A stretch of DNA of 64,000 nucleotides from an uncultured Nitrososphaerota archaeon (lineage in GTDB: Archaea > Thermoproteota > Nitrososphaeria > Nitrososphaerales > Gagatemarchaeaceae), in contig CAVRAG010000007.1 of assembly GCA_963718895.1 (NCBI GenBank), positions 416,001 to 480,000 of the forward strand. Direction: 5' to 3'. Under the pieces are notes generated by a model that was not told the DNA's origin, did no database searches, and saw only the letters and a program-made list of their open reading frames with translations. Positions 1-64,000 of this stretch are shown here, piece by piece (position 1 is the stretch's first letter; each line of letters opens with the position of its first letter). A program made the position numbers and the translations under genes.

Positions 1-1
1 G

Positions 2-235
2 TCGAAGGGACTTATCGAGAGGACCGTTCGGAAGGAAGACAGGAGGGCAACCATCATAGGGCTCACCTCCAAAGGGAGGGCGATGCAGGAGGGAGTGGGC
101 AAGAAGTACGCGAGCTTCGTGCAGAAGGCCCTTCAGAAGTTCACGCCGGAGGAACAAGAGACGCTCCGTAACCTCCTCGCGAAGCTCCAGGAGGAGATGT
201 CCAGCCTGAGAGAGAGCACGGGGAACCTAGGGTGA
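2..235 (+). CDS. MarR-family winged-helix regulator, C-terminal part (5' truncated by window edge)
   Basis: Manual translation of frame 2: SKGLIERTVRKEDRRATIIGLTSKGR...FTPEEQETLRNLLAKL; DRR wing motif and LT.KG typical of MarR. Not in the ORF track. Confidence 0.8.
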   Translation, partial: SKGLIERTVRKEDRRATIIGLTSKGRAMQEGVGKKYASFVQKALQKFTPEEQETLRNLLAKLQEEMSSLRESTGNLG

Positions 236-359
236 AGCCGGCCACAGTAGGTTGGATCAATCACTGGCTCTCGAAAGACTTCACGACGTGAAGGCCGGGG
301 CGGAGTCAGCGCCCAGCGTCCTAATTCGCCGGCGGGCTCCAAACCCGGGTCGAGGGAGC

Positions 360-881
360 CTACTCCTTCTTCATGCCTGCGAGTATCCCACTCGCCGACA
401 GTTTCGCTCTCTCATCGACGACGACCATGACGACCCCTTCCCCCGGCTGCCCGTAGTAGAGCAGTGAACCGAGGGGGGCGGCTTCGATCGCCGGGATGGC
501 AAGCAGGTCCTCCTCGCCGTCGATCAGCACCCGCGCCGGCTTCTCGCCCAACAGGGCGTTCTCCAGCGCCACGATCGCTTCGGCCGTAATCGTCCCTGCA
601 GGGTTCGAGGCCCTCAAGAGACGGACAAAGGGGACCTCGGGCGGCGTCCTCCTCACCCTCCTCTCGACCTCGTCGACCACCTGGACGTCGGGCGTCCTCC
701 CGAGCGCCTGCAGCGTCTCGGTCACGCGGTCACCGACCGAGATGACCAGCGGGGAGGAACGGAGTGTGCGGAGGAAGGGTGGTCTCCTGAGCTGGTTGGC
801 CCTGTAGAGCGCGCCGACCGGTCTCTTGAGCCTCCTTCTGAGGGAGGGGGTTACGACGTACTGGACCGCGGCGCCGGTCAG
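360..881 (-). CDS. DUF359 family GTP-dependent dephospho-CoA kinase
   Basis: Motifs SVGDRVT, VVD, NPAGTIT, DGEEDLLA, YGQPGEG; conserved position after spt4. The ORF extends to 977, but the likely start is near 881 (CTG overlapping the spt4 stop). Confidence 0.88.
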   Translation of the reverse strand: MTGAAVQYVVTPSLRRRLKRPVGALYRANQLRRPPFLRTLRSSPLVISVGDRVTETLQALGRTPDVQVVDEVERRVRRTPPEVPFVRLLRASNPAGTITAEAIVALENALLGEKPARVLIDGEEDLLAIPAIEAAPLGSLLYYGQPGEGVVMVVVDERAKLSASGILAGMKKE

Positions 882-1063
882 CTCACCTTGAGCGCGTACC
901 TTCCGGGGGTCTTTATCGCCAGCGTCTCCGCGACCTTGGAGTTCTTCGGGTCGAGGACGATTATGAGGCCTGACCATTCGTCGCTCAGCTCGTTAGACCC
1001 GTCGTTCGGGCACTTCTTTTCCGTTGTCAGCATGTGGCACTTTCTGCAGGCGAGTTCCTTCAA
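878..1063 (-). CDS. spt4: Transcription elongation factor Spt4 (RpoE2)
   Basis: ACRKCH...CPNDG...WSGLIIVLDP..S.VA..L.I..PGRYALKV; follows rpoE1. Confidence 0.95.
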   Translation of the reverse strand: MKELACRKCHMLTTEKKCPNDGSNELSDEWSGLIIVLDPKNSKVAETLAIKTPGRYALKVS

Positions 1064-1075
1064 CCATGATCACTG

Positions 1076-1657
1076 TTAAGACGCCCGGGCCTCAGCCTTG
1101 GCCTGCTTCCCCGCCTTCGCCACCTCGTCGTCGATCCACTCGAGCGCGCCGAGGAAGGGCTGTCGGCAGGTCACGCCTATCTTTCCCATCGATATCCCGT
1201 GACCGAGCGATACGGCGGTGATCCGGACGCGCACCTTGGATCCCACCTTCAGCGTCCTCTTCGACTGCGAGGCGGTGATGACGCCAGACTTCACGTCGCT
1301 GGTGAGGTAGTCGTCCATTATCTGGCTGAGATGGAGCAGCGCGTCGGTCGGGCCTATCCTCACGAAGGCACCGAAGTCGGTGATCTCGACGACCTCCCCC
1401 TCGATTATCTCCTGCTTGAGCGGGAAGAAAGCGAAGACCTCGAACTTGACCTTGTGGTAGGTGGCTCCGTCCCCTGCGATTATCTTCCCGATCTTGTCCA
1501 CCTTGACGTTTGTTACGAGCACCAGATACCCGTAGTCGGGGTTGATCGTGCTCTCGTACTTCAGCTTCAAGAGCTCGAGCGCGACGTTCTCCAGAGACGA
1601 CCCGAACCGGTTCGGAGGAACGCGCACTACGTCATCTAGCTCAACAAGTTGAAACAT
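1076..1657 (-). CDS. rpoE1: RNA polymerase subunit Rpo7 (RpoE1)
   Basis: DVVRVPP, GDGATYHKV, S1 domain GEVVEITDFGAFVRIGP, RQPFLGALEWI. Confidence 0.96.
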   Translation of the reverse strand: MFQLVELDDVVRVPPNRFGSSLENVALELLKLKYESTINPDYGYLVLVTNVKVDKIGKIIAGDGATYHKVKFEVFAFFPLKQEIIEGEVVEITDFGAFVRIGPTDALLHLSQIMDDYLTSDVKSGVITASQSKRTLKVGSKVRVRITAVSLGHGISMGKIGVTCRQPFLGALEWIDDEVAKAGKQAKAEARAS

Positions 1658-1717
1658 ATCTAAACCAGAGGAACCCTTGACCCCCCGGCATCCCTAATAT
1701 AAAATTTTGCAGGGCGT

Positions 1718-2137
1718 CTAGTTCTGGCGCCTCTCGACCCTTCCCGACCTCAGCGAGAGCACCTCGACGTGGGAGGCCCTCAGTTGGCGGATAAGCTCGC
1801 CGTCTATCGTGGCAACCACAGCGCCTTCGCGCAGGGCGTAGGAGACCAGCTCCTCGTCGGCCCGTCTCCCCTCCGACGGCTCCAGGCGAAGCGTTCCCTC
1901 CTCCACCAGACCGATGGCCAGCTCGGCGAACCTCGACTGGCGACCCTTCCTGTCCGCGAGCCGCCTCAGCTCGGCGAGGACGGGCTGCAGGACCACCCCT
2001 TCGAAGCGCCCCATATCCTCTAGGATGTCTCCCTGCCAGGGCGTGGGGTGCTCCATGACCGCGATGAGGAAGCTGCTGTCGAAGAGGACCCGCCGGGGGC
2101 GCCTTACTTTACCAGGCCCGAGCCGATCAACCGCCAA
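1718..2137 (-). CDS. PIN-domain protein (Utp24/Fcf1-like)
   Basis: VLFDSSFL, V.AEL, ADE, VATID; canonical position between aIF2g and rpoE1; start uncertain. Confidence 0.85.
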   Translation of the reverse strand: MAVDRLGPGKVRRPRRVLFDSSFLIAVMEHPTPWQGDILEDMGRFEGVVLQPVLAELRRLADRKGRQSRFAELAIGLVEEGTLRLEPSEGRRADEELVSYALREGAVVATIDGELIRQLRASHVEVLSLRSGRVERRQN

Positions 2138-3357
2138 CGCTCCGCTATCCTCCTGCTAATTGCAACGCGCGCACCCGGTTCGGCGACGACGGGCTTGCGG
2201 ATCTCGAGTTCGGCGACAGTGTCTCTCACCGAGGTCACGGAGCCCAGCGTGGCCGCCGTGCCGATGTTGAGCCTCAGGGACTCGCCCATCCTAACCTTCT
2301 CCACCTTGAGCAGCTCGACCGACCCGACCGCCTGGTCGAAGAGCTGTAGGTCGACAGAGAGACGCGTCCTGGGAGGGGGAAGCGTGCCCGGCCTTCCCAC
2401 GAGCGAGCCGACCATGAGGTCGCCCTTGGTCAGCGAGGGGTCGAGGTAGGTCCCGAGCGAAATCAGTCCGCCGGGCCCGACCTTCTCTGCCATCCCCGCG
2501 CCCGTGCCGAGGCTCGCTATCTTCGTCATGAGGGGCGCGAACTTTCCCCTCTCGTCGGGGAGTCCCGGGGATATCTCAATCTCCTCACCGACGCTCAGCT
2601 CGCCCCTGACGAGACTGCCTCCCAGCACACCTCCCACGAGCGACGGAACCTCGGCGCCCGGCTTGTTGACGTCGAAGGACCTCAGGGCCAGCATCTGGGG
2701 TGTGGCCGCAGGGTCCCTCTGGGGCGTCGGGATGTGCAGCTCCAGCGCCTCGATGAGCGCGTCGATGTTGATGCCATGCTGGGCTGAGATGGGGATGATC
2801 GGGGCGTCCGCTGCTATCGTGTTCGAGAGGAAGCTCTTGATCGCCTCGTGGTTCTTCCTCGCCCCCTCGGAGTCGACCCTGTCGATCTTATTCTGGACGA
2901 TGACCATCTTCTTCATCCCCAGCATCTGCAGGGCGAGCATGTGCTCCCTGGTCTGGGGCATCGGGACCGGCTCGTTGGCCGCGATGACGAGTATGGCGCC
3001 GTCCATCAGCGCCGCCCCGGCGAGCATGTTTGTCATGAGCGACTCGTGGCCCGGCGCGTCGACGAAACTCACCGTCCTCAGGAGCTGCGTCTCCTGCCCG
3101 CAGACTGGACAGATGGGGGAGGTCGAGTATGCCTCCGGCGGTGGTGTGTGGGCGCACTTGTAGAAGGCCGCGTCGGCGTAGCCGACCTTGATCGTGATTC
3201 CCCTCTTGAGCTCCTCGCTGTGGGCCGACGCCCACACCCCAGTAATCGAGGCGACGAGGCTCGTCTTACCGTGGTCTACGTGACCTGAAGTACCTATGTT
3301 GCACTCGGGCTGCTTGGGAATCCGCATCGTCGGGACCGTGGACATAGTCTGGGCCAT
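2104..3357 (-). CDS. eif2g: Translation initiation factor 2 gamma subunit
   Basis: QPECNIGTSGHVDHGKT, EELKRGITIKVGYA, DAPGHE, QNKID, RWRLIG. Confidence 0.98.
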   Translation of the reverse strand: MAQTMSTVPTMRIPKQPECNIGTSGHVDHGKTSLVASITGVWASAHSEELKRGITIKVGYADAAFYKCAHTPPPEAYSTSPICPVCGQETQLLRTVSFVDAPGHESLMTNMLAGAALMDGAILVIAANEPVPMPQTREHMLALQMLGMKKMVIVQNKIDRVDSEGARKNHEAIKSFLSNTIAADAPIIPISAQHGINIDALIEALELHIPTPQRDPAATPQMLALRSFDVNKPGAEVPSLVGGVLGGSLVRGELSVGEEIEISPGLPDERGKFAPLMTKIASLGTGAGMAEKVGPGGLISLGTYLDPSLTKGDLMVGSLVGRPGTLPPPRTRLSVDLQLFDQAVGSVELLKVEKVRMGESLRLNIGTAATLGSVTSVRDTVAELEIRKPVVAEPGARVAISRRIAERWRLIGSGLVK

Positions 3358-3419
3358 GAGGGATTATGGGAAAGTTCGGACTTTCGGGGATAGATAAAGA
3401 TGCTGAGTCTGAGCGCGGA

Positions 3420-3768
3420 TTACTCTGTCTTGACCGCGTTCAGCTGGTAGACCTCCTCGGTCACCGTCCCCCCTCTGACCAGCTTCCTGCGCTTCTCGCC
3501 CTCGACGGAGTGCCTGAACCCTATGCCCTCGGTCATCAGGACGTGTCTCTTCCCGCTCCCCATGACGTCGCCCCTCATAGGGAACCCGGCCCTGTCGGAA
3601 CCCCCGGTTAGTTTGACCTTGTAGCTCTGTCCGATGACGCTCAGGTCGATGACCTCGCCGATCTTGCGTCCCATGAATATCTGGGCCTGGGAGTCCTTGG
3701 TCTCCAAGACCTCGGACTTGCCCGACTTGGAATCGGAAATAATCACTTTGAACTGAGCCGTGAGCCAT
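3420..3768 (-). CDS. rps6e: Ribosomal protein S6e
   Basis: AQFKVIISD...LTGGSDRAGFPMR...GEKRRKLVRG. The ATG at 3768 is out of frame; removing one base gives MATAQFKVIISD (probable 1-nt sequencing insertion). Confidence 0.95.
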
Positions 3769-3777
3769 TCCTCCCTT

Positions 3778-4566
3778 TTAGCGATGGCCCCTCAAGGCTC
3801 GCACTATGGTAGTTATCGAAACGCCGTACTTCTTCGCCAGACTTGCGTAGGTCATCTTATTCGCCGTCCTGTCATTAACTATATGTCTCTTTTGCTCATC
3901 TGTCAGCAGTCTGGTCCGAGCAGCCATTCGATAGTAGCGTTGCTTCAGGCCCTCAGAGTACGTGTAGGGTATGTCGACCCTCCTTATCTTCCCCGTGCGG
4001 TTGCCCAATCTTACAGACTCGTTTAGACTCTCGATGAACTGCGTCCCCGTGATCCTATCCTCTAGGTAGTCCACAGCTCGAATCAGCTCCTTCCGTTTCT
4101 TGTACAGACAATCACTCCGAGAAAGCATGCCTTTGCATGTCGCCAAGATACTGGCGTTTGATGAAAGGTAAAGAGAGTAAGCATTCCCGACACTAAGGAA
4201 GATCTTCGCGGGCTTGATGCCCTGTGACCGCAAGAAGGTGTCAATTTGCTCCACCTGCGGCCGCCAATTGTCAGCAAACTCGAGCTTGATTCGAATCACG
4301 TCCTTCTTGGGGCTTCCGCAAATAGATCCATCTCCGTCAAAGAAAGCCGCGATTGCACACCAGTTTGTGTAGCCGCCGTTGGCCGTGGTTTCCGCTTCGG
4401 CGATGGAGTCTCCTTTGCCGGGAAAGAGGTCTTGGCGGCTAATGGGTGATCTGGACTCGGGCTGATCCACTTTGGAAATTGTGCCCGAAAGTGATCTTCC
4501 TGGTGGTCCTTCGGGGTCTTTACTTCTTGAGTTTTCGGGGCAGGCTTGACTTGCTGACTCCAACAA
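3778..4566 (-). CDS. Free-standing single-motif LAGLIDADG endonuclease-like protein with C-terminal HTH
   Basis: WCAIAAFFDGDGSI motif, LYKKRKEL, C-terminal MTYASLAKKYGVSITTIVRAL HTH; lower GC than flanks; no intein C-terminal HN and own stop codon. Confidence 0.8.
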   Translation of the reverse strand: MLESASQACPENSRSKDPEGPPGRSLSGTISKVDQPESRSPISRQDLFPGKGDSIAEAETTANGGYTNWCAIAAFFDGDGSICGSPKKDVIRIKLEFADNWRPQVEQIDTFLRSQGIKPAKIFLSVGNAYSLYLSSNASILATCKGMLSRSDCLYKKRKELIRAVDYLEDRITGTQFIESLNESVRLGNRTGKIRRVDIPYTYSEGLKQRYYRMAARTRLLTDEQKRHIVNDRTANKMTYASLAKKYGVSITTIVRALRGHR

Positions 4567-4770
4567 GCATCAAGACGACTCCTTCTAAAAAGCACCAACG
4601 TTTCGTTGAATCTTGACTTCAGTTCTTACATCGGCTAATCAATTCGGATTGGTGAGTGACTAGGCTAGAATCGGTGCGTCACATCATTCGCCGAACGGAA
4701 GACGAATTGGTGGATGCGCGTGGCTTGGGAACGTGGGGTTAAATATATGGACAAATGTACTTATGGTAGA

Positions 4771-5004
4771 ATGACCGAGACCATTAAAGTGGAGATTGAT
4801 GACGCCCTTGCGAGAAGATTCAGGAAGAAGGCAATGGAGACCTACGGCTACAAGAAGGGCGCCATGAAGAAGGCGATGGAGGCGGCGATCAGAAAATTCG
4901 TGTCGCCCGGGGAGCCGGACTGGTCGAAGCTCGACGGAGTGCTCTCCCCCAGCAGTCTGACGTCGGTTGAACTTCAACACCAAGCCTGGCGCAAGCAGGA
5001 TTGA
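4771..5004 (+). CDS. vapB: RHH/CopG-type antitoxin (VapB-like)
   Basis: TIKVEIDDALARRFRKKA...MEAAIRKF RHH pattern; stop overlaps PIN toxin start. Confidence 0.75.
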   Translation: MTETIKVEIDDALARRFRKKAMETYGYKKGAMKKAMEAAIRKFVSPGEPDWSKLDGVLSPSSLTSVELQHQAWRKQD

Positions 5005-5420
5005 TCCTTCTTGACACAAACGTCTTCCTCGAGTTCATGCTCGGCCAGAGACGCGGACCCGAGTGCAAGGCACTGCTGAATTCCATCTCGAGGGGTGACG
5101 AGGAGGCCATCGTCACACACTTCACCATACATGCGGTGGAGGCGATCCTTGGAGGAGGGGACAATCTGACCGACTTCCTGCGAAACATCGAGACGTCCGC
5201 TGGCCTTCATGTCTACGACACGACCACGACAGAAGAGGTGGCAGTCGGACTGCTGGCTGCAGACAAGCGGATGGACTTCGACGATTCGCTTCAGTACTAC
5301 GTGGCGAAGAAGCTCGGGGCGCGGGCGATTGTCAGCTTCGACCAACACTTTGACGCTTTAGACATCCCAAGACTCGAGCCATCAAGAGCAATCACCGGAG
5401 AAGGGAAGGCTGAGTCTTAG
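5001..5420 (+). CDS. vapC: PIN-domain toxin VapC
   Basis: ILLDTNVFLE, DFDDSLQY, IVSFDQHFD acidic PIN motifs. Confidence 0.9.
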   Translation: MILLDTNVFLEFMLGQRRGPECKALLNSISRGDEEAIVTHFTIHAVEAILGGGDNLTDFLRNIETSAGLHVYDTTTTEEVAVGLLAADKRMDFDDSLQYYVAKKLGARAIVSFDQHFDALDIPRLEPSRAITGEGKAES

Positions 5421-7210
5421 AACCCGTACATCATGTCCTTGGCCGATCGGATCGAGACTATCTCATCGAGGACCGCCTCGGCGTCGGGCGTGAGCGACGA
5501 AGAGAGCTTCCCCCTGAGCAGCTTCACGTCCTGGGAGGTCGGGAAGGTGAAGATGTCGTCGTTCTCCTTGATCTGGCGGCCGAGTGTCGGCCCCCTGACG
5601 GAGATGGCGACCTGCATGCCCTTTGTCGCCTCCTGGACCGGTTTCCCGTTCTCCTGGATCTGCTCGACCATCCCCAGCTCTACCCCGCTCGCGTCCATGA
5701 GCCTGACCTTGGGCTTCAGCTTGCCCCCCATTACCTCCACCCCGAAGACGGCGGGGTCGTTCCTCCTGAAGAAAGAGCCCGGGAGAGCCTTGATCCTCGC
5801 GGGACCGGTGACCATCTGGAGGGCGTTCCTCTGGTCGTCCTCGCGCTTCTTCGCGGCCCACTGCACATAGCCCTCGACGGCGTCGTAGATCACGTCCGAG
5901 GTGATTATCTCGGCCGCCTTGGCGTTCTCCTTGGCGTCCTGCAGGACCTTGACGTCGAACCCGATGATCGCGCCCAGGTACGGGTCGTGCTCGGCGACCG
6001 CCTCCGCCTCGACGATGTCGTTCCTGGAGATGTCGCCGATGTCAGCCGACCTCACCGGTATCTCCCTCTGTGAGAGCATCCTCAGTAGAGCCTCGAGCCC
6101 GCCGATGTTCCCGGCCTTCACCACCACGCCGTCGACGTCCGTCTTGGTGACCAGGGTCGTCAGGTCCTTCTCCGCCTCGGTCTTTATCGCCTCGAACTCC
6201 TCCTGGGTCCTGAACGAGATGACGGACGTCCCCGGGATGACGCCCGCGAGGTCAGGCGAGACTAGCTTGACGCCCGCGGCCGAGTATACCACCTGTACCG
6301 GGGTGAACTTGTCGCGCGGGTCTCGCATCTCGTCGAGCGGCTTCGGCATGAAGAGCGCCTTGACCCTCGACTCCATGGCGCCTTCCTTCTTCACCAGGAC
6401 GAGCCGGTCGCCCACGGAGAGCTTCCCCTCGGTGAGGATGATGTTCGCCGTCTCGCCGATCCCGACCTCCTCCTGGAGCTCGAGGATGATCCCCCTCGCC
6501 CTCCCGTTCTCGTCGATGGTGACCAGCTTCTCGCTCAGGAACTGCTGGGCCAGGCCGATCAGCACGGCCATGATTTCCGGCATCCCGACCTTGTACCTGG
6601 CCGAGATCGGGACGATCGAGACCTGCTTGCGGAAGTCCTTCACGCGGTAGAAGGCGTCGGAGTTGAAGCCCTGCCTGGACAGCCCGCCGACGACGTTGTA
6701 GAGCCTCTCCTCGAGCTCGTCGTTCCACTCCGGCGGCTGCTGCTTGAGCGCACTGGCGAGGGACCCTGTGGTGCCCTTCTTCCACCCCCGGATCATGTCT
6801 ATCTTGTTGAGCGCGACGAGGAACGGGACCTTCCGCGCCTTCAGAATCTCGATGGACTCGATGGTCTGGTTCTCGAGGCCCTTGTTCACGTCGACGAGCA
6901 GGATGGCTATGTCAGCCGCCGAGCCGCCCCTCATCCTGAGGTTGGAGAATATCTCATGACCGGGGGTGTCTATGACCAGGAGCCCCGGTATCTTAAGCTG
7001 CGCTCCTGACTTGTCCAGCAGTGCGCCGCATATCGCGATGAGGGTCTCCATGGGGAAGAAGCTCGCGCCTATCTCCTGGGTGATTCCTCCAGCCTCGCGC
7101 GCCTGGACGGCGGTGCCCCTTATCCGGTCAAGGAAACTAGTTTTTCCAGAGTCTACATGACCCAGTACGACGACGACAGGCTGCCTTAGAGTCTGTGTGG
7201 GGAGGGTCAT
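5417..7210 (-). CDS. infB: Translation initiation factor aIF5B (IF2)
   Basis: LRQPVVVVLGHVDSGKT, EAGGITQEIGA, DTPGHE, NKID; no intein. Confidence 0.98.
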   Translation of the reverse strand: MTLPTQTLRQPVVVVLGHVDSGKTSFLDRIRGTAVQAREAGGITQEIGASFFPMETLIAICGALLDKSGAQLKIPGLLVIDTPGHEIFSNLRMRGGSAADIAILLVDVNKGLENQTIESIEILKARKVPFLVALNKIDMIRGWKKGTTGSLASALKQQPPEWNDELEERLYNVVGGLSRQGFNSDAFYRVKDFRKQVSIVPISARYKVGMPEIMAVLIGLAQQFLSEKLVTIDENGRARGIILELQEEVGIGETANIILTEGKLSVGDRLVLVKKEGAMESRVKALFMPKPLDEMRDPRDKFTPVQVVYSAAGVKLVSPDLAGVIPGTSVISFRTQEEFEAIKTEAEKDLTTLVTKTDVDGVVVKAGNIGGLEALLRMLSQREIPVRSADIGDISRNDIVEAEAVAEHDPYLGAIIGFDVKVLQDAKENAKAAEIITSDVIYDAVEGYVQWAAKKREDDQRNALQMVTGPARIKALPGSFFRRNDPAVFGVEVMGGKLKPKVRLMDASGVELGMVEQIQENGKPVQEATKGMQVAISVRGPTLGRQIKENDDIFTFPTSQDVKLLRGKLSSSLTPDAEAVLDEIVSIRSAKDMMYGF

Positions 7211-7277
7211 AAAGTAGCAACTTGGCTGGCGGCAGCCGCACTACCTAATATAACTTGCCGTGCGCTTTCCAATTCTT

Positions 7278-7694
7278 CTAGGAGAAATACGTCTTGGACT
7301 CCCAGTCGAAGGACTCCTTCGAGTCCGAGGCGTGGATCGCGTTGTCCAGGAGCCCCGTCGCATAGTCGCCCCTTATCGTCCCGGGCGCCGCCTCCCAGCT
7401 CTTGGTCGAGCCGATGACCCTCCGCACGAGTGCTATTGCGTCCCTTCCCTCCAGGACCACCCCGACGCTGGGGCCGCTGCTGATGAACGAGACGAGGTCC
7501 CCGAAGAACGGCTTGTCCTTGTGGACGATGTAGAACTGGGTCGCCTTCACCCTGCTGACCGTCTGCATCTTGACCTCCACGGGCCTCAGGCCGCGCCTCT
7601 CGAACCTGCCGATTATCTCCCCCACGAGGCCGCGGGCGACAGCGTCGGGCTTGACTACAATCAGGGTCCGCTCCACGACGGGGACGGACGACAT
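7278..7694 (-). CDS. ndk: Nucleoside diphosphate kinase
   Basis: ERTLIVVKPDAV.RGLVGEII.RFE, PGTIRGD, NAIHASDS. Confidence 0.97.
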   Translation of the reverse strand: MSSVPVVERTLIVVKPDAVARGLVGEIIGRFERRGLRPVEVKMQTVSRVKATQFYIVHKDKPFFGDLVSFISSGPSVGVVLEGRDAIALVRRVIGSTKSWEAAPGTIRGDYATGLLDNAIHASDSKESFDWESKTYFS

Positions 7695-7695
7695 C

Positions 7696-7872
7696 CTACT
7701 TGTTCTCCCTAGCCCACTTGAACTTGCGCGGGTCGCGCTTCAGCTTGCGGTCGTTGAGCTTGCACTTGTTGGAGCAGTAGCTCTTGGAGGAGCCGTCGTT
7801 GAGCACGAGCATTATGCCTGAGCCGAGATGGACGTCCTTGCCGCAGAAAAAGCATTTCTTAGGTGTATACAA
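7696..7872 (-). CDS. rpl24e: Ribosomal protein L24e
   Basis: Not in the ORF track; manual translation from TTG: MYTPKKCFFCGKDVHLGSGIMLVLNDGSSKSYCSNKCKLNDRKLKRDPRKFKWARENK (58 aa). Confidence 0.95.
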   Translation of the reverse strand: MYTPKKCFFCGKDVHLGSGIMLVLNDGSSKSYCSNKCKLNDRKLKRDPRKFKWARENK

Positions 7873-8171
7873 CTCAAGTTATCGCCTGGGAGGTGTTCTT
7901 TCCGCCCTTGTGACTTGGGCATATAAACGAAGCGCCACGAAAACCGCGCGGACAGACGCCCGGTGGAGCCGACCGAGGGTCTACCCGGTCACCGTGATGG
8001 TCGCGGTCATCGCTCCAAGGAGTTCGGCTGTCGCCCCCATTGCTGTCTGAAGCGTGACGTGGCTGAGCCCTATACCATCAACGGATGAGTCCTCTATAGC
8101 ACTCTTCCTCGGGGCGGAACATCAGGAGGAGCAAAAAGGGGAGAGATGCACGGGCAGCTTGCGGAGCGAGC

Positions 8172-8675
8172 CTAGCTCGTCACCGTGATCGTGCCCTGCA
8201 TCCACGTGTGGAAGTCGCACTTGAACGAGTAGGTACCCGGGGTGCTGAGGGTCACCGTATAGGTCTGGCCCTGCTTCAGGTCGGGGGATACCGGCGGGAG
8301 CGACGCTCCTGTCGGTCCGCTCGTGAAGTCCACGTTGTGGGTCGCGACGTTGTCGTTGTCCACGAACGTTATCGTGGTCCCGGCCGCCACCGTCAGGGTG
8401 GACGGCGAGAAGTTGGACCCGCTACCCGCTCCCTGTGGGATGGCGATCGTGGCCCCGGTCGAGCTCTGCGACGTCGAGCTGCCCGTGCCCGTGGAGTTGG
8501 CGGAAGTCGTCATGGTGTTGGAGACGGAGGTGGTGCTGGACTGTGTGTTCGTGTTCGACGAGGACGGCATCGTCGAGAGGTAGTAGGCTCCCCCGGCGAT
8601 GAGGATGACCGCTATGATGATGACTGCTCCGGCCGTGGTCGAGATTGCGCTATGGCCTCTTGTCTTCATTTCCAT
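8172..8675 (-). CDS. Membrane-anchored blue copper protein (plastocyanin/azurin family)
   Basis: N-terminal TM segment, Ser/Thr linker, FSPSTLTV, HNV, type-1 Cu loop CDFHTWM. Confidence 0.9.
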   Translation of the reverse strand: MEMKTRGHSAISTTAGAVIIIAVILIAGGAYYLSTMPSSSNTNTQSSTTSVSNTMTTSANSTGTGSSTSQSSTGATIAIPQGAGSGSNFSPSTLTVAAGTTITFVDNDNVATHNVDFTSGPTGASLPPVSPDLKQGQTYTVTLSTPGTYSFKCDFHTWMQGTITVTS

Positions 8676-8817
8676 CTGTCTTCAGCTTGAATAGAGGGGC
8701 GTCCGTATACACAAAGAATCCATCAATCTACGATGGGGACCAGATGTAGGGATGCTTCACAGCGCTTTTATGCGACGTAGGGTGGTTTCATGAGAATGTC
8801 CTAGGAGAATCTTCTAA

Positions 8818-9198
8818 ATGACAGCGACCCGATCCCCCGAGAAGACGCGCCGTAGGCGCCGCATCTTCGCGTGCTTCATGGGAGGGTTCCTCATCGCGCC
8901 GTTCATGCCCGTGGAGTTCACCTCGATCCTGACGGCGACGGTCTGGAACTTCTCCGGCCGCTTCTACGCCCTGGTCTTCCTGGTCCTGGGGACCTTCCTC
9001 CGCGCCGACTCTATCACGATCTTCTCGGGCATCGAGAACATCATCGTCCTCTCGTTCCCGGGGTTCCTGGCCGTGGGCCCGGCCTATCTCGCGATCGGGG
9101 TGATGTTCTTCGGGAACCTCGCGGTGGCGTTCATCTTCAAGACGACGATCCGGCGGGCCGTCTTCCACTACATCCCGGCCGGGCTGTTCGCTGCGTAG
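8818..9198 (+). CDS. Small hypothetical membrane protein
   Basis: Several hydrophobic segments, host-like GC-ending codons. Confidence 0.5.
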   Translation: MTATRSPEKTRRRRRIFACFMGGFLIAPFMPVEFTSILTATVWNFSGRFYALVFLVLGTFLRADSITIFSGIENIIVLSFPGFLAVGPAYLAIGVMFFGNLAVAFIFKTTIRRAVFHYIPAGLFAA

Positions 9199-9406
9199 GA
9201 CGTTGCAAGGCACATTCCCCGGACAGGGCTCCAGAAGGAGCAGCAAAGCGATCGCTGTATCTGAGGCATCGGCACAGTACCCTGTGGACGCCGGCGGGTG
9301 AACTGGCCGTCCTGATTGATAAGGAGCCAGGCGGGTCAGGAGCGATCCGCAGTAAACAAGACAATCATCATGGTGGGGATTATATGACTCACGAAGATGA
9401 AAGGGG

Positions 9407-10654
9407 ATGGAGGGACCCGTCGACGAATCCTGGAAGGATAGCCTTCGTTCGTATGTCCTCGAACACGGCGACGACATAAGCTTCACGAAGTACTTCTGGA
9501 AGGGGTGTGAACCGCTACCGCAGGACATCCGGCAATATGAGAGGTTCGTCAAAGCAAACTGCTTACTTCGTGATGGTGTCAAACCGCCCAAGGTGGCAGA
9601 GGTCATTGGAATCAATCACAACTCGATATATAGTTGGAAGAGACTGCGGCAGATGCCAAAACTCGGGCACTTTCTGAAAGCGTTTCTAAGTCTCGGTCCA
9701 CCAGATGAAGGATATGTATGGTTAACACTCGAACAGTCGCACGGCCACGCGACGCCTCTGGGAGAGTTCGTTCAGGTTCGGACTTCTGTCGAATCATGGA
9801 CCGATGTGGACCGCACCATCTCGAAGATCACGTCCATCAACGAAGAAACTGCTAGATTCAGCAATCCCTATGTGTTCGGTTTTCTCGTCGGTGTCATTCT
9901 CGGCGATGCTCACAAGCCAAAACAAGGTCACGGCCACCGACACATCGACCTGGTTCTAAGCAAGAAATATGAAACAAACCTTAGAATCGGGGACTTCACC
10001 TGTTATTGCGCCAATCGGCTCGGACTCAGGATGGATAGGTCGCCCGACAGGCCAAAGCCCGAGGACAAACCTCACGGTTTCTTCGAATGGGTTTCCCAAT
10101 CCTCAGCCTTGATTGATTGGATATTCAATGCGATTCTCGGTCTCGAAGATGGTCAGACCACTACGTACGATCAGATTCATCTCGACTGGGCCCTAAGCGC
10201 CCCCCTTGATTTCCGAACAGGGTTGATTCAGGGGATTGCAGAGTCGGACGGGTCAGTCAGCATAGCCAGTCAAGTGGTGGAGTTTTGGGTGATTCCGGAT
10301 TGGGATTTCATGATTAAGTTATTAGCTACTTTCGGCCTAAAGGGATTCCGCAACAGAGAAGCCGTATCCTTGGTGAAGAGTCAGGCAATCGCTTCCTTCA
10401 AGGTGCCTGTATTTGCTGAACATCTTCAAACCGTTAGGTATCAGCGATTGAAGTTGATGGCTACAGCAAGAACTCTGTCGAGACTTGAGAGGTTACCTTT
10501 GGATGTACGACTGCAAGTGGGCAGACTAGCATCACAAGGACTGTCCGTACCCAAGATAGTGGAGGAGGTCGCGAGGACATATGATCTGCTGATTTCGTTT
10601 GAAGCGGCTCAACGATGGGTTAGGAACAGTCGAAGGGAATCAAACCACACATAA
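9407..10654 (+). CDS. Free-standing double-motif LAGLIDADG endonuclease with N- and C-terminal HTH
   Basis: FGFLVGVILGDAH and GLIQGIAESDGSV motifs; N-terminal VAEVIGINHNSIYSW HTH; C-terminal GLSVPKIVEEV...ISFEAAQRWV; low GC. Confidence 0.85.
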   Translation: MEGPVDESWKDSLRSYVLEHGDDISFTKYFWKGCEPLPQDIRQYERFVKANCLLRDGVKPPKVAEVIGINHNSIYSWKRLRQMPKLGHFLKAFLSLGPPDEGYVWLTLEQSHGHATPLGEFVQVRTSVESWTDVDRTISKITSINEETARFSNPYVFGFLVGVILGDAHKPKQGHGHRHIDLVLSKKYETNLRIGDFTCYCANRLGLRMDRSPDRPKPEDKPHGFFEWVSQSSALIDWIFNAILGLEDGQTTTYDQIHLDWALSAPLDFRTGLIQGIAESDGSVSIASQVVEFWVIPDWDFMIKLLATFGLKGFRNREAVSLVKSQAIASFKVPVFAEHLQTVRYQRLKLMATARTLSRLERLPLDVRLQVGRLASQGLSVPKIVEEVARTYDLLISFEAAQRWVRNSRRESNHT

Positions 10655-10720
10655 GGGCAGACCACGACTAAATATGACAAACAAGAATGAATCTGAGGGC
10701 AGAAATATTCTCTACAGGAA

Positions 10721-10936
10721 TCATTTGATTTTTCGAGCTTCTCTTTCTGTATCTCGCAACAATAGTATGTCGCTGAGCCTTATGGGCCCCTTCACGTTCC
10801 TCGTGAGGATCCTCCCCTTCTCCTTGCCCTCGAGTATCTTGACCCTGACCTGGGTTATCTCGCCCGCGACGCCGGTGCGCCCGACTATCTGGACGACCTC
10901 GGCCGGCGTGATAGACTCTGCGGCCTGCTTGCTCAT
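10721..10936 (-). CDS. rps28e: Ribosomal protein S28e
   Basis: [44 protein letters not shown]. Confidence 0.98.
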
Positions 10937-11313
10937 GCCTTGCCTCTCACCCTCGCCAGCTCCTGGGTGACCTGGTCGAGGATCTGCTGTCCCTCGCCGG
11001 CCTCAATGACGGCCGCGGCGGCGGTGGAGACGTCTATGCCAATCGCAGGGCCTATCTGGTCCTTGGATGGTACGAAGACGTAGGGTATCTTCCTCTCGTC
11101 GCAGAGGAGGGGCAGGTGCGCGACGACCTCCGGGGGCTGGACGTCCTCGGCGATGACGACGAGCTTGGCCATGCCCCGCTCGATCGATTTTGTGGTCTCG
11201 TTGGTCCCCTTCCTGACCTTGCCGGACCTCGAAGCCTGCCTCAGGACCTCGTAGGCCGCCTCGGATACCTCCTTAGGGGTCTCGAACTTTACGAAATAGG
11301 GTTTCGGGGTCAT
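10933..11313 (-). CDS. rpl7ae: Ribosomal protein L7Ae
   Basis: [42 protein letters not shown]. Confidence 0.97.
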
Positions 11314-11422
11314 CTTGCAATATATCGCCCACAGCCGCATTTTTGGGGAGGCATATAAGCTTGGTCGGTCTCAGAATGTCTCCGGAAGGCATCCTTGGTG
11401 TGGAGAGTCGGGTGAGTATCTT

Positions 11423-13143
11423 CTATCCGTGGGCCAGTACGCACCTTGAGGGCGCGTCGACCCTGACGAAGCCGTAGCGCGGGAACTGGACGATGTCGCC
11501 CTCCTTTAGGCGGTCGAAGGCGCTCTCGGCGACGCCGAGCCTGGTTTTCAGGCTGTCCTTGTTGAAGGTCCCGTCCTCGAGGAAGAGCTCGGAGGGCTCG
11601 AGCACCTCGACGCCGTGGGAGTCGTCCTGGACGACCCACTGCAGCTTCCTGCTGTCCTGGACCATCTCCTCGCCCTCGTAACGGCCCAGGGCCTCCCCTC
11701 CGGGCGCCTTTGAGAGCAGACGGACGTTGTAGAGCTCCATCAGGCGGAAGACCTGCCCCTCGGCCATCTTGCCGACGTCGCCCGAGGGGACGAAGAAGAG
11801 CCCCGCCGTGGTCACGGTGCGCTCGCCGAGCTTCTCGAGCGGATGGAAGGGGATCGTCACCCGCTTCTCGCGGCGCCCCCTCGACCCTCAGCTTCACCGG
11901 GTCTGGGACGAAGTAGACGCGCCTCGTCACCGGGTCGAGCATCTTCCTGTTGACAGCGAAGAGCAGGGACCAGTCGAAGGTGTGCTCGGACTTGGTGTAG
12001 CCGACCTCGGTGGTGAACTGACGTATGGCGCCCGGGAGGATGCCCCGCCGCACGACGCCCTCGATCGTCGGCATCCTCGGGTCGTCCCAGCCCGTGACCA
12101 GCTTTTCCTCGACGAGGGGCCTGAGGAGCCTCTTCTGCACGGGGGTCCCCTTGAAGTTGAAGCGGGAGAACTGGGTGACCCTTATCGGAGGGAACCCGAG
12201 GAGGGACCTGACGAGCTCCTGCAGCCCCACGTGGAACTCCGATGACCTCAGGACGTGGGTCACGGTGCATATCTGGTCCTCGACGACGACCTCGAAGTCG
12301 TAGGTCGGCCAGACGATGTACTTCTCCCCGGTGAGGGGGTGGGGGTAGTCGATTATCCTTGCGATGTTCGGGTCCCTGAGCGAGTAGTCGAGGTTGGCGA
12401 GGTCGCCCTTGAGCCGTATCACGTAGGTCCCCTCCCTGTGCTTCCTTGCGAGCATCTCGGACCAGACGGCGACGTTCTTCTCGACGGTCTGCGCCCTGTG
12501 CTCGCAGGCGGTCCCCTCGAACCTGAGCTTCTTCATCCGCTCGGGCGGGCAGGCGCAGGCGTAGGCCGATCCCGGCCTCGATCAGGTCCTGGATGTGCTC
12601 GTAGAGGAGGTCGATGTCGCTCGAGACGTTCTTCTCGTAGTCCCACTCTATCCCGAGCCAGGTGTACCCCTTCCTGAAGGACTCGTAGTAGCGCTTCTGG
12701 ACCTTCCGGGGGTTGGTGTCCTCGAACCTCAGCCAGAGCTTCCCGTCGTACATCTGCTTGTAGACGTCGTTGATCGTCCCGGCCATGGCGTGGCCTATGT
12801 GCATGAAGCCCGAGGGCTCCGGGGGGAGCCTCACGACGAAGGCGCCCTTGACCGCGCCCTCGAGCGGCGCGAGCCCGACCCTCTGCTCCTGCCTGTGCTC
12901 CTGCACGGCCTCGGGATACTTCTCCTTCAGGGCCAGCTCCTGCTGCTGGACGGTGAGCGCGTTGACCGCCTTCACGACCTCGGCCGAGACCCGGGCGACC
13001 TCCCTGGCGAGCGCCCGGAGGGCCGGCGCATCCCCCAGGACCTTGCTGACGACCGCACCGACCTCGGCCCTCCCTCCGTGCCTGACCGCGTTCTGGAGGG
13101 CGTACTTCTCCATGGATGACCTGTCCTGCTCGCTTATGCTCAA
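11423..13143 (-). CDS. gltX: Glutamyl-tRNA synthetase (two apparent +1 frameshifts near 12570 and 11870)
   Basis: PPEPSGFMHIGHA, LRFEDTNP, WPTYDF, THVLR, GWDDPRMPT, VQFPRYGFVRVD, spread over three frames. Confidence 0.93.
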
Positions 13144-13149
13144 GGCTCT

Positions 13150-14184
13150 CTACCAGTCCCGCTCGACGGAGTAGCGGGCGATCTCCTCCAGCCTCTGGAC
13201 GGCCTCACGCTCCCCGGGCCACGGGATGGTCCTCAACGTCGCCAGCGCCTCGTCGAGGAGGTGCGCGGCCCTCTCGTTGGCGTAGGTCAGGACCCTGTAC
13301 CTCTCTATCATCTCGAGGATCTCGTCGAGGTGCGCCTTCCTCTCCTCCCTTGGCATGGCGAAGAGCTCGATCATCCTCTGCTTCTCCTCGCGGGTCCCGA
13401 CCTGGAGCAGCCTGATCAGGATGAGAGTGCGCTTCCCCTCGAGGAGGTCGTCGGCGTACTGCTTCCCGTACTTGGCGCCGGCCGAGAGGTTGAGGACGTC
13501 GTCGTGAATCTGGAAGGCGACCCCGAGCGTCGTCCCCGCGGCTATCAGGGCGCCGAGGGTCCGGGGGTCGGCGCCGGCGGCTATCCCGCCGAGGCGCATG
13601 GGGCTGATGACGGTGTACCAGGAGGTCTTCTTGGTGCACATCCTGTAGTAGTCCTCCTCCGAGATCCTCCAGTTCTTGGTCACGACCCAGCTCAGCTCCA
13701 TCTGCTGCCCCTCGGTCGTCTCGTTGATCATCCGCGCGAACTCGTCCATGACGTCGAGCGTCCTCTCCCCGCCCAGACGCTCCCTGTTCCTGAGCAGGGC
13801 CTGCCACATCCGGCCGTGAAGCGCGTCGCCCGTGTTCAGGGCGAGCGTCCAGTCGTACTTCCTGTGCAGGGCCGGCGCGCCCCTTCTCAGCTCCGAGCCG
13901 TCCTCGATGTCGTCGTGTATCAGTATCCAGTTCTGAAAGAGCTCCAGGGACGCGGCCGTCATGAGGACGTCTCCCTCGCCGCCTCCGAAGGCCCTGCAGC
14001 TGGTCACGCAGATGAAGGGTCGCATCCCCTTCCCTCCCCTCTCGGGGTAGTCGCGCATCATCTTGTAGAGCAGCTCCACCTCGGCGATCGTGTGGGACTT
14101 GGGAAGGATGTCCTCGAGCAGCAGCCTGTCGACCCGGGACTTCACTCCCTTCATCTCCTCCAGCATCTGCGAGAACTCGACCAT
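13150..14184 (-). CDS. idsA: Geranylgeranyl diphosphate synthase (polyprenyl synthetase)
   Basis: GGKGMRP, LIHDDIED.S.LRRG, GQ, KKT, FQIHDD, DLLEGKRT; start MVEFSQ at 14184. Confidence 0.93.
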   Translation of the reverse strand: MVEFSQMLEEMKGVKSRVDRLLLEDILPKSHTIAEVELLYKMMRDYPERGGKGMRPFICVTSCRAFGGGEGDVLMTAASLELFQNWILIHDDIEDGSELRRGAPALHRKYDWTLALNTGDALHGRMWQALLRNRERLGGERTLDVMDEFARMINETTEGQQMELSWVVTKNWRISEEDYYRMCTKKTSWYTVISPMRLGGIAAGADPRTLGALIAAGTTLGVAFQIHDDVLNLSAGAKYGKQYADDLLEGKRTLILIRLLQVGTREEKQRMIELFAMPREERKAHLDEILEMIERYRVLTYANERAAHLLDEALATLRTIPWPGEREAVQRLEEIARYSVERDW

Positions 14185-14186
14185 GG

Positions 14187-15266
14187 TCAATCGACCCAGT
14201 AGGTGAGGGGCGGCGTGACTATCTTCCTGACCGCCTTCAGCTCGGAGACCGTGCCGGCACCGGTGACGAACATCGTGGTCCTCAGCTCCAGGAGCGTGTG
14301 TTCGGCGAAGGCCTCGAGCGCCTTCCTTCCCCTGACCGCGCTCTCGAGCATGGGCCTCGCCATCCCGCAGACCTCCGCCCCCAGGGAGAGGCACTTGGCG
14401 ACCTCGAGGCCGTTCCTCAGCCCGCCCGAGGCGATCAGTGGGACTCGGACGGCGTCCCGGGCCTCGATCACCGCGGCGGCCGTGGGGATGCCCCAGTCCC
14501 AGAAGAGCGAACCCAGCGCCGCCTTACCCGCATCCTTCTGCTCCGTCGCCCTGATCGCCTCGACCCCCGCCCAGCTCGTCCCCCCGGCCCCCGAGATGTT
14601 GATCGCCTTCACGCCGGCGCCCTCGAGCTCGCGGGCGACCTCCCGGCTTATCCCCGCCCCGACCTCCTTGACGATGACCGGTACGGAGAGCTTCTGGCAG
14701 AGGTTCCTTATCGCCGCGAGGACGCCCCGAAACGAGGCCTCTCCCTCCGGCTGGACCGCCTCCTGGAGCGGGTTGAGGTGGACGGCCAGGGCGTCGGCCC
14801 CTATCATCGAGACGAGCTTCTCCGCGTCCTCGACCGGGAAGCCCTTGGCGAGCTGGGCTCCTCCTATGTTCGCGAAGAGGAAGGCGGACGGCGCCCTCTT
14901 CCTCGCCACAGCGTAGGTCCGCGCCATCCCCTCTGAGAGCAACCCCGCGCGCTGGCTGCCGAGGCCCATGGCGAACCCCATCTCCTGGGCGACCTCGGCG
15001 AGGGTCCCGTTGATCTCCTCGGCCTTTGGCGCGCCTCCCGTCATCGAGTCGATCACGATCGGCGCGAGGAGCTTCTTCCCGAGGAAGTTCACCGAGAGGT
15101 CGATGTCTGCCACGTCCATCTCGGGGAGGGCGCAGTGGATCAGGTGGACGCACTCGAGGAGCGTCGTCACCTCCTTCGCCTGGACGTTCTTGCCGAGCAC
15201 CACGTCGATACCTTCCTCCTTCCTCCGGATGATGTCCCGTATCCTCGCGTCTTCGCTCTTACTCAC
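14187..15266 (-). CDS. fni: Type 2 isopentenyl-diphosphate isomerase
   Basis: MTGG, GSQR, NIG, HLNPLQE, VKEVGAG, GAGGTSW, WGIPT, ASGGLRNG. Confidence 0.96.
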   Translation of the reverse strand: MSKSEDARIRDIIRRKEEGIDVVLGKNVQAKEVTTLLECVHLIHCALPEMDVADIDLSVNFLGKKLLAPIVIDSMTGGAPKAEEINGTLAEVAQEMGFAMGLGSQRAGLLSEGMARTYAVARKRAPSAFLFANIGGAQLAKGFPVEDAEKLVSMIGADALAVHLNPLQEAVQPEGEASFRGVLAAIRNLCQKLSVPVIVKEVGAGISREVARELEGAGVKAINISGAGGTSWAGVEAIRATEQKDAGKAALGSLFWDWGIPTAAAVIEARDAVRVPLIASGGLRNGLEVAKCLSLGAEVCGMARPMLESAVRGRKALEAFAEHTLLELRTTMFVTGAGTVSELKAVRKIVTPPLTYWVD

Positions 15267-16011
15267 GAGAAGGATCCTTGACTGATGTACCGTGAAATCG
15301 CAGACCCTTTAAGGCTTTGGAGAATTCCGCGGGTCGAAAGCCGGACACGAACGCGACCTCGGTCCCCCCGGACGCGATCCTCAGGGCTTCCCTCACCTTC
15401 AGTGCGATCCCGCCTGTCGCGTCCTCCGAGCGGGCGAACTCGAGCGCCGCGGCCCCCTTGGCGTCGACCGTGCGGAGCAGTCCGTTCGGACCGACTATCC
15501 CATCCACGTCCATGACGAAGACGCACCTCTCCGCCTTCAGCTGCTTGGAGAGGAGCAGGGCGATCGTGTCACCCGAGAGGACCCTGAAGCCCGTCCTGTC
15601 CCGGACGACGTCGCCGAAGGTGATGGGGGTCAGGCCCTCCGAGACCGACTCGAGCAACCACGAAGAGCCTCTTCGGCCCGCAGCTGCGAGGAGCGGGAAC
15701 GGAGAGAAGGTGTACGGGTGGAGCCCCTCGGAGATGAAGCAGTCGCAGATTCTCATGTTGAGGTCGAACATTGCGCGCCTCGTCTCGGCGACGCCATCGG
15801 GGGTCCGGCTGGAAGAGCGGGACGACAGGCCGTACCTCTTGGCAACGGGGTGCCCGAACGAACCTCCTCCGTGGACCACGACGGCCTGTACGCCCGAAGC
15901 CGAGATCGCACGTGCGAGGGAGGCGACCGCCGCGGGCCTGAACGAGGAATCCTTCTCCTTGTCGGTGACTATCGAGCCGCCGAGCTTGACCACCACTACT
16001 CGGCTGTCCAC
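15259..16011 (-). CDS. ipk: Isopentenyl phosphate kinase
   Basis: VVKLGGSIVTDK, VHGGGSFGH, GDVV, LSGD, DVDG, DATGGI..K; GTG start at 16011. Confidence 0.92.
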   Translation of the reverse strand: MDSRVVVVKLGGSIVTDKEKDSSFRPAAVASLARAISASGVQAVVVHGGGSFGHPVAKRYGLSSRSSSRTPDGVAETRRAMFDLNMRICDCFISEGLHPYTFSPFPLLAAAGRRGSSWLLESVSEGLTPITFGDVVRDRTGFRVLSGDTIALLLSKQLKAERCVFVMDVDGIVGPNGLLRTVDAKGAAALEFARSEDATGGIALKVREALRIASGGTEVAFVSGFRPAEFSKALKGLRFHGTSVKDPSRE

Positions 16012-16929
16012 ACCCTCACCCCTCCGGACGGGACCTCGCTGATGAAGGACCTGAACCCGCGTGGACGCGAGCCGGTCCGCTATCTCGGTCTCCGACTCCC
16101 TGGGGGCGACCCCCAGCACGCTCCCACCTCCGCCGGCCCCCGTCAGCTTCGCCCCGTAACAGCCGTACTCGAGGCAGAGGTCGACGAGCCGGTCCAGCCT
16201 CTCGTTCGAGGCTCCGACCATCGCGAGGACCGCGTGGTTGTAGGTCATCAGCGCGCCGAGCTCCTCGAGGCGGCCGTCCAGGAAGCGCTCGGTCGCCAGC
16301 GCCGTCATCACGGAGGCCGAGTCGCAGAGCTTGGAGAAGAGGTGCGGGTAGTCCTTCTTCATGGATGAGACCTTTGTGATGAGCCGCTTCGAGGACCTCC
16401 TGTCCCCCGAGTAGACCACGAGCAGCCTGATGGGCCGGGGCAGGACCAGCCTTCTCGGCTCCTCGCCGACCCTGAACTGCAGCACTCCGCCGATGGCCGA
16501 GACGGCCACGTCGATCCCTGAAGGGTTCCCGTGGACGAGTCTCTCGCCGAGCATCGCCGTCTCGACTATCGAGGTGGTGTCCATGTTCCATCCCTCGAGC
16601 CTGCTCACGGCCGCCACGGTCGCGACCATCGACGAGGCCGACGAGCCGAGGCCCGCTCCCGCGGGGAGCTCGGACGAGATCACTATCCTCGCTTTCGGCT
16701 CGGTCGACCTCTCCCTGTACATCTCGCGGACGAGCCTCTCCACCGGGAGAAGTTCCGAGCCCGCGCGTCGGTACCGCGAGAGCGGCGTCTCGACGACCAG
16801 GTCTGAGGACGGAGAGGCTTCGACCCTGGTCTTCTGGCCTATGGCGGCCGCGAGGGCGAGGGCGCCGTGGACGACGAAGTGCTCGCCGGTGATGATTACC
16901 TTTCCGGGAGCCTCCGCGACGACCTTCAG
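15996..16929 (-). CDS. mvk: Mevalonate kinase
   Basis: APGKVIITGEHFVVHG, PAGAGLGSSA, HGNPSGID, GAKLTGAGGGG. Probable CTG start at 16929; a natural C-terminus RGFRSFISEVPSGGVRVWTAE* lies in another frame after a probable 1-nt insertion near 16064. Confidence 0.92.
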
Positions 16930-16935
16930 GACGGC

Positions 16936-17775
16936 TCACCTGAAGGTGACCGAGGGATAGCCCACGACCGCATCGTTTTCTCCGGTCGTGTCCCCGCTGC
17001 TTGCATATTTGTGCAATTCACCCCGCTTGAAACCGAGGAGCCGGCTGGCCTCCATCACGGTGGCGATCGCCCCGTACCCGCACGCGGTCACGCGCCTCTC
17101 TTCGAGCACGCCGTAGAACCCCTCGACGTCGAGCCGGAGCACGGGTTCGAGGAGCGCTGTGTCCTTCTCTCTGGCTATCGCCGCCGGCTCGTAGTGGGTC
17201 AGGTCCGAGGAGGCAATCAGGACTGCGTTCCTCCCCTTGAGCAGGACCGAGAGGCCCCGGCCGAGCTCCCTCGCCGTGTCCATGTCCTGGAAGGCGAGGC
17301 AGATGGGGAGGATCTTGATCTCGTGGTATATCTCCTGCAGGAAGGGGACCTGGACCTCCAGCGAGTGCTCCCTCCTCTGGGACTCGGGGTCGTAGTCGAC
17401 GAGGCCGGTCAGCTCGACTATCCTGCGAGCCGCCTCCGAGTCTACCTGGACGTTCCCCAGAGGGGTCGCCCATTCTCCCTCCCGGAAGGTCGAGATCCCC
17501 GACCCGACGCCGTAGTGGTTCGGGCCGACGATGACCGCTAGCTCCGGGCGGCGGAGGGACGAGAGCCACAGGTAGCTGTGGGCCGCGACCGGGCCCGAGT
17601 AGACGTATCCGGCGTGGGGGCAGATGCAGGCCATCACGCCCTTCCGCTCCTCGGCCGACGGCGGAAGCGAGCCGGGCCCCAGCGGATGCATGTACGAGTC
17701 CCGTATGAGCGCCCTGAGGTCACGGGGGTCATCGGGATAGAAGCTCCCTGCGACGGCCGGTCTTCTTGGAATCAT
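16936..17775 (-). CDS. MEMO1 family protein (AmmeMemoRadiSam B)
   Basis: RRPAVAGSFYP, PHAGYVYSG, GPNH, EHSLEVQVPFLQ, SSDLTHY, ACG. Confidence 0.94.
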   Translation of the reverse strand: MIPRRPAVAGSFYPDDPRDLRALIRDSYMHPLGPGSLPPSAEERKGVMACICPHAGYVYSGPVAAHSYLWLSSLRRPELAVIVGPNHYGVGSGISTFREGEWATPLGNVQVDSEAARRIVELTGLVDYDPESQRREHSLEVQVPFLQEIYHEIKILPICLAFQDMDTARELGRGLSVLLKGRNAVLIASSDLTHYEPAAIAREKDTALLEPVLRLDVEGFYGVLEERRVTACGYGAIATVMEASRLLGFKRGELHKYASSGDTTGENDAVVGYPSVTFR

Positions 17776-17839
17776 TCGGTGCCGGCAGGACGGTGGAGGC
17801 TTAAGAGATTTGGGTCGTGAAGCTCCGTGAGGAGCCGGG

Positions 17840-18511
17840 CTACTCTTCTTCCTCTTCGGCGAGGTCGGACTCGAGGAGCTTGGTCTCGAAGTCGTCGATC
17901 GTGTACTTCATCTGCTGGTCGCCGGTCAGTACGCCCGAGTGCTCCTGGACGGACCTGGCGAGGAGCCAGAATATCGCAGCGAGGGCCTTCCTGCCCCTGT
18001 TGTTCCCGGGTATGACCACGTCGACATCGTCGGTGATGTTGTCGGTGTCGCAGACCGCGATGACCGGGATTCCCATCGTTGCCGCCTCTATGAGGGCCTG
18101 GGTGTCGGATGCGGGGTCGGCGACGACGACCAGCTCGGCGTCCAGATGACCGGGAAAGAGCGGGTTGGTGAAGGTCCCGGGCATGAACCTGCCCTTGACG
18201 GCGATCGCCCCCGTGACCTCGCAGAACTTCTCGACGGGGACTCGCCCGTAGTCCTTGCTCGCGTAGACGACCGTGTTCGCCGCCCCGGCGAAAGCGATGA
18301 ACTTGCCGGCGACGTCTATCCTGTGAAGCGTCTTCGAATAATCGATAAGGTGCAGCCCGTCGGGCCTCGGCCTCGTCGTGAACTGCTCCATCGTCTTCGT
18401 CCGTACCTGCGTCCCGATCCTAATCCCCGTAGCGAGAAGAGCTTTTTCGGAGAGCTGCGGGATTACCATCTTCTCCTCCGAGCCGCTCTCTTCATCTCCG
18501 TGTTCTGCCAT
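17840..18511 (-). CDS. rps2: Ribosomal protein S2
   Basis: LLATGIRIGT, GRFMPGTFTNP, CDTDN, IPGNNRGRKALA. Confidence 0.97.
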   Translation of the reverse strand: MAEHGDEESGSEEKMVIPQLSEKALLATGIRIGTQVRTKTMEQFTTRPRPDGLHLIDYSKTLHRIDVAGKFIAFAGAANTVVYASKDYGRVPVEKFCEVTGAIAVKGRFMPGTFTNPLFPGHLDAELVVVADPASDTQALIEAATMGIPVIAVCDTDNITDDVDVVIPGNNRGRKALAAIFWLLARSVQEHSGVLTGDQQMKYTIDDFETKLLESDLAEEEEE

Positions 18512-18610
18512 GTTACTTATCCCAATTCACCAATGTTGCTGTGTCGAGCCTTTCGGCTTCTCGAGGTACGTCTTTTAAGCGTATTGAGGTCGAGGAAACG
18601 GGACCCCCCA

Positions 18611-19846
18611 TCAGGAGCCCACCCACGACTGGTCGAGAGTCCCGCCCAGCTCCTCGGAGATCCGGATCAGCTCGTTCACCTTCGCCGTCCTCTCGCCCCC
18701 GAGCACCCCGCACTTCATCAGGCCGCAGCCGAACCCGACCGCAAAGTGCGCCAGATGGCCCCCCTCGTTGTCGCCCGAGCGGTGGGAAGCGGTCAGGACC
18801 TGGCCGTTCTCGCGCGCCAGCCTGGAGAAGCTCGAAGCCTCGCCGAGGGACCCGATCTGGTTGACCTTGACGATGACGCCGTTGGTGGACCCGTTCTTGA
18901 TGCCAATCTTCAGCCGCTCAGGGTCCGTGGTGTAGAGGTCGTCCCCGACGACGAGCGTGTCCCTGAGCGAGGAGTGCAGCTTCGCGTATCCCTCGAAGTC
19001 GTCCTCGTAGAGCGGGTCTTCTATGTAGAAGAGCTTGAACCGGTCGCTCAGCTCACCCATGAAGGATATCTGTGCGTCCCTCGTGAGCGTCTTCCCCGTC
19101 GACCTGTAGAAGTAGCCGCCCTTCTTCTCGTCGTAGAGGCTGTCCGCCGCGACATCGAGCCCGACGCGGATCCTCCTCCCCTTCTCGTCCTGGACTCTCG
19201 CCGCCTCCTCCGATACCACAAGCAGTGCTTCTTCGTCAGTGATCCCTGGAGCCCAGCCTCCCTCGTCGCCCCTCCCCAGCGGGTATGCGAGAGACCTTGC
19301 GAGCCGCTTTCCCACGGCCCGGTGGACCGCGAAGTTGAGCTGCTCCGCCTCGGCGACGGAGCCTGCCCCGACCGCCGTGACCAGGATCTCTTGCATGCTT
19401 GGCGAGAGGTCGCTTGCGTGCTTCCCCCCGCCGAGGACGTTCCCGAGCGGGAACGGGAGGCTCGACGAGCGCGGGTCGATGACCCTGCAGAGGGGGACGT
19501 TCCTGGCGCGCCCCTCGGCCTCGGCCGCGGCGACGCTGACGGCGTAGGCGAGCGAGCCGCCTATCCGCGAGTAGTCCCTCGTCCCGTCGATCTCCCTGAG
19601 CAGGCGCGCCATCCCGTCGATGTCTGCGGCGTCGAACCCGATGATTCTCTTCTTGTAGGTCTCGAACTGGGCGATGGTCTTCTCGGAGCTGCCCTCGACG
19701 AAGGGGACCGCCTCACCGCCGCCCAGGCTCGCGCCTGAGGGCGAGAGCGCCCTGCCGAGCTTCCCGTCGACCCTGACGTCGGCCTCGATCCCGAGGTCTC
19801 CGCGGCCGTTGAAACAGACCCTAACACGGACGTCTTGAATCTGCAT
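18611..19846 (-). CDS. eno: Enolase
   Basis: PSGAS, GGGKHA, QE, GDEGG, LDVAA, IEDP, VGDDL, KVNQIG, SHRSG. Confidence 0.95.
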   Translation of the reverse strand: MQIQDVRVRVCFNGRGDLGIEADVRVDGKLGRALSPSGASLGGGEAVPFVEGSSEKTIAQFETYKKRIIGFDAADIDGMARLLREIDGTRDYSRIGGSLAYAVSVAAAEAEGRARNVPLCRVIDPRSSSLPFPLGNVLGGGKHASDLSPSMQEILVTAVGAGSVAEAEQLNFAVHRAVGKRLARSLAYPLGRGDEGGWAPGITDEEALLVVSEEAARVQDEKGRRIRVGLDVAADSLYDEKKGGYFYRSTGKTLTRDAQISFMGELSDRFKLFYIEDPLYEDDFEGYAKLHSSLRDTLVVGDDLYTTDPERLKIGIKNGSTNGVIVKVNQIGSLGEASSFSRLARENGQVLTASHRSGDNEGGHLAHFAVGFGCGLMKCGVLGGERTAKVNELIRISEELGGTLDQSWVGS

Positions 19847-19854
19847 CGCTGAGA

Positions 19855-20067
19855 TCAGGGCCCGGGGTTCTTCTGTTGGTAGTACGGGAGGACCTGGTCG
19901 ATGAGGTCCACTGAAGTGATCATCATCCTCCTGCAGCAGTACCTGTTGATCTGGAGGTCATCCAGGACCTTGCCGGGGTCCTCGCCGGCCTTGACCCGGG
20001 TCTCCATCTCAGCGAACTTGTCGCCGATGAGCTTCCCGCAGGTGAAACAGCGGATGGGGACTAGCAA
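19855..20067 (-). CDS. rpoN: RNA polymerase subunit Rpo10 (RpoN)
   Basis: [11 protein letters not shown]...RYCCRRM. Confidence 0.98.
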
Positions 20068-20074
20068 TCGATTC

Positions 20075-20497
20075 TCACCGATAACTCTTCTGCCGCTTCC
20101 GCCTGGCGCCCGGGCCCCCGAACTTCTTCGGCTCGGTCTGCCTCGGGTCTCCGGAGAGCAGGTACTTGCTGTAGGCCGTGATCTTGTCCCTGAGGTCGGC
20201 CCCCTTTGTCTGGTCGACGTAGGCCCTTGCGAGAGACATGGCGACCGCGTCGGCCTGGCTCATGAACCCCCCGCCGGAGACGTTGACATCGATGTCGTAC
20301 TTCTCCCTGAAGTCTCCGACCAGCATCACCGGCGAGAGCATGTGAAGCCTCGCGACCTCGGGCTCGCAGATCTCGAGCGGGACCCCGTTGACCCGGATGC
20401 GCCCCTGGCCCGCTCGTATCGCCGCTGTGGCCCTGGACGTCTTCCTTGAGCCTGCGTATAGCTTCGGCTTCGTTCGCTGCTTGGACTGCGACACCAT
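20075..20497 (-). CDS. rps9: Ribosomal protein S9
   Basis: [36 protein letters not shown]...QKSYR. Confidence 0.97.
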
Positions 20498-20498
20498 T

Positions 20499-20954
20499 TT
20501 AACCAGACCACCCTATGTTCTTCGCGATCTCCGCTATCGTAGTGTAGCTCGGGAGCGGCCTCGTGGCGAGCGCGTCGTCGAACTTGCTCGTCTTCACTCC
20601 GGAGTACTTCTCCGGCACGCCCATGTAGACGCGGAGGCGCCCCATCGCGCTCGTGCCCTTCGCCTTGGTCTTCGGGACCATCCCGCGGACCATCCTGCGG
20701 AGGATGTTGTCGGGGCGTCGCGGGTGTATCGGCCCGTAGATCGGGTTGACGTGGCTGTATATCTCGAGCCTCGCCTGCCACTGTCGGAAGACGCTCTGGC
20801 TGTTTCCGGAGACGAGCGCGTTCTCTGCGTTCAGGACGACGACCTTCTTGCCCGAGAGAAGCTCGAGCGCCACCTTGGAGCACATGCGCCCGGCTATCTG
20901 GCCCGATGCGTCGACGTAGATCGTGTTCTGTTCACTTGACAAGTCTGACACCAC
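20499..20954 (-). CDS. rpl13: Ribosomal protein L13
   Basis: VDASGQIAGR, VLNAE, GPIHPRRPDNILRRMVRGMVP. Confidence 0.96.
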   Translation of the reverse strand: MVSDLSSEQNTIYVDASGQIAGRMCSKVALELLSGKKVVVLNAENALVSGNSQSVFRQWQARLEIYSHVNPIYGPIHPRRPDNILRRMVRGMVPKTKAKGTSAMGRLRVYMGVPEKYSGVKTSKFDDALATRPLPSYTTIAEIAKNIGWSG

Positions 20955-21282
20955 TCCCCTTGGGGAACCTCTTCACGAACTCCTCTATCGTGAGCGCCTC
21001 TCCGCCGGCCGTCTCAATCTTCATCCTCGCCGCGGCCGAGAACGAGAACGCACCCACGACGAGTTTCTTCTCGAGCGGGCCGGAGCCGAGGACCTTGCCG
21101 GGGACGAAGAGCGGGCCGTCGCCAGCGTCGGCGCGGGCGAGATGGGCGACGTTGACGAACGTCTCGTTGAGCGCGCTGGCGCCAAGGTAGGCCGCCGCGT
21201 CCCTCCATATCCCTATCTTCTCCTTCCGCCCGAGCCTCTCAAGCATCACGGCCTGACTCCTCAGGATTTTATTCGACTTCAT
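20932..21282 (-). CDS. rpl18e: Ribosomal protein L18e
   Basis: IWRDAA, VNV, VPGKVLGSG, AFSFS..AR.KI..AGG; start MKSNK at 21282. Confidence 0.95.
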   Translation of the reverse strand: MKSNKILRSQAVMLERLGRKEKIGIWRDAAAYLGASALNETFVNVAHLARADAGDGPLFVPGKVLGSGPLEKKLVVGAFSFSAAARMKIETAGGEALTIEEFVKRFPKGSGVRLVK

Positions 21283-21948
21283 TCTGCTTTGGCAACCTCC
21301 ACCTTGCTGCTGACCTCGTTGTGCAGGTCCTGGAACTTCTCCTCGAGCTTCTCTATCGCCCTCGTCACGATCTCCTTGGCGGGCATCGACCCCGAACTCT
21401 CGACCTTCAGTATGTAGGAGCCCTCTGGCTTGCCCTCGATGAGGACCGATACAGTCGCCGGCTGCCACTTGGCGTGCTCCTTCGCCCTTCCGAGGCGGGC
21501 GTAGGCCTCGAGCTTGACGGACTGGCCCGCGGCGAGCTTCACTATGGGGATGTTCGCGCTGACGGGCCTGATCTCCCTGTCCTCGGAGACCAAGTCGCCC
21601 GAGAGGACCGTCCGGGGCTTGTCGTGGGCGGCAGCGTCGAGGACTATCAGCACCCTGCACTTCTGGCACCCGAGAGGGTTGCCGCAGTCGCATTTCTCGG
21701 GGAGGACGTAGCGCTCGAGGTCCGTCCGGAGAGGGATCATGCCGAGCCTGTGCGCGAGTATCTCGTCGTAAAGGACGGAGGAGTTCTCCAGTATGACGAT
21801 GTCGTCGATCGCCATCGCCGGGACCTCGGAGATGCAGAAGCGCCTGATGGCGTTGGCGTAGGACCTGTCCACACCCTCAAGCTGCAACTGAGACCTTCTC
21901 ATCGCTCTCCTCGAGCACTTTTATCTTGGGAACAACCACTGCTAACAA
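21279..21948 (-). CDS. rpoD: RNA polymerase subunit Rpo3 (RpoD); apparent frameshift near 21890
   Basis: ANAIRR...EVP.MAI, NSSVLYDEILAHRLGMIP, HAKWQP; the N-terminus PKIKVLEESDEKV is in the adjacent frame. Confidence 0.95.
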
Positions 21949-22043
21949 TCACTCCGGCGAACTAGAGTTTCACGAGGGTTGGAGTGGGGTTTAAAAGCAT
22001 TCACGCCTGCTTCGGTTCTGAAGTCCGCCAGGACCGGGGAAGA

Positions 22044-23078
22044 CTAGCAGTAGAACGTGATTATCCAGCCCTGCTGTCCACCATACGTCCCGTAGGAGCC
22101 TCCCCAGCCCTGTTGCATGGGCGCGGGAACCGCGCCCTGTGTCCCCGCGAAGAAGTAGCTGCTCCACGTCCCTCCGCCAAGGTTGCCGCTGGGAGCGAGC
22201 CAGGTGTTCCCATATGCGTCCGAAAAGGTAGCGCCCGCTGGCATGGGGACCCCTCCGAGCGTACTCGGACAGACGGGAGCCGAGGAGGGTTGGGGATAGT
22301 TGAGAGCCAGCCCTGACTCAGTCCAGAAGAGGGCGCCCGAACCGAGCGTTCCCGGGAACGTCGTCGGCGACGTGACTCCGCTCAAGGAGTATTCGGCGAA
22401 TCCTAGCCCCGACCCGGAAGAGGGGGTAGAAGCGGTGAAGCCTGTGCCGGCCGTGAACGCTGGGTCCAGCAGTTCGATGCTGACGACACCGAGGAGGAAG
22501 GCCTGTTGCGTGAAGGAGGTAGGGGTCGTTGAGACCGGAGTGCCAAGGATGTCCGGAACGGGCGCTGCGTCAGAGGTGAACGTGGGAGCCAACAGCGGGA
22601 ATCCTGCGCCTGTGCCCGTTGTGGCGCCCGCTGTAGTCACGCCGGAGAGCTCGTAGATGAATATGTCAAGGCCTGCCGGGTCCCCCCCGTTGTTGACGGT
22701 GACCGTAACTGTGTCCGCGCCGCTCGAGGATGCGGTCGCGTAGAAGATCCCCGAGCAGCTAGCCTGAGCGGGGGCGAGGCACCTGTCCACGGCGAAGATG
22801 TAGCTGGAATCCAAGGTATCGCTGACGCTGAAGGACTGAGGGTCCCCCGTTGGTTCGAAGGTACTCGCAGCGCCCACGACGATCAAGTCCCCGCTCGCCA
22901 CATGCTCACCGAATGTAGCGGTCGACGACGTGCTTTCGCAGGAGCTGCATCCTCCGCTCGCCTGCTGGACCAGGGGTCCGCCCACGCCAGCGTGCACGGA
23001 CAGGGGCGAGGCCAAGGCGAGGCAGCTTAACAGGGCTAGTACGGCGACTGAGACCGGCGCTTTACTTGGAATCAGCAA
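22044..23078 (-). CDS. Secreted Ser/Thr/Gly-rich surface protein inserted between rps11 and rpoD
   Basis: Signal peptide, beta-rich composition, Cys pairs; breaks the usual rps11-rpoD adjacency. Confidence 0.7.
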   Translation of the reverse strand: MLIPSKAPVSVAVLALLSCLALASPLSVHAGVGGPLVQQASGGCSSCESTSSTATFGEHVASGDLIVVGAASTFEPTGDPQSFSVSDTLDSSYIFAVDRCLAPAQASCSGIFYATASSSGADTVTVTVNNGGDPAGLDIFIYELSGVTTAGATTGTGAGFPLLAPTFTSDAAPVPDILGTPVSTTPTSFTQQAFLLGVVSIELLDPAFTAGTGFTASTPSSGSGLGFAEYSLSGVTSPTTFPGTLGSGALFWTESGLALNYPQPSSAPVCPSTLGGVPMPAGATFSDAYGNTWLAPSGNLGGGTWSSYFFAGTQGAVPAPMQQGWGGSYGTYGGQQGWIITFYC

Positions 23079-23264
23079 GATACGGAACTGACGTCCTGTC
23101 TGTATTTAACGAGTTCGCACTTTCACGCCTGCAGTCGAGCCGTCTGAGCACTCTTCGTGTCGCTTGACCGACGCGACCCTGGAGGACAGGTGTTGACTGC
23201 CCACCCAAAGAGAAACAGGGCAAACACGCCATCGACCTCAGCTAGTTCAGCAAGAGTCGATTCC

Positions 23265-23669
23265 TTACGCTCTTCTTCCCCTGCGTCCACCCTTCTTTCT
23301 GGTGGTGTCGTGAGGGATCGGTGTGGCGTCCTCTATGCGCCCGATCCTAAAGCCCGAGCGGGCGATGGCCCTGATGGCCGCCTGCGCGCCCGGACCGGGC
23401 GTCCTGGGACCCGTGCCGCCGACAGCTCTGACCTTGATGTGGACCGCCGTTATTCCCTTCCCCTTTGCGACTTCTGAAGCCGCCGACGCGGACCGCATCG
23501 CGGCATAGGGCGAGGCCTCGAACCTGTCTGCCTTTACGTGCCTGCCTCCCGAGGAGAACGATATCGTCTCGGCGCCGGTGAGGTCGGTGATGTGGACGAT
23601 GGTGTTGTTATAGCTGCTGTAGATGTGCACAACGGCCCAACGATCTTTCAGAAACTCTTCTTCTGACAA
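23265..23669 (-). CDS. rps11: Ribosomal protein S11
   Basis: [41 protein letters not shown]. Confidence 0.98.
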
Positions 23670-23675
23670 TCCCTA

Positions 23676-24239
23676 TCACTTGCCCTCGGCCTGCGGCTCG
23701 GTCGCCGTCTCTGGGGCCGCAGGAGGTGCCTGCTCCGGCTTGGGCTCGGCGACCTTGGGGACCCCGATGCCACCCGTGAGCTGGATCCTCTGCTCGTCCT
23801 CCGCCGTGACGTGGTAGCCCGGTACCGACACGACCCGGTCGCCTATCTTCACGTGCCTGTGGACTATGAGCTGCCGGGCCTGTGCGGGCGATACTGCGCT
23901 GCCTCTCTTGTAGATGACCGTCTGGAGCCTCCTGCTCAGCATGTCCTCGACGCTGAGGCTGAGCACGTCGTCAAGTATCATGCCGGCCGAAAGGAGCCCC
24001 TTCTTCAGCAGGCTGTCGAGGAGCTTGCCTTCCTCGCGGGTGCGGACGACCTGAGGCGCGGCCAGAAGCCTCCTCGCCTGCTTGCGTATGGAGCTGAGCT
24101 GAGACTGGGCCTTCCAGAGCTCGCGCTTGTTCCTGAGACCGTAGCTGCCGAGGAGGTAGAGTTCTTGGGCGAGTTGGTCGGAACGCCAGGGGCTTCTTGG
24201 TGTGGACCACGTCCTGCGTGGCCTTCGAGGATCTCCCAT
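23676..24239 (-). CDS. rps4: Ribosomal protein S4
   Basis: MGDPRR, YGLRNKRELWK, RRLQT, QARQLIVHRH. Confidence 0.97.
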   Translation of the reverse strand: MGDPRRPRRTWSTPRSPWRSDQLAQELYLLGSYGLRNKRELWKAQSQLSSIRKQARRLLAAPQVVRTREEGKLLDSLLKKGLLSAGMILDDVLSLSVEDMLSRRLQTVIYKRGSAVSPAQARQLIVHRHVKIGDRVVSVPGYHVTAEDEQRIQLTGGIGVPKVAEPKPEQAPPAAPETATEPQAEGK

Positions 24240-24251
24240 CTAGGCTTGCAC

Positions 24252-24752
24252 CTACTTCTTCTCCTTCTCTTCTGCCGCGCCCTTTGCTGCGTTGGCCGCT
24301 GCCTGGAGCGCGGACTTCCTCACACCCACGGTCCGTCCCTTCCTCCCCGTGGTGCGGGTCCTCTGTCCTCTGACCTTGAGACCGAGCCCGTGCCTCACCC
24401 CCCGCCAGCTCTGGACGTTCTTCTCCCTGTCGAGGTCCGTCTTGAGCGCAAAGTCGAGGTCCGGACCGACGAGCTGCTTCGTCTCACCCGTCTCCGGGTC
24501 CCTCCGCCTGTTCAGGGCCCACTGAGGCACCTTCAGAGATGAGCCGTCTATCAGGACCTTCTCGAGCTCCTTCAGCTGAGACTCGCTGAGTGTCCCGAGC
24601 CTGGCCCTGGGGTCCAGCCCTAGGCTGTTGACTATGGCCTGGGCAAAGTTGTCCCCGACGCCCTTCAGGTCGGCGATGGCGGGAATGAGCTTCTTCCGAC
24701 CCTCTAGGTCCTTCCCCCTAATCCTAACTAGGTACCTGAACTCCGACGACAA
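24252..24752 (-). CDS. rps13: Ribosomal protein S13
   Basis: FRYLVRI, KGVG, WALNRRRD, SWRGVRHGLGLKVRGQRTRTTGR. Confidence 0.98.
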   Translation of the reverse strand: MSSEFRYLVRIRGKDLEGRKKLIPAIADLKGVGDNFAQAIVNSLGLDPRARLGTLSESQLKELEKVLIDGSSLKVPQWALNRRRDPETGETKQLVGPDLDFALKTDLDREKNVQSWRGVRHGLGLKVRGQRTRTTGRKGRTVGVRKSALQAAANAAKGAAEEKEKK

Positions 24753-24811
24753 ATCAGTATCTGGTCAGCCCTTAACCCTCGGATTATAAGAATTGCCCTA
24801 TCCCGGCGGCG

Positions 24812-25765
24812 CTATCGGTCGGAGGTGGCGTGGAGGACCTCAACGCTGTCAACCTTGCCGTCTCCGTCCAGGTCCATGCCCCGGAGGACGACGGCGTACT
24901 CCCCTCCCGTGTAGCCTGAGAAGACGTGGGAGGCGAAGTTGGTCATGCCGATGATCGCTGCCTTGGTCCCGGCACCGCTGAGACCTGCGGCCATGATACA
25001 GTACCTATCGTCGTTCCAGGGGTTCCTCACCTTGGCGATGAGCGCCTCCCTCTCCGAGTGGTACCTCGTGCCGGCCTCGTCGACTATCGACCCCCAGAAG
25101 TTCTCCTCGGAGAACTTTATCGGAAGGTGGGAGTTGATCTCGGCCGAGAGGACGTTGGTGCGGGGGCCCCCCACGATGATCAGGTTGGACCCTTCGAGCT
25201 TCTCGTTCTTGAGGTCGACGTCGAGCTTCACGGGGAACAATCTCGGGAGCCTGACGAACTGGCCCAGTGCGAAGCCAACTTGGATGGCGTAGTGTCCGTC
25301 CCGCCCCTGGGTCCTGTTGGGTCCGTGCGGCTCGGGTGAGCCGACCACTACCCACCCGTCGAGACTCCCCGAGACGATGAACTCGTGGAGGAACCGGCCC
25401 AGGATCGGGGACCTCGACGCCGAGGGGAGACCCGTGAACCGCTCGGCCTTCACCGGGAACTCGACAGCGAATCCGTCGACGGCGAGCGCGTAAAGGTCGG
25501 CTGTCCCGCCCCTGACAACCTTCTGCCCGACCTTCTTCACGAGGCCGGCACTCTCTAGTTTGCGGACGTGATAGTAGACGGTCTGGTGGTAGACCTTCAG
25601 CTCCCTGGCGATGGCGGACGGGTAGCTCGGGCCCCTGGAGAGGAGGCGGAGAATCTTGCTGCCCACGCCGGTGGCCGCGGGGAAGAAGCTGGTGGGGTCC
25701 TCGGAGACCGAGACCCTCTTTCCGGTGGATGCTTCCGTATCCAAGAGGAGACTCTCCCTGCGCAC
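24812..25765 (-). CDS. ArsR-type winged-helix regulator with large C-terminal domain
   Basis: KILRLLSRGPSYPSAIARELKV..QTVYYHVRKLESAGLV; C-terminal NLIIVGGPRTN and DLDGDGKVD. Confidence 0.8.
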   Translation of the reverse strand: MRRESLLLDTEASTGKRVSVSEDPTSFFPAATGVGSKILRLLSRGPSYPSAIARELKVYHQTVYYHVRKLESAGLVKKVGQKVVRGGTADLYALAVDGFAVEFPVKAERFTGLPSASRSPILGRFLHEFIVSGSLDGWVVVGSPEPHGPNRTQGRDGHYAIQVGFALGQFVRLPRLFPVKLDVDLKNEKLEGSNLIIVGGPRTNVLSAEINSHLPIKFSEENFWGSIVDEAGTRYHSEREALIAKVRNPWNDDRYCIMAAGLSGAGTKAAIIGMTNFASHVFSGYTGGEYAVVLRGMDLDGDGKVDSVEVLHATSDR

Positions 25766-25851
25766 GAAACTGAGGCGATTTCAACAATTATTAAACGGTT
25801 ATGCATGGTCCGGGCGCCTCGAACCCGTCCCCTTCAGCGGAGGGTCGGATG

Positions 25852-25873
25852 CATGCAAACGCCCGTTTGCATG
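25852..25873. promoter_or_regulatory. 10-bp inverted repeat (operator-like) between the divergent regulator and glmS
   Basis: CATGCAAACG-CC-CGTTTGCATG, upstream of the TTATAA box near 25898. Confidence 0.45.
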
Positions 25874-25933
25874 GATGGGCCCGCAACGCGACGGGTGTTA
25901 TAACGGCTGCGGGGCCGGGCTCAAGGAAAGACT

Positions 25934-27700
25934 TTGTGCGGGATAATCGCCGGTATCTCAGATGAAGAAATCGCCCCCATCTTGATCGAGGGCCTGAGGC
26001 GGGTCGAGTACAGGGGATATGACTCGGCCGGCATCGCTACGGTGAGCGACGGGAGGCTCGAGGTGAGGAAGGAGGTCGGGAGGATAGATGACCTCGAGAG
26101 GGGGTACCACGCCTCCGAGATGGCCGGGCACACGGGCGTGTCTCACACGCGGTGGGCGACCCACGGCGGGGTGACCCAGGCCAACGCCCATCCGCACGCG
26201 TCCTGCGGGAGCACTGTGGCGGTGGTCCACAACGGGATAATAGAGAACTACCTCGAGCTGAAGGAGAGGCTCATCAAGGACGGTCACGTCTTCAAGAGCG
26301 AGACGGACACCGAGGTGATCTCCCACCTCATCGAGGAGGCCTGCAGGGACGGGAAGGACCCACTGGGCGCCACCCTGAGCACGATCAGGATGCTCAAGGG
26401 TCAGTACGCGATCGTGGTCCTGTTCAGGGACCACCCCGAAGTGCTCATGGGAGCGAGGAACGACGCGCCCCTGGTCGTGGGGGTGGGCGAGAGAGAGATG
26501 TTCCTTGCGAGCGACGTGCTTGCGTTCATTTCAAGGACCGACAGGGCCGTCTTCCTCGACAACATGGAGGTCGTGGAAGTGACGGCGAGGGGGTACAAGG
26601 TCTACAACGCAGACGGGGTCGCAGTGGAGAAGAGCCCGACGCAGCTCGCGTGGGAGCTCTCGGACCTGTCGAAACTGGACTACGCCCACTACACCCTCAA
26701 GGAAATCCACGAACAGCCGGCGACGGTGCAGCGGGCGATCCTTCAGGACCCCAGAAGGCTCGATCCGTTCGTCCGCGTGATCAAGGGTGCAAAGTCGCTG
26801 CTTCTCACGGCCTCGGGATCCAGCTACCACGCGGCGATGCTCCTGAAGGACAGGCTGAACCGGGAGGCGATGGTCAGGTGTGACGCCGTCCTGGCGGGCG
26901 AGTTCGAGGACCAGGCTCACTTCGTTGGGGAGGGGACCGTTGTCATCGCGTTCAGCCAGAGCGGGGAGACCGCAGACCTCCTCAACGCGGTCAAGGTGGC
27001 GAGGGAGAGGGGCGCGAAGGTGATCTCGGTGGTCAACGCCGCGGGCTCGACCCTCGCCCGGGAGTCGGACGAGGCCCTGCTCCTGAACTGCGGACCCGAG
27101 GTCGGCGTCGCCGCCACGAAGAGCTTCACGGCCCAGGTGATGGTCGGCAACGTGATAGCGGACGCGGTCATTGGAAGGAACACCGTGGGAGACCACGAGG
27201 AGGTAGGCAGGCTCATAGAGGAGACGCTCCTGTGTGAAGGACAGGTCCGGGAGATAGCGAAGACCTTCAGCGACCGGCCCGACTTCTACTTCATCGCCCG
27301 CGGGCACCACTTCCCGCTGGCCCTCGAGGGGGCCCTCAAGCTGAAGGAGCTCTCGTACGTACACGCCGAGGGGATGCCCGCCAGCGAGCTGAAGCACGGT
27401 ACGCTGGCCCTCATCGAGAAGGGGACGCCGGTCGTCGTCATAGCTCGGGGAGGGGAGGGTTTCGACAGCACCATCTCGAACGCCCTGGAGCTCTCGGCCA
27501 GAGGTGCGGAGGTCATCGGGATCTCTGACAAAGAGCACCCGGTCTTCAGGTACAGGGTTGCGATCCCGTCGTCCAACGAGAGCGTCGCTCCGATACTCGA
27601 GGTGATCCCGCTGCAGCTTCTCGCCTACTTCATGGCGACCGAGCGGAAGAACGACCCCGACTACCCCCGGAACCTGGCGAAATCCGTCACCGTCAGGTGA
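25934..27700 (+). CDS. glmS: Glutamine--fructose-6-phosphate aminotransferase
   Basis: MCGI, EYRGYDSAG, HTRWATHG, HNGIIEN, SQSGETAD, VAATK, PRNLAKSVTV. Confidence 0.98.
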   Translation: MCGIIAGISDEEIAPILIEGLRRVEYRGYDSAGIATVSDGRLEVRKEVGRIDDLERGYHASEMAGHTGVSHTRWATHGGVTQANAHPHASCGSTVAVVHNGIIENYLELKERLIKDGHVFKSETDTEVISHLIEEACRDGKDPLGATLSTIRMLKGQYAIVVLFRDHPEVLMGARNDAPLVVGVGEREMFLASDVLAFISRTDRAVFLDNMEVVEVTARGYKVYNADGVAVEKSPTQLAWELSDLSKLDYAHYTLKEIHEQPATVQRAILQDPRRLDPFVRVIKGAKSLLLTASGSSYHAAMLLKDRLNREAMVRCDAVLAGEFEDQAHFVGEGTVVIAFSQSGETADLLNAVKVARERGAKVISVVNAAGSTLARESDEALLLNCGPEVGVAATKSFTAQVMVGNVIADAVIGRNTVGDHEEVGRLIEETLLCEGQVREIAKTFSDRPDFYFIARGHHFPLALEGALKLKELSYVHAEGMPASELKHGTLALIEKGTPVVVIARGGEGFDSTISNALELSARGAEVIGISDKEHPVFRYRVAIPSSNESVAPILEVIPLQLLAYFMATERKNDPDYPRNLAKSVTVR

Positions 27701-27770
27701 GTTCTCCGGAGCGGGCGGGCCGCGATCCGGCGCAAACAAAAATTAATATCGATGCGCGAGACGGTAGGTC

Positions 27771-28793
27771 GTGCAAGACCGGAAAAAGTACCTTACCGCG
27801 CCCGAGAAGTCCATCGAAGTTGGAAAGAAGAGCATATCGAGGCTCCTCGAGGAGATGGCCCAGACGGGATTCCAGGGAAAGCGGCTGGGCGAGGCGGCCA
27901 GGATCTGGGCCGAGATGACCCAACAGACGGGCTTGACCATCTTCATGGGTTACTCTGGCTCGATGAGCACCACGGGACAGTGGAAGCTCGTCAGGTGGTT
28001 GATCGAGAACCGGTACATCGACGTCCTGGTGAGCACGGGCGCCAACATCTCGGAGGACATCCTGGAGGCCATGGGCTACAAGTACTACCAGGGGACATGG
28101 CTCGCCAACGACGAGGAGCTCCTGGAAGCCAAGATCGACAGGTTCTACGACATCTACGCAGACGAGTACGAGTACAGGGAGCTCGAGGGGCTCATCAGGA
28201 AGTTCGCAAGCACCCTTGACACCGGGCGGGCGTACTCGACCAGGGAGTTCCTGAACAGGTTCGGGGAGTACCAGTGGAAGAAGGGCATCAAGAGCATCAC
28301 GGCGACCGCCTGGAAGTACGGGGTGCCGATCTACTCGCCCGGTCTCATCGACAGCGGGTACGGGGTCGCGCTCAGCCTCCTCAAGAGAGAGGAAGGGAAG
28401 CTCGTTAGGCTGGACCAGACCCAGGACATGGAAGAGCTCGGCCAGATAGCGGACAGGAGCAAGAGGACCGCGGTGGTGTACATCGGAGGCGGCGTCCCGA
28501 AGGACACCATCCAGCTCGCATCGATCATAAAGTCGCTCTCGAAGGGCGGGGAGGAATCGACCCCCCACGACTATGCGATACAGATCACCACCGACAGCCC
28601 ACAGTGGGGAGGACTCTCGGGATGCACCCTCGAGGAGGCCATCAGCTGGGGCAAGATCGCGGCCGACTCCACAAGGAGCGTCGTCTACTGCGACGCGACG
28701 ATAGCGCTGCCTCTGATCGCCCATTCGATGAGCGAGAAGGTGGAGAAGAGGAAGGACATCCCTGACCTGGGCTGGGTCTTCAAGAACAAGTAG
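27771..28793 (+). CDS. dys: Deoxyhypusine synthase
   Basis: GFQG, STGAN, IGGGVPK, GGLSGCTLEEAISWGK, DATIALP. Confidence 0.93.
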   Translation: MQDRKKYLTAPEKSIEVGKKSISRLLEEMAQTGFQGKRLGEAARIWAEMTQQTGLTIFMGYSGSMSTTGQWKLVRWLIENRYIDVLVSTGANISEDILEAMGYKYYQGTWLANDEELLEAKIDRFYDIYADEYEYRELEGLIRKFASTLDTGRAYSTREFLNRFGEYQWKKGIKSITATAWKYGVPIYSPGLIDSGYGVALSLLKREEGKLVRLDQTQDMEELGQIADRSKRTAVVYIGGGVPKDTIQLASIIKSLSKGGEESTPHDYAIQITTDSPQWGGLSGCTLEEAISWGKIAADSTRSVVYCDATIALPLIAHSMSEKVEKRKDIPDLGWVFKNK

Positions 28794-28863
28794 CTCCCGG
28801 ACCTCGGTCGGGGCGTTGCCCCTCGCTCGGAAAAAGGATTAATTCGTCCCCCGCCCATGGGGC

Positions 28864-29622
28864 GTGAAGACCATGTCGGAGACTTCGCTACGCGTCGAGA
28901 TAAAGGACACGGGCCCTCGGGTCTCCAAGCCCAACATTCTCGTTGGGGTTCCCGAGTCCGGGCTCGTTGGCACGATTGCCTGCTCATACCTCATCGAGCA
29001 GCTGAAGATGGCGGAGCGCGGGTTCATCGACTCCGACCTCCTCCCACAGGTCATGATAGTTCACGACTCGGCGGTGGCCTACCCCATGCACATCTTCGGG
29101 AAGGAAAACCTGCTGGTCGTCCTCTCCGAGGTCCCGCTGCCTCCCTTCGCCTCCCTCGAGGTCGCCAAGGCCCTGGCGTCCTGGGCGAAGTCCCTGAAGG
29201 CCAACCTGGTCATCGGAGTCAACGGGGCGCCCTCCAAGGCGCGGGACGAGTCTCAGGGAGAGGGCAAACCGACCGTGGTCGGGGTGGGGAACACCGAGGC
29301 TGCACTCGCACTCCTAAAGTCGAGCGGCGCCTCGGCCTTCGAGGACGGGATCGTCTCTGGGTTCTATGCGAGCCTCCTCAAGTACTGCAACGCGGAGGGG
29401 CAGAGCGGCATCACCCTCCTCGCAGAGTCGCTATCCCAGTTCCCGGACCCGGCGGCCGCGGCCTCCATCATCGAGGTGCTGGCCAAGCTCCTCTCCCTCA
29501 GTGTCGATACCAAATCACTTATGCAGGAGTCCGAGGAGATCAGGCTGAGGAGCAGGGAGCTGATGCGGGAGACCCAGCAGGCGTCGCAGCCCGGCGGACA
29601 GCCGCCGAGCGCGTACAGATAG
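28864..29622 (+). CDS. Proteasome assembly chaperone (PAC2 family)
   Basis: GVPESGLVGTIA, YLIEQL, G..G..A.LL, FPDPAAA. Confidence 0.88.
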   Translation: MKTMSETSLRVEIKDTGPRVSKPNILVGVPESGLVGTIACSYLIEQLKMAERGFIDSDLLPQVMIVHDSAVAYPMHIFGKENLLVVLSEVPLPPFASLEVAKALASWAKSLKANLVIGVNGAPSKARDESQGEGKPTVVGVGNTEAALALLKSSGASAFEDGIVSGFYASLLKYCNAEGQSGITLLAESLSQFPDPAAAASIIEVLAKLLSLSVDTKSLMQESEEIRLRSRELMRETQQASQPGGQPPSAYR

Positions 29623-29632
29623 GTGATGAGGG

Positions 29633-30085
29633 ATGGAAAGAGACGACGAGCAACCCGAGTCCTTCGGAAGCGGGATCGAGAGCCTCTTCTCGGAGACGTT
29701 CGGGATGATCGAGGGGTCGCTCTTCGACCTGGAGACCAAGAGCCTGAGGCCGCTCTTCAACCTTGATATCACCGACGACGTGGTCACGGCGACCTTCGAC
29801 CTCCCGGGGGCGAAGAGGGACGACATATCGGTCACCTGCACCGAGGACACGATCAGCGTCGACGCGGAGATGACGCGGCCGGTGAAGCTGAGGGTCTCGA
29901 CGGGCCAGGTCGAACGAAGGGAGTTCGCGAGGTACTCGAAGAGGATCGTCCTGCCGGTCAGGGTCGACCCCGACAAAGGGACCGCCAAGTTCAGGAACGG
30001 GATAGTCGTGGTGAAGCTTCCGAGGCACCACGAAGGCAAGTCCGTCCAGATAGACGCAGGCTCCAGGGCAAAGAGACTGCGGTAG
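29633..30085 (+). CDS. Small heat shock protein (Hsp20)
   Basis: DLPGAKRDDISV, IVLP, AKFRNGIVVVKLP alpha-crystallin motifs. Confidence 0.9.
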   Translation: MERDDEQPESFGSGIESLFSETFGMIEGSLFDLETKSLRPLFNLDITDDVVTATFDLPGAKRDDISVTCTEDTISVDAEMTRPVKLRVSTGQVERREFARYSKRIVLPVRVDPDKGTAKFRNGIVVVKLPRHHEGKSVQIDAGSRAKRLR

Positions 30086-30247
30086 GGTGCCACGGGAACT
30101 CCACGCCCGGAGGACGCGCCCCATGCACGAGAGCAAGTGACTGCTGTCACGTGAGGCAGTGCTCGGTCGCGGGTCGGCTGACGGCGACGATCGGAAATCT
30201 GCCGCGGGTTAAATAGTGGAACCGCGAAAGCCCGCGAGAATTTCAAG

Positions 30248-31237
30248 GTGACTTACCGGGTATACGTCACGAGCAACGAGGTCCCAGAGGAGGCTCTGGA
30301 GATCATCAGGAAGGTCGCAGAGGTCAAGGTCAACGACATGTATGGGACGCCGCCGAGGGACGTCCTCCTGAGGGAGGTCGCGGACGTTGACGGGCTCTAC
30401 TGCAACATAACCGAGAAGATAGACTCGGAGGTCCTGAGCGCAGGGAGGCGGCTCAAGGTCGTGGCGAGCATGTCGGTAGGGTTCGACCACATCGACCTCG
30501 ATGCTGCCACGAAGAGGGGGATAATGGCGACGCACACCCCCGGGGTTCTCACCGAGGCCGTGGCCGACGAGACCTTCGGACTCATGCTGGCACTTGCGAG
30601 GAGGCTGGTCGAGGCGGACAGCTACGTCCGCGACGGGTCGTGGAAGCTCAAGTGGAGCCCGATGCTGCTCGTCGGCCGCGACGTCTATGCAAAGACCCTC
30701 GGGATATACGGGCTTGGGAGGATAGGGATAGCCGTTGCCAGGCGCGCCAAGGGGTTCGGGATGAAGGTGATCTACTACGACGCCATAAGGAACGAAGAGG
30801 CCGAGAGGATGCACGGGATTCAGTTCAAGACGAAGGACGAGGTCGTCGCCCAGAGCGACTACCTCTCGGTCCACGTCCCGTACACCCCGGAGACCAAGAA
30901 CAGCATCGGCGCGAAGGAGTTCAAGACGATGAAGCACACCGCCTACGTCATCAACACGGCGAGGGGCGGGGTTGTCGACGAGAAGGCCCTCATCGAGGCT
31001 CTGAGAGAGGGGACGATCGCGGGGGCCGCGCTCGACGTCTTTGAGAAGGAGCCCGTCGAGGCCGACAATCCCCTCCTGAGGATGAAGAACGTCGTGCTGG
31101 CGCCGCACCTGGCGAGCGGCTCGATCGAGAGCAGGACCGCCATGGCGGTGCTGGCGGCCAACAACCTGGTGGCAGGTCTGACCGGCCAGACCCCGCCCAA
31201 CCTCGTCAACAAGCAGGTCCTTCAGCGGAGGGGTTGA
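30248..31237 (+). CDS. gyaR: Glyoxylate reductase / D-2-hydroxyacid dehydrogenase
   Basis: SVGFDHID, TPGVLT.AVAD, GLGRIG, INTARG, LDVFEKEP, PHLAS. Confidence 0.88.
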   Translation: MTYRVYVTSNEVPEEALEIIRKVAEVKVNDMYGTPPRDVLLREVADVDGLYCNITEKIDSEVLSAGRRLKVVASMSVGFDHIDLDAATKRGIMATHTPGVLTEAVADETFGLMLALARRLVEADSYVRDGSWKLKWSPMLLVGRDVYAKTLGIYGLGRIGIAVARRAKGFGMKVIYYDAIRNEEAERMHGIQFKTKDEVVAQSDYLSVHVPYTPETKNSIGAKEFKTMKHTAYVINTARGGVVDEKALIEALREGTIAGAALDVFEKEPVEADNPLLRMKNVVLAPHLASGSIESRTAMAVLAANNLVAGLTGQTPPNLVNKQVLQRRG

Positions 31238-31243
31238 CCACAG

Positions 31244-31681
31244 ATGCACTATGAAGGTTCGTTCGACGTCAAGGCAGCCAGGGACAAGGTCTACGACTTC
31301 GTCACGGACCCCGAGAAGGTCACCTCCATCTTCCCCGACGTCCAGAGCCTGAAGATCGTTGACGCGAACAACTTCTCGCTAAAGGCCAAGGTCGGGATCT
31401 CCTTCATCAAGGGTACGATGGACGTGAAGCTCTCGCTCGTTGACAATAGGAGGCCGACCTACTCGAAGCTGAAGGCGAGGGGGACGGGCCTTAACAGCTC
31501 GGTCGACCTCGAGAGCAGCTTCACGCTAGAGGACGCGCCCGCCGGGGGGACTCACGTCAAGTGGGCCGCGGACGCGAAGATCAGCGGGATGATGGCGAGC
31601 GTCGGCTCGAGGCTCATAGACTCCGCTGCCAACAAGTACGTGAAGGAGATCATCGGGTCCCTTGAGAAGAAGCTCTCCTAG
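31244..31681 (+). CDS. coxG: CoxG/SRPBCC family protein
   Basis: KVYDFVTDP, KAKVGI, W.ADA.ISG..ASVGSRLI. Confidence 0.8.
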   Translation: MHYEGSFDVKAARDKVYDFVTDPEKVTSIFPDVQSLKIVDANNFSLKAKVGISFIKGTMDVKLSLVDNRRPTYSKLKARGTGLNSSVDLESSFTLEDAPAGGTHVKWAADAKISGMMASVGSRLIDSAANKYVKEIIGSLEKKLS

Positions 31682-34044
31682 GTCTTCTTCGAGGCGGCGA
31701 TCAGGGACAGTATGTAGTCAGGCCTGACCGGCATCCTCTCCACCACGACGCCGTACTCGGAGAGCGCGTCCTCGACCGCGTTGATGACTGCCGGGGTCGC
31801 GGCTATCGAGCCTGCCTCCCCGATGCCCTTGACGCCCAGGGGGTTCGCGTAGGTCGGGGTCTCCGTCCTCGCCCAGACCATCGTGGGCATCGTGTCCGAG
31901 GAGGGTATCTGGTAGTCGGCTAGGGTCGAGGTAAGTAGCTGGCCGTTCTCGTCGTACACTATCTCCTCGAGCAGCGCCTGGCCTGCGCCCTGCACGACGC
32001 CACCCTGGAACTGCCCCTCGACGAGCATCGGGTTGATCAGCTTGCCGCAGTCGTCGACCCCGAAGTACTTGTTGAGCTTCACAACGCCGGTCTCCCTGTC
32101 GACCTCGACGACTGCTATGTGAGTCCCGAACGGGAACGTGTAGTTGGGGGGAGCGTAGGCCGTGTAGGCGAAGAGCGTCGACTCCATCCCCTCGGGGAGG
32201 GCCTCCGGGTCGTAGGCCAGCTTTGCGACCTCCTCGAACTTGAGCGACTTGCTGGGGTTGTTCTCGGCGTAGATCTTTCCGTCCTGGAAGACCATCTTCC
32301 GTGCGTCCGAGAGCTGCATGTTGTGGGCCGCTATCCGCCCCATCTTTTCCTTGAGCTTCCGAGCGGAGAGGAGGACGGCCGTCCCGGTGAGGGCGCCCGA
32401 CCGGCTCCCCGCGGTCATGGAGGACCACGGAAGCATGTCGGTGTCGCCGTGCTGGACGGTGAAGCTCTCGACGGGGACACCCAGCTCGTCTGCCGCGACC
32501 TGGATCATTGTGATGGCGTGGCCCTGGCCGTGGGGGTGTCCCCCAATCGTTATCACTATCCGGCCGTCCTTGTGGATCGTGACGGCCGCGGTCTGGGCCA
32601 TCCCGGGCCCGAAGCCGCATATCTCGGTCCAGGTCACGATCCCGATCCCGAAGAGTCGTCCGGCCTGCCTTGCCTCCCTCTGCTCCTGAAGCAGCCCCTT
32701 GTAGTCGGAGACCTCGAGAGCCTTGGTCATGTTCGTCTCATAGTCGGCGCTGTCGTAGGTGTACCCTCCGGGCGTCTTGAAGGGGAACTTGTCCTTGCTG
32801 ATGTAGTTGACCCTGCGGACCTTGACCGGATCAAGCTTGAGCTGGGCCGCCAGGACGTTCATGGTGCGCTCAAGCAGATAGGCGGCCTCGGGGCGGCCGG
32901 CACCCCTGTAGGCCCCGTGCGGGACCTTGTTGGTGAAGACGGAGAAGACGTCTGCCTCGTAGGCTGGGATGTCGTAGACTCCCGTCCCCATCTTCGCGGT
33001 CAGCTCCGGAAGCCCGGTCGTGGCGCCGTCGGAGTACGCGCCCCCGTCCGAGAGAATCTTGATCTTGTACCCAAGTATCTTGCCATCCTTGCGGACGGCG
33101 ACCTCGGCCCACTGGTTCTGGCCCCGTCCGTGGGTCATCGTGAGCATGTGCTCGCGCCTGCTCTCCTCCCACTTTATCGGGCGCTTGAAGAACCTCGCCG
33201 CGTAGCAGACGACGACGTCCTCCTGGTAGGCTGCCGACTTGCCCCCGAACCCTCCCCCGACGTCGGGAGCGATGACGCGCACGCTCGAGGCGTGGACCCT
33301 CAGCAGGTCGGCCAGCGTGTCCCTCATGTTGTGGGGGTCCTGGGTCGAGAGCCAGACGGTCAGCATGTCGTTCCCCGAGTCATAGCTGGCCGCGAGCCCC
33401 CTCGGCTCCATCGAGACGGGGTGGACTCGCTGGCTGATGAGCTTGACCTTGACGACCTTGTCCGCGTTCCGGAAGGCCTCCTTTATGTCGCCGTGCCTGT
33501 GGACGAGACGGTAGCCGATGTTGTCCGGGATCTCTTCGTGGACCTTCGGGGAGCCCGGTCTGATTGCGGCCTCCACGTCGACGACCGCCTCGAGGGGCTC
33601 ATAGTCGACCTCCACGAGCTCCGCCGCGTCCTCCGCCTGGTAGGCGCTCTCGGCGAAGACGACCGCGACCGCCTCACCCGCGAAGTTGACCTCACCGACG
33701 GCGAGCATCTTCCTCGTCGTCGCCTTCTTCACGCCCTCCGTCGTCGTGGCCCCCTCTGACCCGGCCCTGTCCACCGTGGGCATGGGGTCGACCTTGCCCT
33801 CGAGGTCCTTTCCCGTGAGGGCCCCGAAGACCCCGGGGGATGAGAGCGCGGGCTCGACGTTCACGCTGAGGACCTTGGCGTGCGCGTGCGGGCTCCTCAC
33901 GAATACCGCGTAGAGCATGTTTGGAAACTTGAGGTCGTCAAGGTAGCCCCCGGCGCCCGTCATGAACTTCGGGTCCTCGGTCCGCCTTAGCGATTGTCCG
34001 ACCAGGCGCTTCCCCTTCTGGACTGTCTGCTGTGCTAGAGCCAT
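31678..34044 (-). CDS. Xanthine dehydrogenase family molybdopterin-binding large subunit (CoxL form II-like)
   Basis: RSPHAHA, GGGFGGK, AYRGAGR, HGQG, GVKGIGEAG. Confidence 0.92.
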   Translation of the reverse strand: MALAQQTVQKGKRLVGQSLRRTEDPKFMTGAGGYLDDLKFPNMLYAVFVRSPHAHAKVLSVNVEPALSSPGVFGALTGKDLEGKVDPMPTVDRAGSEGATTTEGVKKATTRKMLAVGEVNFAGEAVAVVFAESAYQAEDAAELVEVDYEPLEAVVDVEAAIRPGSPKVHEEIPDNIGYRLVHRHGDIKEAFRNADKVVKVKLISQRVHPVSMEPRGLAASYDSGNDMLTVWLSTQDPHNMRDTLADLLRVHASSVRVIAPDVGGGFGGKSAAYQEDVVVCYAARFFKRPIKWEESRREHMLTMTHGRGQNQWAEVAVRKDGKILGYKIKILSDGGAYSDGATTGLPELTAKMGTGVYDIPAYEADVFSVFTNKVPHGAYRGAGRPEAAYLLERTMNVLAAQLKLDPVKVRRVNYISKDKFPFKTPGGYTYDSADYETNMTKALEVSDYKGLLQEQREARQAGRLFGIGIVTWTEICGFGPGMAQTAAVTIHKDGRIVITIGGHPHGQGHAITMIQVAADELGVPVESFTVQHGDTDMLPWSSMTAGSRSGALTGTAVLLSARKLKEKMGRIAAHNMQLSDARKMVFQDGKIYAENNPSKSLKFEEVAKLAYDPEALPEGMESTLFAYTAYAPPNYTFPFGTHIAVVEVDRETGVVKLNKYFGVDDCGKLINPMLVEGQFQGGVVQGAGQALLEEIVYDENGQLLTSTLADYQIPSSDTMPTMVWARTETPTYANPLGVKGIGEAGSIAATPAVINAVEDALSEYGVVVERMPVRPDYILSLIAASKKT

Positions 34045-34084
34045 CGGGCACCGGTTCGAGACGACCTACGTTATCAAAGTTTTG

Positions 34085-35314
34085 TTATGAACTTCTCTGC
34101 ATCGTCGCCGACCGCTCCTCGCCGGTGGAGACGAGAGTAACCTTCACCTTCAGCTCGTCCTCGAGGAATTCGACCAGCTGCTCGGCGGCCTGCGGCAGGT
34201 GGTTCTCCCTCAGCTCCAGGCCGAAGAACGAGGGCATGGTTTGGTACACGGGCTTCGCCTCGGCGAGCCTTGGGAGGGCCCTAGAGAAGTCGCTCGACTC
34301 CTCGCCGTCGAGCGAGTAGGCCACACAGACCTTCATCTCCTTGACCTTGGTGAGTATGTCTACCTTCATGAGCGCGAGCTCGGAGACCCCGTTCAGTCTC
34401 ACCGCGTACTTCAGCCCCACCAGGTCCAGCCAACCGACCCGTCGCGGCCTCCCCGTCGTCGCGCCGTACTCCTTCCCCTCTTTCCTGATCTTCTCGCCGC
34501 TCTCACCCGGTATCTCCGTGGGGAACGGTCCGCCCCCGACCCGGGTCGTGTAGGCCTTGGCCACCCCCATCACGTCCCCGAGGGCACTGTTCGGTATCCC
34601 GAGCCCCGCGGGCACGTAGCTGGCGAGGGTGTGGGCCCCGGTCACATAGGGATAGGTTCCGAAGATTAGGTCGAGGAGCGTCCCCTGCGCGCCTTCGAAC
34701 ATCACCGAGTGCCCGGCATCGTTGAGCGCCATCACCTCTCCCCCTACGTCTCCCATCTTCCCGGCGAGGACCTTCCTGGACTTCTCGGTCCATGGGCCTA
34801 GGTCGGGGATCTCCTTCAGGAACGACCTGTAGAAGTCTACGGCCGAGCTCAGGTCGAACTCTCCGTTCACGAGGTCGCCTGCGCGGGGCGTCAGGCGGAG
34901 CGCTCGCATGGCGTACGATGGACCGATGCCTCGCCTGGTCGTCCCTATCGCCTTGCCCCCCCTAAGTCCCTCGATGAAAGAGTCCATCTCCTTCTCGAGC
35001 GGGGTGACCAGCGTGCAGCGCTCGTCGACCATGAGGTCCGCCTGGCCGCCCTCTCTCGCCAGCATGCTCAACTCCTCGTCCAGGGTGAGTGGGTCGAGCG
35101 CGACTCCCGGCCCGATAAGCAGCCTCTTCTTCTTGAGCGAGCCGGACGGGAGAAGATGGAAGACGAAGGACCTCCCGTTGATGACGATTGTATGACCGGC
35201 GTTGCTCCCGCCATTGTACCTTATGACCGCCCTGAACCTATCAGCGTAGTAGTCGACAATCTTCCCTTTGCCTTCGTCGCCCCATTGAAGGCCTACGATG
35301 CAGAGATTGCGCAC
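34085..35314 (-). CDS. purA: Adenylosuccinate synthetase
   Basis: GLQWGDEGKGK, GGSNAGHT, IGTT.RGIGP, EGAQG, GTYPYVT, TTGRPRR. Confidence 0.97.
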   Translation of the reverse strand: MRNLCIVGLQWGDEGKGKIVDYYADRFRAVIRYNGGSNAGHTIVINGRSFVFHLLPSGSLKKKRLLIGPGVALDPLTLDEELSMLAREGGQADLMVDERCTLVTPLEKEMDSFIEGLRGGKAIGTTRRGIGPSYAMRALRLTPRAGDLVNGEFDLSSAVDFYRSFLKEIPDLGPWTEKSRKVLAGKMGDVGGEVMALNDAGHSVMFEGAQGTLLDLIFGTYPYVTGAHTLASYVPAGLGIPNSALGDVMGVAKAYTTRVGGGPFPTEIPGESGEKIRKEGKEYGATTGRPRRVGWLDLVGLKYAVRLNGVSELALMKVDILTKVKEMKVCVAYSLDGEESSDFSRALPRLAEAKPVYQTMPSFFGLELRENHLPQAAEQLVEFLEDELKVKVTLVSTGEERSATMQRSS

Positions 35315-35409
35315 ATGCCACGAGTTGGCTCCGAGAGGATTTAACTGTATGCGGCACGGGGAAGACAGGCTCGACTAGTCGGAGGGACGGACGCCGCGTC
35401 TGCGCATTC

Positions 35410-35774
35410 CTAGAGCCCCAGCTTGCCTTCGCGGTCGGGCGGATCCTCACGTAGGAGTGGCCGTCCTCGCACAGGACCTCGGCGGTGCCTCTGACCTCGA
35501 CCCCGCGGGCTCTCCACGGGCTCGTCGAGACCACGTCGTCGATCACGACCGCCACCTTCTCGTTCTGGAGGAGCTGGCGGAACTTGAGGCTCTTCGCCAG
35601 GCGCCTTCCGCTGAAGTAGATGTAACGTCCGTCGAACTCGAAGAGGACGGGGACGACGTGAGGCTGGCCGTCTCTGGAGGCGGTGGCTATCCTGGCCAGG
35701 CCTCCGTGACAGAGGAAGACCGCCTCCTTCTCGGTGAAGACGCAGGGTCCCGGTTGGAGCTCCATCAGATGCAC
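35410..35774 (-). CDS. Pyridoxamine 5'-phosphate oxidase-like (PPOX class F420-binding) protein
   Basis: LARIATAS.DGQPHVVPV, KVAVVIDD, RGVEVRG. The likely end is SWGL* at 35410 if one G is restored in a homopolymer; the predicted extension overlaps purA. Confidence 0.82.
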
Positions 35775-35982
35775 GGTGGGGACCCCGGTAATATAGTAGG
35801 TAGTTATCCCCTACTAAGTAGGTAGACAGGAGCTTAGCTGGTCAAGTCCGGGTTACCCCCGCGCTCCCCTCGCGGGTCCCACCTCGGCGAGGACGCTGTC
35901 AGGCGGATGGAGGAGATCCGTGGTCCTCGTGGGAGACGGACGTGCAATAGACTTAATTTTTCCGACAGTCCCCGGGAGTTCG

Positions 35983-37431
35983 ATGAAGGAGTACGACGTC
36001 ATCGTCATAGGAACGGGGTCCGCGACGAACCTGCTCGATCCGATGATCCAGAGAAACCCCAAGATCAAGATAGCGGCCATCGACAAGGACGAGCCGGGTG
36101 GCATCTGCCTGACGCGCGGCTGCATCCCGTCGAAGCTGCTGCTCTATCCCGCAGAGCTCGTGAGGACGTTGGAGAAGGGAAACGACCTCGGGGTCTCAGC
36201 TGAGGTGAAGGTCGACTTTCCCAAGATCATGAGGCGGATGAGGACACTCGTCGACAGAGACATCAATTCCATCAGGGAGGGCCTCTCGACCAGCCCGAAC
36301 ATAGACTACTACCACGCCTCGGCCGAATTCGTCGCGCCTTACACCTTGCAGGTGGCGGACGAGACGATACGAGGGAAGCAGCTCTTCCTCTGCACCGGTT
36401 CCCGCACAGCCATTCCGCCGATAGAGAACCTTGAGAAGGTGGGTTACCTGACCAGCGACAGCGTACTGAGACTCACGAGGCTCCCCGCGAGCATCGCCAT
36501 AATCGGAGGGGGGTACATCGCCGCCGAGTACGGCCACTTCTTCTCGAGCATGGGATCCACCGTCACGATACTGGGGAGGAACAGCCAGTTCCTGCCCGGT
36601 TACGAGCCGGAGGTCGCGCTCGTCGCGCGGCGGGAGCTCGAGAGGCACATGACGATAATCACCAACAGGGAGGTGGTAGAGGCTGGGGAGAAGGACGGTG
36701 TGAAGACCCTGAAGGCAAAGGACAATGAGAGCGGGGAGATCTCGGTGGTTGAAGCGGAGGAGGTGATGGTCGCCGCGGGGAGGGAATCGCTCGTCGACAT
36801 TCTCCATCCCGAGAGGGCCGGAATCACGACGGGTCCCGGCGGCTGGATCGCCGTAGACGAGTACATGCAGACGAGTCAGCCGAACGTCTGGGCGCTGGGT
36901 GACGCCGACGGCAGGTACCTCTTCAAGCACGTAGCGAACTACGAGTCGCGGGTAGTCTACTACAACGCGGTCTTGGAGCAGAGGATGAAGGCGGACTATC
37001 ACGCCGTTCCCTCACGCGGTCTTCACCTACCCGGAGGCCGCCGGGGTCGGACTGACTGAGAAGGAGGCGGTCGAGCTCAACGGGGAGGAAGACGTCGTGA
37101 TCGGGTTCTATCAGTACGAGAACACCGCCAAGGGCGAGGCGATGGGCGCCAAGGACTACTTCGTCAAGGCCGTCGTGCAGCGCAGCTCGATGAGGATCCT
37201 GGGAGCTCAGATAGTCGGTCCCCACGCGTCTATCCTGATACAGGAGATCGTGAACGTGATGTACACCCCCGAGCAGAGCGCCTCGGTGGTGAACCAGGCC
37301 ATGCACATCCACCCGGCATTGAGCGAGGTCGTACAGCGAGCATTCTCTCGCTCGTGCCCCCTGGCGACTACCATCACATGCTTGGTCACCTCGGACTCGA
37401 GGCCCACGAGGACGACCACCACGACGAGTAG
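35983..37431 (+). CDS. Class I pyridine nucleotide-disulfide oxidoreductase (dihydrolipoamide dehydrogenase-like); apparent frameshifts near 37010 and 37347
   Basis: VIVIGTG, GGICLTRGCIPSK, IIGGGYI, WALGD, HIHPALSE; His/Asp-rich tail in a third frame. Confidence 0.88.
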
Positions 37432-37509
37432 CGCCCACAGCCGCGGAGCAGGACCACACCCTCGGCGGGCGTCACGCTCTTAAGCAGGAAGGAGTGTGTC
37501 CTGGCGACC

Positions 37510-38073
37510 GTGATCATACTGCCTGACGCCTTCAACTTCGGGGAGGCCGACACGGTCGTCACCTTCGTCAGCTCCCTGGCAATTATCCTGGGCGCCGTCT
37601 TCGTCGTCTTCGAGCTGAGAGACAACAAGAGGATGGTCGCCGCAGCGAACGAGCAGGCAAGGGCCGCCACGCTCCAGGCCAAGGCGAGCACCGAGCAGAT
37701 GAAGCAGACCAACACCATCGCAGACATGGACATGATCATGCGACTCTACGAGTTCGCCAACACCAGGGAGTTCCAGACCTCGTGGCTGACCGTGCTGAAC
37801 TCAAGGCTCAGTTCCTTCGAGGAATTCGAGAAGCTGCCGAGAGAGGAACAGGTCGCGTTCTACCAGGTGGCCTCGCTCTTCGAGTCGCTGGGAGTCCTGG
37901 CGAAGATGGAGATCGTCAAGCTCGAAACGGTGGAGGACATGTTCGTCCCAGAGACCGCATGGACGGCGATGAAGCCCTTCCTGGAGGGCGTCCCATCGAA
38001 GTACGGTGGGGAGGGGTTCACCTACTTCGAGAAGCTGAAGGACGACATCGCCAAGCTCCACGCGCAGCCCTGA
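37510..38073 (+). CDS. Membrane-anchored helical protein (DUF4760-like)
   Basis: N-terminal TM, short coiled coil, FESLGVLAK..IV pattern. Confidence 0.6.
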   Translation: MIILPDAFNFGEADTVVTFVSSLAIILGAVFVVFELRDNKRMVAAANEQARAATLQAKASTEQMKQTNTIADMDMIMRLYEFANTREFQTSWLTVLNSRLSSFEEFEKLPREEQVAFYQVASLFESLGVLAKMEIVKLETVEDMFVPETAWTAMKPFLEGVPSKYGGEGFTYFEKLKDDIAKLHAQP

Positions 38074-38166
38074 GCCGGGCAAAGTCGTCAACGGCCGACC
38101 GGTACCTCTCGTCCACGCCTCGAGGACAGCGGGCCGGACGGAACCTGATCCTCCTGCGACCTCACG

Positions 38167-38607
38167 CTACTGGTTTTCGCCGAGTATTGTGAAGAAGGTC
38201 TCAGCTGTCATGTACGTTCCGTCCGAGGGGACGTGGAGACTGCACCTCATCGGCTTGATGTACTTCGTCGGTTCTGCCAGCTTGATGACCAGCATCTCAT
38301 CGCTCTCGGTCTTGCCGGAGCTCGCCAGATACTCGTCGAGTTCCTGACCAGAGAGGCACAGGTCGCCCCCGTACCGCCGGACTCCGCTGACGGGCTCACG
38401 GGACACGCTCGAGACCCTTCCCTCTGCGTCGAGGAACCTCGCGCCTCCGGAGACATACAGGAACGCCCTGTCTCCCGGCTCGAGGTCAGACGGAAACTCG
38501 TCGACGAAGAGCGCGATGATTGGGCGATGGTGTAGCACCCTGTTTATGGTCTCCCCTTCGAGGGGCAGTATTATCCCGGTGACGCCGTTCTTGCCCACGC
38601 CGGGCAC
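38167..38607 (-). CDS. PUA/ASCH-like protein (DUF365-like)
   Basis: LEPGDRAFLYVSG...EG.V..V, ELDEY, LVIKL..PTKY..P pattern. Confidence 0.6.
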   Translation of the reverse strand: MPGVGKNGVTGIILPLEGETINRVLHHRPIIALFVDEFPSDLEPGDRAFLYVSGGARFLDAEGRVSSVSREPVSGVRRYGGDLCLSGQELDEYLASSGKTESDEMLVIKLAEPTKYIKPMRCSLHVPSDGTYMTAETFFTILGENQ

Positions 38608-39705
38608 CTACGGCTGTGCGCTGATAGAGCCACCGGTCGGGGCCGAGACGGCCAAGATGTTGGAGTACTTCTGTTCGAACCCGTTCAGCCGCCAGTAGGC
38701 CATAGAGACGACCCAAGACACGACGAAGAGACCTACGATGCCGAAGCCGATGGTCTCAAAGTCCAGGCCCTGTACCCAGATCCAGAAACCGCCCGAAAGC
38801 CTGAGTTCTGTCGAGAGGACCTGGAGCACCTCTATCGAACCGACGACCCACGCCACCATCACCGAGATTATCGTCACCGTGAGGTTGTAGTAGACCTTCC
38901 TCAGCGGATGGAGGAAGGCCCACCCGTAGGCGACCCTCATCAGGACCCCGTCGGTCGTGTCGACGAGGACCATCCCGCAGGTGAACATCAGGGGCAGGAC
39001 CAGGATGTAGTAGAGTGGTATGCTCGTGGACACCCCGACCCCCACGCTGATCGCGATCAGCGCGACCTCGGTCGCCGTGTCGAAGCCCAGGCCGAACAGG
39101 ACCCCAATCGGGTAGATCTGCCACGGCTTCTTGACGATCTTGAACAAGGGATGGAAGTACCGGTTCAGGAAGCCGCGGTTCTCCATCAGTCTGTCGAGCT
39201 CGGCCTGGTCCGTCTTCCCTTCCTTCATTGCCCTGAAGATCCTGTAGACCCCTAGGACGATCAGGACGTTCACGAGGCCGATAATCCACAGGAACCCTCC
39301 GGAGATCAGGGTGCCGAAGACGTTGCCAGCAGCCTGCAATTCAGGTATGCTCGCGCTGACGGCTCGAGTGGCCACCACGAGCGCCACGATAAGCCCCACT
39401 ACGATCGTGGAGTGACCCAGAGAGAACCAGGTCCCGACGGTCAGGGGACGCTTGTTCTCCTGAATGAGCTTCCGGGTCGTGTTGTCTATTGCCGCTATGT
39501 GATCCGCGTCGACCCCGTGGCGGAGGCCGAAGACGTATGAGACGAGGCCCAGCCCAGCGAGGACGATCGCCATGCGCCCAATGGCGAATGACGCAAGGAA
39601 ACCAAACACCGTGACAGCTATTATGAGTCCATAGAGCAGGACCACCCTGACCTTCTCGGTGCCGGTGAGACCCATGACCGACTCAGCCTCTCGTGCCACT
39701 CCCAT
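38608..39705 (-). CDS. High-affinity nickel/cobalt transporter (NiCoT, HoxN/NixA family)
   Basis: GLRHGVDADHIAAID, FSLGHSTIV, LFGLGFDTATE signatures. Confidence 0.95.
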   Translation of the reverse strand: MGVAREAESVMGLTGTEKVRVVLLYGLIIAVTVFGFLASFAIGRMAIVLAGLGLVSYVFGLRHGVDADHIAAIDNTTRKLIQENKRPLTVGTWFSLGHSTIVVGLIVALVVATRAVSASIPELQAAGNVFGTLISGGFLWIIGLVNVLIVLGVYRIFRAMKEGKTDQAELDRLMENRGFLNRYFHPLFKIVKKPWQIYPIGVLFGLGFDTATEVALIAISVGVGVSTSIPLYYILVLPLMFTCGMVLVDTTDGVLMRVAYGWAFLHPLRKVYYNLTVTIISVMVAWVVGSIEVLQVLSTELRLSGGFWIWVQGLDFETIGFGIVGLFVVSWVVSMAYWRLNGFEQKYSNILAVSAPTGGSISAQP

Positions 39706-39776
39706 CGCCCCTTTAACCTCTCAGTTTGCAAAAACAGTGGTGACGGAGGAGCATCACGCTCCTCCGTCCGTCGTTC

Positions 39777-41234
39777 TCAGTTCTGCAGTGCCTCCGCCGT
39801 GTTCGCCAGGTAGCCCTGGTACGGGTGAGGCAGGTACGGGAAGTTGCTCAGGTAGGGCACGGGGTTGGTGGTTCCGTCGTTGAGCAGCGACGCGGCTGCG
39901 TCGGCGGTGAACTTGCTGTTCACGAGCGGGATGGTCGCCCCTGCGATCGCCTGGAGCTCGATTGCCGTCACGTTGTCGAAGACCCTCCGCCCGTTCGGGA
40001 AGCCGGAGGCGTCTCCTCCCAGGAGCCCCAGCCTGTTCGAGGCGTTCGCGGCAGGGTTCGTCGTGGTTATCGCTGGCGGGATGGCCAGGTTCAGTCGCAG
40101 CTCGTCCGCCTGGACGGTGCCCGTGTAGTTCTGGAAGCCTGCGATGATCCCGGTCGGGATGCCCGTGAGCAGGATCGCGACGAGGTCGGGCCGCGTGCTG
40201 TTCGAGGTGGAGTAGGCCGCGAGGTTCGGGAAGACGCCCGGGTAGAGGACCGGCAGCAGTCCCTGGAGCTGAGGGCTGTTGTACGATGCCAGGAACTGAG
40301 AGTCGGCCGCCGGCGCCTGCTGGTTCCAGTAGTCCTTCTGGAGGAGGGGGATCATGACCTCGTTGATCAAGGGGTTCCCGAGGCGGGAGACCTGCAACCA
40401 TGGACCCGCGAGCTCTGCGATGGGTGCGTTGTACTGGTCGGTCTCGAGCACCCTGACCCTCTGGCGGCTCGCGGAGCTCCAGACGCCTATGGTCGCGTTG
40501 GGATCGCTCACGCCTGTCGGGAGCTTCCCCGTGCTCGTCAGTTCGGTGATCGGGACCTGGATCGCTATCGAGTGGACGTTGAAGCTGCTCGTCCCGTCGA
40601 CGCCAGTGGTGGTCGGCGGTGTGGGTATCAGGTGGTCGCTTGCGAAGGGCCTCAGTGTGCCGAGGTCGAAGATTGACCCGAGGTCGACGTAGAACCCGTC
40701 TGCCCTGGGTCCCGCGAAGACGGTCTGGCCCGTCGCCAGCGTGTAGACTGTGTTGGGGAATATTGCGGTGTCGTAGTTGGCGGTCGACCTCGGTCCGATG
40801 TCGGGAGGTGGGACCAGCAGCCCGGTCGCTAGGGTGACGTTGTCCGACGAGAACTGGTCCCTTCTTGACCCGTTGACCTTTGTGACGCTGTACGTCTGCC
40901 AGACGTTCAGGTTGGTGAAGCTCTTGGTGCTCGAGTTGTACGATATCGGTCCGACGTTGTAGAGGAAGGTGGCGCTGTTGGCGACGTGCGTCTGGAACCG
41001 GAACTGGTACGTGATCTCCTCCGCCCCGTCCCCGTCGTTGTCTATCATTATCTCGTAGAGCACGTTCGGGTCGAACCGATAGAAGTTCGGCCCCGCGGCC
41101 GCGCCCTGAAGCGGGATGAAGTTCGAGATCAGGGTCACCGTTGAGGGCTTGTCGGGGCTTACGAAGGCATAGACGTCAGTGTTGTCCGCGGCCGGGTCCG
41201 AGGATATTCCAGGAGCTTCTCTGTGGGAGGTCAT
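39777..41234 (-). CDS. DUF4331 family protein without its own signal peptide
   Basis: SHREAP, ADNTDVYAF, VFAGPRAD.FYVDL, QVSRLGNPLINEV, GFPNGRR, FPYL. Confidence 0.88.
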   Translation of the reverse strand: MTSHREAPGISSDPAADNTDVYAFVSPDKPSTVTLISNFIPLQGAAAGPNFYRFDPNVLYEIMIDNDGDGAEEITYQFRFQTHVANSATFLYNVGPISYNSSTKSFTNLNVWQTYSVTKVNGSRRDQFSSDNVTLATGLLVPPPDIGPRSTANYDTAIFPNTVYTLATGQTVFAGPRADGFYVDLGSIFDLGTLRPFASDHLIPTPPTTTGVDGTSSFNVHSIAIQVPITELTSTGKLPTGVSDPNATIGVWSSASRQRVRVLETDQYNAPIAELAGPWLQVSRLGNPLINEVMIPLLQKDYWNQQAPAADSQFLASYNSPQLQGLLPVLYPGVFPNLAAYSTSNSTRPDLVAILLTGIPTGIIAGFQNYTGTVQADELRLNLAIPPAITTTNPAANASNRLGLLGGDASGFPNGRRVFDNVTAIELQAIAGATIPLVNSKFTADAAASLLNDGTTNPVPYLSNFPYLPHPYQGYLANTAEALQN

Positions 41235-41235
41235 C

Positions 41236-41553
41236 CTAGTCGAACCTCGCGTGGATCGCGCTCCTCAGCTTCGAGGCGAGCGCGGCGTCCTGTATCTTGA
41301 TCCCCTGAAGACCGCTGTAGCTGCTTACGATGTCCCCTTTGATGACGAGGACGGTCGTCCCTGTGGGGTCCTGCGAGGCCGTGCCGGTGCCCGCTGCGCT
41401 CGCGGGCAGGCTCGCTGGCTTTGCCGGGGCGTTCTGGACCGGGCTTGCCTGAACCCCCCCGGAGAGGTTCCCAAGGTATGGGGCCGCGGCCAGGGCCGCA
41501 GTTGCCGCCATCGCTCCCTTGATGGCATCTCTTCTTGAAAGATAGATTGACAT
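41236..41553 (-). CDS. Small protein with twin-arginine (Tat) signal
   Basis: LSRRDAIKG followed by an Ala-rich hydrophobic stretch; stop 1 nt before the DUF4331 start. Confidence 0.75.
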   Translation of the reverse strand: MSIYLSRRDAIKGAMAATAALAAAPYLGNLSGGVQASPVQNAPAKPASLPASAAGTGTASQDPTGTTVLVIKGDIVSSYSGLQGIKIQDAALASKLRSAIHARFD

Positions 41554-41743
41554 GAACCTAAATTCTGGGGTTACCGTCTTTATACTTAGGCCGAGATTAC
41601 ACCCAATTCTCGCCCGAATCCTGTCTGTGATGAGATTCCTGCAATAATTGTGCAGAACTCTGGTCTGAAGCGCATAACCTACACCAAAAAGGGTACGGCC
41701 GGCGCGCCGAACGTTTATTGAGCGTCCGTGGAAGCGTGGGCCT

Positions 41744-42214
41744 ATGGAGAATGGGGCGAATGTGTTAATCGACCGCGCCGCGGTCGCAGACACGGTCACG
41801 AGGCTCTTCGTCAACACAGATGAGAGAAACTGGAAGGGTGTGGCGGACTGCTTTGCCTCCAAAGTTCTCTTCGACATGTCCTCACTCTCGGGAAGCAAGC
41901 CTTCGAGAGTTGGCCCCAAGAAGATCGTCGATCAGTGGGAGTCCGGGCTAAGAGGGCTGACGGCGGTCCACCACCAGATAGGGAACATGCTGGTCAGCGT
42001 GGAAAGTGGTGAGGCGATGGCGTTCTGCTATGCGACCGCGACCCATTACTTCCCCAACCCGACCGGGAACGAGACACGGACCTTCGTGGGGACCTACGAC
42101 ATCCACCTAATGAGGTCCGAGGACGGCTGGAGGATAGACGCGTTCAGGTTCAATCTGAAGTTCAGTGAGGGCAACGCGCTCCTCTCCGACTTGGCAAGGA
42201 AGGCATCCCGGTAG
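41744..42214 (+). CDS. SnoaL-like / NTF2-family protein
   Basis: D.R.W...ADCF, HHQIGN, GTY..HL.R..DGWRI. Confidence 0.85.
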   Translation: MENGANVLIDRAAVADTVTRLFVNTDERNWKGVADCFASKVLFDMSSLSGSKPSRVGPKKIVDQWESGLRGLTAVHHQIGNMLVSVESGEAMAFCYATATHYFPNPTGNETRTFVGTYDIHLMRSEDGWRIDAFRFNLKFSEGNALLSDLARKASR

Positions 42215-42225
42215 GAGCGGAGCCA

Positions 42226-42753
42226 TCACGCGGGGCCCGGATGCTCTACGGCGGCGGGCTCCAAAGTCTCCTTGACCAGGATCACCTCTCCCGGGACGAC
42301 CCACATGCTCCTGTACATCGACAGCGCCTTGAACGCGCCGTACCTCTTCGAGACCTGGCCGAAGTCGGTCCTCCTGAAACCCTGGCCTTTGAAGAGGGCG
42401 TTCGACTCCACGTTGTGCTCCCCCACAGACGCATACACCTCGACTGCCCGAGCTCGGGCGAAGAACTCGATCGAGTCCTTCACGAGTCGGCCCCCGATCC
42501 CTCTCCCGCGGAAGGAGGGAACGACGGCGATGTAGTAGACGTAGCCCGCCTCTTCTCCTAGTAGTTTTAGCATCGCAAGACCGATCGTCTCGTCGCCGAG
42601 CCGGGCGACCCTGACCGATTCCACCTCCTCCAGAATCCGCTTCGCATGCCTAAGGTAGATACCCGTGAAGCTCTTCTCCAGCACCTGGACGAGCGAGTCT
42701 CTCTCCTCGGGCGCCGCGTCCCCGATCGCCACGTCGGCCGCCTCGGAAGTCAA
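42226..42753 (-). CDS. GNAT N-acetyltransferase
   Basis: IAVVPSFRGRGIG, N..SNALFKGQGF. Confidence 0.9.
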   Translation of the reverse strand: MTSEAADVAIGDAAPEERDSLVQVLEKSFTGIYLRHAKRILEEVESVRVARLGDETIGLAMLKLLGEEAGYVYYIAVVPSFRGRGIGGRLVKDSIEFFARARAVEVYASVGEHNVESNALFKGQGFRRTDFGQVSKRYGAFKALSMYRSMWVVPGEVILVKETLEPAAVEHPGPA

Positions 42754-43619
42754 AGTCGGAACACCCTGGTCGCGTTCTTCCAGAGGATCCTCTCAACATC
42801 TCCGGCATCGATCCGGAGTTTCGCAACCAGCTCGAGCGCCAGCGAAGGAGTCGATACAGGATAATCCGTCCCGAAGATGACCTTCTCGGCCCCTCCTGCG
42901 TAGTAGATGGCCCGCGTGACCTGCTCGGCCACAGAGTCGAGATAACCCGGCAGGTACTTGCTGCCTCCCACGATTAGGCCGGAGATATCCGCGCAGACGT
43001 TCGGATGCTTGTAGATCAGCTCGCCGACGTCCGAGATCCATGGGTTGCCGAAATGGCACGCGACCACGATCAACCCGGATCGTCCGTTCGCAAGACGGTC
43101 AAGCGTCAAGGGGCGGGAGTGCTCTAGGCTGCCGGTCGCGCTCGCCGTGTCACCGGTGTGGAACATCACGGGCAGGCTCTCCGACTCCGCGTAATCGTAG
43201 AGGCCGTCATAGACGGGGTCGTCAGCGTAGACCTCCAGGTATCCGAGCCGGATCTTGAACCCCTTCACTTCGGCGCGGTTCCGCTTGGCGAGGTCCACCG
43301 CGCTGGCCACGTCGGAGGAAGTAGGCTCGACGGTGAGGATGGGAGAGAGCAGGCCGTCGCTCCTCCTGCAGAGGTCCAGGACCCTCTCGTTGGGGAGCGG
43401 CGCCCCGCCCTCGATTGGGGGGCTCAGCAATAGTCCCCGTGTGATGCCGTGCTCGCGCATGAGAGAGAGCGCCTCGTCGAGGTTGTACTTCAGGCCGTTC
43501 AGCGAGGCGTACGGGATGAGCTCGTCGCGCGGATGCTCGGAGAGGTGCAGGTGAGCGTCGATAATCCGGGACAATCTAGACGGCTGCCGCTGGTTTTGGG
43601 ATAAACCTTTGCCTGTCAA
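42750..43619 (-). CDS. Amidohydrolase (Amidohydro_2 family)
   Basis: IIDAHLH, PVMFHTG, CHFGNP, ADIS, IFGTDYP; true start probably slightly downstream. Confidence 0.9.
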   Translation of the reverse strand: MTGKGLSQNQRQPSRLSRIIDAHLHLSEHPRDELIPYASLNGLKYNLDEALSLMREHGITRGLLLSPPIEGGAPLPNERVLDLCRRSDGLLSPILTVEPTSSDVASAVDLAKRNRAEVKGFKIRLGYLEVYADDPVYDGLYDYAESESLPVMFHTGDTASATGSLEHSRPLTLDRLANGRSGLIVVACHFGNPWISDVGELIYKHPNVCADISGLIVGGSKYLPGYLDSVAEQVTRAIYYAGGAEKVIFGTDYPVSTPSLALELVAKLRIDAGDVERILWKNATRVFRL

Positions 43620-44719
43620 CCCTGGACGGGGGTCGGACCCGCCCGAGTAGAGACGTGGTACCTGTTCCAGAGCATCCTGAAGAAGAGGGCCATCACTAGG
43701 TCGCCCAGCAGCGCGACTGGGACGGTTATCGTTGCGATGAGTCCGATCGCCGCTATTGGCATGATCAGGCCGAAGGAGAGGGCAATGACCTGGGGTTGGT
43801 TATCGGACGATCCGGCTACCCTGAGGACGTAGACCAGGAAGAGCCCCTGGGCGAAGATCACCAGAAGGAGGACGACGAGGGCGGGCGCGCCTACCCCCAT
43901 CCCGAATGAATCGACGAGGAGGGCGACCGGATAGAAGAGAATCCCGAGGACGGCCATCCTCCTGGGGGAGACCTTCGGCGCGCGGGTCGCCGCCAGCGGC
44001 ATATTCGGTGCTCTCCGGGCAAGCCAGACTAGGAAGGCGATGGCGACGAGGCTCATGAGGAATATGGGGTCGTCCATCCAGAAGTGCTCGCCGAAGAAGA
44101 CGACCAGGGAGAGGGACGTGACGTCTGCGACGAGAATCGCGAAGACCAGCGTGATCCTCCTCCGGGAGAGCAGGCTCCTACCTCGGGTGGAAGGGAGAGC
44201 CAGGCCGAGGAGGAGAATCGGGATTGAGATGCTGAATATCATGTGCACGGGTATGATGGTGGCCGACCAAATCCAGCTGACGCCCTCCCAGTGGCCGAAG
44301 TATCCGAGCTGCCCGACAGGGCCCGCCTTCGAATAGAAGAGGGTGCTGAGCGCGACCCCCTCCTCGAGAATCCCATAGGCCGCCCCTAGGAGGAGCACCG
44401 AGGCCCATCCCTTGTTCCACCTTATCATGGCCTCGCGGATGAGGAGGACGCCCGGGCCGTAGAGTCCCAGGTTCGCCGCGAGCTGGAAGATGAACTGGGG
44501 AGGGTTCAGTGCTATCGCATAGAGAGGGCTGGAACTCGAGAGATACTCCGGGATTCCTGGTGTAAGAAGGAGCAGGCAGAGAATCGGATGACGCTTCAGG
44601 AAGGAGAGGGCCCTTCCCAGAAGCCCTGCGCGGGCGAGCGGTACCACGTCATCGGAAGAGGTGGATGGATGAGAGCTCGGATCACCGTCGCGCGATTCCG
44701 GGGCGAGGGCTGCACCCAT
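43616..44719 (-). CDS. Polytopic membrane protein
   Basis: Many TM segments, IPEYLS, YG.G.LLIRE, AYGILEEG, H..FSI.IPI. Confidence 0.7.
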   Translation of the reverse strand: MGAALAPESRDGDPSSHPSTSSDDVVPLARAGLLGRALSFLKRHPILCLLLLTPGIPEYLSSSSPLYAIALNPPQFIFQLAANLGLYGPGVLLIREAMIRWNKGWASVLLLGAAYGILEEGVALSTLFYSKAGPVGQLGYFGHWEGVSWIWSATIIPVHMIFSISIPILLLGLALPSTRGRSLLSRRRITLVFAILVADVTSLSLVVFFGEHFWMDDPIFLMSLVAIAFLVWLARRAPNMPLAATRAPKVSPRRMAVLGILFYPVALLVDSFGMGVGAPALVVLLLVIFAQGLFLVYVLRVAGSSDNQPQVIALSFGLIMPIAAIGLIATITVPVALLGDLVMALFFRMLWNRYHVSTRAGPTPVQG

Positions 44720-44903
44720 GAAGAAACGGTCGGCCGCAGGTAGATGAGCATTTTCCCGGTCAGCACGGAACGAACACCTCGGGAGCGACCACGGGATATA
44801 CCTGTCTGAGTGAGACATTGATCGCGGTTCAACCCCGCGAACCACTTCCCGAGTCGGAACGCCCGACTTAATAATCCGCGACGAAAGCGGACTCGGAAGA
44901 ATC

Positions 44904-46055
44904 ATGCCAGGGCAGATCTCGGATGAATTCCCGCTGACCAGGAAACTCTCCTACCTCAACACGGCGGGAGCCGGACTGATACCGAAGTCGACGATCGAAT
45001 CCGCCCACGCCCTGTACCATCGCTACCTGACGGACATCCCGTTTCCCGACATGTTCGACGAATTTGGAGAATCCGTCGAGAGGGCGAGAGGCGTCTTTGC
45101 GGGGTGGATCGGGGCGACCGGGGAGGAGGTCTCGTTCCAGACCAACGCCTCGACGGCCCTCAACCTGGTCGTCTCTATGGTCGCTCCGAAAAAGGGGGAG
45201 AACGTCGTGGTCGACGACCTCGGGTTCCCGAGCGGGACTTTCCCATTGATGGCACTTCAGAAGAAGGGGGTGGAGGTCCGGTGGGTCAGGAACCGGAACG
45301 GCTTCATCGGGGCCGAGGATTACCTGAGAGTCACAGACCACAAGTCAAAGCTGGTCGTAGTGAGCCTCGTGTCCTGGGTCAACGGCCTCAGGGCCGAGGT
45401 CGAGGAGATAACGAAGATCGCTCACGAAAGGGGCGTGTACTCCATGGTCGACAGTACCCACGGCACGGGGTACCTGGGGATTGATGCCGATGAGTGGAAG
45501 CTGGATTTTCTCGCCACGAGCAACTACAAATGGCTCCTCTCCACTCACGGCGCTTCGGAGTTCTTCTGCGCAAGGAGGTTGCTTGAGGAGTTCGACCCGC
45601 CCATGCTCGGATGGCACTCGACCCCTGGAGGCGCGCGGGGGCTCAGCGCAGAGAATCTCGAGGTTGCGAAGACGGCGAAGAGGTTCGAGCCCGGGAACCC
45701 GGACTACATCAGCATCCTCACACTCATCAAGTCCCTCGGGTTCATGTCTCGCTTCGGGAGGCGACGGATCACTGCGCAGACGCTCAAGCTCTCGAGGAGG
45801 GTGAATGAGGGTCTGAGGAACCTGGGATTGAGGGTGCCGACCCCCGCAGACGACCGTCATCTCTCAGGTATCAGCTTCGCCTACGCCAAGAAGATGACAG
45901 GAGTGGAACTCGCCCTAAGGCTCAGGAAGGCGGGAATCATCGTCGCTCCTAGAGAGTACCAATCACACTCAGGAATCAGGGTCTCACCATACTTCTACAA
46001 CGATGAAGACGACGTAGATGCACTCCTCGATGCCACAAGGAAGATAGTCAGATGA
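44904..46055 (+). CDS. Class V PLP-dependent enzyme (cysteine desulfurase-like fold)
   Basis: YLNTAG, VDSTH, YKWLL (PLP lysine), RFEPG, IRVSPYFYN. Confidence 0.88.
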   Translation: MPGQISDEFPLTRKLSYLNTAGAGLIPKSTIESAHALYHRYLTDIPFPDMFDEFGESVERARGVFAGWIGATGEEVSFQTNASTALNLVVSMVAPKKGENVVVDDLGFPSGTFPLMALQKKGVEVRWVRNRNGFIGAEDYLRVTDHKSKLVVVSLVSWVNGLRAEVEEITKIAHERGVYSMVDSTHGTGYLGIDADEWKLDFLATSNYKWLLSTHGASEFFCARRLLEEFDPPMLGWHSTPGGARGLSAENLEVAKTAKRFEPGNPDYISILTLIKSLGFMSRFGRRRITAQTLKLSRRVNEGLRNLGLRVPTPADDRHLSGISFAYAKKMTGVELALRLRKAGIIVAPREYQSHSGIRVSPYFYNDEDDVDALLDATRKIVR

Positions 46056-46159
46056 CAGCCCGAAGCCGCCTGTAAATCTAGCTGAACGGCCGCGCAGGCG
46101 AAGGCCCGGTGCCCTAGGGCGCCACAATCAACCTTAAATCTCCTGGGCAACACCAAAGG

Positions 46160-47359
46160 GTGCGATTGGCGGACCAGCAGCTCCAGACGGAAGACTGGAT
46201 TCTCTTCTCGAGCACCGTCCTGGGCACCCTGGGGATGGTGGCGACCAGCAACCCGATGTACTACTTCTATGGGCTGACGGTCGGCGCGTCGAGCAAGGCC
46301 CTCCTCTCGCTCGGTCCAAACTGGAGGAGTTGGGAGGACTGGCTCCTCTTCGCCGGAGCGTTCTCAGGTTCCATTGGGTCCTCCCTGAGCGGGAACAACG
46401 AGTACATGCTGTACGGGCTCATCCTGGGGGCCATAGGCAAGTCGCTGCCGTCGCTCGCACAGTACCACAACAGCCTCGAGGACTGGCTGCTGTTCCTGAT
46501 ACCTCTGCTGACCGGCATCGGATCTGCGCTGACCTCTCAGCAGGGCCTCGCGATGGTAGGTCTCTTCTTCGGGATGATCGGCAAGTCGCTGGCCAGCTTC
46601 AACCCGGCCGCCGACGGCGGGCCGCAGCCGCCCCCTGTCCCTTCAGCCGGTCCGACTCCCCAGCCTTCGGGCTTCGCCGGGAACCGTAACTATATCTTCT
46701 GGAACCAGTGCGTGCCGCTGGTCAACCCCTCGGTCACGTTCACGGCAGCGACCGACATGAGGGCGAGCGGAAACTGGGACCTGCAGGTGAACGCCTACGC
46801 TCCGTCCGGGGCCGACGCATACATGCAGTTCGTCATCGCCGTCACCTCATCCGGGGAGGTTCAGTGGTCCATCGAGAACTGGCCGCTATCAGGCAACAAC
46901 CTGTTCAATACTTGCGACCAGCCTCTGTACAAGCTGCCCTCCGGTTTTCTGCCCAAGGGGTACTCGATCGGGGTGAAGATGAGCACAGACCCGAACACTG
47001 GCAACGTCACCTCTCTGGAATTCAGCGTCAGCGACGGGACCGGCGCCCAGGTCGCGCGCGTCACGGTCCCGCTCAACTCGAAGCTCCCCCTCTGCAGCGG
47101 CAGCTGGAACGACTCCTATCTCTCACAGGTGATAGGCTTCGAGCCCAACATAGTCGGCTACAACGGCGGGGTGGCGGTGGCCTTCTCCTCCGGGAGTCTC
47201 GGTAGCCTGGCTTGCGCAGCTGACTCGATCGCCCCCAGTTCCTCGATTCCAGCGTGCGCCGAGACGAATGCTGGTACAGTGGAGGACTCGAACCTCCAGT
47301 ATTCGGTCGCCGTTCAGGTCTCTCGCTCTCTGGTCACAGTGAGCAGTTTCGTCCCGTGA
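46160..47359 (+). CDS. Membrane protein with three EDWxLF repeats, Pro linker and extracellular beta domain
   Basis: Three repeats EDW.LF...G...G...K.L.S; PQPPPVP linker; Cys-containing C-terminal domain. Confidence 0.7.
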   Translation: MRLADQQLQTEDWILFSSTVLGTLGMVATSNPMYYFYGLTVGASSKALLSLGPNWRSWEDWLLFAGAFSGSIGSSLSGNNEYMLYGLILGAIGKSLPSLAQYHNSLEDWLLFLIPLLTGIGSALTSQQGLAMVGLFFGMIGKSLASFNPAADGGPQPPPVPSAGPTPQPSGFAGNRNYIFWNQCVPLVNPSVTFTAATDMRASGNWDLQVNAYAPSGADAYMQFVIAVTSSGEVQWSIENWPLSGNNLFNTCDQPLYKLPSGFLPKGYSIGVKMSTDPNTGNVTSLEFSVSDGTGAQVARVTVPLNSKLPLCSGSWNDSYLSQVIGFEPNIVGYNGGVAVAFSSGSLGSLACAADSIAPSSSIPACAETNAGTVEDSNLQYSVAVQVSRSLVTVSSFVP

Positions 47360-47382
47360 ATGGGGCACTCTGATAGTAGGAA

Positions 47383-47401
47383 GGCGCCGGGAGTGGGATT
47401 T
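47383..47401 (-). repeat. tRNA 3'-end fragment (att-like site, probably tRNA-Ser)
   Basis: Minus strand reads AAATCCCACTCCCGGCGCC (T-loop half, T-stem, acceptor 3' strand, discriminator G); no 5' half adjacent; gene content changes here. Confidence 0.72.
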
Positions 47402-47704
47402 TAGCGTCTAATTAGACGCCCGAACACAGGATTTCTTGACGTTTCCTGGCATCCTGCACATTCTTGCCCAAGGCGTATTCGGATGGAGTCCGTTCCACTC
47501 ATTCTGACTTGCAATCTAACAAAGAGTGATTAGTAAGTAGCTCCCGTAACGGACGGCGGCACCCGCTCCGAAGACCACAAGAGATATCGAACGAAACTGG
47601 TCTGGCAACCCCAAGGAGACAGTCTGGTTTATTTCGAAGCCTATGCCCCCGTGTTGGTAGTTTGGGTTGTAGATGACAGGGACGAAAAAAGGGTGAACCC
47701 TATC

Positions 47705-47930
47705 GCCAGGACCAATGCCGACTTTCGCTTCCACCTCGCGGCGCCGACGGTGAGGACGTTCGAACTGGTCTATTCAGGAGGGAGGACCGACATATTGCTT
47801 TCAGCGGAGACGGTGGAGGACATGAGGAAGTATGCAGGGCTGCTCAGCTTGGTGTACGGAGGAATGAAGTTCGAGAGTGCTGAACCTCATCCTGATTTCT
47901 TGAGAGAGTTGCCTTCCACTGTGGGCCTGA
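47705..47930 (+). pseudogene. Fragment of a probable element backbone gene
   Basis: Coding-like stretch RTFELVYSGGRTDILLSAET...YAGLLSLVYGG without a credible N-terminus. Confidence 0.4.
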
Positions 47931-47949
47931 CTTCCCGGCGTTTTTCGAG

Positions 47950-47975
47950 GTTCGGACAAAAGTATTAATCAGGAA
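47950..47975 (+). promoter_or_regulatory. Cargo promoter motif copy 1
   Basis: GTTCGGACAAAAGTATTAATCAGGAA, contains TATA-like TATTAAT, upstream of the 48007/48046 gene. Confidence 0.7.
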
Positions 47976-48045
47976 ATTGCCGCCGCGAGCTACGAATTGG
48001 TCTGACATGGTCCCCCAGCTCCAAGATCGTTGTTTGGCGGGATTC

Positions 48046-48480
48046 ATGGACCTAGCTGAGAAGGTAAGCGGGGGGCTGTTCGTGGCTGCTTGGGTCGTCT
48101 TTGCCTTCGATATCATCGGGTACTGGTATAATGGGATCACCTTTGTGCTGCTCTTTCTGCTGAGCGGTCTCATATTCGGTTTTGACTTCTTCACCAAGAG
48201 GACGAGGCCCCAGAGGAGAAGCAAGGCCATTGCCGCCTGCATAGTCATCGGGATCTTCCTGTTCTTCTTCGGCCCCGACCTGCAAACGGGAGTGCTCCCG
48301 AACGGTCAAGACAGCGGCTTGATCTGCAACGGCAATGACACCAACTGCTCCGGCATCACTCAGCTACAATCGGTCACGGAATACCTCTGGTGCTGGGGGC
48401 CGGAGTACAACATCGCGCTGCCTCCCACAGTCGAGTTCGTGGTGACGTTCGGATGCCTGCCCAACTTCCCTGTGACATGA
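48046..48480 (+). CDS. Membrane protein with Cys-rich extracellular tail (cargo)
   Basis: Three TM segments then C-x5-C...C...C; alternative start at 48007. Confidence 0.65.
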   Translation: MDLAEKVSGGLFVAAWVVFAFDIIGYWYNGITFVLLFLLSGLIFGFDFFTKRTRPQRRSKAIAACIVIGIFLFFFGPDLQTGVLPNGQDSGLICNGNDTNCSGITQLQSVTEYLWCWGPEYNIALPPTVEFVVTFGCLPNFPVT

Positions 48481-48575
48481 TCAACGATGAACTCGTATGC
48501 GCCGCTTTTCTCAGTGACGGTCACCGGTCGAGAGCCGGATTTGGTCTTTGTACCCTTAGAACATTGTGACGGACA

Positions 48576-48812
48576 TCAAGATCCTTCGCAGCTCCAGACT
48601 CTTTCCGGGCGGGACGAACCCACGGACAGCGCCAGCGCCTGGCAGATGGCCTTGACCGCCATGGCAGATCTCACTGTCTCGTTGGTGACCTCGATCCAGC
48701 GGATTCCTGCCCTGTAATAGAAATCCACCTTGGAGTGGTCGTGAATTGAACTCTTTGCCCCTGATATTCCTATAACTATTCGCTTCTCTCTGCTGACCAC
48801 GAGGTCAGGCAG
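48576..48812 (-). pseudogene. Orphan 3' fragment of the DUF559-like nuclease (diverged copy of 50085-50321)
   Basis: LPDLVVSREKRIVIGISG...KVDFYY..IRWIEVTN...ICQALALSVGSSR is colinear with the 50085 gene. Confidence 0.85.
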
Positions 48813-48832
48813 GGATGCTTGCATCCCGAGTC

Positions 48833-50026
48833 TTAAGGACTCAGGGCGAATGCCGTAGAGTTGACCATGAAGCAGTATGCGTACGGAGACCCCGTGTCGC
48901 CAGGTACACTGAACATGCAGTTGTCCCCCGATGGTTCCCCAGACTTCCCGGAGTACGGGTACCAGACCGTTATGGTGTAGCTCTTGGCGCTCCAGGGTCC
49001 CGAGGATGGGACCTGGGCGGTGCATCCAGAGGTCGAAGCGGCCTGGGCGGCGCAGTTGAAGATGAACGCCTGCGAGAACCCCGAGGCGGTACATGGGACT
49101 GGATTGTTGTTCTCCGCGCAGCCTCCTCCGTTGGCTAGGAAGCTCCCCACCTCTGGTAGGTTGTGTGACGCCACGACAGAAAAGTGCAGAATGGTCAACT
49201 GGCCCCACTCGTCGCCGGCCACCAGAGTGTAGTTCGCGGGCAGGGACGACCCGAGTGAATTGTAGCCCAATCCAGCGGTGGAGTTAGCGGCGTAGATGCT
49301 CTCCTGTACGGCCATCCTCGTTGGGAATGTTCCCTTGGCTAAGGACTCGGTGTTGTTCGCAGTGTACGTGCACACCCCCGAGTTGCACACGGGCGGCGGT
49401 TGAGCGCCCGGGACGGCGTAATAGCCGGCGTAGGTCCCGTTGTCACGTCCAGCGAGCAGGGAGTAGCTGGTGATGCTGTGCAGGGGGTAGTACTGGTTGC
49501 CGACCGAGACGCCGTCGGAGACACATTCCACAAGGGCCCACACCGAAAGCGGCTTCCCTGCACTGGAGAGGTTGTTCAGCCCATACGTCCCCCTGAAGAC
49601 GCCTATGCCGACCGGAAAGAATAGCTTGTTGGTACTGTTGCCAAGGTCGCACGGTCCAGCGCTCAAGCCACCGATCGCCCAGGCGTTGGACGCGGTCAAG
49701 TTGTTCGCAGTGGGTAGGGTGTTCAGGACCGAGGTGGTGATGTGGATGGCGTCCTGGCTGGGTATCATCGTCGAATTGACCGACAACGTGAGTTTCAGGC
49801 CCAAAGATGACGAATTGGTGGTTACGGTCGCTGATCCGGGTCCAGTGTAGCTTGTTGTCTCGGTGCCTTGTGAGGACGACGCGAGGGAAACAGCCGAAGA
49901 GGAGCTACTGCTCTTGGATGCGCTCGGCGAAGAAAACGTAACGAAGGCGAGCGTCCCTGTGGCGACGACGATTATCACTGCGACGACGATAACGGTCGTA
50001 CCTATTGCTTCCCTTGCACGCCTCAA
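48833..50026 (-). CDS. Membrane-anchored secreted Cys-rich protein with GDEWG domain (cargo)
   Basis: N-terminal TM, Ser linker, GLKLTLSVN, NNLTASNAW, PVGIG, YTLVAGDEWG, Cys-rich C-terminus. Confidence 0.8.
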   Translation of the reverse strand: MRRAREAIGTTVIVVAVIIVVATGTLAFVTFSSPSASKSSSSSSAVSLASSSQGTETTSYTGPGSATVTTNSSSLGLKLTLSVNSTMIPSQDAIHITTSVLNTLPTANNLTASNAWAIGGLSAGPCDLGNSTNKLFFPVGIGVFRGTYGLNNLSSAGKPLSVWALVECVSDGVSVGNQYYPLHSITSYSLLAGRDNGTYAGYYAVPGAQPPPVCNSGVCTYTANNTESLAKGTFPTRMAVQESIYAANSTAGLGYNSLGSSLPANYTLVAGDEWGQLTILHFSVVASHNLPEVGSFLANGGGCAENNNPVPCTASGFSQAFIFNCAAQAASTSGCTAQVPSSGPWSAKSYTITVWYPYSGKSGEPSGDNCMFSVPGDTGSPYAYCFMVNSTAFALSP

Positions 50027-50055
50027 GCCGATTCTTTGGTTAGGACCCCAGCGTT

Positions 50056-50077
50056 TGATTAATAGTTATGTCCGAAC
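50056..50077 (-). promoter_or_regulatory. Cargo promoter motif copy 2
   Basis: Minus strand GTTCGGACATAACTATTAATCA, upstream of the 50026 start. Confidence 0.7.
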
Positions 50078-50084
50078 GATACCG

Positions 50085-50603
50085 TCAAGCCTCTTCGCAG
50101 CTCCAGATTCTTTCCAGACGGGACGAACCGACAGACAATGCGAGCGCCTGGCAGATGGATTTGACCGCCTCGGCTGATTTCACTGTATCGTTAGTGACCT
50201 CAATCCAGCGGATGTCGTGCTTGTAATAGAAATCCACCTTGGAGCGGACGTGAATCGAGCTCTTCGTACCTGATACTTCTATTACGACACGCCTCTCGCG
50301 GCTCACCACAAGGTCAGGAAGATACACTCTCGGGAGAGCATCGCCGCCACAGCTTTCGCAAGCGACTGAAGGTAGAGTGTCGTGAGGACCTATGATTGGA
50401 GCATCGGTGCGTTCGACGGAGAACTCACGCCCGCATTTGGAGCACTTCATTGAAGACCAGTCCACTATCCTGCAGTCGCGCTCCGCCGCTATGCCGTACC
50501 AGTTGAGGGAGGCGAGGAACGAGGCTTCGGAGTCGGTCTGCGAGACCCTGAATTCTGAGCGATTCCTTGAGAATCTGTTGCTCGTCGGAGGAGATGTGGT
50601 CAT
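50085..50603 (-). CDS. DUF559/Vsr-like PD-(D/E)xK nuclease with inserted Zn ribbon
   Basis: SEASF, CSKC...CESC, YLPDLVV, VVIEVSG..H, IRWIEVTN; ATG at 50603 overlaps the upstream stop (ATGA). Confidence 0.7.
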   Translation of the reverse strand: MTTSPPTSNRFSRNRSEFRVSQTDSEASFLASLNWYGIAAERDCRIVDWSSMKCSKCGREFSVERTDAPIIGPHDTLPSVACESCGGDALPRVYLPDLVVSRERRVVIEVSGTKSSIHVRSKVDFYYKHDIRWIEVTNDTVKSAEAVKSICQALALSVGSSRLERIWSCEEA

Positions 50604-51235
50604 TTGATTTGGACGATCTCCAACGCATTCTTTTTGTGGGGACAGCCGTGATAGTGAGACTTGGCAAAATTGCAGTTGTGGCACAACACTTGGAAGCCTT
50701 CGGGGTACCCGTGGAGCTTGAGCCATTGCTCTATTGTGCCCTTGAAGGTCTTACGATGCTTACAGCCATCATTGTAGATATGGTCAATGGCAAGAAACTC
50801 AATGGTTCCTTCCCCGCAACAGGAACAATGAGGTGGATCTCCACCATAGTGAAGCATGGCAGCGGTTCGAATTTTATGACGGCTCCTCTTAGCGAACTCG
50901 CGTCGCATTTCGGGACGTCGCGAGAAGTACTGCTCTCTCCCGTAGAGGTTCTTGTGAGCGTTAGAACAGTATTTTCTTGTTGGCCAAGTTGAAATGAATG
51001 CGACGCCGCAATACTTGCAAACACATGATCTGGTCCACGACTTCCTAGGACCTTGGATTACTCCGGCGACGCGCAAACTATGTAACTTGTTCTTGATTGA
51101 AAGTTGGTTTCGACCCACCAATCTGGCCGTTTCGTCTAGTGTTGCCGTCTTGTAGCAACCCAGCAGAATTTGGACTTGTTCGTCGGTCCAATAGTATGGG
51201 TAAGAGTGGATTTCGCTGAATCGCGCCGATGTCAT
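50600..51235 (-). CDS. HNH-type endonuclease with N-terminal Myb-like and Zn-finger modules
   Basis: WTDEQVQIL, CKYC...YCSNAH, CSCCGE...LAIDHIYNDG, QVLCHNCN; low GC. Confidence 0.75.
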   Translation of the reverse strand: MTSARFSEIHSYPYYWTDEQVQILLGCYKTATLDETARLVGRNQLSIKNKLHSLRVAGVIQGPRKSWTRSCVCKYCGVAFISTWPTRKYCSNAHKNLYGREQYFSRRPEMRREFAKRSRHKIRTAAMLHYGGDPPHCSCCGEGTIEFLAIDHIYNDGCKHRKTFKGTIEQWLKLHGYPEGFQVLCHNCNFAKSHYHGCPHKKNALEIVQIK

Positions 51236-51238
51236 GAG

Positions 51239-51481
51239 TCACTGTGCTCCCGTCTGCTGAATCTCTCCGGGTTGCTCGGACTTGTGGTCGTTCGACTCCT
51301 CCCCTGTTTCTATTACATCCGCCTTCTCGGGTAGCTGCACGATCCCGAGATACCTCGTAACTACACGCCCGTCGACCCTGTAGACCTCCTGAGCGAAGGC
51401 GTAGGGGCCGGTCCTAGCCGCCTTTGGATAGATCCTGCCGTTGATCCGCTTCCTGTAGAAGACTGTGGCGCACAAATCCAC
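51239..51481 (-). CDS. Small basic mobile-element protein
   Basis: YRKRINGRIY...GPYAF...YRVDGRVVTRYLG, a pattern I associate with transposase N-termini and archaeal plasmid/viral proteins. Confidence 0.6.
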   Translation of the reverse strand: MDLCATVFYRKRINGRIYPKAARTGPYAFAQEVYRVDGRVVTRYLGIVQLPEKADVIETGEESNDHKSEQPGEIQQTGAQ

Positions 51482-51511
51482 CGCTATGCTGCGAGGGCAA
51501 TTAAGCCCCCA

Positions 51512-52339
51512 TCAAGAGACGGTGAAGTACGCTATGGCCGAGGTGCCCCATTCGTCCTCCGCCAGGACCGTGTACGTCCCCTTTGGGAAGCTCGTGAAAC
51601 CGCCGCCGTTCTGGCTCCAATACCCTCCAGCTGTCACTTCGACGGATACTTTCTCGGTCAGGCACGGGCCGGTCCCGCAGGACCCGTAGACCATGGCTGA
51701 GTCATTCATGGGCTGGAAGACGTACCTGGCAATATCGGAGAGCCCTGCGGGACAGCCGAAGGTGGCTCCCGGGTTGACGAGGTCCAGGAACTTGGCTAGG
51801 GTCATGTTGGAGGAAGCATAGTGCCCCTCGGCGATTGCCAGCCCGACGGGGTAGTTACCGGGCCAGCAGGGAGGTCCGTTCAAGCCGTTAAGCGTGAGCG
51901 GCCATTCGTTCGCTGCCGTCAGATTGTTCGTGGTGGCGAGGGTGCTGCGTTCGTCGACGGTGACGCTCACCATGATGCCGCTCGCCGAGGACGATGAGGC
52001 GTTCAGAGAGAGCTGGAGCTGCAGGTTGTTCGCAGAGTCGACGACAGCTTTCGCCGTGTGGGTCGGTTCAGCCGTTACCGAGTAGCTTACGCTCGAGCTA
52101 CTGCTGACCGGCGTGGACGCAGTGGCGAAGGAGATGGAGTAGCCTGTGACGTCCCTCCATGTGCCTCCGACTCCGAAGCCCTCGTATGTCACTGACCCAT
52201 ATCGCAGAAAGTTGCAGCCGTTCGCGGGACAGGCGAATGCTCCCGGAGGGGGCGCATAATAGACAACAGGGACGAGGAACAGGAAGGCAAGGATGAATGC
52301 GATAGCAGCTCCAACAGCGACCTTTCGATTCACCTTCAT
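51512..52339 (-). CDS. Membrane-anchored secreted protein with DEWG domain (cargo, paralog of 48833 gene)
   Basis: FLVPVV...CPANGC...SVTY module then LQLQLSLN, NNLTAANEW, PVGLA, YTVLAEDEWG. Confidence 0.8.
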   Translation of the reverse strand: MKVNRKVAVGAAIAFILAFLFLVPVVYYAPPPGAFACPANGCNFLRYGSVTYEGFGVGGTWRDVTGYSISFATASTPVSSSSSVSYSVTAEPTHTAKAVVDSANNLQLQLSLNASSSSASGIMVSVTVDERSTLATTNNLTAANEWPLTLNGLNGPPCWPGNYPVGLAIAEGHYASSNMTLAKFLDLVNPGATFGCPAGLSDIARYVFQPMNDSAMVYGSCGTGPCLTEKVSVEVTAGGYWSQNGGGFTSFPKGTYTVLAEDEWGTSAIAYFTVS

Positions 52340-52380
52340 ACTACTGTCCTCATCCCAGAATAGAGGTCATGATAGGTCGA

Positions 52381-52406
52381 TTCCTGATTAATAGTTTTGT
52401 CCGAAC
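52381..52406 (-). promoter_or_regulatory. Cargo promoter motif copy 3
   Basis: Minus strand GTTCGGACAAAACTATTAATCAGGAA; 25 of 26 nt identical to copy 1. Confidence 0.7.
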
Positions 52407-52476
52407 GCCCAATTCATCGATGAGTGACAATGCCGTCGGAGTTCCCGCGTTATAAGCCGCCATACTCCTACATCGC

Positions 52477-54858
52477 GTGTCCCGCACAATCGACGACGAG
52501 GAGATGATATTCCACGCGCTCTTCATCGGCTCAACCGGCGCTGGAAAGACGAACGCGATGCTGTTCTGGCTGCGCAGGCTCTTCTCCAACAGGAAGGACG
52601 TCGCTCTCGTCCTCATCGACCCCCACGGGGATGCCGCCGTCGATCTCGTGCGCCTCATCCCGAAGTCTGAGAGGGAGAGGATCACGATACTCGACCCGAC
52701 CTACGTATCGTTCGGGCTGAACCCGCTCTCGCTCCCAGCCAGTATCGATGGTTTGAACAGAGTCCAGATACTCCAGACCCAAGTGGAGGAGCTCTCCGCC
52801 CTCCTCTCCGACGTCTTCAACACCGACGCGGCCACCGCCCCTAGGCTGATGTGGGTCTTCAAGGGCGCCCTCTACTACCTCTACACTCTCGACGACAACC
52901 CCACCTTCAGGGACCTCTACCGCATCCTCGTAGACTTCATCTCGATGCCTCGGTCGGAGATCGAGTGGATGCTCAGGAGCAGGGAGCTGGAGGACGAGAT
53001 AATCAGGAGCACCATAGACGCCATCTCCAAGCTCCCCAAGGACGCATTCGCGCCGGTCGTCAACAGGATATCGAACTTCGTCCTCCCTCCTCAGTCGATA
53101 ACCTCCAGGACGTTCTGCTCGAGGACGAGCAAGCTCGACTTCGACGAGATGATGGTCCCGGGAAGGCTCACGATATTCAGGATAACAAAGACGCTCCCCT
53201 ACGATTTCCGGAGGCTGATCTCCGCTTCCATCGCGATGAGGTTCTACTTCACGGTGGAAAAGAGGGCGGCCAGGCTCGAGCGGGAGGGCGAGCCTCCTTC
53301 GGCGCGGACCCCGGTCGTGCTTGCGGTCGACGAGTTCCAGAACATCAGCGACCTGAAGCTGCTCGACACGATCCTCTCGGAGTCGAGGAAGTACGGCCTC
53401 TACCTGTGGATGGTTAACCAGAACATCCAGCAGATACGGCCGGAGCTCTTCAGCTCGGTGAGCGGCAACGTCGGCCCCGTCTACGCATTCAGGGTGGGGC
53501 CTGACGACGCATCGAAGATATCCGAGCTGATCTCGCCCGAAAGGAAGGATGAGGTCAGGAACGCCCTCATCTCGCTCCCGGACTACTCCTGCGTGGTGAG
53601 GAAGAGGCCCCACGGGGAGGACGTCGCTGGCAAGCCCTTGCTGCTGGAGCCGTTCCCGAGGGTGGGCGAGTGCCTGTGCGGCACGAAGGAGGTCATCGAC
53701 TACATGAAGAAGGAGGTGGAGGATAGGTATGGCGGCGCCCACGAGGCGACGGACCTGGTCTACAAGAGCCCCGGGGAGGAGATCGCGGGAAAGTCAAGCT
53801 CGAGGGTCCCGTTCACGCCGGTAACCTGGAGGATACTGACGGCCGGCTACCTCAAGCTCATGTCCGACGCCTATCCGCTCGAGTTCTCCCGCATCCGGAC
53901 CGAGTTCTTCGCGAAGCACTCGTGGCGGACCTCGGACGTACAGGAGGCCCTCAACGCCCTGGTCAACAGGGGGTTCCTCACCCAGACCTTCGCCCGTCAG
54001 GAGTACGTCATGAAGGGGAAGGACGTGAACGGCAACCCGGTCATGCTCCCGCCCGACCCCTCCGTGGCGGACCAGATGGAGAGGACGAAGACGGTAATCT
54101 ACAACCTGACGCCGCTCGCACTGGAGTACCTCCAGATGAGGGTCGGGTCGTCGAAGGCGGGGGACCCGAAGCACCTGCGGGTGATAGAAAAGCTGCTGAA
54201 GCAGGAGTACTGGACGATGGGATACTTCACCGTAGTTGACTGGGGCGAGGGCAGCGGCGGCAAGCCCGACATAGCGGTGCTGAAGCCGTGCGTGAGGGAG
54301 GTCAGGGACAGGGACGGGAACGAGCTGCGGATGCCCGACCCATACTACTGGGACTATTCGTCAAAGATCGCGGTGGAGGTCGAGATGGCTCCTCAGAAGA
54401 ACGGGGAGCAGGTCCAGAAGAACTACCGCAAGAACGCGGAGGTCTACGCCTCCATCAGGTTCGTCGTGACTTCCGACATCAACGCCAAGCAGCTACAGGA
54501 GATTCTCAGCGAGGACGTCAAGGCCGACCCCGAGAAGTACAGGATAGACAAGATCGAGTTCGAGAGCCTGAACGAAGTGGAACCGGCCAAGAGCGAGGAA
54601 CCAGCAAGCCCGCAGGTGCAGGTTCTTGAGCCTCTGGGACCGGCTGAAGAGATAGTGCTCTCCCTAGTCCTATCAGGCGGGTACACCAGCAGGGAGGAGA
54701 TCGCGAAGAAATGCAGTGATGCGGGGCTCGACGTGGGTGAGAGGTCGGTCTCCCGGTACCTCAGGAATCTGACCGAGAGAGGGCTCCTGAGGAGGGTCGG
54801 GAACGGTTACGAGCCGACGGAACTGTCGAGGAAGCTGTCTCGTCAGGATACTCTCTGA
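52477..54858 (+). CDS. VirD4/TraD-like coupling ATPase fused to wHTH, PD-(D/E)xK-like and HTH domains
   Basis: HALFIGSTGAGKT, LIDPHGD, GLNPL, VDEFQN, LSESRKYGL...NQ; C-terminal KH..., KPDIAV, IAVEVE, SVSRYLRNLTERGLL. Confidence 0.82.
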   Translation: MSRTIDDEEMIFHALFIGSTGAGKTNAMLFWLRRLFSNRKDVALVLIDPHGDAAVDLVRLIPKSERERITILDPTYVSFGLNPLSLPASIDGLNRVQILQTQVEELSALLSDVFNTDAATAPRLMWVFKGALYYLYTLDDNPTFRDLYRILVDFISMPRSEIEWMLRSRELEDEIIRSTIDAISKLPKDAFAPVVNRISNFVLPPQSITSRTFCSRTSKLDFDEMMVPGRLTIFRITKTLPYDFRRLISASIAMRFYFTVEKRAARLEREGEPPSARTPVVLAVDEFQNISDLKLLDTILSESRKYGLYLWMVNQNIQQIRPELFSSVSGNVGPVYAFRVGPDDASKISELISPERKDEVRNALISLPDYSCVVRKRPHGEDVAGKPLLLEPFPRVGECLCGTKEVIDYMKKEVEDRYGGAHEATDLVYKSPGEEIAGKSSSRVPFTPVTWRILTAGYLKLMSDAYPLEFSRIRTEFFAKHSWRTSDVQEALNALVNRGFLTQTFARQEYVMKGKDVNGNPVMLPPDPSVADQMERTKTVIYNLTPLALEYLQMRVGSSKAGDPKHLRVIEKLLKQEYWTMGYFTVVDWGEGSGGKPDIAVLKPCVREVRDRDGNELRMPDPYYWDYSSKIAVEVEMAPQKNGEQVQKNYRKNAEVYASIRFVVTSDINAKQLQEILSEDVKADPEKYRIDKIEFESLNEVEPAKSEEPASPQVQVLEPLGPAEEIVLSLVLSGGYTSREEIAKKCSDAGLDVGERSVSRYLRNLTERGLLRRVGNGYEPTELSRKLSRQDTL

Positions 54859-55127
54859 GCGCCTGCCATGACTGCTTTGGACAGCGATTCAAGACTCGGT
54901 ACCGCGCGGGTGAGTTTGTAACAAATTGGTGATGTCCGGTCCAAAGTCAAAATCCTTCCCCGCGTTTTCTGGTATAAAGACACCCGTCTTCGAATCAGGA
55001 ATCCGTCTTTTTTCAATAGAATCCCTATGGAATCAGCTCATAAGAACAAGGATGCATCAAGTAACCTTTCATGTGTTTCTCGAATTCGTGTGAGAGTCAT
55101 CATACTGCTTTGAGGCGCGATTCCAGG

Positions 55128-55658
55128 TTAACAGTAAGCCACGAGGAGCCCGTCTTCGACCGTGATTCGAGGTTCTACTCCTGTCGCGGCTTTGATCATC
55201 CCCGCAATGTAGTACTTGAGAAACGCAGACCATTTTGGTCCGTGAACGTGCTCAAACATCAGCCTCCGACTCGGGCCACTCCGAGAAGAGCTAAAAATAT
55301 ACCAGCCTGAGAACGAGCCGAGTGGTTCGAAACAATGCTCAATCAAATTGTCTAGATTGTACTCGATGTTCAGGAAAGAGAATGTTTTCTTTATGATGTG
55401 CGGACCAAGTTCTTTGCCGACTCTTTCCATTCGTTCCTCGGTCGTGCTATCCAGCATTGCAGCAAACAATTGCTGATTCAGCGGTATTGCCCGGAGGTGT
55501 TCGGTAATTCTGTCAAAAGAATCATGCTTTTCGAGGGTTGCGTTAACCAGCGCATTGATGTTGGTCTTGTGATGCTTTGCTTCTTCCGCGAGTCGATCCT
55601 TCAGGCGCTGGCGTATGCGGATGCTGACATAAACAAACTTGTCATTCGAATTCTCCAC
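55128..55658 (-). CDS. RHH regulator with C-terminal ligand-binding (V4R-like) domain
   Basis: VSIRIRQRLKDRLAEEAK...INALVN..L; FEHVHGPKWSAFL. Confidence 0.7.
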   Translation of the reverse strand: MENSNDKFVYVSIRIRQRLKDRLAEEAKHHKTNINALVNATLEKHDSFDRITEHLRAIPLNQQLFAAMLDSTTEERMERVGKELGPHIIKKTFSFLNIEYNLDNLIEHCFEPLGSFSGWYIFSSSRSGPSRRLMFEHVHGPKWSAFLKYYIAGMIKAATGVEPRITVEDGLLVAYC

Positions 55659-55811
55659 GGACTCCTCATCGCCGGACTATGTATAGTCTAACTGGTTATT
55701 TGAGGATTGGTATGAATTTCATCCTTGGCAACGCCCTCTTCGTTTTCGTCTAGGGTAGGGGAAGGGCCTTCCCTTCGAAGATGCCGCCAAGCAACCGGCT
55801 ACTAGTTCCGC

Positions 55812-56205
55812 CTACGGTTCCTCTCTGGCAGCCCTGACCGCCTCAAATACAGCAACACCCAGCGCAATAATCATGACAGTCTGAGCAAACCGTTCGGCAT
55901 TGATCATGTCATTGCCAAATATCACGAATTCAACCAAGAGAGCGAGTCCAAAGAATACCACGTAGGCAACTTGGTATGGTATGGCCATCCTTCTCACTCT
56001 GATCATGTTCTCCAAGATAACCCTGTCAACAACGTACCCGCCGCCTTCTTCCTTGACGAGTCCGCCGTGGAGGAGTTTCTTGACGTGATAATCGGCGAGG
56101 GAAGGGGAGCTTTAGGCTCACGGCCCTCTGCATCTCCCGCGTGTTCTTTTGGCTCCCAGCCTTGAACAGAAAGCGGTAGACCTTCAGCGTCGTACCCTTG
56201 AGCAC
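55812..56205 (-). CDS. Membrane-anchored winged-helix regulator (one apparent frameshift near 56112)
   Basis: Manual translation VLKGTTLKVYRFLFK...REMQRAVSL/SSPSLADYHVKKLLHGGLVKEEGGGYVVD, joined to two C-terminal TM helices. Confidence 0.72.
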
Positions 56206-56269
56206 TCAAGCTTCGGCACCTAGACCCCGGAAGACATTAACTCAACCGGCTTCCAAATGCGTCCCGAGG

Positions 56270-56476
56270 CACGAGGTCCCTGCCTACTCCACCATCTGGG
56301 AGAGGACCAAACAGCTTGATTTGGCCCTGGATGGGGCGAGGACAGACCAGCCCATCTACATCGCCCTCGACTCGTCGGGGACCTTCGGCGAATAGGTATC
56401 GGCCAAGAAGTTCGTGAACATGGCCAAGGAGATGGGCCCCCAAGGTCTCGATCTACAACATGTTCATGCGGATGAC
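56270..56476 (+). pseudogene. Internally deleted IS5-family transposase remnant
   Basis: VPAYSTIWER...IALDSSG (N-terminal part) fused directly to TFGE*VSAKKFVNMAKEM..KVSIYNMF (C-terminal part). Confidence 0.7.
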
Positions 56477-56541
56477 CCCTCACGGCGGAGGTAATTGCCG
56501 AACACAACACAGGGGACGCAAGGCTTTTAATTGCTAAAGCC

Positions 56542-57051
56542 GTGATTACAAGATCGATGCCAGATCTCCGGTCGCCGAAAGTCCGCAATGGGCTCATTGC
56601 CGGAATCGTAATATTGGTGCTCGTATTCTCCGTCGCCTACTACGCTAGACTAGAGCCGTTTCGAAGTAATTCAACATCCTCAACATCAGAGACTTCGCTC
56701 AATACCAATATTACTAATCACCTCTACTATTCGGTCTCTATCAATTACAGCGGCTCTTGGAACCTTGTTTATTGGGGTGAAAATGGAACGGTACCACAAA
56801 ACAGTAGCACAATACCTGGGCAGCCGCAATGGCAATACAACGTCAAGGGAGATTTGAACGGTTCAGGAAATTACGAGGCAAAGATAACGACCTACGGAGT
56901 CGGTTATGGGGCGAATGCGCTCTGCGCAAAGGCAACAAAACTGGATTCGCAGAATCTCACATTGACCCTGACCGTCTTGACTCCGCAGCTCACTAGCAGC
57001 ACCACCCCTTCCAATCCATCGGTCGAGGTTTGCGCTACCTACGGAGGATGA
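56542..57051 (+). CDS. Membrane-anchored secreted protein (cargo)
   Basis: N-terminal TM, Ser/Thr linker, beta-rich domain with two Cys. Confidence 0.7.
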   Translation: MITRSMPDLRSPKVRNGLIAGIVILVLVFSVAYYARLEPFRSNSTSSTSETSLNTNITNHLYYSVSINYSGSWNLVYWGENGTVPQNSSTIPGQPQWQYNVKGDLNGSGNYEAKITTYGVGYGANALCAKATKLDSQNLTLTLTVLTPQLTSSTTPSNPSVEVCATYGG

Positions 57052-57169
57052 CTCTCAAGATGCGTTAGCCTTGAAGAGAAGGTAGAAGAAGACCAAATCT
57101 CACATTGTGCATACGGGGCCGGCAGGCGAGAGGATTGATCGAAACGCACTTCTCCGCAATTCGGATTCT

Positions 57170-57407
57170 CTATGGCAGCGAGTATGCCACAGCGAGCTCC
57201 GCCCAATCGTCACCGCTCGGTGCTGCCCACGGAGCCGTCGTGGAACCGTATGTCCAGCCTGGACCGAACTCGGCGGCAGCGTACCAACCGGTACTGCTGC
57301 CCATCATGTAATAGTACTGACCGGTCTGCCAACCACCGCCGGTCCTAGCCGCCTTAGGGTACAGCCTGCCCCTGATCCACTTTCTGTATAGGATTGTTGC
57401 GCACAAA
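57170..57407 (-). pseudogene. Chimeric remnant: 5' fragment of the 51481 gene fused to a surface-protein C-terminus
   Basis: 57338-57407 matches 51407-51476 (CAT..YRK.I.GR.YPKAARTG), then switches to AAAEF...STTAPW...DWAELAVA. Confidence 0.7.
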
Positions 57408-57603
57408 GTGAACTCTGTTGCGGCAGTCCAGATAAGCGCCCCTCATGTTATAGAAATAGGGTTCTGATTGATGGTTTACGTTGGCGTTGTCGTGGCTAGG
57501 ATGCCGAGTTTGGCGCATCGAGGCATGAAGTTCAGGGAATCGGGGCCAAACCATCCTACCTGAGGGAATTGCCTGAAATGGTAACGTAGCCCGGGCCTGT
57601 TTT

Positions 57604-57909
57604 CTACCCGTCAGTTGTGCTGACGACAACGATTCCGGAGCTAGCCGCAACGTAAAGGTCATGGTTTGAAGGGTCGTACACGAGCGATGAAGCACCCGGT
57701 ACGTTGATGCTAAGCAGCTCTGCGTTGGTCGCCCCATTGACGGCAACGACAGTTCCGCAGGCTGACATGAACGAGATTCCCCTCACTGAATCGTAGGCGA
57801 AGCCGTCGAACTCGCTTCCCGTTCCGCCCGAGCAGGGGACGGTAAAGTTCCCGACCATCGTCGTACCGTTGATCTCGGTGTTGTACCCGTAGGTGATCCA
57901 CCACGTCAT
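57604..57909 (-). pseudogene. YVTN-type beta-propeller fragment
   Basis: FAYDS, VAVNGATN, LVYDPSNHDLYVA repeats. Confidence 0.55.
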
Positions 57910-57933
57910 GGAAACCGGCGTTCAAAGAAGCCA

Positions 57934-58221
57934 CTACACGCCTGGTGCGCAGATCCACTCGTTTGCGGCTACGCTGCAGTCATGCGTCGATATCCAATAC
58001 TGCGCAGGGGTATTAGTCATCCATACTAGCACGGCTCCCCTGCTGACCAAGAAGTAGGTCACAGACACATGAGCGACGGGGGTAAAAACGAGGCCTCCTG
58101 GGCAATCCGGACAATAATAGTAGTGAATCTTCTCCGGAACGACGGGGGCGAGAAACAGCAGCGCGCCCAATCCGACGATGAGTAGCGCCATCGCCCCAGC
58201 CTTCTTCAGCGAAATCATCAT
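57934..58221 (-). CDS. Small membrane protein with FLxPVV-CxxC-SVTY module
   Basis: LLFLAPVV...CPDC...SVTY, similar to the N-terminus of the 52339 gene. Confidence 0.55.
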   Translation of the reverse strand: MMISLKKAGAMALLIVGLGALLFLAPVVPEKIHYYYCPDCPGGLVFTPVAHVSVTYFLVSRGAVLVWMTNTPAQYWISTHDCSVAANEWICAPGV

Positions 58222-58255
58222 CGCGCAAGGAGAAGGGCGAGGAGTTTAGTCTTTC

Positions 58256-58284
58256 ACATATCATTCTGGGAAATGTTGATATGT
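58256..58284. promoter_or_regulatory. Inverted repeat between divergent genes
   Basis: ACATATCA-N13-TGATATGT. Confidence 0.4.
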
Positions 58285-58310
58285 TGAGGAAGCGGGTTTC
58301 GCCATGACTT

Positions 58311-58854
58311 GTGAAACCCCGCACCATCTTCCTCTGCCTGCTGCTTGCCTTTGCCTCTCTCGAGACAGCAGTCGCCGTCATAGGCGCCTTCGCACCCGGC
58401 ACGGCCGCCCTTGGCAGCACGATGGGACTGAACGGATTACATGCGCCGACCAACCCCGCGTTTCGCTACTCTGTTCCTCTCGCGGCGGGGGGATGGATCG
58501 CGGTCGGCGCCATCCTTTTTCAGGGCCGGATAGCCAGCGGCTTCAGGCGCTCGCGGGTCAAGAGTCTCTTCGCGAGCAGGGGGTTCGGACCTGATGTCTA
58601 CGATCTCATCGATCACGATGCGCGGCGGAGGCTCCAGGATAACGCTCCTCGAGAACATGGAGACCCCGAAGAACAGGCTCGAGCTCTCCGAGCTGACCGG
58701 AATCGACTGGAGGGAGGTCGACAGGGAGGTCTCTATACTCGAGAAGTACGGGCTGGTGAAGATCTACGCGCAAACAGGGACCGTGAAGATGTACCAGGTG
58801 ACGGAGCAGGGCAAGCTGCTGATGAATCTGGTTGGAGAATTGAACGGCAAGTGA
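58311..58854 (+). CDS. Membrane-anchored winged-helix regulator (frameshift near 58610)
   Basis: Two TM helices then MRGGGSRITLLE...PKNRLELSELTGIDWREVDREVSILEKYGLV...YQVTEQG in the adjacent frame. Confidence 0.72.
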
Positions 58855-59036
58855 CGCGTCTTGGCTCGAGGAAGTTGCCCAGGCCCACCATCGGCATAAT
58901 CGGGGCGACCCTGCTGGTCATAATAGGTTTCGCCGTCTACTTCGCTGGGCGGTACCTTGGATTATCTCATGCCAAACCTAAAATAGTTTTGCGGCGCAAA
59001 TCTCCAGCGAAGCCTATTCAATTGCGTGGCTCTAAG

Positions 59037-59579
59037 ATGACAGGAACAAGCTCGGGTAGGGCAGCCCTGGTTCTCATGTTAATCCTGGTCTTCGCCGTCG
59101 TTTCGTATGTACTTCTGGGCCCCGATTCCTCAGGAGGTGGTCCACCAGTAGGGGAATCTACTAGTGCCCCGACAACCAGCTCCACCACTACCTCCGCAAC
59201 AACCCATACTAAGAGTTCTGCCACGCAAAGTCAGACAACTTCTCCCGGTTCAGCCATTAATGCAGGAGGGACCAGTGGTCCACTGGGTGGATCATTCCCA
59301 AAAGAGGGCTCTTTCGAAGTGACCCTAAACTCTAGTATGTACGCTGAATTAGTCTGGAATGCGACTGGTATCATCGATGTGCATCTCTATAATACGACTG
59401 GAGGACAGGCATTCTCGAATACTGGACAGCAGTCTGGAAATTACACTTTCTGTGTTCCCACGACAGGCAGCTATGACATCAAGTTTCAAGATCCCAATGT
59501 CTTGAACAACGCGCCTGTTATCCAATCGAGCGTGTATGTGTATGAAATCAAAGGCGGCGCATGCTCCCCTTCACCATGA
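59037..59579 (+). CDS. Membrane-anchored secreted protein with Ser/Thr linker
   Basis: ATG at 59037, TM segment, Thr/Ser run, small beta domain. Confidence 0.7.
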   Translation: MTGTSSGRAALVLMLILVFAVVSYVLLGPDSSGGGPPVGESTSAPTTSSTTTSATTHTKSSATQSQTTSPGSAINAGGTSGPLGGSFPKEGSFEVTLNSSMYAELVWNATGIIDVHLYNTTGGQAFSNTGQQSGNYTFCVPTTGSYDIKFQDPNVLNNAPVIQSSVYVYEIKGGACSPSP

Positions 59580-59597
59580 GGCGATTGGTGCATTTCA

Positions 59598-60863
59598 GTG
59601 AAAGCGACAAAGCAAAGGCATGATTCAGTAGACCTAGCATGGAAGCGAGTCTTCCGTGAGGCGGGCTGGTCGCTCGTTATTGTGGTCGTCCTGACATCGG
59701 GCCTGGTGGCTTGGATACTGATACCTTCGGTGGCGACAAGCCTGGAGACCGGGGTTGACGCCTACTCGAACAGCGTGGGGACCTACATTGTGGTCAATAC
59801 TGGTGGTGGTCGGTGCGTACCGGCTTTCGGAGGATGCGCCTCTCTGCTGCCTCAGAATGTCACGGATGCCATCGCCAGAATCCCGGGGGTAGAGAAGACG
59901 TACCCGATAATCCTCAATCTCACCACACTATACGTAAGGAATTCTACTGGTCAGGTCACGATGTACGAAGGCGAGACCAGCGCCCTGCTCGGCGGTCCGA
60001 AGGGCTTTCCACCAAGCCTCTTGGTTCTTGCCGCAGGAAGATATCCGAGTAACGCACCCGAGTTCGACATAAACAGGGCGCCGAACGTTCAGTTGAACGC
60101 CACAGAGGAGGTGGACATCGCATGCCAGTTCTGCCTCCACCCGGCCCAATCCCACGGAAACGTAACGGACCCCTTTGAAGCGACTGCTGTGGGGTCGCTC
60201 GCGCTCAATCCTCTGTTCGCCAATGTCTTCATTCTCTGGAACTCAACACTGATGCTTCACAAACTCGGCCCTACATTGTACAGGCAGACGTGGGATGGGA
60301 ATGGAAGCAACTACATCATAGTGAAGGTCGATAGCGTCGCTGACGTCCCACGCGTTGTCAACGCGACCCAGCAGCTTATCCAGCCACCCCAGTACGGCCT
60401 CTTCACCGTAGTCTATAACCAGGCGTTGTCTCAGAGCCTGCAGTCGTTAACCTCTCAGACCGCGCCGCTGTACGAGCTCATCGGGGCCGTTTCGCTCATC
60501 GCAGTAGCAGGAGTCTCGTTTCTGGTGTCGCTCTTGATTGCCAGAAGAAGGGACTGGGAGGCGGGCGTCTACCTCACGCAGGGCTGGAGTTGGAGAGAAG
60601 TGTACACCCTGTACTCTGCCTACTTCCTCTTCCTCTCGCTGGCCTCTTTCGCCATCGCGGCCGTCTTGTCGACGTTCGCCAGTCGCTACTTCACCGCCAC
60701 ATACAACGTGTATGGCACCTTCACCACCTTCACTGCGGCGGTCGTTCCTCTCTACCTGATCAGCGGCCTCGCATTCGCCATCGTGCTGGCCTTCCTTTCA
60801 TCATACATCATCGTCAGGAGGCAGAAGCGGATGGGACTTGACGATATCGTGAGGGAGTACTAG
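59598..60863 (+). CDS. MacB/FtsX-type ABC transporter permease
   Basis: TM, large extracellular domain (IPGVEKTYP, GRYP, YIIVKVDS), RRRDWE.G...TQGW, three C-terminal TMs. Confidence 0.82.
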   Translation: MKATKQRHDSVDLAWKRVFREAGWSLVIVVVLTSGLVAWILIPSVATSLETGVDAYSNSVGTYIVVNTGGGRCVPAFGGCASLLPQNVTDAIARIPGVEKTYPIILNLTTLYVRNSTGQVTMYEGETSALLGGPKGFPPSLLVLAAGRYPSNAPEFDINRAPNVQLNATEEVDIACQFCLHPAQSHGNVTDPFEATAVGSLALNPLFANVFILWNSTLMLHKLGPTLYRQTWDGNGSNYIIVKVDSVADVPRVVNATQQLIQPPQYGLFTVVYNQALSQSLQSLTSQTAPLYELIGAVSLIAVAGVSFLVSLLIARRRDWEAGVYLTQGWSWREVYTLYSAYFLFLSLASFAIAAVLSTFASRYFTATYNVYGTFTTFTAAVVPLYLISGLAFAIVLAFLSSYIIVRRQKRMGLDDIVREY

Positions 60864-60864
60864 A

Positions 60865-62138
60865 ATGAAGATCACACCGAGGGTGATGACCCAACGACCC
60901 GAAGGGCACTGAAACTCAGCACCAGTCGAGCGCTGCGCGAAGTAGGCTGGTCGGTCGTCATAGTCGGTGTCCTCACCTCCGGCCTCACCGCCTGGATCCT
61001 GATACCATCGATTGGCTCCACGCTCAGCTCTAATCTGACAACTTACGCCAACGGCGTGGGCACCTACATCTCTGTGGAGGGAAGCGGGGGCGCGGTCCCC
61101 CAGAGTACGATACGCAACATCTCGGCCATCCCAGGCGTCCAGGAGGTCTACCCATTCGTCGTCAATGGGACCTACTTCGTGGTCCACAACTTCAACACCA
61201 CCCTTGGTACCGGGCAATGGCATGTAATCCCCCTGGCCAGCTTCGGGGTTTCAAGCGTGCTCGTTGGCGGACCTGGCGGTTTCCCTCCTGCTCTGCTCAC
61301 CCTCTCCTCAGGCAAGGCTCCGGGAAACGAACCAGCTTTCGCCTTCGAACCCTACTTGGAGGATTCACAACCTCCCCAAACCGATGTCCAACTCGGAGTC
61401 GCCCAGGAGGTGGCAATCGGGTGCGGGGCCTGCGCCAATGTCAGCATAGTCGGTTCGCACTTTAACGCCACAGCAGTTGGCGAGGTAGCAGTAAATCCGC
61501 TATTCAGCGACATAGCCCTCTTCTGGAACTCCACGTTCATGATGAACCACCTCGGGCCGCAGCTGTACCAAGAGGAGTGGGGGAGCAACAGGAGCAACTA
61601 CCTGATAGTCAAGGTGGACAGCGTGGCCGACGTCCCGAGGGTGGGGAGCGCCATCGGCCAGCTACTCCCTCCTCCCTTCCAAGCCAACTACGACCAGGTC
61701 TTCGCCCAGGACGCCCAGAGCTTCGTGACCCAGACGGCCCCCCTGTATGAAATCATCGGGCTCATCTCCCTGGTCGCGGTCATTGCGATAACGTTCCTGG
61801 TGTCCCATCTGGTCGCGGGCAAGAGGAGCTGGGAGGCGGGGATGCTGCTGACCCAGGGGTGGAAGTGGAGGGAGCTCTACTCTCTCTTCTCGTACTACTT
61901 CCTGATGCTCTCAATAGTATCGTTTGCCTTGGCCGCCGTCATCTCCGTGGCCGCCAGCCACTTCTTCACCTCCACCTACTACATCTTCGCCCAGCAGGTG
62001 ACTGTCACGGCCGCAGCCGACCCGTTCTACGTGGTCACCGGCCTCCTACTGGCCATACTGATGTCCCCGTTCGCCTCCTGGACGGTCGTCCGAAGACTAA
62101 AGAGGATGGGGCTCGACGGAATCCTGAGGGCGTACTAG
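60865..62138 (+). CDS. Second MacB/FtsX-type permease (paralog; 5' frameshift near 60905 or CTG start at 60909)
   Basis: RALREVGWSVVIVGVLTSGLTAWILIPS lies in frame upstream of the 61056 ORF; colinear with the 59598 gene. Confidence 0.82.
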
Positions 62139-62139
62139 C

Positions 62140-62757
62140 ATGATCAAGCTCGAAGGGGTCTACAAGAACTACGGCGCCATCAGGGTGCTTGAGGGGATTG
62201 ACCTGCAGGTCGAGGAAGGAAAGCCGCTCTGCCTTCTGGGAAGGAGTGGCTGCGGAAAATCAACCCTCCTGAAGCTCGTCGCGCTGATAACGAGGCCGGA
62301 CAAGGGAACCCTGACCATCGACGGCAACGACGTAACCAAGATCAGCGACCCGGAGATGGATGAGTTGAGGAGGGAGAAGGTGTCTTACACCTTCCAGGAG
62401 CCACTCCTGATCCCGTACATCACCGCGCTGGAGAACGTCACAGAGGTCACCGGGGCGCCGAAGGAGAAGGCGGTGGAAGTGCTGACCCAGCTCGGCCTCG
62501 GAGACAGGCTGAGCCACCACCCAGCGAAGCTGAGCGGAGGGGAGAAGAAGAGGGTGGACGTGGCTCGGGCCATACTGAGGAACACTCACATCCTCGTGGC
62601 GGACGAGCCTCTCTCCAATCTGGATCCGGAGACAGGTGAGAAGGTGATGGCGTTGCTGAAGGCGCACGCTGAGAGGGGCGGTATCCTCGTCTACTCGTCC
62701 GTGGAGCCCTCGGAGACGAGGTACGCAGCCCAAGTCATGAATATGGAGCGCAAGTAG
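62140..62757 (+). CDS. ABC transporter ATP-binding protein (LolD/MacB-like)
   Basis: GRSGCGKST, LSGGE, LVADEPLSNLD. Confidence 0.93.
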   Translation: MIKLEGVYKNYGAIRVLEGIDLQVEEGKPLCLLGRSGCGKSTLLKLVALITRPDKGTLTIDGNDVTKISDPEMDELRREKVSYTFQEPLLIPYITALENVTEVTGAPKEKAVEVLTQLGLGDRLSHHPAKLSGGEKKRVDVARAILRNTHILVADEPLSNLDPETGEKVMALLKAHAERGGILVYSSVEPSETRYAAQVMNMERK

Positions 62758-62920
62758 CTTCTCTCGAGCAGAAGCTGCGAGAGAGGATGGCCAGAGACGA
62801 CTAGCGAGAGCAACAATTGAGATAGATAGTGAACTAGAGAAGGGTGCGTCGCTGTGCAGAACGGGCAGTCCGTGCAGCGCTGTGCAGTCGTTAGATCCTT
62901 GTGCAATTCGGGAGAATCTC

Positions 62921-63988
62921 TCAAAGAAGCTGTAAGACGCTCGTCAGTGAATCACTGCACGCCTTCTCCGACTCCGGGTCGCCGTTCACGAGCATAAGAG
63001 GGGTGGTCACTCCCCTGAAGCCCTTCACTCCGTCTTGAGGTATCACGGTAGCCCAGATCCTGCCATTGGCGAGGTTCTCCACGAACAGTATCAGGGGCTT
63101 GCCCTCCTTCGTCGCCAGCCTCAGCTCTGCGACCAGCTTGGCCCGGGGTATCCACCTCTGCTTTGCCGAGCCCTGCTCCGACAGGGTCAGCGCCTTGAAT
63201 GCGGCGATGGACCTCACACTCCCGTCGTCTTCCAAGAAGAGCAGGTCAGGCGCTCCGTGAAGGAGACTAACTTTGCAGTTCTTACCAAGATTTCTCAGCT
63301 TCTCATGGAAGCGCATCAGGGCCTGGTTGCCCTTCTCCCTGTTCGCAAGACCGTCCTCCCTCGTCAGCCTGTGAGGAGGGTCAATAGCGACGGTGGCACT
63401 CGGAAGCAAAGCCGGCTGGGACTTATCGGCTCCAAGTAGCGCTTGGTTCTCCTGTTCCGGATTCCAACTGATTTCGCCGAGTTCTTCTTCGACGATTTCT
63501 GCCCTTTCTACTAGGGATTCCAGGTTGCTGGATACCCGATTGATTATCGCCGCATCGTTCTTGTGCACGTCGGCCCATCTTTGATAGCTCCTCAGCACAT
63601 GATCAATCACCGAGTTTTCGTGTCTCAGCTCAAAAAGAACAGAGTCGACCGTTGGGATATTGTCAACTATGGAATGCTTCAGATCCTGGAACGCCGCGGC
63701 GAGTTTCGAGCTCCTCTCGTCAGCGGAAGTCCTATCGACCTTTGCGGCCTCCTGCAGCTCGCTGATTTGCTTCTGCATGGGAGCGAGCACCTCATCGACC
63801 CTCTTCGCCACCAGCTCTATGATGTTCACCCTCTCCATCTGGACGCGCTGCGAATGGTCGAGCATCCTGTGGTACAGCCCCCAAGAGAAGACGAAGGAGA
63901 AGAGCAGCACCGGAATCCAAACGACTAACAGGATCGGACCCTGAAAGACGCTCGAACTCCGCGCGACCCCGCCGAAGATGACCTCCAT
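62921..63988 (-). CDS. TM + coiled-coil + PD-(D/E)xK-like protein
   Basis: N-terminal TM, heptad-rich middle, REKGN...GAPDLLF...AFKAL; start may lie beyond the window. Confidence 0.6.
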   Translation of the reverse strand: MEVIFGGVARSSSVFQGPILLVVWIPVLLFSFVFSWGLYHRMLDHSQRVQMERVNIIELVAKRVDEVLAPMQKQISELQEAAKVDRTSADERSSKLAAAFQDLKHSIVDNIPTVDSVLFELRHENSVIDHVLRSYQRWADVHKNDAAIINRVSSNLESLVERAEIVEEELGEISWNPEQENQALLGADKSQPALLPSATVAIDPPHRLTREDGLANREKGNQALMRFHEKLRNLGKNCKVSLLHGAPDLLFLEDDGSVRSIAAFKALTLSEQGSAKQRWIPRAKLVAELRLATKEGKPLILFVENLANGRIWATVIPQDGVKGFRGVTTPLMLVNGDPESEKACSDSLTSVLQLL

Positions 63989-64000
63989 GAGGTAAGCGGC

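Follow-up and report, generated by a model that had tools for sequence, protein, structure and literature searches.

We consider it rather probable that a 22-bp sequence, GTTCGGACAWAASTATTAATCA, serves in an uncultured archaeon both as the host promoter of surface-protein genes and as a short homology at which the cargo behind it is swapped. The sequence is likely to be a promoter and also marks the point at which identical DNA switches to unrelated DNA, and so is likely to act as on-switch and swapping point alike. In the window, the whole stretch of 64,000 nucleotides that was analysed, it occurs exactly at 47950-47971 (+), 50056-50077 (-) and 52385-52406 (-). A scan of the window at up to three mismatches found no further copy, and none of 100 shuffled controls held any match. 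The preliminary description of this DNA was correct in that the three copies are real, that copies 1 and 3 are identical at 25 of 26 nt, that copy 2 begins 7 nt past the stop of ORF 50085, and that all three aim into ORFs with one or more hydrophobic N-terminal segments. It also saw in the motif a quasi-palindrome, GTYCGRAC, which occurs 594 times across the genome; the box is conserved, but only as the non-palindromic GTTCGGAC. Over 269 sites, position 3 is T at a frequency of 0.99 and position 6 is G at 1.00, an invariance that is partly built in, since the sites were mostly gathered by exact pattern.

The motif is likely to be a dedicated host promoter of membrane-anchored surface-protein genes, consisting, to judge from its sequence, of an upstream box (TTCGGAC) followed by a BRE and a TATA element. 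Scored with a generic BRE-TATA matrix derived from other genes, it does best at positions 6-21 (10.2 bits), from which a leaderless start at motif position 45 is predicted. Called starts begin at positions 41-47 and cluster at 44-59, and the BRE and TATA lie at about -35 and -30 from the predicted start, as in the geometry of an archaeal BRE-TATA promoter. Transcription would begin near position 45, and an activator would read the left half of the motif. A position weight matrix finds 62 sites in the genome and 0 in the reversed control, and exact 20-mers of the motif number 28. An N-terminal membrane anchor is encoded by the ORFs behind 47 of the 62 full sites, compared with 471 of 2643 genes (18%) and 71 of 2000 random island positions; sites with the left half and another TATA head such ORFs in 13 of 14 cases, and the reversed control has no such sites. 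Enrichment before exported genes in islands, which had been proposed as a check, is thus found (47/62 against 18%), with the sites concentrated in variable regions. That the motif is an ordinary genome-wide BRE-TATA consensus can be rejected, given its bimodal scores, the 62 sites against none in the control and an information content of 35.6 bits against 7.3 for generic promoters. The idea of self-contained units of promoter plus gene is upheld, and the exported proteins may well share one regulon.

The motif was first described as a property of an integrative element. This is not borne out: it is a feature of the host and of the genus, which is likely to be Ca. Gagatemarchaeum, being found in 21 of 22 other genomes of that genus. 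In the present genome, 56 of the 62 sites fall within 14.5% of the sequence, in variable regions whose bounds were drawn after the sites were known, and orientation within regions is mostly shared (19/25, 13/14, 7/7 and 6/7 sites co-oriented). A viral origin was rejected, there being no matches in viral contigs. Three matches occur in a genome titled as a bacterium.

The best candidate for the activator would be a membrane-anchored winged-helix (wHTH) protein with its wHTH domain encoded at G000:C4:303896-304210, and of all versions of the promoter the one before its gene is the most widely conserved; the motif system offers a named candidate regulator. Other genera have diverged versions ahead of this gene; the starts are in frame at positions 43-49 in 10 of 16 loci, and 6 of them score above the control maximum. 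Against such a link, the gene is also present in 15 genomes that lack the motif at up to two mismatches. The window itself holds a frameshifted, diverged (37-39%) member of this candidate regulator family at 58311..58854 (+), with no motif upstream of the copy. A dedicated TFB was considered and set aside; there are about ten TFB-like genes, one of them in the C4 region, and no link to the motif was shown.

Counts of block ends support the earlier suggestion that the motif is a junction, and breakpoints coincide with it far above chance, although about 80% of block ends lie elsewhere. Among clean ends of blocks of at least 90% identity, 26 of 124 fall at the motif in both partners and 1 at an ordinary promoter, with 87 at neither; the loci were chosen around the motif and the pairs are non-independent, which makes the p-values computed for this enrichment too favourable. 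With 23 motif sites and 63 generic promoters crossed without a break, the break rates are 26/49 and 1/64. Set against chance, 25 of 121 block ends lie at the motif where 1.2-2.2 are expected, and 6 of 19 where 0.2-0.4 are expected at 98% identity or more. Near-identical blocks both start and stop at the motif, and gene gain, loss or replacement with a crossover in the motif is seen, replacements being the most common. It is very improbable that these junctions are artefacts of short-read metagenome assembly, with chimeras arising at a 22-bp repeat. Short metagenome contigs do supply many of the highest-identity pairs, and unitigs break at the motif; however, the enrichment remains (6/100 ends against 1.2, and 18/210 against 3.2) in a mostly contiguous set composed of G000, eight genomes of 1-20 contigs and eight loci from one further assembly, and it is present within G000 and G010 themselves.

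Alternatively, the motif might be a promoter only, with blocks ending nearby because no unit smaller than promoter plus gene is of use, intergenic stretches are short and paralogues recombine in the leader and anchor region that they share. Several observations accord with this: downstream-sharing ends outnumber upstream-sharing ends (18 to 7), copies 1 and 3 were inserted at places without a prior motif, one-sided junctions are often found 2-60 nt ahead of a motif, and generic promoters at 80% identity or more also gather ends (9, against 28 crossed). Some downstream-sharing pairs (e.g. L181/L184) seem to cross in the paralogous leader and not in the 22-mer. We nevertheless regard this account as unlikely in view of the difference in break rate, of the six different cargos behind one arrangement of nuclease stop and motif, and of four pairs (100, 99.7, 99.3 and 98.3% identity) in which the upstream match halts at the last base of the motif, the sequences beyond are unrelated and the motif lies at the same offset in both partners.

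The preliminary description also likened the cassettes to those of integrons, and a dedicated site-specific recombinase, be it a tyrosine recombinase of atypical kind or an enzyme not yet known, could insert and excise promoter-led cassettes in that manner. The high information content of the motif would suit such a site, as would the resemblance of its left half, TTCGGACATAA, to an arm of the P. abyssi dif site, TTGGATATAA (PMC2958812), the junctions that gather in small groups at the 5' edge and behind CGGACA, the tandem repeat, at a motif in L140, of the start of the cargo-1 unit, and the several tyrosine integrases of the genome. A Xer/dif site, by the definition of arms and spacer in PMC8371274 and PMC2958812, would have 11-bp inverted arms on both sides of a 6-bp spacer; no second arm was found at this spacing (0-5/11 arm matches), and the best inverted repeats are no better than in shuffles. 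Folding of the 62 sites with 30 nt on either side showed no attC-type hairpin, the mean z being 0.14 on one strand and 0.11 on the other, and the best IntI score (TIGR02249) in the genome, which is 80.5% complete, was 33.8 bits against a cut-off of 265. The empty cargo slots present in 4 of 12 related elements all lack the motif. Given that no hairpin, inverted arm or IntI was found and that the observed junctions are spread over the 22 bp, the motif does not appear to be an integron or dif site, and the integron-like reading is not sustained. The neighbouring nuclease-like gene was rejected as the enzyme of the motif; it is present in only 5 of 23 genomes of the genus and also in motif-less genera, so that its distribution does not follow that of the motif. 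We therefore consider a dedicated recombinase to be quite doubtful.

To return to the preferred reading, that the promoter doubles as a short homology, this role is likely because the motif exists in many near-identical copies. Exchanges would come from general homology- or microhomology-driven recombination, the crossover could fall at any point of the 22 bp or of the leader next to it, and the other end would often lie in a homologous backbone gene. Position 10 differs in 6/20 downstream-sharing and 2/9 upstream-sharing pairs, position 22 in 4/20 and 3/9, and further junctions at -6 to +3, after position 9 and after position 13 give no sign of a fixed cut. Each product keeps an intact promoter before an intact gene and would thus survive selection; with regulation and recombination sharing one 22-bp sequence, every swap would give an expressed gene. 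For homologous recombination 22 bp is short; the case of the pTN3 integrase involved 104 bp (PMC8371274), and PeSLs, discussed below, are about 100 bp long (PMC2839356). A first search for empty/filled pairs yielded none; two of eight rows are plausible, both old (84-92%), and the loci are often too short to show such pairs. More speculatively, and on balance we would not assume it, Gagatemarchaeum may run a genus-wide, integrase-free cassette economy with the promoter as universal connector. Surface genes headed by the 22-mer could then enter any island or mobile element by a swap, also between species, and would at once join a regulon under the membrane-bound winged-helix sensor; a dedicated promoter-cutting enzyme might take part.

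The motif is best read, by analogy, as resembling the PeSLs of T4-like phages RB49 and phi1, promoter cassettes in which a repeated promoter serves as crossover point (PMC2839356, PMC4122927). As PMC2839356 describes them, these are strong promoters repeated in variable regions that head non-core genes, with crossovers at several positions and products that keep the promoter; the first of these features, a consensus promoter repeated in variable regions, is found here at the level of sequence. PeSLs are described there as extending over about 100 bp, with a stem-loop terminator, in lytic phage genomes and with demonstrated mini-circles, whereas the present motif has 22 bp and no hairpin, lies in archaeal chromosomal islands and integrative elements of several species of a genus, heads one functional class (membrane-anchored exported proteins) and is known from contigs alone. 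No PeSL-type terminator was detected in the 60 nt upstream of the sites (mean z -0.01; a T5 tract in 3/62). The tandem start of the cargo-1 unit in L140 is suggestive only as regards mini-circles. In the haloarchaeal virus HGTV-1, a TATA-containing repeat before many ORFs has been proposed to be PeSL-like (PMC3950731); that motif is viral and has an inverted repeat, and its shuffling was suggested from resemblance only, whereas breakpoints are counted here. Integrons, the archaeal ones included, likewise have co-oriented, repeat-punctuated arrays of short genes rich in exported proteins (PMC9668308), but here the repeat is a promoter at the 5' end of the unit, and the fold, the integrase and the sites in empty slots are all missing. 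The UV-inducible ups hexamer of Sulfolobus acidocaldarius is also a non-palindromic, regulon-defining box just upstream of BRE-TATA, although of different sequence and far less information, and no role in rearrangement is given for it in the account consulted (PMC5817253). In the papers that were found, shuffling through promoters is demonstrated for T4-like phages, whereas for a single archaeal virus it is no more than a suggestion, and no case from a cellular archaeon emerged from the literature searched; the words 'promoter' and 'mobile' are absent from the main text of the main Gagatemarchaeaceae paper. The motif would provide a concrete route for surface-protein turnover in an abundant, uncultured acid-soil archaeon, and a handle for collecting the variable surface proteome from metagenomes.

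The integrative element in the window is best explained as one vehicle for the promoter-gene units and not their owner; the surface-protein collecting system ascribed to it earlier would be carried by it without belonging to it. It is a tRNA-integrated element of 20 kb (~19.9 kb), with a left att, an 18-bp copy of the tRNA 3' end, at 47384..47401 (+), where the G010 block begins. The partner att copy with the tRNA gene (G000:C7:483273-483390) and a tyrosine integrase (G000:C7:481976-483211; weak PF00589 match, E 9e-4) lie just outside the window. A VirD4/HerA-like coupling ATPase with a C-terminal wHTH, at 52477..54858 (+), belongs to the backbone. The tRNA target, short att, integrase and VirD4-like ATPase recall the ICEs and CIEs in a paper on integrated elements in thaumarchaea, in which the word 'promoter' occurs 0 times (PMC6563490). 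The general analysis of the window part identified no VirB4, so the element is more safely called a CIE or a mobilisable element.

A Zn-ribbon backbone gene at 50085..50558 (-) may encode a nuclease, from a PD-(D/E)xK-like pattern; family searches gave zinc-ribbon hints only and no family match, and the name nuclease given to it earlier rests on that pattern. Inserted between two backbone genes is an ORF (50600..51235, -) that we take to be HNH-like by sequence pattern; homologous elements lack it (contig joint 50528-51253 in run X7). A small backbone gene at 47651..47968 (+), found directly before the VirD4-like gene in empty-slot elements, has a frame that here enters motif copy 1. Comparison of homologous elements gave a divided answer on cassette gain and loss: copy 2 is a slot at which cargo is swapped, but two inserted blocks are flanked by duplicated pieces of backbone genes and not by the motif. 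Copy 2 (50056..50077, -), 7 nt behind the nuclease-like gene, appears to be the only repeated swap slot within this element. Nine other 3' ends of nuclease-like genes carry five full motifs and one half motif, and six different sequences follow the nuclease stop and motif, that of the window included; the closest relative of this block diverges 36 nt upstream of copy 2 and not at it. One X9 contig, spanning 50052-50264, has a loose end near copy 2, which is a weak indication. Cargo 2 (48833..50026, -) is a 397-aa membrane-anchored, Ser/Thr- and Cys-rich protein, and its block is bounded by a second copy of the 3' part of the nuclease-like gene (48576..48812, -; 237 bp, 81%), with no motif after it.

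Copies 1 and 3 appear to have arrived with their cargo. At the place of copy 1 (47950..47971, +), 16 of 17 homologues of the upstream gene have no motif, and cargo 1 with its motif is found behind different upstream DNA in C4 and L140. Cargo 1 (48046..48480, +) is 144 aa long and has about three membrane segments and a tail that contains Cys; in homologues the ATG further upstream, at 48007, is not in frame. Copy 3 (52385..52406, -) is divergent from the VirD4 promoter (TTATAAG at 52450), and a motif is present at its position in only 3 of 18 homologues, at different spacings. It heads cargo 3, a 275-aa membrane-anchored protein (51512..52339, -), in a block with VirD4 that is absent from the corresponding place in G010 and is bounded by a direct repeat (108 bp, 73%) of 51407..51514 with 57338-57445, a duplicated 5' part of a small backbone gene. 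The idea that the inverted copies 1 and 3 delimit a transposon or an invertible segment was rejected, since G010 has copy 1 without copy 3, and contig joints 50077-52385 and 52404-57435 were dismissed as repeat artefacts, their sides being only 20 nt. A 3' remnant of a fourth cargo gene lies at 57604..57909 (-); G010 retains about 950 bp more, and in that part a motif lies 9 nt away from the junction (57895-57899).

The cargo families gave no Pfam or NCBIfam match above cut-off and no Foldseek match at E<=0.001. Cargo 2 has a confident all-beta predicted structure (pLDDT 88.9) with a generic Ig-like match only, the best being a generic beta-sandwich over residues 1-206 (Z 6.0, rmsd 2.9, 93 aligned). 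A sequence pattern for the type IV pilin-like class III signal peptide is present in 5 of 60 cargo proteins and 29 of 435 background proteins, and a relaxed form of the pattern in 10 of 60 and 33 of 435.

Across the window the motif has three exact matches, 47950(+), 50056-50077(-) and 52385-52406(-), where chance predicts none. On rechecking, the preliminary description was correct that copies 1 and 3 agree at 25 of 26 nt, that copy 2 begins 7 nt behind the stop of the nuclease-like gene (50085..50558(-)) and that a membrane-protein gene lies downstream of each copy (cargo 1, 48046..48480(+); cargo 2, 48833..50026(-); cargo 3, 51512..52339(-)). No family match was found for the three proteins. 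Cargo 2 has 114 homologues, with no informative name among the close ones; a confident model, built from an alignment of 78 sequences, predicts an all-beta structure with generic Ig-like structural matches only.

The motif is a real feature and likely defines a promoter class. A generic BRE-TATA matrix learned from other genes (information 7.3 bits) fits best at motif positions 6-21, from which a leaderless start is predicted at position 45; a purine peak lies at positions 45-46 and called starts cluster at 44-59. That the motif is an ordinary BRE-TATA consensus is contradicted by its occurrence in the window's own genome (G000), which has 28 exact 20-mers, and 62 matrix sites where a reversed control has none. 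At 47 of the 62 sites the ORF that follows has a hydrophobic segment at its N-terminus (genome background 471 of 2643 genes), which bears out the proposed shared class of membrane or secreted genes. Motif-led proteins have more Ser/Thr than other anchored proteins (0.22 versus 0.16) and more often at least two Cys (90% versus 40%); pilin-like character was not clear among them. The left half is considered to define the class, because 13 of 14 sites with this half and a different TATA also head ORFs with such a segment. This second variant (14 sites, none in the control) is often divergent from a main-type site; examples are G000 C4:232721, 243017, 245323 and 275751, C8:1169712 and C10:28914.

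Scanning relatives of G000 at up to two mismatches, as had been proposed, detected the motif in 21 of 22 other genomes of the genus and in 3 of 74 other genomes of the family; it is a property of the host genus, to which it is almost confined. Within G000, 56 of the 62 sites, mostly co-oriented, fall in five regions, delimited after the fact, that make up 14.5% of the genome. There were no exact matches in viral contigs and at least 140 matches in metagenomes. Three exact matches (L098, L106, L122) come from a genome titled as a bacterium, and are possibly mis-binned archaeal contigs. Some sites lie 2-15 nt behind an rRNA-operon edge repeat or an att copy resembling a tRNA 3' end (L275:10398 versus G000 C8:1567914; G000 C8:1219360 and 1223461).

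All three copies lie in an element of ~19.9 kb. Its left boundary is an 18-bp repeat of the 3' end of a tRNA (47384-47401), and its other boundary is an intron-containing tRNA gene just past the window, adjoined by a tyrosine integrase. The element encodes a VirD4/HerA-like ATPase (52477..54858(+)), present at any level in 12 of 23 genomes of the genus. Copy 2 occupies a true swap slot: behind nine other nuclease 3' ends there are five full motifs and one half motif, and six different downstream sequences follow, the window's included. Copy 1 arrived together with cargo 1, as 16 of 17 homologues of its upstream gene have no motif there and the same pair is found behind different DNA in C4 of G000 and in locus L140. 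Cargo 1 has an identical end point in all five copies, and the next motif sits there in three. Of 12 elements, four have nothing in the slot of copy 3 before VirD4, four carry cargo led by a motif there and four carry motif-free cargo; a motif is also missing ahead of three cargo 3 homologues. Duplicated pieces of backbone genes flank both the cargo-2 block (237 bp at 81%) and the block of cargo 3 plus VirD4 (108 bp at 73%), which suggests accretion by single crossovers within backbone genes. Another genome, G010 (L011, G010:C3:969610-979830), has two blocks of this element at the same att site, one matching 47384-50113 with 98% identity and the other 57338-62759 with 98-99.8%, although its flanking host gene is only 76% identical; this points to recent cross-species transfer. 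The first shared block stops 36 nt upstream of copy 2. A fourth motif-led gene is kept in G010 and deleted in the window, where ~950 bp, comprising the motif and the 5' part of the gene, are missing at 57895-57909. An HNH-like ORF (50600-51235(-)), in lower-GC DNA that is inserted, with a short duplication, between two backbone genes, is absent from G010, G000 C8 and a contig of sequencing run X7.

The suggestion that the motif marks cassette breakpoints holds in part. In an all-against-all comparison of fetched loci and G000 islands (blocks >=90%, >=150 nt), 25 of 121 block ends lay at the motif in both partners, with 1.2-2.2 expected. When ends where homology resumes were removed (n=124), both partners broke at the motif in 26 cases and at generic promoters in 1, ends with only one partner at such a site numbered 5 and 5, and 87 lay elsewhere; homology ran unbroken through 23 motif sites and 63 generic promoter sites. 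In four pairs an identity of 98-100% extends as far as the motif, with unrelated DNA beyond. In a mostly contiguous set (G000 and eight genomes in 1-20 contigs each, together with eight loci from a further assembly whose contigs are 11-36 kb long), ends at the motif numbered 18 of 210 at >=80% (3.2 expected), 6 of 100 at >=85% (1.2), one of the six involving the further assembly, and 2 of 43 at >=90% (0.4). Beside its likely promoter role, the motif carries a measured excess of recombination junctions, in counts that all come from loci centred on it and from pairs that are not independent.

Exchange driven by homology or microhomology, by which cargo would be swapped at the motif, fits better than cutting at one constant point. 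Among 20 downstream-sharing pairs, position 10 differs in 6 and position 22 in 4; among 9 upstream-sharing pairs, the numbers are 2 and 3. Variable positions are thus not strictly linked to either flank; the 20 include the window/G010 pair, whose real break is 36 nt upstream, and some others appear to cross within a shared leader. Other junctions lie at the 5' edge of the motif or follow its position 9 or 13. Empty/filled pairs are rare (none in a first comparison, two plausible among eight rows in another), and therefore replacement dominates among visible exchanges. Microhomology-mediated end joining is described in archaea (PMC12281630), and some archaeal integrases are described as recombining short identical segments (PMC8371274). 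An integron or dif site, and with it the integron-like cassette system first envisaged, was rejected: motif sites have no hairpin or second arm, and no IntI scored above the cut-off in G000, an 80.5% complete genome. The motif works like the PeSL promoter cassettes described in T4-like phages (PMC2839356), but these have a stem-loop; because it has none, the motif is not a PeSL by definition. A PeSL-like motif has been suggested in the haloarchaeal virus HGTV-1 (PMC3950731); literature searches, covering main texts, gave no cellular archaeal case of promoter-mediated shuffling.

The most widely conserved motif-led gene encodes a membrane-anchored winged-helix (wHTH) protein. A recognisable motif variant, judged by eye, precedes 18 of 24 distinct copies, including copies in G006, G008, G014 and G016, genomes with 1-3 motif sites each. 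Within the genus, the gene and the motif share one distribution (21 of 22 genomes), but another 15 genomes carry the gene and no close motif; in other genera a diverged motif stands at leaderless distance before it at 10 of 16 loci, six exceeding the control maximum. The wHTH protein is a candidate regulator of its own gene. A regulator-coupled, cross-species cassette system is conceivable, if somewhat doubtful. G000 has ~10 copies of the family (including C4:303598, C8:104810 and C8:1217034); that of the window (58311-58854) is frameshifted and followed by an ABC permease/ATPase cluster. G000 also has TFB-like genes apparently without the N-terminal zinc ribbon (C8:851589, 870074, 989848, 458109 and 133873; C4:216386); for at least three of them, the gene immediately ahead has a C-terminus that looks sortase-type. 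A unit containing TTGGCAAC is repeated in short tandem arrays at G000 C8:1209700-1210550 and in the related elements L021, L030, L037 and L237; these may be iterons belonging to an origin of replication or transfer.
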